From NCBI RefSeq assembly GCF_011386835.1, contig NC_088807.1:24304001-24368000 (forward strand): a stretch of DNA of 64,000 nt, read 5' to 3'. The stretch comes from Chrysemys picta bellii (lineage: Eukaryota). The notes under the pieces are model-generated. The model was not told where the DNA came from. It worked only from the letters and a program-made list of their open reading frames with translations, and ran no database searches. Made by a program: the position numbers and the translations under genes. This document shows, in pieces, positions 1-64,000 of this stretch. How positions within the stretch are numbered: the first letter of the stretch is position 1; every line of letters begins with the position of its first letter.

Positions 1-1395
1 CATCAGCGGCAGGAAACCTGACAAATAATCAGTGGAGCCACTGGCCGGTCAATGTGCTAAGGGAGCACTCAAGGATGATAAGGCCGTTGCGGAGAAGCTA
101 AATGAATTTTTTGCATCGGTCTTCACTGCAGAGGGTGTGAGGGAGATTCCCACACCTGAGCCATGCTTGTTAGGGGACAGATCTGAGGAACTGTCCCAGA
201 TTGAGGTGTCCGTAGAGGAGGTTTTGGAAAAAAATGATACACTAAACAGCAATAAGTCACCAGGAGGAGATGGGATTCACCCAAGAGTTCTGAAGGAACT
301 CCAATGTGAAATGGCAGAACGACTAACTGTCGTCTGTAACCTATCGCTTAACTCAGCCTCTGGGCCAGGTGCCTGGCGGATGACTGATGTAACTCTGATT
401 TTTTAAAAAGGCTCCAGAGGTGATCCCGGCAATGACATGGTAGAAACTCTAGTAAAGAACAGAATGATCAGACGCGCAGACGAACCCGATACGGTGGGGA
501 AGAGTCAACGCAGCTTTTGTAAAGGGAAATATAATCCCGACTCCACATTCAAAATGCTGGGGTCTAAATTAGCGGTTGCCACTCAAGAAAGAGATCTGGG
601 AGTCACTGCGGATAGTTCTCTGAAAACAGCCACTCAATGTGCAGCGGCCGTCAAAAAAGATAAATTCTAACAATGTTAGAAACCATACGGAGATGGATAG
701 ATAATAAGACAGAAAAGATCATAATGTCCCCATATAAAGCCACGCTGTGCCCGCTCCTTGAATACTGTGTGCAGTTCTGGTCACCTCATCTCGAAAAAGA
801 TAGATTAGAATTGGAAAAAGTACAGCAAAGGGCAACAAAAATGACGATGGGTACAGAACTGCTTCCACACAAGGAGAGACTAAAAAGCCCGTGACTGTTC
901 AACCTAGAAAAGAGATGCCTAAGGAGGGGCTAAAATCACGACTGGCGTGGAGAAAGGGAGTAGGGAAGTGTTATTGCCGCTTCAGGTAAGACCAGAGCCA
1001 GGGGTTACCCAGTGTAATTAATAAGCAGCAGGTTTAAAATAAACCTAAGGAAGTATTTCTTCACACAGCGCACCGTCAACCTGTGGAACTCCTCGCCAGG
1101 GGATGTTGTGAAGGCCAAAAGTAGAACTGGGTTAAAAAAAAAAGGAACGAGATAAATTCACGGGGGATCGGTCCATCAATGGCTATTAGCAAGAAGGTCA
1201 GGGACGTAACCCCATGCTCTGGGGGTCCCTAAACCTCTGACTGCCAGAAGCTAGGAATGGGGGACAGGGGATAGATCACTTGATGATTTCCTGTTCTGTT
1301 CATTCCCTCTGGGGCGCCTGGCATTGGCCACTGTCGGAAGACAGGATACTGGGCTAGATGGACCATTGGTCTGACTCAGTATGGCCGCTCTTATG
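1..1395 (+). mobile_element. CR1 LINE, decayed ORF2 (RT) fragment with 3' tail
   Basis: ORFs 32-406 (NKSPGGDGIHPRVLKEL), 437-670 and 673-894 (LEYCVQFWSPHLEKDRLELEKVQQRATKM) are CR1 RT pieces with stops and frameshifts. The 3' tail ...gggctagatggaccattggtctgactcagtatggccgctcttatg ends at about 1395. Confidence 0.92.
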
Positions 1396-1549
1396 GTGGG
1401 GGTTAACGGGGAATTCTGGGGGAGGGGGATATCAGGGAATCTTGGTGGGGGGTGTAAAGGGATCCTGGGGCTCCAATGGGGGTAAGCAGGGGATCCCAGC
1501 ATCTCTTTGCCCCAGCTCTGTCCGGTTTATCTCTTGGGGTTCCCTCCAG

Positions 1550-4500
1550 CCAGCCGAGGAGAGTCCCGCGGCCGCTCTCACCCCAGATGGTCAGGAGGCA
1601 GAGAGCGAAGACAGCAAATCCCAGCCCAAGCGGTTACACGTCTCCAACATCCCCTTCCGCTTCCGTGACCCTGACCTGCGGCAGATGTTTGGGGTGAGTC
1701 CCACGTGGGGGGGTAGAGCTCACGGCCTAGGGGGTTGGCAGCTGGTGTGTGTGTGTGAGCCCCATGGTGACGGGGGGGGGGGGGGGGGGGACAAGTTACC
1801 ACCTGTGGCCCAGACGGCCTGGGGGTGGGGTGTTGTGTAGCACACATGGTGTATGTGTGTGTGTGAGAGCCCTGTGGTGATGGAGGACAAGGTACCACCT
1901 GTGGCCCAGATGGCCTGGGGGAGGGGTGTTGTGTAGCACCTATGGTGTGTGTGTGTGTGTGTGTGTGAGCCCCGTGGTGATGGGGGAACAAGCTACCACC
2001 TGTGGCCCAGATGGCCTGGGGGAGGGGTATTGTGTAGCACCCATGGTGTGTTTGTGTGTGTCACACCGAGGGCCCTTCTAGGGACCCGCGATCTGTCGGG
2101 CCCCACTGGGTTGTGGAAGGGTCGGTCACTGATTCCTGTTTTGTCGTCCCCCCCCGCCCTTTTCAAGCAATTCGGGAAGATCCTAGACGTGGAAATCATC
2201 TTCAACGAACGCGGCTCCAAGGTGCGGAGGCGCTGAGCGGGAGGGCCCAGAGGGACACGAACCGGGACGTGGGGCAGGGAGGGATGCTGCGTGTGNNNNN
2301 NNNNNNNNNNNNNNNNNNNNNNNNNNNNNNNNNNNNNNNNNNNNNNNNNNNNNNNNNNNNNNNNNNNNNNNNNNNNNNNNNNNNNNNNNNNNNNNNNNNN
2401 NNNNNNNNNNNNNNNNNNNNNNNNNNNNNNNNNNNNNNNNNNNNNNNNNNNNNNNNNNNNNTGTGNNNNNNNNNNNNNNNNNNNNNNNNNNNNNNNNNNN
2501 NNNNNNNNNNNNNNNNNNNNNNNNNNNNNNNNNNNNNNNNNNNNNNNNNNNNNNNNNNNNNNNNNNNNNNNNNNNNNNNNNNNNNNNNNNNNNNNTGCGT
2601 GAGTGTGTGTGCGTGTGCGTGAGTGTGTATGTGTGTGAACGCCGGGGACTAGAGGAGGAGCCGTGTGGGGTGGGAGCCCCTCGAGCCCGAGGGGGATGAA
2701 AGTGGGGCTCCTGGCAGGGTTTAAAAGCCCCCAGCGGGGCCTGGCCAGGGCAGCTGCATGACCCCTTGTGTCCCCGCCCCACACCCCCGCGTAGCCCCCC
2801 GCTCTCCCCAGCCAGCTGCAGCCTCATCCCGCCCCGGCCTCTCCCCGGCCTGCAGGGTTTTGGCTTCGTGACCTTCGACAGCAGCCAGGATGCGGACCAG
2901 GCGCGAGAGAAGCTGAACAGCACCGTTGTGGAGGGCAGGAAAATTGAGGTCAGTGCCCCATGGCGGGACGGGGGGGGGGGGGTAGCTTGGCTCTCAGCCT
3001 CATGGCGGTGGGGGGTGGGAGGGGGGCCGGCTTTGCCATGACCCCGGACTCGCTCACCTCTCCCTCCCTCCCCCCCGCAGGTGAACAACGCCACGGCCCG
3101 TGTGGTCACCAAGAAGCCTCCGGCAGCGCCTGCGGTGAACGGTACAAGGGGACGGGGGCGGGGTGTGTGGCTCCCCCCCCCCCTTGGCAGGGCCCCCACT
3201 CGGCCATGCTGCAGGCCCCTCCGGCTGCTGGCGCCAGGGGACAGGGACACCCCCGTCCCGTGGCAGCCGGGCAGACAGCTGTCTCTGATGTGCCCTGGGC
3301 CGGGTCTGTGGGGAGAGACTGGTGCCCTGGGCTGAGCTGGGGAGGGAAGGGGGGCTGGGGCCCCCCTGTCCGGTCTGATGCTCCCCCTTCTCTCTCGGCG
3401 GCTAGGTTGGAAGATCAACCCCTTGGTTGGCACTGTCTACGCCCCCGACCTCTACACAGGTGGGACTTTTCCTCCCTCCCTCCTGCCGTTGTGTCTCCCC
3501 AGGCCTGTCCCCCCTGCCCGCATCTCCATCTCCCTCTCCCTTCCGGCCCCACAAGGATCTTCTCCTGTTCCTGCCCCCACCATGTCTCCTGCTTTGCCAT
3601 CACCCGCCTGCCATCACGGGCGGCGGGTGAATCCCCCTTTCAGGGACGCTAGCCCCCCCGGTCTCCCCCTTTAAGCCTGAAGCCCCGCCCCTACATCCCA
3701 CCCACCCCTGGCCAGAGCCCTGAGCCCCCTCCACCCCCCACCACAGCCGGTGGCTGGCCCGAGCACCAGCCCAACCCCTGAGCCCCCGCCAATTTTGGGG
3801 GAGAGGGGAGCAAGGGTAGGGGCTCAGGGCAGAGCGTGGGTGGGGCCCCAACCCTCCCCTGGCCTATTATACCCACTGCCCATGCCCCGTCCCTTTCCCA
3901 TCCCCCATTCTCCCCTTATATCCCCTCGCCCACACTCACACGCTGTGGCGCTGACCGTCTGCTCTGTCCCCAGTGGCCACCATCCCCTACCCGATGGTGG
4001 CCCCGGCGGCGCTGGCCTATCGCGGGGGCCTGCGGGGCCATGGCCGAGCCATCTACAGCCCGATCCGGGCAGCTCCTGCCCCGTCGCCCGTCCCTGCCTA
4101 CGGGAGGTGAGCCCGCGGCGGGCGGGAACCAGTGTGGGGGGGTGGGCGTTGATTCTGGTGGTCGGGAGGGCGGAGGGGACATCGGAATAAAACTCTGGCC
4201 GCTTTTGGAGGGGCACTTTCTGTGCACCCCGCGGCCGAAGGAGCTGGATCTGGGGCAGGGACGTGGATGGGGCGGGGGGGGGGTGTGTGTCAGTGCTGGT
4301 GGGGGGCTTACGGCCGGAGCTGACGCTTCTCCTTTCCCCACAGTGTGGTGTACCCGGACGGGCTGTACGGCACCGATGTCTATGTAAGTCTCTGGCGCTC
4401 TGGTGGCCGTGTTGTGTGTGTGTGTGTGGGGGGGTATATCTGGGCTACACCAGTGCCTGGCACGTCTCCCCCACCCGCTGGGTCCCTGTCTCTCTGGGCT

Positions 4501-6027
4501 GCTGCGGGAGCATCCCGGGCTCCTGAATCCCTGCCCCACACTCCGGGGAGCTGCGGGGGAGGCTTGTGCCAGCGTATGGGGCTGGGGTTTGGGAATCTGC
4601 AGGAGGAGGTGTGGGGGGTCAAAGCGTTTCTCCCCTGCCCTGTGAGCGCTGCCCCACCCCTCCGTCTGTCTCAGCCTCAGAGGGAGGAAACTGGGGGATG
4701 ACAGCCTGAGACCGCCCCCCCCACACCCCGTTAGTGCCCTCGGTGCCTCTTTCCTCCCTTGAGCGCACACGGAGACGTCCGCTCCCTGGGAATGAGCTGG
4801 CGGACCGAGCCCTGGTCCTTCACTGTGGAACAGGAGCGATTAGGGAAGCTGCCCCCCGCACCATGCTTTGCCCTCGGAGGGTATCGTGGGTGCGGGGGTG
4901 CAGGATGCAGGGGCTGTCCGGGGGTTCACGCCCGTTCCTGGCTGTTTCAGGGCTATGCAGCTTACCGTGTGGCACAACCCCCTGGGGCGGCGGCAACGAC
5001 AGCGGCGTACACAGACGGGTAAGTGTCGGGGCGAGGGGAATACCAGCCAAGGGCGCTGTCGAAGTGGGGTGGGGGGGGGGGGCCTGCCCAAGGCCAGAGC
5101 ACCCCCTTCCTGTCCCCGGCGGGCTGCTCCGGCGGTGAGCCGGCTGCCCTCTCTTCTGGCACCACAGCAGCCCCTGCTGGGCTAAAGGTGTAACGGCAGC
5201 GCCTCCCCGGGAGAATCAATTATTCTGCGGGGTTGGGAAATAATCAGCCGGGGACATGAATGCTGCGCGTATGTTTCTTTTGTTAAAAAGTGGGGGGCCC
5301 ATTTTTAAAAGGGGGGGGGGCATGTCCCTGCCAGTTCTGGCACCGGTGCTACCACCTCCTCCTCGCACAGCTGGCTGTGTGTGTGTGTGTGCACCCGCGC
5401 GTGCAAAGTGTTCACTCCCTAACACCGGCCTCTGCTCTGCTCCCCCAGGTACGGCCGGATCTACACCACGGCGGATCCTTACCACCACGCCGTCACTCCA
5501 GCCTATGGCGTTGGGGCCATGGTGAGCAGCAGCCGGCGGGACTCCCCGGCCCGTGTCGGGCCTGTCCCCGAGCCCCGTTCCCCGATTCTCTCCCCGCCTC
5601 ACCCCGTTCCAGCCCCCTCGCCCCCTCCCTGCCTCACGGGTGGCCCTGCTCCTCCCTGGCAGAAGGTCTCCCTCAACACAGCCCCCAGCCGACAGACTGG
5701 TCCTTTCCGGGGACAGGGCTCTGCTCACGAACCGAGGTGGTTGCCTGGGCAGATCCGCTCACGCCCTTAAGCCCAGCCTGGCGGCCTCCCCCACCCTGCC
5801 CAGAAACCCAATCCCATCTGGGAGACACCCCTCCCAGACCCGGCTAGGCAGCCCCCGCCCACACACCCTCTGCCCTGCCGGTGCCCCCTCCCTCTCTCAC
5901 CCCACCCATGCCCGGTCAGTGCCCCCTTCTGCCCCACCCCGCCGAGCAGCTGATGCTAATGGCGCCATCTCTGCCCCGGCAGGCCAGCCTGTACCGCGGA
6001 GGGTACAACCGCTTCACGCCGTACTGA
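1550..6027 (+). CDS. RBFOX1L: RBFOX-family RNA-binding protein (RBFOX1-like paralogue), 5'-partial, 10 coding exons
   Basis: All introns are GT-AG and phase-compatible. Exons: 1550-1693 (..[24 protein letters not shown]), 2168-2221 ([18 protein letters not shown]), 2856-2948 ([31 protein letters not shown]), 3081-3141 ([13 protein letters not shown]..), 3406-3459 ([18 protein letters not shown]), 3974-4106, 4344-4383 ([13 protein letters not shown]), 4951-5018, 5449-5521, 5983-6027 ([14 protein letters not shown]). RBFOX family is certain; the paralogue call rests on remembered similarity to fish rbfox1l ([19 protein letters not shown]). No start exon found in the window. Confidence 0.9.
1760..2063 (+). 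repeat. Intronic tandem repeat, 3 copies of an approximately 100-bp GT-rich unit
   Basis: taccacctgtggcccagatggcctggggg...ttgtgtagcac...atggtgt(gt)n recurs near 1797, 1894 and 1994. Confidence 0.85.
2296..2595. other. Assembly gap (N) within a GT/GC microsatellite
   Basis: N run flanked by gtgtg and tgcgtgagtgtgtgt. Confidence 0.9.
2755..2760 (+). promoter_or_regulatory. UGCAUG RBFOX binding element upstream of the 93-nt RRM exon
   Basis: tgcatg at 2755-2760, 95 nt before the acceptor of exon 2856-2948. Confidence 0.6.
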
Positions 6028-6819
6028 GGAACCGAGGGCCGGCGGCCGTGATGGGAAGGGGCCTGGGCAGTGGGCTCTGAGATCTCGGTGTGGATAGCGA
6101 CGGGCACGTTCCATCGAGTCCCCTGCTCCCAACACAGAGTGTCCCGGATGGGTCGGGACACCCAGTCCTAGCACCCCAGACCCGTTACCCAGAATCCCCT
6201 GGGGGGGACCCCAAGTGGCACCAGCACCGTGTTATCCAGAATCTGCTGGGGGGGGCCCCCGCCTGGTCCCAGCGTCCTGTTACCCAGAATCTCCCCGGGG
6301 AACTCTACCCGGCCCCAGTGTCCTGTTACCCCAGATCCTGCCTGGCTCCAGTCCCCTGGCCATAGAGACAATGGGGTGGTACATGCAGAGAGGGGAGCGC
6401 TGCTGCCCCCCAGGCAGTGGAGATGAGGGTGAATTTGGCCAGTGTTTAATAATCTGATGCCTGCGTCCCACCCGGGGCAGGATGGGGCCGTAAAGGGGTC
6501 ACCGAGTGGGGCTCGGGAAAGGGGGGTTTGGTCTGTCCCAGATGACCGTACCCCATTCAGGACTCTGTTCTGTCTTGCCTCCCCCCATGTTTCACCCCTC
6601 TTAAAAACGACGTCAACCTCATGAACGTGCTCGCACCAGGGCTTAAATTCAGCCGCTGCTGTCCGGAGCGGAGCTCTGGGCAATATTTTCCAACCCCCCT
6701 GGAGTTTTTATAGCATGTTGGGGCGCGGGAGGCATTGGGGGGAGGGAAATACTCCCTGAGAATTTTAGCCCTGGCTTGCCCGCATGAGTAAATGACAGCA
6801 AACGCGTGTCTAATACAGC

Positions 6820-6942
6820 TAGGGTGACCAGATGTCCCGATTTTATAGGGACAGTCCCGATATTTGGGGCTTTTTCTTACCAAGGCTCCTATTACCCCCC
6901 ACCCCCATTCCGATTTTTCACACTTGCTGTCCGGTCACCCTA
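6820..6942 (+). mobile_element. hAT MITE (TAGGGTGACC terminal inverted repeats)
   Basis: TIRs tagggtgacc / ggtcacccta; 8-bp TSD aatacagc (6812-6819) / aatacagt (6943-6950). Confidence 0.9.
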
Positions 6943-8289
6943 AATACAGTGTGAATCCACACGGGACGTTACTGGAGAATCTAGTCTCTCGAGCAGCCAA
7001 ACCAGGCCTTGTCCGTATGAAATTGGAATGATTTGGCTGGGGCTTTTTATGTCACCTGTTGTAAAACTGGACAACTATCTAGATGAGTTGACGTCCGCCC
7101 GGAAGACCTCCGCGTTCCCCGCCCCGGTTGAGAGCCACTGCCACGGGAAAAAGAAAACCCGGGGAAATTCTAAACCTGGGGCTGTTCCCAAGGGTCAGGG
7201 CCCGGGATCGTGGCCAGAGGCCTCAGGCAGCCGCTAAGCAGGGAAGGTGAGACTGAATCTCCCAGCATCTCGCCCTGGGCTCAGGGACCCGACGTTGACT
7301 GAATTCCTTTTCCAACTAGTGCCCGTCTCTCTCGGCTCCCTACCCCGCCTCTCTCCATTTCTCTGTAGCTTTCTCCCCCCTCCTGTGTCCTGCATGCGTC
7401 CTGCGCGCTTTCAGCTCCGCACCGGTGTCTTTTGTGTTTAGCAAACGCTAGGCTGGGGGCCTGTCCCATGTGCTGGCCCGGGCCGGGGTCGCGTTGAAAG
7501 CAGGTTGAGCGGCGAGAGGTTTGAACCGTGGCGGATTTCAGGGTTTCTCCCGGCGCCCGAGCCAGGCCTCGCCCCAGCGCAGTCTCTCAGGGAAAGCACT
7601 CACCTGCCAAAGCCTCTCTCCTGGCCCCGTTTTCTTGTGCGTGATAAAGCTCTGCTCTCGGCTTCGCTCTCCGGCCTTTCGCTTTCACGCTCTGTCGCTC
7701 TCGTGCTGTGTGTCTGTCTCCCTCCCTCCCGCTGCTGGTTCCTGGCAGGGCTGCGGGGCCCCGGGGCTACAGCGAGGCCAACCCCCCAGCAGCTTCGCCC
7801 AGGCCCGGCTTGGTGCCTGCGGGCGGGTGCCGCCCTGTGCCGCCTGGGAGAAGGACCCGGCTTGTGGCAGGATGGGGGGAGGGGGTGAGATGCAGGGTCC
7901 CGCCTCATCCAAGCTGCCCCGGTCGTATGGAGCAGGAAAGCCACAGGGTTGACCGGGACAGACCCCCGTCCCCACTGTAGGGCTCCTGGCTGCGTTGCTC
8001 TGTCAGTGCCCCATCCCGGCTGGGTTTGCCCCCAGCCCCATGGCCCTCCGGCGCCTGCCACAGTGAGGTTCCCTCTGTGGGCCCGGAGGCTCAGACCCTG
8101 GGAAGTGAGAGCATGGCTGGCTCTACACCGTCCTGCCCTGTGGGGTCATTGAGAACAGTCATCCCCCCCTTCCCGCCCCCCGCATGTAGGGTGTGGCCTT
8201 TCTCATCCTCGCCCTCCAGCGTGTGTGTGTGAGAGACAGACAGACCCTCCGTCAAAGGCAAGGGAGGGGGGCGATGCAGGAACCCCTCT

Positions 8290-9280
8290 GTCTGCTCCGA
8301 CGTGGTTCGGGGTCTTTCTCCCCTTCGCTCGCCCAGCGGCTTGCGCTAGCTCGCTCTCTCTTTAGCTCCGGCCCGTTCGCCGCCCCCCCCCGCTCGCTTG
8401 TTTCTTTCGCTCGCCCAGCTGCAGGCGCTCGCTCGCTGAGCCCTGCTCTCTCCTGGCTTCTCGTCCCAGCACTGGCCACACAACCTCGCCCCCTGGCACG
8501 CCCCTCTGCTCCAGTCCCTCTCCCGCGCCGGCTCGCTTGCTCCGACACGACGTTTCTTTGCTCGCGCCTTTGCTCGTCCAGCCTGTCTCTTGCTCGCTTG
8601 GCTCCGCCCCCTCCCCCCCCGCCTTTGCTCCCCATGCCGGTCTGTCTGGTTTCTGGCCCCACCGGCGCTTACATCGGCCTGTCATGTCGCTCGGGGTGAT
8701 GTAGCCCGGCCTTGGTCTCGCTTCCTCTCCCCTGCACTTGCTGGGATGCTTAGATGCTCTCTCCTGCCACATTCCCGCTCTCTCCCCTGCTCCGCCTTTT
8801 ACTTCCCCCTGGCCTCACACCTTTCGCTCACGCCTTTGCCAGCCTGGCTTCTCGCTCTCTGTTTGCTTGCCCGGCTGCACGGCGCTTGTTCTCTCTTGCC
8901 TGCTTGTCAATCGCTTGCTGGCTCCTTTGCTCACGTGCTCGCTTGCTCTCTGCTGCTTGCTGGTGTCTCTTCCCTCGCTCGCTGCTCGCGTGTTCTCGCC
9001 TCTGCTTGCTCTTGACTTGACTTGCCATCAGCTGTCTCTCGCTCGCTCTCTGCTCCGGTTTGCTCCCCCCGCTGCTCTGTCTTGCTCTCTTTCTCTGCTG
9101 TTGCACCCTCTCTTGCTTGCCCCTTTGCTCACCCACCTGCTGCATGCTCGCTCGCTCTGTTTCTCCGCTCGTTCGCTTTCTCTTCGCTCGTTCTTGCTCG
9201 GCCCGTTTGCTCATCCTGCCTCTCTCGCCTTGTCGTGCTCGCTTTCTCTCTCTCTGTCTCTCCCCTGGCCGCACGCTCGC
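8290..9280 (+). repeat. CpG-rich pyrimidine low-complexity tract (ctcgct / tgct / tctc motifs)
   Basis: Dense degenerate gctc/cgct/tgct reiteration with a strong C/T skew on the + strand. Confidence 0.8.
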
Positions 9281-9378
9281 CGCCAGAACCTGAAGGCGGG
9301 GCAGAGAATCTCCCCCCCACACACACTTTTAGAAGTGGGAGGGTTGCCCCCCCTGGCTTTTTCACAAAAGAAACAGAA

Positions 9379-9618
9379 GCACAGAATTCATGTCCCCCAC
9401 AGATTTTCTTTTCCCCCCGCCCCGTAGAATAATAGATTCTGCTGGGGAGGCGCTGCAATGACACCTTTTGCCCACCAGGGGCTGCTGTGGTGCCAGAAGC
9501 GAGGGGCAGCTGGCTCACCGCTGGAGCAGCCAGCCGTGGCGAGAGTGGCGGCACTTTGGATTTTGATTATTCTACAGGGTGGGGAAAAGAAAATCTGCGG
9601 GGGACATGAATTCTGCGC
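9379..9618. mobile_element. MITE-like element with approximately 55-bp inverted arms
   Basis: 9379-9433 is the near-exact reverse complement of 9566-9618. A partial copy lies at about 5196-5277 in an RBFOX intron. Confidence 0.7.
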
Positions 9619-9803
9619 GTGTTTCTTTTTTCTCTCCTCGCCATGCCCTCTGTCTTTCGCTTGCTTGCGCCTCTTTGCACACTGTCTTGCTTTCTTGGGT
9701 CAGGGCCCATTTTCAGGAGCCGCTCGAAGCTGACGGCGGGAGAGGGCTCTTAATGAATCCACCCCCAACAAGCAACCGTAGCTGTGTCAGTGGGAGAAGC
9801 TCG

Positions 9804-9926
9804 GGGAGGTCCACACCGGCGCTTAGGTTGGTGTCACTGATGTCGCCCGAGGTGTGTGCGTGTGGTTTTTCCGCACCCCTGAGCGACTTAAGTTACACCC
9901 ACCTAAGCTGTAGGGTAGACATAGCC
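9804..9926. mobile_element. Probable Harbinger-type MITE
   Basis: Ends ...gtagacatagcc; left end is a degenerate gggaggtccacac. Confidence 0.45.
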
Positions 9927-10610
9927 TCACTGGGTCCCCCAACTGGCCGGTCAGGGGCGTTCTGGGTAAGGGCTGCGATTTGGAGCAGTATTTGGGGTGA
10001 GGGGGGCTGGTCTGGGGGTGTCGTATTACTATTTAGGGCCTGGGGCTGCTTATTTCATCTCCTCCCCTCTTCCCTGATTTTTTACAATCATCAGCTTGTT
10101 CTAGGAGCGTCTCTGCATCTCATCTGCCTGCTCGGCGGCTCATTTTCTCTCTCCCTCGCTGTCCCTGAGACATCGCCCTGCTCCATGACTGTTTTCTTGT
10201 CAACCCTGGCTCTGTTGTATGTGTGTGGGGGGCGGGAGTTTTGCAAGCCTGTTCCCTCCTGGGGTAGTTGCATCAGGACCCCTGGGCTGTCAGCTGCTGC
10301 CAATGACGAAAACGATGCCTTTCGGACAATGCTTTGTTTCCCCCCCTCTGTCTTTGCAACCATGTCCCCCGCCCCACAAACCAGCTGCCTGGAGGCACTT
10401 GTGGAAAATGACCCTTTGCTGGGGGCCTTGAACATTTGCTAGAAATCAGCAGTGTGCCCGATGGAAAGGCACAGTGATGTGTGGGTGCTCTGTTGAAATG
10501 CTCCTTGATGTCCCGTGAAATGATTTACTCCCAAGGAGGGAACCTGTTTTTGGCTCCCAATTTCTCCTCCTGCCGCACTTGGTTTTTCACCCCTCCTGCC
10601 CCCCCCCCCC

Positions 10611-10616
10611 AATAAA
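10611..10616 (+). terminator. Candidate polyadenylation signal
   Basis: aataaa followed by the U/GU-rich gttttttgtttc. It is the first canonical AATAAA I found downstream of the RBFOX stop. Confidence 0.55.
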
Positions 10617-11814
10617 GTTTTTTGTTTCACTGGGAAGTCGTGGGTCCTGTTTTCAATCTGGGCAGGGCCAGGCCAGCTTCACGGTCTAAGGGGGTTTGAC
10701 TTGTGAACACGCTAACAACCCTATGGGTCAACGGGCACTTTTGATGCTCTCATGTATCAGCCATTGGCACCCGCCTCCCATCCCGTCCCCCCCACCAACC
10801 CAGGACTCACCTATGCAGGATTTAGGAGGTCTGGGCTCCTGGCCCCCTGCCCCTGGCTTCTACTGAACATTTGGGTGCCCAGTTTTAGGGGCGGGAGAAT
10901 AGCGCTTGTTCTGTGCAAACCTCACCCTGGGGAGCCTGTACTGCCTGGAAAAAGAACAGGAGAACTTGTGGCACCTTAGAGCTCAGGAGGGGGCCAAGGC
11001 CTTCCTGCTCTTCCAGGTGTCTCAGACTCCCCTCCAGTGCACCAGACCATTCAGCTGCCTTCCTGGGCCCCCAGGAACGTAACCAGAGGCAGAGTTTGAA
11101 TTTCCTGGGCCAGGCAAGAACGGACCCGCAAGGCCGCCACTCTGCTTCAGCGGCCCACGGAGCTCGCCCGAAGCTAGGGACAGCGGCACCGCAGGATTAG
11201 TGGCTGGCCCGGGTCCCGGAAGACAATATGACAACAGGGAGGCGTATCCCAATCAGCACAACGTGGATGTCTGGGGAGTAGATGCCCGTCCAATCCCCCT
11301 TTGCTGTAGGACCAAATGAGCTGCTACAGACCTTTAGCACCTGCTGAGTGGAAACAATTGTTCCCCATTGCAATGGTATGGGGGGGAGGGGAGAGAGGGG
11401 CTAATGGTGCTTAATGTGCACCGCCTGGCCTTACCCCATCTGTTATACAAGTAACACCACCCGCCATTGCAAAATCCTCCTGTTACACACACACAGGACT
11501 AATGTTTTGCAGGACCAGAGTGAATAGAATTGCCGATATTGAACAGCAGGCTCAGAAAGACATCCAGGAAGCAGCAGCCCTGAAGCATCAAGTGTGTTGC
11601 TGCACTTCAGAAACCTACAAACCCAGGAGCCCCTCCTTTGAGCAGCCGGCCCGGCCCTTAACTTAAACCACCAGCCCTGTGCCCTCACTAACCCCAGAAC
11701 TGTTTGACCCTTCGCCTTCCCAGTCTCAGCAAACTCAGCTCTCTCCGTGCACACGTGGGTGGCCCTTAAAAGGACCTTAGGGAAATGAATGTTTTAGGGG
11801 GATTAAAAGCCGAC

Positions 11815-12153
<339 letters not shown>

Positions 12154-13020
12154 CTATGTAAAACACACGGCGGCCTGTAGGGGTTTATATAGCACAGGGT
12201 CCGACCTGAGTGAGAACTGGCGCCACCGCTTGCGTCTCCCCCTCCCCTCGCCCCGACAAAGGGACGCTTCCGGCTCTCACCAATGAGAGACGGCGGCCTT
12301 CGCCTCCAGCCAATCAGAACATTACGCGGGTAATTTTAAATTCAAACAGCGGAGTTTGGCGCTCGAGCGGGGCACAGCGAGAAGCTGCAAACAGGGTGGG
12401 GAGATAAATCCCCTTCACACACCCCAAAAAGGTGTAAGGGGACGCGGGGGTTTATTTATCACTGACCAGCACCCAGAGCCGCAGAGCCACCCTCCCTGCA
12501 CCCCCCTGCACTGCGGTGGCTGTGGAGAGCCCCCGCTTTTGAATATTCACCCATTGCACACTTGGAAATAAACATCACTCCAATTTCCTTCCCTAAGAGA
12601 CTCCTGATGGTCAGCTCCCTGGGGCCCCAGCTGGACTGTACAGTGCTAAGCACAAGCCACCCCCCGTTTTCTCTGCACCCCCTTTTCTCCGTGTGCCTCC
12701 CGAGGAGGGGGTGATCGATTTCCTGCTTTCAAAGGCTTTGTTATTGGCGCATTAGCAAACGGGCATTTTACTGGTGCTTTGGCCCTGGTCTTGGGGCGAC
12801 TCCAGACTCGGGGGTGTTGCGGGAAGCTGAATTTCCACCTTTGAGAGGCCACACAGTGTTGTCAGCTCGCATGAACATTTTGTCACGAGTCTGGTGAGAA
12901 TTATTGTGTTCCTTAAAGCCCCCCCCCTCCCCCAGCTCCTGCAGTCAGGGGGATAATAGGATGATTTCAGCCTTCATTCTTAAAGAAAAATAAATTTCTA
13001 GCTTTTGTGCGTGTGGAGGA

Positions 13021-13217
13021 ACATAAGAGTGGCCAGACGGGGTCAGACCAAAGGTCCCTCTAGCCCAGTGTCCTGTCTGCCGACTGGCCAATGCCAGGTG
13101 CCCCAGAGGGAATGAACAGAACAGGGAATCGTCAAGTGTCCATCTCCCATTCCCAGCTTCTGACAAACAGAGGCTGGGAACACCATCCCTGCCCAGCCTG
13201 GCTAATAGTCATTGACT
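13021..13217 (-). mobile_element. CR1 3' tail fragment
   Basis: Reverse complement of the CR1 tail seen at 1200-1395 (cataagagtggccagacggggtcagaccaaaggtccctctagcccag). Confidence 0.8.
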
Positions 13218-13242
13218 AGCCTAGTAAGTCTCAAAATGTGAC

Positions 13243-13281
<39 letters not shown>

Positions 13282-14242
13282 CCGCAAGGCTCAAACAGCT
13301 TTCTATTATTTTGACATAATCTCATGAGTTTTAAAGACCATCTCGTGATCTGTGGTGAGCTTGACTCCTGGTTTTTTTTTTGAACAGTTGGGTTTGGCCA
13401 GACTGAGATCACAAAGATTTGCCTTCTGGCTGAGATTTCGCGGTTGGGGTGAGCCCAGAGCCGGTCTGGGATGGGTGGTTTCCTCGGGGTGGATATGGTT
13501 GAAGTTCCCCCACCCCGACCGGAGCTGCCACATGGTCGCAAACGGGAAATCTCTCCCTCCCCGCCTTGTAACAAAGGCAAACGAGCTGCCCCCTTTCCAG
13601 TCTCCGAGCCCCCAAATCCGGTTTTAGAAAGGCAGATTGTTAACCATCTGAGGAGATCGGGAAATGAACAGCTCTCTCGCCTCCTGGAGAAGAGAAAGGT
13701 TAGTTTAGGATATAATTCATTCAGCCTGTCCCTATAAAATCTGGTATTAAAACAAAAAACCCCTTCGGTTTATTTTGTCTATAAAAGACCATCCATAGAA
13801 CACACTGGGTTTCAAGCATAAAGGGAATAAAGACGCGAGCTCTTCCAAGCTAGATGAGATAGAAAGGACACAGACATTTCATGTTGATTCACCTAAACGT
13901 GTCGCCCAGAAGTGAGGAGTTTTGCATTTCCTGTTCAGAGCTGGCCCATCTAACCAATGCATGTTCTTAATAGCCAAGAAAATACCTAGCATATTTACAG
14001 CATTATGAAACCCTCATTAAATGGGTTTTAATGATTACACAGTACTTGACTGAGTTAAGCTCCAGGAACAAAGAACATGACTAGGGCTATCCTAGATATT
14101 CAAAGCTCATTTTAAAATGGTTCCTTTAGTGACTTTCTGCTGGTAAAACAGTGACTCAAGCTCTCATTGACAAAGTGGGTGGCTCTTAAAAGAGCCTTTG
14201 GGTTTTAGGTGTAACAACTTCCCGGANNNNNNNNNNNNNNNN

Positions 14243-15394
<1,152 letters not shown>

Positions 15395-15920
15395 GCAGGC
15401 GGCTCGTATTCGAATTCACTGAACCCAAAGGCTCTTTTAAGAGCCACCCACAAGTTCAGAAAGAGCTGTTGATCTCTGAAAACGGTAGATAAAAAGGAAG
15501 AGGAAAAAGGATAAGTATAAGTAGTTCTCTATGGAGATGCATGCAACAGTTTGCGGGTAATTTATTGTGCTTCTGGATTGTTGCTAGACAGCTGAGGTTT
15601 GGTGTCAAACTAGGTTATATTTTTCTACTAAAAGAGCAGTCTCCTTGCTAAGGGGTTTGGCGTGAAATGCATTAACACCCCATACATCAGCTAAAATGGA
15701 GGATGGTCTGTACTTAATGTAGCAGTAAAGTTATTCCTCTCCTTACCTGGTTTTAGACATTTAAGAAAAATAAGTGGTTTGGATGAAGTGATAGTTACTG
15801 TGTTCTCCTGTATTTTGGTGTGAGTTCAGGAAGTGAGTGCAGATGCAAGAATCAATCCTTTCTCCTGCCCCCATTCTGTCATTTCTGTTTCTGTGAGAGA
15901 TGAGTAACGGCTTTACATAG

Positions 15921-16107
15921 AGAACAGGAGGACTTGTGGCACCTTAGAGACTAACAGATTTATTTGAGCATAAGCTTTCGTGGGCTAAAACCCACTTCTT
16001 CGGATACATCCACTGCTCAAATAAATGTGTTAGTCTCTAAGGTGCCACAAGTACTCCTGTTCCTTTTGTGGATAGAGTAACATGGTTGCTACTCTGAAAC
16101 CTGTCAT
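15921..16107. mobile_element. Penelope-like terminal repeat, inverted (hairpin) arrangement
   Basis: Arms 15921-15970 and 16015-16062 (gacttgtggcaccttagagactaaca / tgttagtctctaaggtgccacaagt) are reverse complements; same terminus as the GIY-YIG-bearing copy at 19365-19932. Confidence 0.85.
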
Positions 16108-16294
16108 AGAGAGGGAGGTTACTGATTGGGGGTGGGGGGAATCTACCCCCATTTTCCTGCTTTCACTCCCAGCCACAAAGTGGTTGTTTACAATTTTCTT
16201 CACAAGCTGAGAGCATGCTACTGAATATATGCGAAATAAATGGTGTTATTTCAATGAGCCACACAGATTAAAATGCAAACCTGGAAATTGATAA

Positions 16295-16620
16295 CCTAAG
16301 AATGGCTATACGGTTCAGGTCAATGGTCTGTCTAGCTCAGTCCAGTATCCTGTCTTTCAATAGTAGGTGGTGCCTAGTATTTCAGAGAGAATCAACAGAA
16401 CAGGTGATCCATCCCTTGTTATCCTCTCCCTGTCTTGAGCAGTCAGAGGCTAGGGACACTCAGGATTCCATCCCTGACCATCTTGGCTAATAGCCATTGA
16501 TGGACCTGTGGTGGATTAATTAATCTAATTAGTTTTGAGGCATGTTATAGTTTTGGCCTTCACAACATCCCCTGGCAAGGAGTTCCACAGGTTGTGTTGA
16601 GTGAAGTATTTCCTTTATAT
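16295..16620 (-). mobile_element. CR1 3' tail fragment
   Basis: ctaagaatggctata...tctagctcagtccagtatcctgtc...aggagttccacaggtt. Confidence 0.75.
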
Positions 16621-16817
16621 CAGTACTCAAACTGGGGGTCACAAGATTCTTACATGGGGGGGTTGTGAACTGTCAGCCTCCACCCCAAACCTGCTTTGCC
16701 TCCGGCATTTATTATGGTGTTAAATATATAAAAAGTGTTTTTAATTTGTAAGGGGGGTTGCACTCAGGGGCTTTCTATGTGAAAGGGGTCACCAGTACAA
16801 AAGTTTGAGAACCACTG
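16621..16817 (+). mobile_element. hAT/Charlie (MER5-like) MITE
   Basis: cagtactcaaact...agtttgagaaccactg with a perfect 8-bp TSD ctttatat (16613-16620, 16818-16825). Confidence 0.9.
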
Positions 16818-17249
16818 CTTTATATGATGTTTGTTTATATGGAGAAATCAGGGGAGGGGAAGAGCCTTTTCCTTCTGGGCCACACTGAAATGCTTTATAG
16901 AAATGTTGCCCCCTAATTAAGTGCTCCCCATGCTGGGGGGGGGTGCCCCCCTTTTCCACTGTTCCCTCTTCCCCCATATCGAGCCTTCCAATCTCCCTTC
17001 TGTGGCACAAGTTCTGTGTGCCCCCATTCCTCCTTCCCCCAGCAGGGGCCCTGAGTGAACCCCTGTTACCTCCTTCCTTCCCATGTGAGGGTTTCTGCAT
17101 GCCACATTTCCTCCTTCCCCAATACGAGGGTCCTCCATTCTCTCCTCCCATGCTAGGCGCTGTGCATTCTCCCCATGCCAATGCATTACCTTCCCTCCCC
17201 CATTCTTGTGTGGGAGAAAAGTCATTCGGCATAGCCATATCAATGTGTT

Positions 17250-17580
17250 AATTGGTCGGTGCCATGGACTCACAGATCGTGCCCACTCTTGGCCCTATGC
17301 GGTCCCTGGGGGGAACCCCCTTCAGTGCGACAGCCCTTCTTGGGGGTCCACTCTCTCTCGGGGTCAGGCCCCTCCACCTCCTGGAGCCGCACCTCTCTGA
17401 GCCTTAGCACGTCTGTCTCTGCCGTGGGCCCCGTCAGGGAGTACACTTGCTCTGGACCCCCGGGGCCTCCATTCCCAGAGGGAATAATGCCACCCTGTTC
17501 TCTAGCCCGAAGCGACTCTCCGCCAGCATAACACAGGAGGGTTTATGGAGGAGAAGCAGGGATAAGATGGAGTGTGTGTA
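17250..17580 (-). mobile_element. LTR fragment (Gypsy-type U5 end)
   Basis: Reverse complement reads ataaacctcctgtgttatgctggcggagagtcgc, resembling the aataaaccttctg...ggctgagagtca of other LTRs in this window; terminus tgccatgga is similar to tgtcacgga. Confidence 0.55.
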
Positions 17581-18119
17581 TGGTTATACTGGAAGGGGGT
17601 TAATGGGCACCATCAACCAGTTATTTAATCTACAGACAAATGCAGAAATGCTTGAGGTGCTTGGCCTGTGCTAAAGAACTGGTAGGAGCTTAATGTTTCC
17701 CTTTTTTGGCTTTTCTGATTTCTTCCCACCCTCCAGAATCATTCTGATCGCTGATGCCTGGACTATTTCCATGTCCTGAACGTTTGGAATTGACTGGATG
17801 CAAGATTCCAACAGTCCTACAGACAACTGCCATCAAGTTGCGTGTAAGGCCTTCACCAGCTCAGCCCATAAATCCTGTTTGATTTACTGTGGAATGAGCC
17901 TCTGCCCCTCCCTGGGCACAGAGCCCCTACCATGCAGGGGGAACCCGCACCTCCTGCCTTTAGCACCAGAGTCCCCCGTCCCCCCCGTGACTTCATTAAA
18001 TTCTAGCCTGCCCCTGTTGCACAGAAAAAAACTGGGAGGGACCCTTTGAGGCGCTTGAGTGAGGTGTAACTCATGTAGTTGTGCTTTCAAATGGCTCCTG
18101 TTTAACCTGATTTATCACA

Positions 18120-18880
18120 CGATGGATAGTTCTCTGAAGACATCCACGCAGTGTGCAGCGGGGGTCAAAAAAGCAAACAGGATGTTAGGAGCCATTAAAA
18201 AAGGCATAGAAAATAAGACCAAGAGTATCTTATTGCCCTTATATGAATCCATTTTACGCCCACATCTTGAATACTGTATACAGATGTGGTCTCCTCATCT
18301 CAAAAAAGGTATACTGGCATTAGAAAAAGTTCAGAGACGGGCAACTAAAATGGTTAGGGGTTTGGAAGGGGTCCCATATGAGGAGAGATTAAAGAGGCTG
18401 GGACTTTTCAGCTTGGAAAAGAGACTAGGGGAGGATATGATAGAGGTCTATAAAATCATGAGTGATGTGGAGAAAGTGGATAAGGAAAAGTTATTCACTT
18501 ATTCCCATAATACAAGACATATTGGGATCACCAAATGAAATTAATGGGCAGCAGGTTTAAAACAAATAAAAGGAAGTTCTTCACCCAGTGCCCAGTCAAC
18601 ATGTGGAACTCCTTGCCGGAGGAGGTTGTGAAGGCTAGAACTATAACAGGGTTTAAAAGAGAACTGGATAAATTCATGGAGGTTAAGTCTATTAGCCAGG
18701 CTGGGTAAGGAATGGTGTCCCCAGCCTCTTTGTCAGAGGGTGGTGATGGATGACAGGAGAGAGATCACTTGATCATTGCCAGTTGGGTTTGCACCCGGCA
18801 TTGGTCACTGTCAGTAAACAGGACACTGGGCTAGATGGACCTTTGGTCTGACCCAGTACGGCCATTCTTATGTTCTTATG
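18120..18880 (+). mobile_element. CR1 LINE 3' fragment
   Basis: ORF 18059-18538 (RPHLEYCIQMWSPHLKKGILALEKVQRRATKM); ends ggccattcttatgttcttatg. Confidence 0.93.
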
Positions 18881-19364
18881 AATGTGATCAGACTATTATC
18901 AGGAGCAACTGATCCTGGAGCTATGTAGCCAGTTGAGGGGAGGACCCCACAGTGGTCTGGTCATAGACAGTAAGTCCGAAGTTGCATTTGACTTTATTCC
19001 CATCTCAAACAGATTAACCCTAAAGAACAGGGTCCATTCCAGTCCAGGAAGTGTTGTAGGCACTTAGGCGGGCTGGCTCCGGAGTCACAACCCTTGCAGA
19101 GCATGGGGTGATCCCAGGACTCTGGATTGCTTGGTGAACAGGGAGAAACAAACAATGTGCACTTTAATACAGACACATGTAGGAAGAAGGAATGAAGGCC
19201 ATACTTACAGAATGGGGGACTTTATCCTGGCATGCCACGATGCTAAAGGTGATTTGGGGGAGGGTCATGGTGGATAATTAGCTGAACATCTGATCCTAGT
19301 GCATCACTGTGAATATGATCTATGGATGTATAAACAGGGGAAAGTCGAGTTGGGGTAGAGAGGT

Positions 19365-19932
19365 TCTTTTACCAATTTGGCTCTGGTGTGACCACTGCTC
19401 GAATAAATGGACACAAATCTGACTTCAAGAATTATAACATTCAAAAACCAGTTGGAGAACACTTCAACCTCCCTGGTCACTCGATTACAGACCTCAAAGT
19501 CACAATTCTCCAACAAAAAAACTTCAAAAACAGACTCAGAGAGACTGCTGAATTGGAATTAATTTGCAAACTCGACACCATTAAATTAGGCTTGAATAAA
19601 GACTGGTAGTGGATGGCTCATTACACAAAGTAAAACTGTTTCTTCATGCTTATTTTTCCCCTATGGTTACTCACACCTTTTTGTCAACTGTTGGAAATGG
19701 GCCATCCTGATTATCACCACAAAAGGTTTTTTTTTTCCTGCTGATAATAGCCCACCTTAACTGATCACTCTTGTTATAGTGTGTATGGCAACACCCATTT
19801 TTTCATGTTCTCTCTCTCTGTGTGTATCTTCCACTGCATGCATCCAATGAAGTGGGTTTTAGCCCACAAAAGCTTATGCTCAAATAAATTTGTTAGTCTC
19901 TAAGGTACCACAAGTCCTCCTGTTCTTTTTGC
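19365..19932 (+). mobile_element. Penelope-like element 3' part (GIY-YIG endonuclease C-terminus plus terminal repeat)
   Basis: ORF 19388-19609 (RINGHKSD..KPVGEHFNLPGHSITDLKVTILQQKNFKNRLRETAELELICKLDTIKLGLNKDW) is followed by the pLTR. Confidence 0.9.
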
Positions 19933-20680
19933 TTGAATCCTGTGTCCAGTTGTGATGCCCACAATTAAAGAAAGATGTTGATAAATTGGAGAGAGTTCAG
20001 AGAAGAGCCTCAAGCATGATTAAAAGATCAGAAAATGTGTTAGAGCAGAGGTGCTGGAACTGGGGGGGGGGGTGCTGCCCCATGGCTCTCAGCACCCCCA
20101 CTATACAAATTGTTCCAGTGCCCCGAGTGAGTCTCTTGATCTATTTAATTTAACAAACAGAAGATTAAGGGGTGACTTTTATCCCCTATGCGCTATAAGT
20201 AGAGATGCCGCCCGACTTATGGAATCGTTCCTTTCAGGAAAGCCTTGTGTAACTCAAATTTTGCATAAACCAGAAACATATACCTGTACATTACGCAAAA
20301 ATTTCCGCAACTCAAAAATCCTATTTCTGGCTTATGGAACTTTTTCTGTAAGTGTGAATTTACATAAATCAGATCTTGCGTAACCTGGGGAGTGTCTGTA
20401 CCTACATGGAGATCCAATATTTAATAATGGGCTTTTACTGTACTTGGGCTAGACGAATTGAGACTGGAAATAAGGTGTATATTTATAACAGTGAAGGTAG
20501 TTAATCATTGGGGCAATTTACCAAGGGTTATAGTGAAGTCTCTAGCACTGGCAATTATAAAATCAAGATGGGATGATTTTCTACTAAATGCTGTGCTCTA
20601 GTTCAAACAGGATTTTGGGAAAGGCCTATGCTTCTGTTAGGCTAGAATTCAGACCACAACGGTCTCTTCTGGCCCTTGAA
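19933..20680 (+). mobile_element. Older CR1 3' fragment interrupted by small insertions
   Basis: gttgataaattggagagagttcagagaagagc...aagattaaggggtgac...acggtctcttctggcccttgaatc. A MITE at about 20045-20125 is related to those at 28655-28790 and 37425-37555. Confidence 0.7.
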
Positions 20681-20710
20681 TCTCAGAAACTAGTCTCTTA
20701 CTGTCACTTA

Positions 20711-20865
20711 CACCTCTACCCCAATATACCACGAATTTGAATATAACGTGGTGGGGGGGCTGCGCACTCCAGTGGATCAAAGCACGTTTGATATAACGCT
20801 GTTTCACCTATAACGTGGTAAGATTTTTTGGCTCCTGAGGACAGCGTTATATCAGGGCAGAGGTG
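20711..20865. mobile_element. Tc1/mariner (Tigger-like) MITE
   Basis: TIRs cacctctaccccaatatacc / gttatatcagggcagaggtg, flanked by TA on both sides. Confidence 0.85.
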
Positions 20866-21436
20866 TATTTTATATTTGCACAGCAGGTAGCACTGTGGAG
20901 ACCACCCTAGCTGAGGCCCTTAAGCACTACTACAATAACAGGGTTAAATAACAATGAATCCGTGGGATACAGCCAGTGAGGATGCTCTGTACAATACAAT
21001 ATTTGAGCCACAGAGTTAAGCGTTTGAAAGACTGGTGTTAATCATTGCTGAGAGAGATGACAGGGTACAATCTCCTGGAAAACAGGAACATACCCAAAGA
21101 GTCAAAAGCTTCTATTAAATCAGCTTATGCTGTGGAAAACAGAAGAGCTGTACTTTAGACTCTAGATCTGGGGGTATGAGAAACCTAAGGATGCCATAAA
21201 GCAGAAGTGGACAGTAGGTGGGCAGCTGGTCAAATCCAGACAGTCAGACGCTTTTGAACAGACTTTGAAATCTTTATTTACTTATCACTTGTTATTTTTG
21301 TATTATTGTTTCTGGAGTCTGGGCCTTGACAAACAATAATTGATTCCCTATGCAGTAAGAGAAATTACTCTGAACAGAGTCAGAGAGGGGACTTGCTCCC
21401 TTGAAAGGTTCTCTATTTACTGCTGTAACCAAGACA

Positions 21437-21670
21437 TCAGAAGCGGCCTTACAGAGCTGGGGAAAGCGTGTTTTGCGGTGGGGGTGGGGCGGTGTGGGTA
21501 TTGTCCGACCAAATTGAGAACTGAGCGAGGAGGCCGGAAACACTTCCCCCTCTCCCGCCCTATAATGTGACGCGTCTTCGCTCCCACCAATGAGGCACCG
21601 CACAGCGAACTCTGGCCAATCATTAGCCAGCGCTTAACTTCAAATTCAAAAAGTTGCCTTTTGGCGCCAG
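21437..21670 (-). promoter_or_regulatory. Orphan H4-type promoter without an intact H4 CDS
   Basis: CAGTTCTCAATTTGGTCGGAC at 21503-21523 (3 mismatches to the element of H4 12126), CCAAT boxes, ttttggcgcc at 21659; ATGTCTTGG 66 nt downstream, with a stop at codon 7. Confidence 0.7.
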
Positions 21671-22781
21671 CCCTGCCCTGCTGTTCCTTGATCTGATCTG
21701 TTCAATAAAACTAGCCCAAGTTAAAAGAAACTAACAATGGAACGTAGTGTAAAAGACACTGATCAAATCTCTTTCAACTCAGGCGCTTTCAGGAACGAAT
21801 GAAGAATTGTTTCCACCTGTAGCTAACTTAATTTGTTAGTCTCTAAGGTGCCACAAGTACTCCTGTTCTTTTTAACTTAAAAATGTTTTCATTAGCATTC
21901 CTTCCTTCATCACATGTCTCTAGGCCTTCTCTGCTCTGAAACAATTTTAGTGTCATTTCTTATAGGGCTATGAGTTGCAATACCCTCTATTATTTTTCCC
22001 CCAGAGACCAGTAATCTGTCCCTCGGTGTAGAATTTTTATTTTAAATATATTGTTTTTTATTTGAAAATCTGGAAAATTAAGTTAAACCACTGAATTGAT
22101 ATTTTGGGAAGAAATGGATACCATCTAGAATGTTGCTGAATGTCTTTAAACACCTTAATATTGATAAAATGGAAAAAAGGAATATTTTTATTTTATTTAA
22201 ATGCCCTTGAATATACTGAGAGAGATAAGGTAATATATTTGATAAGACTCAATATTTTATTACCTGACTCACCTCTCTAGAGAAGGTCCAGACCCCAGAA
22301 AGAAACAATTTTTATCAAATCAATTTTTGTTGGTGAGAGACAAGCTTTCTAGTTCTCAAAGGTCTGGAAAGTGTTCTTGGACTGTCACAACCAAATATAA
22401 AAATGGAACGTATTACTTAAGCTGATTAATACTACTCTAATCATACAGGGGGAAAACAATGAAAAACTGCTAAAAACAGCATAGTCCTTTAAAAGTTCTG
22501 ATCTATTTCTCCCATTAAAACATTACCAGGCCCCTTTACTCAAATTAAGAGTAAATTCACTTACTTATTGTGCAAGTAAATTCTATCTTGCGTGCCCTGA
22601 TATGAATTAGGTGTGTGATTCGCCAGGATGTTACAAATTAGTAGAACCTAACACCGGGGAAAAAACTACAGAAGTTACAGACTCACTAGGTACGTCAGTG
22701 AAAGTGACCAAGACTCTCTTATAGATCAAGTAGGTGGCTCTTAAAAGAGCCGTTGTGTTGTTTTTTAGAGACAAAGACCAG

Positions 22782-23162
22782 TTACTTGGAGCTNNNNNNN
22801 NNNNNNNNNNNNNNNNNNNNNNNNNNNNNNNNNNNNNNNNNNNNNNNNNNNNNNNNNNNNNNNNNNNNNNNNNNNNNNNNNNNNNNNNNNNNNNNNNNNN
22901 NNNNNNNNNNNNNNNNNNNNNNNNNNNNNNNNNNNNNNNNNNNNNNNNNNNNNNNNNNNNNNNNNNNNNNNNNNNNNNNNNNNNNNNNNNNNNNNNNNNN
23001 NNNNNNNNNNNNNNNNNNNNNNNNCAGCACCTTGTAGACATAAATGGAGTAACTCTCCTTGCGGGTCTTGCGGCGCTTCTTATCCCCCTTCTTCTGGGTC
23101 TTGGTCACCGCTTTCTTGGAGCCCTTCTTGGGCGCGGGAGCGGACTTGGCTGGATCAGGCAT
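22782..23162 (-). CDS. H2B: Histone H2B (MPDPAK N-terminus; middle in N gap)
   Basis: Start and ..SSK* end are visible; the gap 22794-23024 preserves the 381-nt length. Stem-loop at 22736-22751. Confidence 0.95.
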
Positions 23163-23967
<805 letters not shown>

Positions 23968-24765
23968 GCAGGCGTCTGCTGCCGCTGTCTAGGCGAGGGA
24001 GATCCGCCGCCACTCAGCCTCTCCACCCCAAAGGCTCTTTTCAGAGCCACTCACAATGTCAGGCAAAGAGTTGTTAGTCCCTGTTCTGTTTCTTGGGGGT
24101 TGTTGCTAAGGGAACATGAACCAGTTCAGTAGAAACTCAGGCCCGGGTTGCTATCCCGGGTCGAAATCGGGTGGCGAGAATTTACAGGAGACTTGTTCTC
24201 CCTGAAAACACGCCCCGTGGATAGAAAACGTCCTGGTCCCTGCCCAGAGCCCGGAAAACGTGTGAACAAATAAGCTCCTTTGCCGGGGGAGAGACACTAG
24301 TAATTTTAATAAAGCGAGGAGAAAACCGATCGCGAGTCGGGTTGCGCGTTTCTCCTTTGCTGGAGGCGCTGCGCGGCGGTGTCAGGGCGAAGAACAATAA
24401 AAAAACGGCTACAGGGGGTCAGACCAAAGGTCCATCTGGCCCAGTATCCTGTCTTCCGAGAGTGGGAATGAAAGCGGGTGGAGAGTGTGTGTGTGTGTGT
24501 GTGCGTGCGCGGGGGGCGGAATTCACCCCAGCCCGGCAAATTCAAACGGTACAAACGGTTGCGCGCCATGCTCCAGCGAAGGAGGCCCAGGGCGCGCCTG
24601 CCCTCTCCCTCCCTGCGCGCCCTTATGGGATGGAGGGTCGGGGAGGGTTGTATCTCTGGCCAATCCCCGCGCAGCCCGTGAAATTCAAAAAGCTCAACTG
24701 CCCCTGCGGCGAGTTACTGAAAATCCGCGGGAGGCGCAGAACGCGCAGACCAGAGGCACTTGAGC

Positions 24766-25640
24766 AAACCCCTCAGTTCCCCTCTATCCTCCCGGGCCCT
24801 GAGCACACAACTCCCCAGACTGCCCCTCTATGGCCCCCCAGGCACTGAGCAAACAGCCCCCCAGAGTGCCCCTCTATGGCCCCCCCAGGCACTGAGCACA
24901 CAACCCCCACAGACTGCCCCTCTATGGCCCCCCAGGCACTGAGCAAACAGCCCCCCAGAGTGCCCCTCTATGGCCCCCCCAGGCACTGAGCACACAACCC
25001 CCACAGACTGCCCCTCTATGGCCCCCCAGGCACCGAGCAAACAGCTCCCCAGAGTGCCCCTCTATGGCCCCCCAGGCACTGAGCACACAACCCCCACAGA
25101 CTGCCCCTCTATGGCCCCCCCAGGCACTGAGCACACAACCCCCACAGACTGCCCCTCTATGGCCCCCCAGGCACCGAGCAAACAGCTCCCCAGACAGCCC
25201 CTCTATGGCCCCCCCAGGCACTGAGCACACAACCCCCACAGACTGCCCCTCTATGGCCCCCCAGGCACTGAGCACACAACCCCCACAGACTGCCCCTCTA
25301 TGGCCCCCCAGGCACTGAGCACACAACCCCCCAGAGTGCCCTCTATGGCCCCCCAGGCACTGAGCACACAACCCCGGAGAGTACCCCTCTATGGCCCCCC
25401 AGACACTAAGCAAACAGCCCCCCAGAGTGCCCCTCTATGGCCCCCCAGGCACTTGAGCAAGCCCCCCGCTTCCCCTTTTTTCCTGCAGGCACTGAGCAAA
25501 GCCCTTCCCAGTGTCCCCTCTGCCCCCCCCCCCCAAGTACTCCCCTATCCCCCCCAAGCACTGAGCAAGTCCCCAAGTGTCCCTTCCTCCAGGCACTGAG
25601 CATTGGCAAGCCCCCATGTGTCCCCTCTAGCCCCCCCCCC
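24766..25640 (+). repeat. Minisatellite, about 14 units of 46-48 bp plus degenerate flanks
   Basis: Unit ggcactgagc(acacaacccccacagac|aaacagccccccagag)tgcccctctatggccccc(c)ca; two interleaved variants. Confidence 0.95.
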
Positions 25641-25864
25641 CTGTGTCTCCTCTATCCCCAGGCGCTTAGCTCTCTGCTCAAGGGAGCGGAAACAGAGAGG
25701 TTTAGTCACCTCTCCCCAATCCCTGCCCAGCCCGGGAAATTTAAACCCCTCAACGGTCGCATGGCTGCTTCTAGCCAATCAGGAGACAGGGTTCGGCTAT
25801 AAATTGCGCCCAGCAGCGGCGAAGCGCTCATTGCTCTGTGGCTGGACTGGAGAGAGGTTGCTGA

Positions 25865-26290
<426 letters not shown>

Positions 26291-27846
26291 AGCCGCCCCC
26301 CTCGGAGCCCGCCGGCTCCCGACAACCCCCCAAAAGGCTCTTCTAAGAGCCACCACGTATCCACATGAAAGAGTTGAAACCCATCCTGAACTGCCTTAAT
26401 CCGGGTTAAATTCATAAGTGGATTCTCCAAACACGGAATCCGTTTAGTGCAATACTTGTGGTACTCCGCTTCCTCTAATGTCGCAATTGGGTAGTTCTGC
26501 AACTGCGAGTTTGTTTATCACAAATATACGGGAAACGTTTGAGTTTAACCTCTGATGGGCCATACAAAGCAGTACCCGCACTCCTTAAACCTCTTCCCTG
26601 TAGCGGAAAGAGTTCAGGACAAACCTGACCCTTTTCATTTTAAAACGCCCTAGTTTAAAAACGTGGCTTCTCCAATGATCAACCCAGCATGTCCAGACCA
26701 TGATATTCAGGGAACAAGAAAACATAAAGGCGAATAATTGGCCGATACAGTAATAACTGAGGGGGGTTGGAGAAAGGAAGTGACTACAGTGAGTTTCTCT
26801 AGGGGGAGAAAATGAATCAAATATTTTATCACCATTTTGTTTCTGGCTTGTTTTCAAACCTCGTTCGAAACCGGGCCTGAGTGAAGATTCAGAGTCGGTT
26901 TGAGCACAAAGTTCTGGCTCCGGATTGGCAGCTTCTCTTTTGTTTGGAGGAAAGGTGTTTGGTTTGGTGTGAATAAAAGTAGCCATTTTATTCAACGCCG
27001 CCTCCTTCACGAGAGGGTGGGTTGATAGGCAAGTGACTGGGGAGGGGTGAGCTAATTGCAGAAGCTCATTAATTAAGCCCCTCACCGGTCCGCTGCCCGC
27101 CACGGGTGCCCCCAACTTCAATCAACCCACCCTGAGAAGTTGGTGTAGACTCGAGGCTTCTAAATACAGTCAGTCCCCAACCTCCCAACAAACCGCCTGA
27201 AACACGGCACCTCCTTCCCTTCTGCCAGCACCCCTCTCTAATCCGGTGCCAGCCCCCGAGGGGAATGGGGGAAAGGAAAGGGAGTGACCGTGTCTGTCTG
27301 CGGGGTGTTCTATTTCCTCCCGGAACTCAACCCCACCAGCAGGGAGGACACAGAAGCCGGGGGAGGGAGAGGTGCTCTCTCTGCTGTCAGGGTCTAGCCT
27401 TGACTAGATCCGGGCATTTACTCTATTCCCTCGGTGGCGAAGTGCTAAAGCCCGGCTGGGTCTGAATTCGTTTTAGCTGAGCGGAGGGAAGCGGTTTGTG
27501 CTGCGTGTGTTCACACGGAGCAGGGTATGCCGACTCCTTGCCTTGTACACCGAGTTGTAGAGANNNNNNNNNNNNNNNNNNNNNNNNNNNNNNNNNNNNN
27601 NNNNNNNNNNNNNNNNNNNNNNNNNNNNNNNNNNNNNNNNNNNNNNNNNNNNNNNNNNNNNNNNNNNNNNNNNNNNNNNNNNNNNNNNNNNNNNCAGAAC
27701 AAGTCAACCCACAACCCCCCACATCGCCTTGCAGGGGCAGCCACGCGCTTCTCCAGCCACGCGCATGCCCTGGGTTGCAGCCCCGCAAGACAGGCAGGTG
27801 CAACTGGAGCTGGGTTTGTTTGCTGGCCACAGAGGCCCGTGTTTCA

Positions 27847-28119
<273 letters not shown>

Positions 28120-28971
28120 TTATTTGTGCAAATAAGTGGGTGAGCTGCAAGGAGAGAATCCGAGTTTTTGCATTGTGCCCGAGATCTCAGCCCCTTCTCT
28201 CCGTTATAAACACTTGTGACTCCTCCCCTCGTGACTATGGGAATAAAATTCCCTCCTAGATGGTTAGCTGGTCGGGGAAGAATCCAACTGGCAGAGTTTC
28301 TGGGACACAAGGAATGATAAATAATATAATAACTTTATTCTGTGTTGAAATATTGCTACAGTACTTTTTAAATCCCTCAGTAACTGGTATCTGAGCCCGT
28401 GCTAGTAACACAGCTCTGTTTCTGCCTCCTTCCCTTGCCAAAGAAAGGTCTTTTGATAGGTGAGGGCCCATCCCTTTTGATGGCACCTGGCTAGAGGAGT
28501 CAATTTGCCCTTTGTTTAAGGCCTGCTTGAGCAGATCTGCCTAATGCAGGCCAGGTAGGCGTCATCCTAACTTCACGTAGCAGGGTGCTGCACACCGTCT
28601 TCAAATGACACCGCGCAAGGCATAGTTGGTACAAAGATTAGTACAATCGTGCGTAGGGTGCAGAGGTGCTGAAGCTAGGAGGGCTGCCGCACCCCCTGGC
28701 TCGAAGTGGTTTCCAGCACATACAGGGTTTCCACTTTGGTTCAATGGGTATCAGCACCCCGACTATACAAATTGTCCCTGGAGCCAAGGGTCAGAGCCAG
28801 CGTCAGGAGTTCAAGTGCCAGCCAGTGCATCATTGGCAGGAGAAGCCATCTTGTCGCATTCCTGGGCTTAAATAGAGTGCTTGGACCAACCAAGGGCCAG
28901 AACAGAAGTTGTCAGTCTGGCCTTCCAGCAATATATCTTGTGGTATTTACCGTCACAGGATCTGTGCAGAC

Positions 28972-29096
28972 TAATGTGATCAGACAGCAAGTGTGAAAAA
29001 TCGGGACAGGAGGTGGGGGGGTAATAGGAGCCTATATAAGAAAAAGACCCAAAAATCGGGATGGTCCCTATAAAATCAGGACATCTGGTCACCCTA
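28972..29096 (-). mobile_element. hAT MITE (same family as 6820-6942)
   Basis: ggtcacccta end; 8-bp TSD gtgcagac / gtgcagtc. Confidence 0.85.
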
Positions 29097-29471
29097 GTGC
29101 AGTCATATGGGTAACCCCCACCATGGCGGCTAGGTAGTGCTACAGAGGTATTACTCGTCCCCCAGCCCTGCCTTTTAGCTCCCATTCTCCCGTCTTCTCC
29201 ACCACACACTGTTAGTACCTGTTGGTAAATATGAGTCCTTTCCGTTCTTTCTTGCTGCATATTTCATCCACGTATATAGTAACTATTCCTTAGAATCTCT
29301 GTCTTCAACAAAGAGTATGTGTGAACTTGAAGGCTCAGATCACTGGTCCTTGACCAACAAGTATTCAGGAATTTTATCTATAATACTGTATCTGAAACAA
29401 TCTTGGGCACCTTCGTGTCTATACAATTCCAGCAATTCTTGGAAACCATCTTCTTAACACGTGTGTGCGTT

Positions 29472-29928
29472 CATAAGAACATAAGAACGGCCAGACTGGC
29501 TCAGACCACAAGTCCATCTAGCCCAGTATCCTGTCTGCCGACAGTGGCCAATGCCAGGTGCTCCAGAGGGAGTGAACCTAACAGGTAATGATCAAGTGAT
29601 CTCTGTCCTGCCATCCATCTCCACACTCTGACAAACAGAGGCTGGGGACACCATTCCTTACCCAGCCTGGCTACTAGCCATTAATGGACTTAACCTCCAT
29701 GAATTTATCCAGTTCTCTTTTAAACGCTGTTATAGTCCGGCCTTCACAACCTCCTCAGGCAAGGAGTTCCACAAGTTGACTGTGCACTGTGTGAAGAAGA
29801 ACTTTCTTTTATTTGTTTTAAACCTATTAATTTCATTTGGTGACCCCTAGTTCTTGTATTATGGGAATAAGTAAATAACTTTTCCTTATCTACATTCTCC
29901 ACATCACTCATAATTTTATGTACCTCTA
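29472..29928 (-). mobile_element. CR1 3' fragment
   Basis: Begins cataagaacataagaacggcc (reverse-complemented tail); ORF 29744-29974 reads IEVHKIMSDVENVDKEKLFTYSHN. Confidence 0.92.

Positions 29929-29929
<1 letters not shown>

Positions 29930-29977
<48 letters not shown>
29930..29977. repeat. (CA)n microsatellite
   Basis: Pure CA run of about 48 nt. Confidence 0.95.
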
Positions 29978-29978
<1 letters not shown>

Positions 29979-30074
29979 CTGATATATACATATATAGATT
30001 TGGGAAACTAATATGGGATGATTGTTACAGCCAGTGTTTTCTGATGTGGAATCAACAGAGAAGAAAGACTGAAA

Positions 30075-30458
30075 AAAATGGGGTTTAGTCTGGAGAAGAG
30101 AAGACTGAGCGGGGACATGATAACAGTTTTCAAGTACATTAAAGGTTGTTACAACTGGAGGAGGGAGAAAAATTGTTCTTCTTAACCTCTGAGGATAGGA
30201 CAAAAAGCAATGGGTTTAAATTGCAGCAAGGGAGGTTCAGGTTGGATATTGGGAAAAACGTCCTGACTGTCAGGGTGGTTAAGCACTGGAATAAATCGCC
30301 CAGGGAGGTGGTGAAATCTCCGTCATTGGGGATTTTTAAGAGCAGGTTGGACAAACACCTTTCAGGGACGGTCTAGACAATACTTAGTCACGCCATGAGT
30401 GCAGGGGACTGGACTAGGCGACCTCTCGAGGTCCCTTCCAGTCCTATGATTCTATGAT
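30075..30458 (+). mobile_element. CR1 3' fragment (second subfamily)
   Basis: RTKSNGFKLQQGRFRLDIGKNVLTVRVVKHWN; ends gaggtcccttccagtcctatgattctatgatt. A short copy of this tail lies at about 37128-37190. Confidence 0.9.
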
Positions 30459-31105
30459 TGTGGGGTAAGAAGGATTATCTTGCAGAATTGTTAGTCCTCC
30501 AAGCTTCACACAGGCCTTCACACACGACTCAGGCAAACTAAGAATGCATAGAAAGGACATATGTTTCTGGGAGAATATTCTTGGCAATGAGATTTCCTTT
30601 GTCTGAAACCCTATAATGATACTGATATGGGAATTTAGTGTGTGTGTGTGGGGGGAGCGGGAGGAGGAAGTAAAGTGCCCGTCGCTTCCAGATGCGGGCA
30701 AGACACAGATCCAGCTCTTAGTCTGACACCAAACGGTGGTAAATTATCTATTTCTTTCTGTAATCTGGGTAGGGCTGTACTAATCTCTGACTGATTATTT
30801 TAGATTAAATATTTCTGATTGAGCCTGTTATTTTGACAATCCTGAGTCGTGAACTCAGACAAGCAACAACCCCTTCTTCCCCTCTGCCCCTCCACCTTTT
30901 CTTGTTTTCTGGAATGCTGCTCTGTCTCAAAGAAGTTCAGAGCCATCTATGACCCCTTCATCTCCTCCTCCTTCCAGCTCCTCTCACAGAGCTCTGGGTC
31001 CCTCTGGCTCACATGGCATCTGCAGCCACCCTCCTCTTCCTTCAACCCACCCAGTTCCTCCGTGGCCACGGGCCAGGTGACCGACTCTTCCACCCATCAA
31101 CATGG

Positions 31106-34100
31106 TGTGACGAACTGGGCCTGTTCTCACTGTGGTCTGTGAATGCTGACAGGGGAGTGGGGCTGGGATAGTCTGCATTGGAGGATGGGATCTGCCCGGG
31201 GGCGCATTCCTGAGTGTGTAACATGAGAACCCAGGAAGGGGTTGAAGGCCAGGTGACTCCTGAGCCCGGGAAACTGAACAAAGGCTGTGGGAGGGGTCGC
31301 TGAAGCCAGAGTGCTGGAAGCAGGCTGGAGAGATGGCTGGGAGGCAGAGATGGCTCTGACCTCCCAAGGGGGGCTGGGCTGGGATGCCCGGGGACCCCAA
31401 GATGGACCTAACTGAGGGGGTCCCTGTTGTCAGTGCCTGCAAGACCTGTCTTGGACTGTATTCCTGTCATCCAAATAAACCTTCTGCTTTACTGGCTGGC
31501 TGAGAGTCATGGTGAATTGCAGGGAGCCGGGGGTGCAGGGCCCTGAGTTCCCCAATACTCCGTGACAACTGGTGGCAGCGGTGGGATCTACTGCACCCCG
31601 TGGACGGCGCTTCCTGCAGTAAGTGACTGGGGAGCAGTAAAACGAAGGGGGATTGACGGGGACCAGGCCTGCTGAAGAGTGGGAGAGAGACGGTTATTAC
31701 CCCTGGGAGTGTGTGACCAGCGAGAAGGACTTTTGCAGTAACAGGGTCCCCCGGGGGGATCGTAGCGAGTGGTCCCAGGGGCGGAGGAGTCTGCAGCTCG
31801 ACCCTGGCAGAGAGGCGGTGACCTCGAGAAGGGCTGGCACACTAGGGGTCCCCCTGGGAACTGTGGGGAGCTGTGAGCACACAGGCCGGTGAGTGGCCAG
31901 CAGGAAGATGTATGCCAAGCGGCTTAAGAGCGACCTGGTGGAGCTGTGCAAGCAGAGGCGGCTGCGCATTGGGAGGCTCACCAAAGAACAGCTCATTGCC
32001 CAGCTGGAGGCGGAAGATCGCGCGAATGAACTGATCCCTGTGTCTCAGGGAAGCAGCCTGGCAAATGCAGCGCAGGCACCAGTGTCTGTCCCAGCTGGGA
32101 GTGGTCAGCCGGCTGCTGAGGGCTTCCCGAGACCCCCCCTTCCTATGCCTAGGGGAAGGGTGGGGAGGAGCCCAGCAAGTACCGAGGGCGCCGTGACCCT
32201 CCCGGCCAGCAGGGGATCCCCCCGGCGACGTTCGGCATCCGTGGAGCGGAATTGGCTGGAATGGGAGAAGGAGCTAAAACTGAGAGAGCTGGAGGATCGT
32301 GAACGACAGAGACAGCATGAAGAGAGACAGCATCAGCATGAACGGGAGGAGAAAGAGAGACAGCATCAGCGTGAAGAGAGACAGAGACAGCATGAACGGG
32401 AGGAGAATGAGAGACAGCGTCAGCATGACCTGGAACTGGCGAGATTGAAGGGCAGCGAACCCCCGGCTGCGGTGAGTGAGGGGGGACCCAGGACTGCACG
32501 GAGCTTTGATAAGTGCATCATGGCCCCATACAAGGAGGGGGAGGACATGGATGACTTCCTGGAGGCCTTTGAGACGGCCTGCGAGCTGCACCGGGTTGAT
32601 CCCGCGGACAGACTCCGGGTCCTTACCCCCTTACTGGACCCCAAAGCCATGGCATTGTACCGCCAACTGGAGGAGGCAGAGAAAGGGGACTACGAACTAT
32701 TCAAAAAGGCCCTGCTACGAGAGTTTGGGCTGACGCCTGAGATGTACCGGGAAAGGTTCCGGAGTCAGGATAAAACCCCTGAGATCTCATATCTGCAACT
32801 AGCCACCCGCATGGAAGGATACGCCAGCAAGTGGGCTGATGGGGCCCAGACGAAGGAGGACCTGGTCAAACTGCTGGTACTGGAGCAACTGTATGAGCGG
32901 TGCCCATCTGACCTGAGGCTGTGGTTGGTGGACAGAAAGCCAGAGAACCCGCGACAGGCAGGCCGGCTGGCCGATGAGTTCGTAAAGAGCCGGTCAGGAG
33001 ATAAAAGGGAGGAGTCCCAAAGGAGCAATCCCACCACAACGCAGAGAGCGAGTCACCATGGGACCTCCCCGTGGGAAAATACAGAAAAACCCCATCAGAG
33101 GGGAACATCCGGCATCAGGACCATCCGACCCACTCAAGGGGTCCCATGGGACATGGGCTGCTACCACTGTGGCCAAAAGGGCCACATACGGGCCCAGTGC
33201 CCCAGGCTCAGGGACAGACTGAGCAGGCCGAACCCACAGAGGGTTGACTGGGTAGAGACCCAGCCCGGCGAGAGGCAGCATTCCCAGGGAAGGGGGGCTG
33301 GCAGAGTACCACCTGCTAAGGAGGGAGGAGAGCCCCAGGCTAGCTTCTCTGGGGGGCCAGATGCCCCGGATTCAAAGTTCTCCGTTTACAGGGTTGGCGC
33401 GGGGCTGTCCCTGCGGAGCGAGTGCCTTGTTCCCCTGGAGGTGGATGGGAAGAAAGTTTATGGTTACTGGGACACGGGCGCAGAGGTGACACTGGCCCGG
33501 CCCGAGGTGGTGGCCCCAGATCGGGTGGTGCCCAACACCTTCCTGACCCTGACCGGGGTGGGCGGGACCCCATTCAAGGTTCCCGTAGCGAGGGTACACC
33601 TGAAATGGGGGGCCAAGGAGGGCCCCAAGGACGTGGGAGTGCACCACCATTTGCCCACTGAGGTGTTGATGGGGGGGGACCTAGAGGACTGGCCAAGCAG
33701 CCCCCAGACCGCCTTAGTTGTGACCCGCGGTCAGAGCCGGCGAGGGGCACTGCGCCCTGGCCTTGGGGGGGGTGCCTTGCCTGAGGCGCAGGACCCTAAC
33801 CTGGTGGGGAGGGAACGCCCAGGGACGCGGCTCAGGGAGGCTGCAGCTTCGGACCCAGCGGGCGAGAAAGAGCAGGTGACCATCCCCGTCCCAGCTGCTG
33901 AGTTCCAGGCCGAGTTACAGAGAGATCCCTCCTTGCGGAAGATAAGGGACCTGGCTGACCTCAATGCGGTACAGACCATGGGACGAGGTGGCCGGAAAAG
34001 GTTCCTGTGGGAGAAGGGGTTCCTGTACCGAGAATGGGCTCCCCCAGGGAAAATGGAGTCAGGGGGGATCAGGAGGCAGCTGGTGGTACCCCAGAAGTAT

Positions 34101-35121
34101 CGCCGCCAGGTGCTGTGCCGGGCCCATGACATTCCCCTCGCAGGGCACCAGGGAACCTGGCGTACCCAGCAGAGGCTGCTACGGAGCTTTTACTGGCCTG
34201 GGGTCTTTGTTACTGTCCGACAGTACTGCGGATCCTGTGACCCCTGTCAGAGGGGGAGGAAGGCCTGGGACAAGGGGAAAACAGCTTTAGGACCCTTGCC
34301 CAGCATAGAGGAGCCTTTCCGGAGGGTGGCCAAGGTTAAAAGGGCGGCTCTAAACCAAGAGAGCCCAAAGCACAGACCTCCAGACTGGAGCGCTGGGAGA
34401 AGACCACAGCCCAGTTGGAGCCCCAGAGGTATGGGGGTGGGAAAAGGGCACAGGCCGCATAAACCTTCCCACATGCGAACTGCGAGTGCCATCAAGCACC
34501 CCCAACCTAAGGGGGGGCGTGAAACTGGAGGGGCCTGGTGTAATTCTCACCAAGGAATGGGAGGGATGCGGGGGCATCCATGGGAACGGGGGTAGGTTCG
34601 AACTTCCCCGGGTCACTGGCTAAAGTGACCCTGCTCAGTTCGGTCTCGAAGGGGGGAGATGTGACGAACTGGGCCTGTTCTCACTGTGGTCTGTGAATGC
34701 TGACAGGGGAGTGGGGCTGGGATAGTCTGCATTGGAGGATGGGATCTGCCCGGGGGCGCATTCCTGAGTGTGTAACATGAGAACCCAGGAAGGGGTTGAA
34801 GGCCAGGTGACTCCTGAGCCCGGGAAACTGAACAAAGGCTGTGGGAGGGGTCGCTGAAGGCAGTGTGCTGGAAGCAGGCTGGAGAGATGGCTGGGAGGCA
34901 GAGATGGCTCTGACCTCCCAAGGGGGGCTGGGCTGGGATGCCCGGGGACCCCAAGATGGACCTAACTGAGGGGGTCCCTGTTGTCAGTGCCTGCAAGACC
35001 TGTCTTGGACTGTATTCCTGTCATCCAAATAAACCTTCTGCTTTACTGGCTGGCTGAGAGTCATGGTGAATTGCAGGGAGCCGGGGGTGCAGGGCCCTGA
35101 GTTCCCCAATACTCCGTGACA
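31106..35121 (+). mobile_element. Young non-autonomous Gmr1-like Ty3/Gypsy LTR retrotransposon
   Basis: 462-bp LTRs 31106-31567 and 34660-35121 (TG..CA, 2 differences seen), 5-bp TSD catgg, PBS tggtggcagcggtgggat 31570-31587 (complementary to the tRNA-Leu 3' end), PPT 34648-34659. Confidence 0.96.
31908..34595 (+). CDS. Gag(SCAN-like, CCHC)-protease-integrase zinc finger polyprotein, 895 aa, lacking integrase core, RT and RNase H
   Basis: Uninterrupted ORF from ATG 31908. It contains an ER/QH coiled-coil, LEQLYERCPSDLRLWLVDRKP (SCAN-like), CYHCGQKGHIRAQC, YWDTGA (aspartic protease) and H-x5-GH...WPG...C-x2-C (integrase ZnF), then homology breaks after EEPFRRVA. Confidence 0.9.
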   Translation: MYAKRLKSDLVELCKQRRLRIGRLTKEQLIAQLEAEDRANELIPVSQGSSLANAAQAPVSVPAGSGQPAAEGFPRPPLPMPRGRVGRSPASTEGAVTLPASRGSPRRRSASVERNWLEWEKELKLRELEDRERQRQHEERQHQHEREEKERQHQREERQRQHEREENERQRQHDLELARLKGSEPPAAVSEGGPRTARSFDKCIMAPYKEGEDMDDFLEAFETACELHRVDPADRLRVLTPLLDPKAMALYRQLEEAEKGDYELFKKALLREFGLTPEMYRERFRSQDKTPEISYLQLATRMEGYASKWADGAQTKEDLVKLLVLEQLYERCPSDLRLWLVDRKPENPRQAGRLADEFVKSRSGDKREESQRSNPTTTQRASHHGTSPWENTEKPHQRGTSGIRTIRPTQGVPWDMGCYHCGQKGHIRAQCPRLRDRLSRPNPQRVDWVETQPGERQHSQGRGAGRVPPAKEGGEPQASFSGGPDAPDSKFSVYRVGAGLSLRSECLVPLEVDGKKVYGYWDTGAEVTLARPEVVAPDRVVPNTFLTLTGVGGTPFKVPVARVHLKWGAKEGPKDVGVHHHLPTEVLMGGDLEDWPSSPQTALVVTRGQSRRGALRPGLGGGALPEAQDPNLVGRERPGTRLREAAASDPAGEKEQVTIPVPAAEFQAELQRDPSLRKIRDLADLNAVQTMGRGGRKRFLWEKGFLYREWAPPGKMESGGIRRQLVVPQKYRRQVLCRAHDIPLAGHQGTWRTQQRLLRSFYWPGVFVTVRQYCGSCDPCQRGRKAWDKGKTALGPLPSIEEPFRRVAKVKRAALNQESPKHRPPDWSAGRRPQPSWSPRGMGVGKGHRPHKPSHMRTASAIKHPQPKGGRETGGAWCNSHQGMGGMRGHPWERG

Positions 35122-35409
35122 CATGGCCATTCCCTTGACCTTTCTCATCTTCATCCGTCGCTGACCGTCGCCTGGTCTTTCAGCACCATCTACGAGCTCT
35201 CTCCCTCTCCTGTGCCAGCCTGCCCGTTTGTGACATTCAGCCCACCTGTGCTGAGCGATTTTGCTTCTGCCAATGCCCTGCTTTCTCTTCTGCTGCTGTG
35301 GTTGATTCTTTCCATCCTGTGTCCTTCTCCGCTCTTGGCTCTATGTCCCTCTGTCTTGCGGCAAGCTCCATGCGGCCAACTCCCAGCCCTGGGTTACCCC
35401 CCAACCCCT

Positions 35410-36122
35410 CATGACGAAGTGGCATTTTCCCTTATGTTGTATGTGAGTCTTACTGTTGAGCCTACGTGAGTTTTACTGTTTTGCATGAATACTGTGTGTG
35501 CCTCAGTTTCCCTGGGTGCTGCACCAATACCTCGGTGGTGGGAATAAGGGCGTGTGACTTTGGTTGAGACCTCTGGGGCAGGTGAGGCTGCCATAGCTGC
35601 CTGCATGTAGGTGCCCTTCGTAACCTGAGACCCAGGAGGGGGATGCAACCAGGTGATTCTGGCAAAGACAAGGAGGAGCTACGGGAGTGTCTGAGGTGTG
35701 GAAGCTGACAGTCTGCTTGGGGGCACTGGAAGATGGGGCATCCAGGGTGTCTGGCCCAGGACTCCCCAAGATGGACTTTGTTGAAAGTCACTGATTTCTG
35801 TTATAACAAGTTCTGGTCTATGCTGTTTTCCTGTCGACTAATAAACTTTCTGTTTTACCGGCTGGCTGAGAGTCACGTCTGACTGAAGAGTCGGGGTGCA
35901 GGGCCATCTGGCTTTCCCAGGAGCCCTGTCCAGGCGGGCTTGCTGCGGGAAGCACACGGTGTGGACGGGGATGCTGAATGCTCTGAGGTCAGACCCAGGA
36001 AGGTCAAAGCTGTGGTAGCTTCTTGCCCTGACGACAGTCTGCTCCGAGAGATGAGGATCCACCAGAGTCTTGCCTGGCTTCATATGGAGCAGTTCCAGAG
36101 CATTGCCGGGGGACTCCGTGAC
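35410..36122 (+). mobile_element. Solo LTR (related to the LTR at 42952-43687)
   Basis: (ca)tgacgaagtgg...ggactccgtgaca with internal ctaataaactttctg; shares ctgacagtctgcttg and ccccaagatggactt with the other LTR. Confidence 0.8.
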
Positions 36123-37608
36123 ATCCCCCCAACATCCATTCCCTTGATTCCCACCAATCATCTGTGGAAAGACTTCTCTGATCATGCCGACTTCTGCCAC
36201 TACCAATTAATTCTCTTCTTCCGGTCGGCCATTTTCCTAGCCAAGACAATTCTTCTCCTCCACCCTGACCAAGTCCCATTCTCGTATTTTCAGCCACCTT
36301 TTCACGGAGCCCCAGCACCTCTAGGCTTGGCAGTTCCTAGCCCTGGCACATCTGGGCTTGCTGCATCAGTTATGAATGGTCAAAAAAAATTGCTTGAATC
36401 CCACTGCCTCATTGCTTGAGCCCGGGGACTGCTTTCATTACAAATTAAGCACTGCCTTTCACGCCCCTCAGATCCCGCCCCTTTCACTGTACTTCCCCTT
36501 CCCTCTCTGCACACAATCTCCCTGACGATTTGGAAGAGAAATACAAACCAAAATCCAGTGTGACCTTGCTCTCCCCCTTTTCAGGGATGTCGAGTTTCTT
36601 TGGAGGTGTCGTCGCATCAGAGGAAAAGCTGAAGGAGGGATTTCCAGGAGGAAAATTAGGTAGCGGGCCAGATGTTTAGGGAGCATTCCTCCAGGACGTC
36701 GGTTCTCAAACATCATTGCACCATGACCCCCTTCTAACAACAAAAATTACACATGACCCCAGGACGGGGGGACCGAAGCCTGAACCTGCCCCAGGCAGAG
36801 GGGCTAAAGCCCAAGGGCTTCTTCAGCCCCGTGCCTGTAACCTGAGCCCTGCCACCCAGGGCTGAAGCCCTTGGACTTTGGCTTCCGCTCCAGACCCCAG
36901 CAAGTCTAATGCCAGCCTGGTGACCCCATTGAAAGGGGGTCGCGACCCACTTTTTGAGAACCACTGCTCCAAAGCATGATTGGCAGAATGGGGGCAAGCG
37001 GGAAAGGGCTGCTATCAAAATGTAACAAGTGTTGCATATTATGTTGTAAGGTCCTTGTGGCAGGGGCTGTCTCTATGTTTGTACAATGCCTAGCACAATG
37101 GGGGGCCTGTGCTGTGACTGGGGCCCCCACATGAGTGCAGGGGACTGGACTAGATGACCTCTCGAGGTCTCTTCCAGTCCTATGATTCTAGGAACATTCC
37201 ATTAAGCAAAACAAAATCCCCCAGTGGGGTAGAAGGGTGATAAGCCTCTATTAGCGGCCCCACCAGCTGGCTGTCTAGCACCACAGGTAGCGAGGAATCC
37301 ACAATTGGAGGCTGACTGCAAACTCCCTTCTGTGCCCTTTCCGTGGGAGAACTGCATCAGCCGATTGTTCAGAGGCAAGTCAAACATTGCTCCCAGCTGC
37401 TGAAAAAATCTTGGCAGCCTTGTCTTTTCCTAGGTGCTGGTACTCAGGGTGATGCTGCACTCCTCTGGCTTGAAATGGTTACAATCACGTACAGGGTTTA
37501 CAGTTTGGTGCAATGGCTCTCCGCACCCTGCACTATACAAATCGTTCCAGAACCACTGTGCTGTCCACATGGCTCATTTCATTCAGGGCTGGTTCCCAGG
37601 TCCTACAG

Positions 37609-37814
37609 CAGGCGTTCTCAAACTGGGGGTGGGGACCCCATCAGGGGGTCGCGAGGTTATTACATGGGGGGTCGCGAGCTGTCACCTCCACCCCAAACCC
37701 TGCTTTGCCTCCAGCATTGACAATTGATAAAGTGTTTTTAATTTATTAGGGGGGTCGCACTCAGGGGCTTGCTACGTGAAAGGGGTCACCAGTACAAACG
37801 TTTGAGAACTACAG
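37609..37814 (+). mobile_element. hAT/Charlie MITE (same family as 16621-16817)
   Basis: gttctcaaact..gtttgagaac; TSD tcctacag / ccctacag. Confidence 0.85.
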
Positions 37815-37901
37815 CCCTACAGGGATCTGGGTCAGTGAGAAAGATAGTCTCCCTCCTGCTTTTCCCCGCCCCCATCCCAAAGTGGAGCACTGTTTGCATA
37901 G

Positions 37902-38507
<606 letters not shown>

Positions 38508-39401
38508 TTCAGTTTTTTAAAGCGAGAAACCATGTTTATTCAATTCAAAGGCTCTTTTAAGGGCCACCCACTCGTCCACGGAAAGAGCTTGTTGCACTGC
38601 TGTGTTGGGTTAGAAGTGAAGTGGTCTGTAGGGGTGTATCAATGGGGTCGTTTACTCGCCATAAGGGAACTCTCAAACTTAGGGGGAAGAGGGTAAAAAC
38701 TGCTTTCTACCCCGGTCCTGTAACGATTATGTTAACCTTAAGGATGTAACTAGTTCTGCGAACAGTTTTTTTTTTCCCCGGAAGGATTTTGATTTACATC
38801 GTGTTGGGACTAGAAAGAATTCGGAACTCTGGGCGTTTACACGCAGAAGGAAAGAGGAGCGAAAAATCCTCGAGTGCGCGCAGAAGAAAGGGGACGTGCA
38901 GCCCCGGCCTTGCGTGCAATACAGCGGCAGAACCGATTTTGGGGAGAGGGACGTTAAAACTTCGAGCACGATGTCACATTCCCTCAGTGTCTCTGGCTTA
39001 GAGTTTCGCCCTCTGTGTTGAGGTAATATTCCAACACCCGGATTGCCACAGAGCGGGGTGCAGCAGCTCCCCTCACCCCATACTGCACCGGGGGTGGGGG
39101 ATCCTGGGTCCTACAAGCCCGGGGCCGAAAAATCTCTTTCACCCTGTCCGGCGTGTTCAGACGGAGGCGGGTGTTTATTCCCACGCGTTTTGCGGCTCCT
39201 TTCTGCGCATGCTCAGGAATAAGTCCGGGCTCCAAATTTAAAGTTAACGGCTGGCTAGTAATTGGCTGGGGTGCGGTACTCGGTGTCTGATTGGTGGGTG
39301 TCGAGCCGCGTCACCAGGTAGGGCTGGGAAAGGGACGGGAGAAACAGTTGCCGCCGGCTTCCCTCACAGTTCTCCCTCTGGTCCGATCACAGCCTAGTTA
39401 A

Positions 39402-39767
<366 letters not shown>

Positions 39768-54401: not shown

Positions 54402-55486
54402 CCTCTCTGGTCCCCAAGAGATGTCAACGATGAACCCAAAGGCTCTTTTAAGAGCCACCCACTTTTTCTATGAGAGAACTGAGTCACGGCCACTAATGGA
54501 ACTTAGAAAAATTAATCTATTTTTGTAGGGGCATTAACTTGTACAGAATACTTAAATCACATATTCAAGAGGTTTACATGAGAAATTAATTTGTGTAGGA
54601 AACAATCAGTGTTAGGGCTTGATATCTAAAGGGAAAAATAAGCGCTTACCTACAATTACTGATTTCAGAATACAAAAATGTCATTAAGATCTATTCAGAA
54701 ACAGTATCTGAACACTGTTCATGCAATAGAATATCAATTTTTCTAAAATACTTTAATTTCCCCACAATAATCATCTTTAACATCTCTGCACCTAGAAGGA
54801 GATTCTTTCTGAAAACAGGAGGGACTGTAGTTCATTGTTGTAAAAGAAATGGTGCCAAACTCCTTCAGAAAGGGACTGGGGAAGGAGAGGCCTGCAGACT
54901 GAATTTCTCTAATTAGAAAATGAATATTAATTTTTAAAATCACCATTTAGGGACTGGGGAGACACATCCATTCTTGTTAGTGATGTCAGTGTCTTCAATG
55001 AAAGAGATAATATAGTCACTGTTTTACACTTAGTTGTTTGCTTTTTATCTAGAGCTTCCCCTTCACCCCCCAAGTTTTATAACTGCAAGAAAATTGTATT
55101 TGGAGTAAAATAACCTCTCATGTTAGGCTGTGATACACACTCGCTATCAACTTTGAATCCATTAGAATAAATATTCCTATATTCTTCACTTCCACCAAGA
55201 TTTAACAAAGGAAAAACATTGTGAAAAAACCTGAAGCTGCTTTTTATAGACAAGTCAAATTACAAATTGGTATTCGATCTTTGCAGAGAGGTGAGAGAAG
55301 GGTATATTATAAGGGTCATGTACATTTCTAGCTTTTTAACAACATTTCCACCTTTAGCAGAAGTTGCAATCTCCTTACAACTATAAGAGACACTGAGGAT
55401 TTTCTGTCCTTTCCAGTTCTGACATGGAGTGATATTTTAATATATTAATTTAACCCCCAGCACATGGAAGTTAAATGGTTGACGTC

Positions 55487-55608
55487 TAGGGTAACCGATA
55501 GCAACTGAGAAAACGGGACAGGGGGTGTAATAGGCGCCTATATAAGAAAAGGTCCCCCCAAAACGAGACTGTCCCTTTAAAAGCGGGACATCTGGTCTGG
55601 TCACCCTA
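55487..55608. mobile_element. hAT MITE (same family as 6820-6942)
   Basis: tagggtaacc / ggtcacccta; TSD ttgacgtc / ttgatgtg. Confidence 0.82.
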
Positions 55609-56466
55609 TTGATGTGGGAGTCGCTTGCACCGAGGCAGTCCAAGGGTCTGGGGTGTAGCTCAAACAGTCTTTGATTCTATCAGCCATGGGAGTGGGGAGG
55701 AGACGTTTGCAAATATCCTAGTGTTTAGGGTGCTCATAAGTGTGAATTGGGGGGGGGGCACTCCCCACCGTTGGGCTGCGGATGTAAAAGCTGTATTTCA
55801 AGGGGCGTCGTGGGAGGTTTTCCCCCTGCAAAGTTTAGGGCAGGGCAGACGTCAGGAACTGAATTGCCAGGATGGGGCAGAAAGAACAAAGTGTCCCATT
55901 TGCCCGGCCATGGAGTGGATCCATTTGTGCTCCGTCCCCTCTCCAGCCCCAAACCTTTGTGACACTTTCTGGTGGAAAAATAACCGATTTCCAAACTCCC
56001 AAAGGGACCTTTTGAATCTCTTCCGAGTTAAGGCAGGGGAATATGCCGTCCTGCCGCCTCTGTTACCTAACGGAGCCAAACAAACATGCAGGGACCTACT
56101 GACAATTAAAGGAAAAACACACACACACACACCCTAACTTTGCGGCCTCCCTCAGCTCAGAGATCCCTGAAATGATTCGCAGCCCATGAACTCAACGCGG
56201 GGTGGTAAAATGTAATTCCTAAATGCAAAATTACTTCTCTTCCCCGCCACTTTTGCGCATGCTTTGGGGCAGATAAGGCGCCAAATTTAACTATGTGAAT
56301 TTAAAATTAAGGACTTTATGCTGATTGGCCAGTGGGGCAAGAGGTCTCATTGGTGGAAGCGGAGAAGCGACGCCTTTATAGGGCTTGGGAGGAAAAAGGG
56401 AGTTAAAGTACAGGTAAGTGGTTCTTCTGCCCGTCTTGTTCCCTCTCAGTTTTCCCTCTGGTCGGG

Positions 56467-56937
56467 AAGGGGCACCGCAAAATTCGGAGGGAGTCCGGAT
56501 TATTATCTGATATTTAGGATATTTGCGAGCCTGCGGGTGTCTTGCTTGCCCCACACGGGGGTGGGGTATGAAGCTCATCTCAGGGCTAATTAGGGTTGTC
56601 AACCTGCCAGGTTTGGCCTGGAGTCTCCAGGAATCGGCATCGATCTCCTGGTGAGTATTGAAAGCAATCTGGGAGATTTTAATAGGCTATTTTAAGAAAA
56701 TGACATTGTCATGTTGGGGGGGGGGGGAAATCTCTTGGAATAGCTTCAGTCAGAGTTGGCAACTCTAGGGCTAACGCACGAAGAAACTCGGAGTGTGCTC
56801 AGGGTTTTCCTGGCCAATGTGATTCGGAGTGCGGTGCTCAACAGAGAACATGCTAAGAAAAACACCCTGAAGGCCATGGATATGGTCTAGACATTGAAAC
56901 ATCAAGGTCGCACCTTCCCTGGGTTTGGGGGGGTTGA
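56467..56937 (+). pseudogene. Histone H4 pseudogene, 5'-deleted and split by a MITE
   Basis: After removing 56591-56775 it reads ..[58 protein letters not shown]. In-frame TAG at 56888; H4 element at 56447-56467; degenerate stem-loop at about 56965. Confidence 0.88.
56591..56767. mobile_element. hAT MITE (TAGGGTTGCC-type TIRs) inside the H4 pseudogene
   Basis: tagggttgtc..tggcaactcta; 8-bp TSD gggctaat / gggctaac. Confidence 0.88.
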
Positions 56938-59222
56938 ACCCTCAGCCACACCCACAAAGTAGATGGCCCATCTAAAAGCCCTTCCCTGCCTGCAGGCAAA
57001 GAACTGGATTTGTTCCAAACCAAAGTTATGTAAATAACAGAGTTAAGGTAAAAAACGTCCTGAAGTCGTCTCAGAACCGAAGTAACACATCACAAAGTTT
57101 AGGTTCTGAGTGGGGTTTTCTGCAGTGCCTTCCTACTTGCTGCCTCATTTCTCCATGGGCTGCTTTGGTTTTTCCCTTTGTATTCATCCCCTCCACAAAA
57201 ATCCCATGCCTTTTAAATGGAAGCAGAGTAAAATTAAACATGCTTTCCATAACACACCTAAACTACACGCTTTGCCAAACCCTATTATAGAGCTCCTCTT
57301 ACTTCTGTTAAAAACAAAAATGGGGAAAAAAATCTGTATTTCTCAAAATGTAGTCCCCGCTTTAACTGTGACCACCCAGAATGACAGTAGCAAGAACATA
57401 CTGGGTCAGACTATGGTCCATTTTGTTCAATAGCCTATACCTGACAGTGGTCCATACCAGAGTTTCAGGAGGAAGTGTACAGAACAGGGCAATCACGGTG
57501 TAATCTACCCTGGCTTCTGTTCCTGGTAGTCAAAAAGTTAGGGTCACATGGAGCCACTAGTGCAGGGGTTCTGCCAACAAACTTTTTGGTGGCCACAGAG
57601 TACGGCCACCAACTCTTACTGGTGGCCACGCTGACAATTTTTCCTAAAATATTTAATTAACTTCAGGAAAAAAAAACAAATACATATGCACATACACATG
57701 TCCAAAACATTGTCATTTATTCCTGTAGGGTTTTTGTTAGACTCAGTCATAAAAACAATGTACAATTGTCTCTATTCTTCACGGGCCCTAAACAGAATAG
57801 AAACACAAATAAGGCGTTCTGCATGTTCTTGTCTTTTGTTGTTGTTTCTTTTGCTTTTTAAAAAAAGACTAGCTAGCTAGTAAGTCTGCGGCTGTCAGAA
57901 GTGATATCTGCATGTTTGTTAATATCACTTTTCACAGCAGAAAATTTAATTTGTCCTGGGACAAATTAAGCCCTGGGTGGGGAGATGGGCAGGGAGGCAG
58001 TGGGGCTCAGGGACCAGGGCGGGGATGGTGAGCCTGGGGCCACAGCCTGCCATCACGTGGATGGAGCCTGAAGCCCTGCAGCTGAAGTCACTCCCCCCTA
58101 GTAAAGTGGGGAATTCACCAGCTGCCAGCACCTCCAGCATTTGTGTCTTCAGAGGGGGGCAGCCTGGGAGACGGGCCCCTGCTTTGCCCCCTCCCCAGTC
58201 ACAGCCTAGGAGGCTGTGACCACAAGAATAGCCCATAGGGCAGCATTTCTCAAATGCGGCCACCAACAGGCCTGTCCTCCCTGAATGTATCCAGTTCTTT
58301 TCTGACCCCCAAGTTATGCTTTTGGGCAGAACAACATCCCATGGCACTGAGTTAGCTGTGTGAAAAATACTTCCTCTTCTTTGTATTAAACCTGCGGAAT
58401 ATTAATTTCCTTGGGTGGACTCTGGTTTTTGTATTGTGTACCTCTCTTCCTGCTGTGTTCTTGGAAATCTCTCACCATACACACACCCCATTTACTTGTA
58501 ATGGAACACATCTGATCTAGGGTAGACAGTACAGTATCTGCAATTGTGTTCTCATTTTCTTTGCTAGTGGATAGTTCCATATAGTAATTCTGGAGTTCCA
58601 GGTTCTAGCATAACAGTTTAGCATCAGATTTCTACATCTAATATAACCATATAAGGAGTGAATGGTCTGTGTCCACACAGTAAACTTCCTACCATGTAGA
58701 CATGACCGCAAATCTTTTAGACTGCATTCAGTGCCTAGACACTTTCGGTATAGTAGCATAATTTTTCTCCCCAGTGATAAACCCAGGGAACTCAATCTAT
58801 TTACCTTAATAAAGACAAGGTTAAGAGGTGATTTGATCAGTCTGAAAGTAGCAACAAGTGGAACAACTACTTGAGAAAGTTGCTGACCTGACAATTAATT
58901 ATCCCTAGTAATTAGTTATCTTGACGGTATCAAGACCCCTCCCAGCTAACTTGCCTACAACTGACAAAACTAATGCATAAAATCCAGTAAAACACAAAAA
59001 GTAACATGCCAACTAGCTAGATAAACTTGCAACAAATTAATTCAAATGTCTTGCCATGCTGAGACCCACAGCTATTGTGAATTACACCTTCCCTTTAGCA
59101 GGTAGCCTTGGTCCAGGCCTTAACACACACAGCTTAAGTCCCAGATGCCTGGTTCCTTTCCCAGCTTGACTATATTTTGTGTGTGGTTTTAGGAAAGACA
59201 CTTAGGCCAGTGTTTTCAGGTT

Positions 59223-59525
59223 TAAAGCAACAGAGGGTCCTGTGGCACCTTTAAGACTAACAGAAGTATTGGGAGCATAAGCGTTCATGGGTAAGAACCT
59301 CACTTCTTCAGATGCAAGTAATGGAAATCTCCAGAGGCAGGTATAAATCAGTATGGAGATAACGAGGTTAGTTCAATCAGGGAGGGTGAGGTGCTCTGCT
59401 AGCAGTTGAGGTGTGAAAACCAAGGGAGGAGAAACTGCTTCTGTAGTTGGATAGCCATTCACAGTTTTTGTTTAATCCTGATCTGATGGTGTCAAATTTG
59501 CAAATGAACTGGAGAACGGTTTTCA
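59223..59525 (-). mobile_element. Penelope-like element 3' fragment
   Basis: cagagggtcctgtggcacctttaagactaacag..., then the reverse-complemented GIY-YIG tail gatggtgtcaaatttgcaaatgaact. Confidence 0.85.
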
Positions 59526-60048
59526 GGTTGTGATGTTTATAAGCACCTCTGCACAGGGATCCCAGATGAAAATAATAAAACTGCACAGCAGAGCAAAAAA
59601 AAGGTTTAACCCAAAGCGAACCAGGCACCGCCTTTAGGGAGTTTGAAATGTTTTACTCCTGTGGGTGGGATGGTCTGTTTGAAAACTCTAGGATGGACGG
59701 GGTAAAGGAATCACAGCAGTTGTAACCACTCACCCACGTGTGGGGCTGAGATCAGATTAGTGCAAGACCAGGACAGGGTGTCACAAAAAGTTTGTGCTGG
59801 GGAAGAGGGAGAGATAAAAGAGATGAAAACCAGGCAACTTTTTCCCTAACCCCTTGTGTGTAGAGCTGGAATCTGATTAATACAAGACCAGGACAAGGGC
59901 TCAGAAAAAGTTTGTGATGTGGGGGTAAGAGGACAACAGGCAATATTTCATTTTCCCCACCCACCCTTGACATGGCAATTCCAAGCCCTCTCTGAAATTG
60001 TGGGTGGCTCTTAAAAGAGCCTTTGGTTTTGGGGGTTTGCAGCGGCGC

Positions 60049-61227
<1,179 letters not shown>

Positions 61228-62336
61228 TCTGTGTGTGTCTCTCTCCTTCCTCTTCCACCCCCAAGAGATGTCAATTTAAAAACTCCAAAGGCTCTTTTAA
61301 GAGCCACTCACTGTCTCCATGAGAGAGCTGTAGACACTACATCACTTGTCCTGCCAAGGCAGCTCCCAGCAAATGGGGCTTTTTGTTATTCAATTGCGCG
61401 TTTATTTATTTTTTTAACTCGCTGCTTGTTTGGGGGCTGGCTGGGTGGGTGTTGTTCTTAGTCTCTTTAATTGCCCATTTATTTCTATTCAGTAGCCTGG
61501 TGCTTTGCTGTAAGTGGCTTTGTCAGGGAAGTGTGGGGTTTTTTGCCTTGCTGATTGGCAGCGGGGGCGGCTGGCCTTGGTTTGCCCCTGCTGTGAAAAG
61601 GCAGTGGGGTTTTATCAAAATCTTGTAGACTTGGGGAGCTCTTACTGTTCCAGCCACCCTCAATGGCTTCTGTAGGATTTAATGATCCGATACTTGTGTT
61701 TTTACAATAAAAGGTCTAGGAAAATCCGGTACTAAAATCGCATTTAAAACCGAATATAATTTAACAGTAGCTTTAAAAGACACAGGTTGCGAAGAGTGTC
61801 TGTACACCTGGGTTTAGTACTTACATTAGTTTATTTTTAACTTTGTAGTTGTGAAGTCAGATGATACCTAATCCCCACTAACCCACAGTCAGCGACAGGA
61901 TTCTGACCCCCAGAAACCTCTCCATGTGCACGCGGCAATATTTGCCTTAGTCAAGTTGCCAAAATCCCCCCAAAAACCCACGTTCCTTGCCAACTTCCCA
62001 CCCCGGGAAGGGGCGATGGGAACTCAGGCGAGACCGGAAATCCCTAGTCAATGAAATCTCCACTTGCAACAAGGGGGTGTTTTTGGGGGGGGAGTCCAAG
62101 TTAAAGGGGGTCTAGGGTTAGTTTTCTTGAGGTCTGGGTCAGTCTCACTTCACAGCGAGCTGCTGGGCTTGCAAACATTGACACATGCCCCCGGGGGGAC
62201 GGGACACTGAGCTCCCTCGCTTTGCTACAGTCCTGCAGGGACCCCTGTCCGTGGGGGGGGGCCCCACTATTACTTCGGGGGGTGTTTCACCACCTTGCGG
62301 CTCCTATGCTTGCAGTCTAAGGTCAAGGCCGACTAT

Positions 62337-62445
62337 GATTGGACGCGGTGCGATCCGCTCTGTCTCTCATTGGTCGGAAAGGAAACACGTTGGGGGGGGG
62401 GGGGTTACCTTTTTTCCTCCTCCATTTTCTCTCTGACCCGATTCC
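62337..62445 (+). promoter_or_regulatory. Second orphan, degenerate H4-type promoter
   Basis: gattggacgcggtgcgatccgctctgtctctcattggtcggaaagg aligns with gattggctgagggtgcgatgcgctgtgtctcattggtgggagcggaagg upstream of H4 42436; degenerate element ctctgacccgat at about 62430. No CDS follows. Confidence 0.55.
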
Positions 62446-63016
62446 ATCAATGCGGTTTGTGGCCAGCCAGCTGTAAACCGGGACCCACGTTGAGGGCTGT
62501 CAAATGAGGCCTTTCTCCCTTCAATAGCCATTGATAAGGACATCCTGGCTTGGCTTGGTTGGCTGGATTGTATGTGCTCAATCAATCAAGTGTTACAAGG
62601 CTATTTTTATCTGGTATATTTTTGCTACTTTTATTTTTATTTGGGTGGGGGAAGGGAGGTAAAGGTTGTTAAAAACTCATTAGTTTTGAGCATTTGGGGT
62701 TAGCAATCCTGGACAAATCACCTCCTTTCTGCACTCAGACCTTTTCCCCTCCTCAGTAACTAGGCTGCTGCTAGAAGGGTAATTAATGATTAGGGGCTGA
62801 GCAACAGGATGACCCCCCCCTCCCCCCCATACCCCTGCCTTTAGCTACAAGAGCAGAGATTTGCACCCTCAGGGGTCCCTTTCCTGGGCTGTTGTCACAG
62901 CTCTGCGCTGGGTTTGCTGGGGCAGCCCCCCCCCTCCCACTGATTGGTTAATCTTTGCCCAATCAGAGAGCAGGACGTCAGTTTAAAAACACAAAGCCTC
63001 CCCCTGGAATCCGTGA

Positions 63017-63089
63017 GCCCGGATAGCTCAGTCGGTAGAGCATCAGACTTTTAATCTGAGGGTCCAGGGTTCAAGTCCCTGTTCGGGCG
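63017..63089 (+). tRNA. TRNAK-UUU: tRNA-Lys(TTT)
   Basis: GCCCGGATAGCTCAGTCGGTAGAGCATCAGACTTTTAATCTGAGGGTCCAGGGTTCAAGTCCCTGTTCGGGCG. Confidence 0.98.
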
Positions 63090-63435
63090 TCACAAGTTAT
63101 TTTAGAATTCTGCCTCCTCTAGGAGCAGCTACACTTTGCCCCATTCCCATTTTCCCATAAACCCTGAGACAATCCCTAGAAAAGCGCCAGGTCACGTTCC
63201 CTCCCCCCCTGCCCTGTAAAAGACAGTCACAGAAAATGGTGTTTTGGCCTGTTGTTAAATGCCATATGGTGAATTCTTGAGGAGAGGGAGAGAAGAAATA
63301 AATAGAGGGGGAAATCACTGATTTGAAATGACCATTGTCCAGTTCCATTTTATGAACCCGTCTCCAGAAAGCTTTTCTTACCACATCACCACTGAAGTCG
63401 ATTGCCCTGAGCTCTGGGTACAGATCCCCCTAGGC

Positions 63436-63600
63436 CAGTGCTTCTCAAACTTTTTTTTCCATGGACCACTTGAAAATTGCTGAGGGTCCTGGTGGGCCCC
63501 TTAGTGATCTTTCCAAATGTGGTTTGTACCGTTAGCTAGCTAGTGTAAAGCACTTTGGATAAAAGTGCTATATTAAAAAAAAACCTTCATAATAATTCTT
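63436..63600 (+). mobile_element. hAT/Charlie-like fragment
   Basis: Begins cagtgcttctcaaacttttttttccatggaccac; right end not resolved. Confidence 0.5.
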
Positions 63601-64000
63601 TCTGGGACGTGTGTTGGTAGCTCAGATAATTAAGGGTGTGTGTGGGTGTGTACACAGAAGGCAACCCTGAAAATAGTCCCTTCCCTCTCCAGACCTGCCG
63701 CAGAATCACTTGCCCTGGGTAGATTAACCTGCCCCCCTGTGTCTCTGTGAGGAAAAAAAAGTTTTTGTGGAAAAAAAAGCCATTTTTAATGAAAGAAAGT
63801 GACAGAAACTGGCCACACGGTGGCGCCACACCATCAGGCATGAAAAGCACCAGGCCCCAGTCTGCACAGTCCTGGTGAAAAGGGGGTGAACTCCCCTCGC
63901 CCCTGTTCCCAGATGTGTTTTCCCTCCAGGCGCCAGTTGAAATGAATTCCCGGGGCTGCTGGAAGGGGCCATTGGGGCTGATTTCCCTCGGTGCACAAGC

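What the first reader, a model, noticed from the sequence alone, without database searches (positions are those of the whole stretch)
31106..35121. Very young non-autonomous Gmr1-like element with an intact Gag-SCAN-protease-integrase ZnF ORF and a novel tail
Seen: LTRs differ at only 2 of 462 positions by eye; TSD, tRNA-Leu PBS and PPT are perfect. There is one stop-free 895-aa ORF with no gag/pol frameshift: an N-terminal helical motif (LKSDLVELCKQRRLRIGRLTKEQLIAQL, SAP/LEM-like by inference), an ER/QH coiled-coil, a capsid/SCAN-like region, CCHC knuckle, DTG protease and HHCC integrase finger, then an approximately 87-aa tail replacing integrase core, RT and RNase H. Known: Gmr1-like Gag is the source of the SCAN domain, and integrase precedes RT in this clade. 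Inference: a recently mobile parasite-of-a-parasite that supplies its own capsid and protease, may form RNA-carrying virus-like particles, and borrows RT/IN in trans. It is also raw material for Gag domestication.
Basis: partly seen in the sequence, partly recalled or inferred. Interest (0 to 1): 0.75.

Follow-up and report, generated by a model that had tools for sequence, protein, structure and literature searches.

The report
Semi-autonomous Gmr1-like retrotransposon in a turtle
This is a young, intact copy of a turtle jumping gene that makes its own shell protein and protease but lacks the enzymes for copying and inserting itself; it belongs to an old, multi-copy lineage whose front half has been swapped more than once with that of a complete partner element, so it is a clean vertebrate example of a parasite of a parasite, not a one-off deletion.

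Summary
Window 31106-35121 is a complete LTR retrotransposon. It has 462-nt LTRs with 2 differences, a 5-bp target-site duplication (CATGG), an 18/18 primer-binding site for tRNA-Leu(AAG), a polypurine tract and one 895-aa ORF. The ORF reads SAP-like N-terminus, coiled coil, two-lobed capsid (SCAN), CCHC knuckle, retropepsin, integrase H2C2 finger, then an 87-aa tail.

The junction is not single-copy. Sixteen other Chrysemys picta loci and a Gopherus copy carry the same junction and tail. The tail also occurs in Macrochelys and Caretta proteins.

Chrysemys also holds at least eight intact 1552-1644-aa autonomous Gmr1-like Gag-Pol loci.

The element is a mosaic:
- Gag and protease are 88-100% identical to that autonomous family.
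- The linker plus H2C2 is only 70-73% identical to it, and forms a separate clade shared with the Gopherus copy.
- Region-specific trees and AU tests reject the alternative groupings.

Best reading: an ancient partner-dependent lineage whose private 3' module (H2C2, tail, probably U3) persists while its gag-protease half has been replaced from resident partners more than once.

The tail has no detectable homologue outside this lineage, is predicted disordered and basic, and its last ~30 residues vary in frame. The kind is known from plants and mice.

DNA of other copies could not be fetched, so dN/dS and LTR matching remain untested.

The parts
31101..31105 (+). Left target-site duplication CATGG
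   Evidence: Identical 5 bp at 35122-35126
31106..31567 (+). 5' LTR, 462 nt, TG...CA ends; AATAAA at 31474-31479
   Evidence: Alignment of the two LTRs shows 2 differences; polyadenylation signal found
31570..31587 (+). Primer-binding site, complementary to the 3' end of tRNA-Leu(AAG)
   Evidence: 18/18 match to the published tRNA-Leu(AAG) 3'-end probe; sequence read
31568..31907 (+). Leader (5' UTR), 340 nt, no upstream ATG
31908..34595 (+). Single ORF of 895 aa plus stop: Gag, protease, integrase N-terminal finger, tail
31917..32030 (+). N-terminal helix-loop-helix (aa 4-41), a divergent SAP-like motif
   Evidence: AF2 predicts helices 7-16 and 26-41 at pLDDT about 90. The window protein has no Pfam hit. 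A profile of the turtle N-termini recruits alligator and frog Gmr1-like N-termini, which score sub-threshold on Pfam SAP (6e-4 to 0.05). A sea-urchin Gmr1-like N-terminus is above the SAP threshold, but the turtle profile does not reach it significantly (E 0.05-0.8)
32235..32453 (+). E/R/Q/H-rich long helix (aa 110-182), partly encoded by two imperfect 54-nt repeats at 32286-32393
   Evidence: AF2 helix 110-182 at pLDDT above 90; repeat family D2; length varies among copies
32520..32996 (+). Two-lobed capsid (aa ~205-363); the C-terminal lobe is the SCAN-like domain (aa 277-363)
   Evidence: Pfam SCAN 6e-12; PDB sequence hits to ZNF24 and PEG3 SCAN; Foldseek top matches are PNMA2, Arc, MLV CA and Ty3 capsid
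33156..33203 (+). CCHC zinc knuckle (aa 417-432)
   Evidence: Pfam zf-CCHC; the ligands are invariant in 17 copies
33411..33695 (+). Retropepsin protease (aa 502-596), DTG at 33471-33479
   Evidence: AF2 beta-rich fold at pLDDT 70-92; Foldseek to Ddi1 RVP and HIV-1 PR at E about 5e-5; weak M-PMV PR sequence match; 99% identical to the autonomous partner's protease
33744..33761 (+). Approximate boundary (aa 613-618) between the partner-like 5' module and the private 3' module
   Evidence: Identity to P0082 falls from 99% (aa 491-612) to 70% (aa 613-726)
34086..34259 (+). Integrase N-terminal H2C2 zinc finger (aa 727-784), divergent orphan version
   Evidence: Pfam Integrase_H2C2 5e-18; folded at pLDDT 77-92. 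It is 73% identical to the partner's H2C2, whereas autonomous H2C2 is 95-98% conserved between turtle families. The ligands H740, H747, C774 and C777 are invariant in 17 copies
34332..34599 (+). 268-nt filler of unknown origin. Frame 1 encodes the 87-aa tail (34332-34592, stop 34593-34595)
   Evidence: Junction shared by 17 Chrysemys-type copies and Gopherus. No similarity to pol in any frame or to the rest of the window. Only lineage members found among 1.84 billion representatives. Predicted disordered, pI 11.8
34600..34659 (+). Remnant of the ancestral pol C-terminus, out of frame with the ORF, with TAA at 34621-34623; its last 12 nt are the polypurine tract (34648-34659)
   Evidence: tblastn to P0007 aa 1515-1534 at 85%; DNA alignment with the older autonomous-type remnant in the window; polypurine tract
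34660..35121 (+). 3' LTR, 462 nt
35122..35126 (+). Right target-site duplication CATGG

Best explanation
The feature is a structurally intact, recently inserted copy of a semi-autonomous Gmr1-like (Ty3/mdg4-type) LTR retrotransposon of an emydid turtle.

What it encodes. It carries every cis element: LTRs, a tRNA-Leu(AAG) primer-binding site, a polypurine tract and a clean leader. Its one polyprotein supplies Gag (SAP-like N-terminus, coiled coil, two-lobed capsid, CCHC nucleocapsid) and a retropepsin. It lacks the integrase core, RT and RNase H.

How it moves (inferred). Its RNA is packaged in particles built partly from its own Gag. It is reverse-transcribed and integrated by Gag-Pol from a resident autonomous Gmr1-like family, the P0082 type in Chrysemys picta.

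Two modules (shown at protein level).
- A 5' module (gag and protease) is almost identical to the partner's in the same host lineage.
- A private 3' module (PR-IN linker, a diverged orphan H2C2 finger, a 268-nt filler read as the tail, and by inference the polypurine tract and U3) is shared by tail-bearing copies of Chrysemys and Gopherus and is old.

How the mosaic arose (inferred). The 5' module was replaced at least twice, once in the emydid and once in the tortoise lineage, most simply by template switching between co-packaged partner and parasite RNAs. This would keep the parasite's Gag and protease compatible with the current partner.

The tail. It is basic and predicted disordered. Its last third is dispensable. 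Whether its first 57 residues matter as protein, as cis-acting RNA/DNA, or not at all is unresolved.
For: Anatomy.

Multi-copy junction:
- 16 further C. picta loci of 871-930 aa, with distinct LOC ids on several chromosomes, share the same junction and tail.
- Gopherus evgoodei P0057 has the same junction.
- The tail also occurs in Macrochelys and Caretta proteins.

Autonomous relatives have the order SCAN, CCHC, PR, H2C2, rve, SH3, RVT, RNase H.

Partner: at least 8 intact C. picta loci of 1552-1644 aa, 96-99.9% identical to each other.

Mosaic: identity to P0082 is 94-99% in Gag 1-363, 88-100% in the protease, and 70-73% in aa 613-808. P0082's H2C2 is 98% identical to the Chelonoidis element and 95% to the Natator element.

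Trees:
- Capsid-CTD plus protease: Chrysemys tail copies and P0082 form one clade (100/99), and Gopherus P0057 groups with the tortoise autonomous elements (98/94). A single clade of tail copies is rejected (p-AU 0.0003).
- Linker plus H2C2: all tail copies form one clade (100/99). A clade of all Chrysemys rows is rejected (p 0.0033), as is a clade of all tortoise rows (p 0.0066).

Open frame: a neutral-substitution simulation leaves the 253-codon 3' module open with P about 0.02 at the observed 28% divergence.

Shared ends: the 3' terminus (pol end, polypurine tract, first ~14 nt of the LTR) is conserved with an older autonomous-type remnant in the same window.
Against: - There is therefore no dN/dS, no LTR/PBS comparison with the partner, no copy census and no empty-site test.
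- All other copies are gene-model proteins. Annotation selects intact ORFs and may splice.
- The window's exact ORF is not in the protein collection, so the host species is inferred. Presence of the partner in this very genome is assumed.
- The groups for the AU tests were named after the identity pattern had been seen.
- The partner's LTR, as far as its read-through C-terminus shows, diverges from this LTR after about 14 nt. That fits a private U3, but it also means matching LTRs are not shown.
- The tail alone staying open is not unlikely by chance (P about 0.04 for shuffles of the filler; P about 0.36 in the divergence simulation).
- Expression and mobility are untested.
Confidence: 0.75

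Rival explanations
1. A one-off internal deletion or an assembly artefact at about 34330, in an otherwise ordinary autonomous element.
For: None beyond the prior possibility. Only one copy is in the window.
Against: The same junction and tail occur in 16 other annotated C. picta loci on several chromosomes and in Gopherus. The LTRs, target-site duplication, primer-binding site and polypurine tract are coherent.
Confidence: 0.01
2. The ~900-aa loci are a domesticated host gene family (Gag-protease genes spread by duplication), and this copy merely keeps old LTRs.
For: - Many loci keep an intact ORF and are annotated as genes.
- Catalytic and zinc ligands are invariant.
- The 3' module stays open more than neutral decay predicts.
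Against: - This copy has near-identical LTRs, a target-site duplication, a perfect primer-binding site and a polypurine tract. These mark retrotransposition, not duplication.
- Copies are dispersed, and terminal branches are short under long internal branches, as in transposon bursts.
- The gag half tracks the resident autonomous element.
Confidence: 0.05
3. The element is semi-autonomous as described, but the mosaic comes from ectopic gene conversion between genomic copies, or from one recent chimera per host lineage. It does not come from recurrent template switching in co-packaged RNAs.
For: Protein trees show incongruence but not its mechanism. Only two host lineages are sampled for the whole junction region.
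Against: The three Chrysemys subfamilies each have a different mosaic pattern. The window type has a 57%-identical aa 364-490 segment, and the P0003 type has an 88%-identical protease. That points to several exchanges. Template switching is the standard recombination route of retroelements (own knowledge).
Confidence: 0.15
4. The tail-bearing 3' module is shared between turtle families through horizontal transfer, not long vertical persistence.
For: The tail is found in four families, but in only one to a few annotated proteins outside Emydidae.
Against: In the linker-H2C2 tree, the Gopherus-Chrysemys distance among tail copies (about 0.18) is similar to the distance between the autonomous elements of the same hosts (about 0.24) (the same clades hold in the tree rebuilt without P0013). 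This is what vertical descent predicts. The gag half of each copy matches the local autonomous family.
Confidence: 0.1

Closest known systems
Autonomous Gmr1-like elements of turtles (for example Chrysemys picta LOC135981052, P0082, 1622 aa; Caretta P0007)
   Same: - Same N-terminal SAP-like motif, coiled coil, SCAN-type capsid, CCHC knuckle and protease.
- Integrase finger placed directly after the protease.
- Same pol C-terminal end, polypurine tract and LTR terminus.
- Gag is 94-99% and the protease 88-100% identical to P0082.
- Abundance of Gmr1-like elements in turtles is published (bioRxiv 10.1101/2025.03.03.638093).
   Different: About 790 aa (integrase core, SH3, RT, RNase H) are replaced by a 268-nt unrelated filler. 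The linker and H2C2 are 27-30% diverged from the partner. The LTR beyond its first ~14 nt appears different.
Wheat semi-autonomous RLG_Sabrina / RLG_WHAM with autonomous RLG_Wilma, and non-autonomous RLC_Angela subfamilies (Wicker et al. 2021, PMC9744471)
   Same: - Gag-encoding elements without RT or IN that co-evolve with an autonomous partner for millions of years.
- Incongruent trees between parts of the element.
- 'Host switches' attributed to template switching or gene conversion.
   Different: - Plant Ty3 and Ty1 lineages, not a vertebrate Gmr1-like one.
- Here the protease and an orphan integrase finger are also kept.
- Here the exchanged part is gag-protease rather than the LTR. The LTRs themselves could not be compared.
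Mouse IAP I-delta-1 and the ETn/MusD pair (own knowledge, not checked with tools)
   Same: Internally deleted or non-coding LTR elements that are mobilised in trans by full-length relatives. In IAP I-delta-1 the deletion creates a novel fused polyprotein, and the deleted form is highly active.
   Different: Those are class II endogenous retroviruses of mammals. Their deletions are recent and do not carry a long-lived private module shared between host families.
Barley BARE2/BARE1 and plant TR-GAG elements (BARE2 as cited in PMC9744471; TR-GAG from own knowledge)
   Same: Partial coding capacity and dependence on a partner's proteins.
   Different: BARE2 lacks Gag and keeps pol, the reverse of this case. 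TR-GAG elements encode Gag only, whereas this element also keeps the protease and H2C2.

Membership tests
Gmr1-like clade of Ty3/mdg4 (gypsy) LTR retrotransposons | LTR retrotransposon structure: LTRs with TG...CA ends, target-site duplication, tRNA primer-binding site, polypurine tract | tested here: met
Gmr1-like clade of Ty3/mdg4 (gypsy) LTR retrotransposons | Integrase placed upstream of RT (order PR-IN-RT-RH) | tested here: met
   In the window the H2C2 finger follows the protease. In the full-length relatives P0007, P0082 and P0080 the Pfam order is H2C2, rve, SH3, RVT, RNase H. RT itself is absent from the window copy.
Gmr1-like clade of Ty3/mdg4 (gypsy) LTR retrotransposons | Gag capsid C-terminal domain of the SCAN type | tested here: met
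   Pfam SCAN 6e-12; ZNF24 and PEG3 SCAN structures matched by sequence
Gmr1-like clade of Ty3/mdg4 (gypsy) LTR retrotransposons | RT phylogeny groups with the reference Gmr1 of cod | not tested
   No reference Gmr1 sequence was available, and the window copy has no RT.
Non-autonomous / semi-autonomous LTR retrotransposon | Lacks at least one enzyme needed for retrotransposition while keeping the cis elements | tested here: met
   No rve, RVT or RNase H in the ORF or in other frames. The cis elements are intact.
Non-autonomous / semi-autonomous LTR retrotransposon | The defective structure is propagated: many dispersed copies share the same junction | tested here: met
   17 copies including the window, plus Gopherus, at protein level. 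The DNA-level census was not possible.
Non-autonomous / semi-autonomous LTR retrotransposon | An autonomous partner in the same genome with matching cis sequences (LTR ends, primer-binding site, packaging region) | tested here: inconclusive
   An intact autonomous family with near-identical Gag and protease exists in C. picta. The LTR terminus and polypurine tract are conserved with an autonomous-type remnant.
Non-autonomous / semi-autonomous LTR retrotransposon | Mobilisation in trans demonstrated | not testable with these tools
   Needs an experiment.
SAP domain (Pfam PF02037) | Sequence match to the SAP profile above threshold | tested here: not met
   The window N-terminus gives no hit even at E up to 10.
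SAP domain (Pfam PF02037) | Helix - extended loop - helix of about 35 residues, homologous to recognised SAP motifs | tested here: inconclusive
   AF2 predicts helices 7-16 and 26-41 at pLDDT about 90. A profile of the turtle N-termini recruits alligator and frog Gmr1-like N-termini, which score SAP at 6e-4 to 0.05. A sea-urchin Gmr1-like N-terminus is above the SAP threshold (29.5 bits), but the turtle profile reaches it only at E 0.05-0.8.
Retropepsin (peptidase A2) | D-T/S-G active site in a retropepsin fold | tested here: met
   DTG at aa 522-524, with D522 and T523 invariant and G524 nearly invariant in 17 copies; Foldseek to Ddi1 RVP and HIV-1 PR at TM 0.55-0.67. There is no Pfam hit for the window sequence. 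Activity is not tested.
LARD / TRIM (non-coding non-autonomous LTR elements) | No coding capacity | tested here: not met
   895-aa intact ORF
Domesticated Gag-derived host gene (SCAN-ZNF, PNMA, Arc type) | Single or few fixed loci without LTRs, under host control | tested here: not met
   This locus has LTRs, a target-site duplication, a primer-binding site and a polypurine tract, and it belongs to a dispersed multi-copy family.

The most novel reading that the evidence does not exclude
The private 3' module (diverged H2C2 finger plus the basic disordered tail) may be a selected, parasite-specific protein module rather than debris. It could recruit the partner's integrase or RT, or the element's own RNA, into mixed particles. 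Alternatively the whole element may act as a 'Gag supplier' that corrects the 1:1 Gag:Pol output of single-ORF Gmr1-like elements. In that case partner and parasite would form a cooperative two-component retroelement maintained since before the emydid-tortoise split (probably tens of millions of years, a date I did not compute).
Probability: 0.2. Interest if true: 0.75.

Novelty: new member of a known kind. Interest (0 to 1): 0.55.

Why it matters
Semi-autonomous LTR retrotransposons that co-evolve with a partner are well described in cereals. I found no vertebrate Gmr1-like case in the papers searched.

Turtles evolve slowly and still hold apparently intact autonomous and semi-autonomous copies. 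This pair therefore offers a tractable vertebrate system for three questions:
- How does a defective retroelement stay compatible with its helper?
- Which parts of Gag-Pol must be supplied in cis?
- What happens to an integrase zinc finger once it is orphaned?

It also bears on the SCAN domain. These are living relatives of the capsid that gave rise to it, expressed here as a Gag-protease protein without pol, and several annotated chimeric gene models contain pieces of it.

For genome annotation, at least 17 'uncharacterized protein' genes of this type, and at least 8 of the autonomous type, in Chrysemys picta are transposon ORFs.

Tried and rejected
**Fetching DNA of other copies.** As a result there is no dN/dS, no LTR comparison with the partner, no copy census and no empty-site check.

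**Origin of the tail and filler.**
- tblastn of 14 autonomous proteins against 34201-34680 in six frames found only the H2C2 end and the last 20 pol residues.
- A gap-tolerant collinear alignment of the tail to the integrase-RT-RNase H part of P0007 scored 120, against 117 +/- 9 for shuffled tails. The suggestive in-frame matches in the MAFFT alignment are therefore chance.
- Sensitive blastn and tblastx against the whole window found nothing.
- Pfam gave nothing.
- phmmer against 1.84 billion representatives returned only lineage members plus one low-complexity repeat protein.
- hhalign of a tail profile against an autonomous pol profile gave probability 0.14%.
- RNA folding of the filler gave z = -2.45, which is mild and not decisive.

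**N-terminus.** The PDB sequence search gave only chance hits. BLASTP to the sea-urchin SAP-bearing protein gave nothing.

**Compensated frameshifts as the cause of the divergent aa 364-490 segment.** Rejected: the segment aligns collinearly in one frame at 62-64%.

**The first tree.** It covered aa 279-806 as one block and gave a misleading single 'tail clade' (SH-aLRT 91). It was replaced by region-specific trees.
- Rows left out: P0018, P0021, P0059 and P0063, as too gappy.
- Row left out: P0013, which has no real sequence in that region (branch length 3.1).

**Limits I kept.** The N runs in the window were left alone.

Full report
**1. What is in the sequence**

Window 31106-35121 is a complete LTR retrotransposon.
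- The two 462-nt LTRs (31106-31567 and 34660-35121) differ at 31306 and 31310 only.
- They begin TG and end CA, and are flanked by a perfect 5-bp duplication, CATGG.
- Two bases after the 5' LTR, 31570-31587 matches 18 of 18 bases of a published probe complementary to the 3' end of human tRNA-Leu(AAG). The UAG isoacceptor probe differs at one base (PMC6103689). No tRNA-Leu gene lies in the window itself.
- A 12-nt purine run (34648-34659) abuts the 3' LTR. The LTR holds AATAAA at 31474. The 340-nt leader has no ATG.
- One ORF runs from ATG 31908 to the stop at 34593-34595, 895 aa, with no frameshift.

**2. The protein**

Pfam finds SCAN (aa 277-363, 6e-12), a CCHC knuckle (417-432) and the integrase H2C2 finger (727-784, 5e-18).

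An AlphaFold model of aa 1-440, built with 23 aligned sequences, gives:
- a confident helix-loop-helix at aa 7-41;
- a disordered stretch at 43-106;
- one long helix at 110-182;
- a two-lobed helical domain at 214-363.

The best structural matches of that two-lobed domain are the PNMA2, Arc, MLV, dArc and Ty3 capsids and SCAN dimers. Gag therefore carries a complete capsid, not only its SCAN-like C-terminal lobe.

A second model, of aa 480-895, shows:
- a beta-rich domain at 502-596 that matches Ddi1 and HIV-1 proteases (E about 5e-5, TM 0.55-0.67) and has DTG at 522-524;
- a folded H2C2 region;
- nothing ordered after residue 785.

Pfam and PDB sequence searches alone barely see the protease.

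The N-terminal motif gets no SAP hit itself. It is, however, conserved at the start of Gmr1-like Gag in turtles, frogs and alligator. The alligator and frog versions score sub-threshold on Pfam SAP (6e-4 to 0.05). A sea-urchin Gmr1-like protein scores above threshold, although the turtle profile reaches that protein only at E 0.05-0.8. I read the motif as a divergent SAP-type element that is ancestral to the clade. This rests on transitive evidence only.

**3. The tail and what it replaces**

Autonomous relatives continue after the residues that end the H2C2 region into the integrase core, an SH3 domain, RT and RNase H. That is the Gmr1 order, with integrase ahead of RT.

In the window, homology stops at nt 34331 and resumes at 34600. 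There the last 20 residues of the ancestral pol, the polypurine tract and the LTR start are recognisable, but in another frame and after the ORF's stop.

Between them lie 268 nt with no detectable similarity to:
- pol in any frame, by a permutation test or by profile comparison;
- the rest of the window;
- Pfam;
- any protein among 1.84 billion representatives other than members of this lineage.

So about 2.4 kb was not simply deleted. It was replaced by a short unrelated filler.

Read in frame, the filler gives an 87-aa tail that is basic (pI 11.8), rich in proline and glycine and predicted disordered.

**4. The junction is multi-copy and old**

The word search identified the host as a turtle.
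- Sixteen Chrysemys picta bellii proteins of 871-930 aa, with separate LOC ids on several chromosomes, carry exactly the same junction and tail.
- The window's own ORF is not in the collection. The window therefore comes either from an unannotated locus or from a close emydid relative.
- A Gopherus evgoodei protein has the same junction at about 70% identity.
- The tail also ends a Macrochelys suwanniensis model, where it follows a truncated RNase H, and a Caretta caretta model, where it follows unrelated sequence.

Those two gene models may be spliced, so they show only that the tail sequence exists in those genomes.

Among the 17 emydid-type copies:
- The first 57 tail residues are as conserved as the folded domains (mean pairwise identity 0.98).
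- The last 30 occur in at least three frame states. One state results from a one-base length change in a C run and is present in two subfamilies. The distal tail is therefore dispensable.
- The active-site D522 and T523 (G524 is nearly invariant) and the zinc ligands C418, C421, H426, C431, H740, H747, C774 and C777 are invariant.

**5. A partner, and a mosaic**

The first search could not see proteins longer than 1.75 times the query. A search with the pol part of a sea-turtle element found a Chrysemys picta family of intact Gag-Pol proteins. The representative, P0082, is 1622 aa. At least eight loci of 1552-1644 aa are 96-99.9% identical to each other.

Identity of the tail-bearing copies to this family:

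| Region (aa) | Identity to the P0082 family |
|---|---|
| Gag, 1-363 | 94-99% |
| Protease, 491-612 | 88-100% (the window copy is 99%) |
| Linker plus H2C2, 613-808 | 70-73% |

By contrast, P0082's own H2C2 is 98% identical to a Chelonoidis element and 95% to a Natator element.

Region-specific maximum-likelihood trees make this formal.
- Capsid-CTD plus protease:
  - Chrysemys tail-bearing copies and P0082 form one clade (100/99).
  - The Gopherus tail-bearing copy sits with the tortoise autonomous elements (98/94).
  - Holding all tail-bearing copies together is rejected (p-AU 0.0003).
- Linker plus H2C2:
  - All tail-bearing copies form one clade (100/99).
  - Grouping by host is rejected for Chrysemys (p 0.0033) and for tortoises (p 0.0066).

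The groups were named after I had seen the identity table, so these p-values are somewhat optimistic. The likelihood differences are nonetheless large, at 50-105 log units.

The three Chrysemys subfamilies are themselves different mosaics. The window type has a 57%-identical aa 364-490 segment from an unknown donor, collinear in one frame. The P0003 type has an 88%-identical protease.

**6. How it most likely works**

Shown:
- The copy has all cis elements and an intact Gag-protease ORF.
- It lacks RT, RNase H and the integrase core.
- The structure is propagated.
- An intact autonomous family with a nearly identical Gag and protease exists in a closely related or the same genome.
- The two halves of the element have different histories.

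Inferred:
- The element is transcribed from its LTR, and its product co-assembles with the partner's Gag-Pol.
- Its RNA is reverse-transcribed and integrated in trans.
- Co-packaging with partner RNA allows template switching. This has replaced the gag-protease half at least twice, while the 3' module persists. That module is linker, orphan H2C2 and filler, and, because U3 is copied from the 3' end of the RNA, presumably also the polypurine tract and U3.

Consistent with a private U3, the read-through C-termini of the partner proteins suggest that their LTR diverges from this one after about 14 nt. The extreme terminus and the polypurine tract are conserved with an autonomous-type remnant in the window.

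The orphan H2C2 has changed more than ten times as much as the autonomous H2C2 over the same host split (26% against 2%). This indicates relaxed or altered constraint. Even so, a neutral simulation leaves the 253-codon 3' module open only about 2% of the time at the observed divergence, so some selection for an open frame is likely. For the tail alone there is no such signal (P about 0.36; P about 0.04 for shuffles).

**7. Age**

Two differences in 462 nt give about 1-4 My for neutral rates of 0.5-2 x 10^-9 per site per year. The rates come from my own knowledge, and the two differences may be one event. The copy is young. The lineage, shared with tortoises, is old. I did not compute a date.

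**8. Comparison with what is known**

- Gmr1-like elements are reported to be abundant in turtles, and their capsid is the accepted source of the SCAN domain.
- Semi-autonomous Gag-encoding elements that co-evolve with an autonomous partner, with incongruent trees for different parts and 'host switches' by template switching, are described in wheat.
- Deleted, trans-mobilised forms such as mouse IAP I-delta-1 and ETn/MusD are known to me, but I did not check them here.
- I found no description of this turtle family in the papers searched.

I therefore file it as a new member of a known kind. It is notable for its vertebrate host, for keeping the protease and an orphan integrase finger, and for its clear two-module history.

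**9. Limits**

All comparisons with other copies therefore rest on annotated proteins, which are biased towards intact ORFs.
- dN/dS, the copy census, LTR matching, expression and the empty-site test remain open.
- Nothing in the window looked human.
- The N runs were left untouched.

Noticed in passing
window 14157-61330 (histone stem-loops) and 27984-63089 (tRNAs): The window is a replication-dependent histone gene cluster mixed with tRNA genes. It holds ten histone 3' stem-loops (Rfam RF00032) and seven tRNA genes: Thr, Met, Gly, Ala, Ser, Asn and Lys. Three of the five N runs (14227-14485, 22794-23024, 27564-27694) lie near, but not immediately next to, a histone stem-loop or a tRNA gene, and all five were left alone. 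From memory only: in human, SCAN zinc-finger genes sit beside the histone/tRNA cluster on 6p22, so Gmr1-like insertions in the turtle counterpart may be worth a look.
   Followed up: partly
window 43681-45509 (-), LTR about 42989-43680 (-); 35455-36080 (+); 58530-58747 (-): An older, frameshifted autonomous-type Gmr1-like pol remnant (integrase C-terminus, RT, RNase H; 56-65% identical to P0007) lies with its 3' LTR. An inverted copy of that LTR, 85-89% identical, lies only about 330 nt downstream of the focal element. A third small RNase H fragment lies at 58.5 kb.
   Followed up: partly
window 46091-46255 (+): An LTR-like fragment 78% identical to the 3' third of the focal LTR, next to the tRNA cluster at 47.5-49.9 kb.
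   Followed up: no
window 38172-38510, 39432-39770, 42122-42436 (inverted): Three copies, 88-91% identical, of an unrelated repeat of about 300-340 nt.
   Followed up: no
window 31306 and 31310: The only two LTR differences are 4 nt apart. They may be a single multi-nucleotide event or a short conversion tract, which would halve the age estimate.
   Followed up: no
window 32286-32393: The E/R/Q/H-rich helix is partly encoded by two imperfect 54-nt tandem units (72% identical). The length of this region differs among copies.
   Followed up: partly
window 32997-33377 (aa 364-490): In the window's subfamily, the segment around the CCHC knuckle is only 55-66% identical to every other copy or autonomous element compared, although the flanking capsid and protease are 94-99% identical to the partner. 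It aligns collinearly in one frame. Its donor is unknown.
   Followed up: partly
related proteins P0011, P0016, P0078, P0201, P0042, P0043: Several annotated turtle gene models join pieces of these elements to host-like domains or carry host names. Examples are CDK12-like with a SEA domain, Ig domains plus SCAN, a Caretta protein ending in the tail, 'dystrobrevin beta isoform X1', and names such as golgin and calponin-homology. They may be exonisation events or annotation artefacts.
   Followed up: no
related protein P0004 (Lepidochelys kempii, 1063 aa): A different shortened form in a sea turtle: Gag, protease and H2C2 followed by RNase H, without the integrase core and RT. It may be an independent deletion derivative or a spliced gene model.
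   Followed up: no
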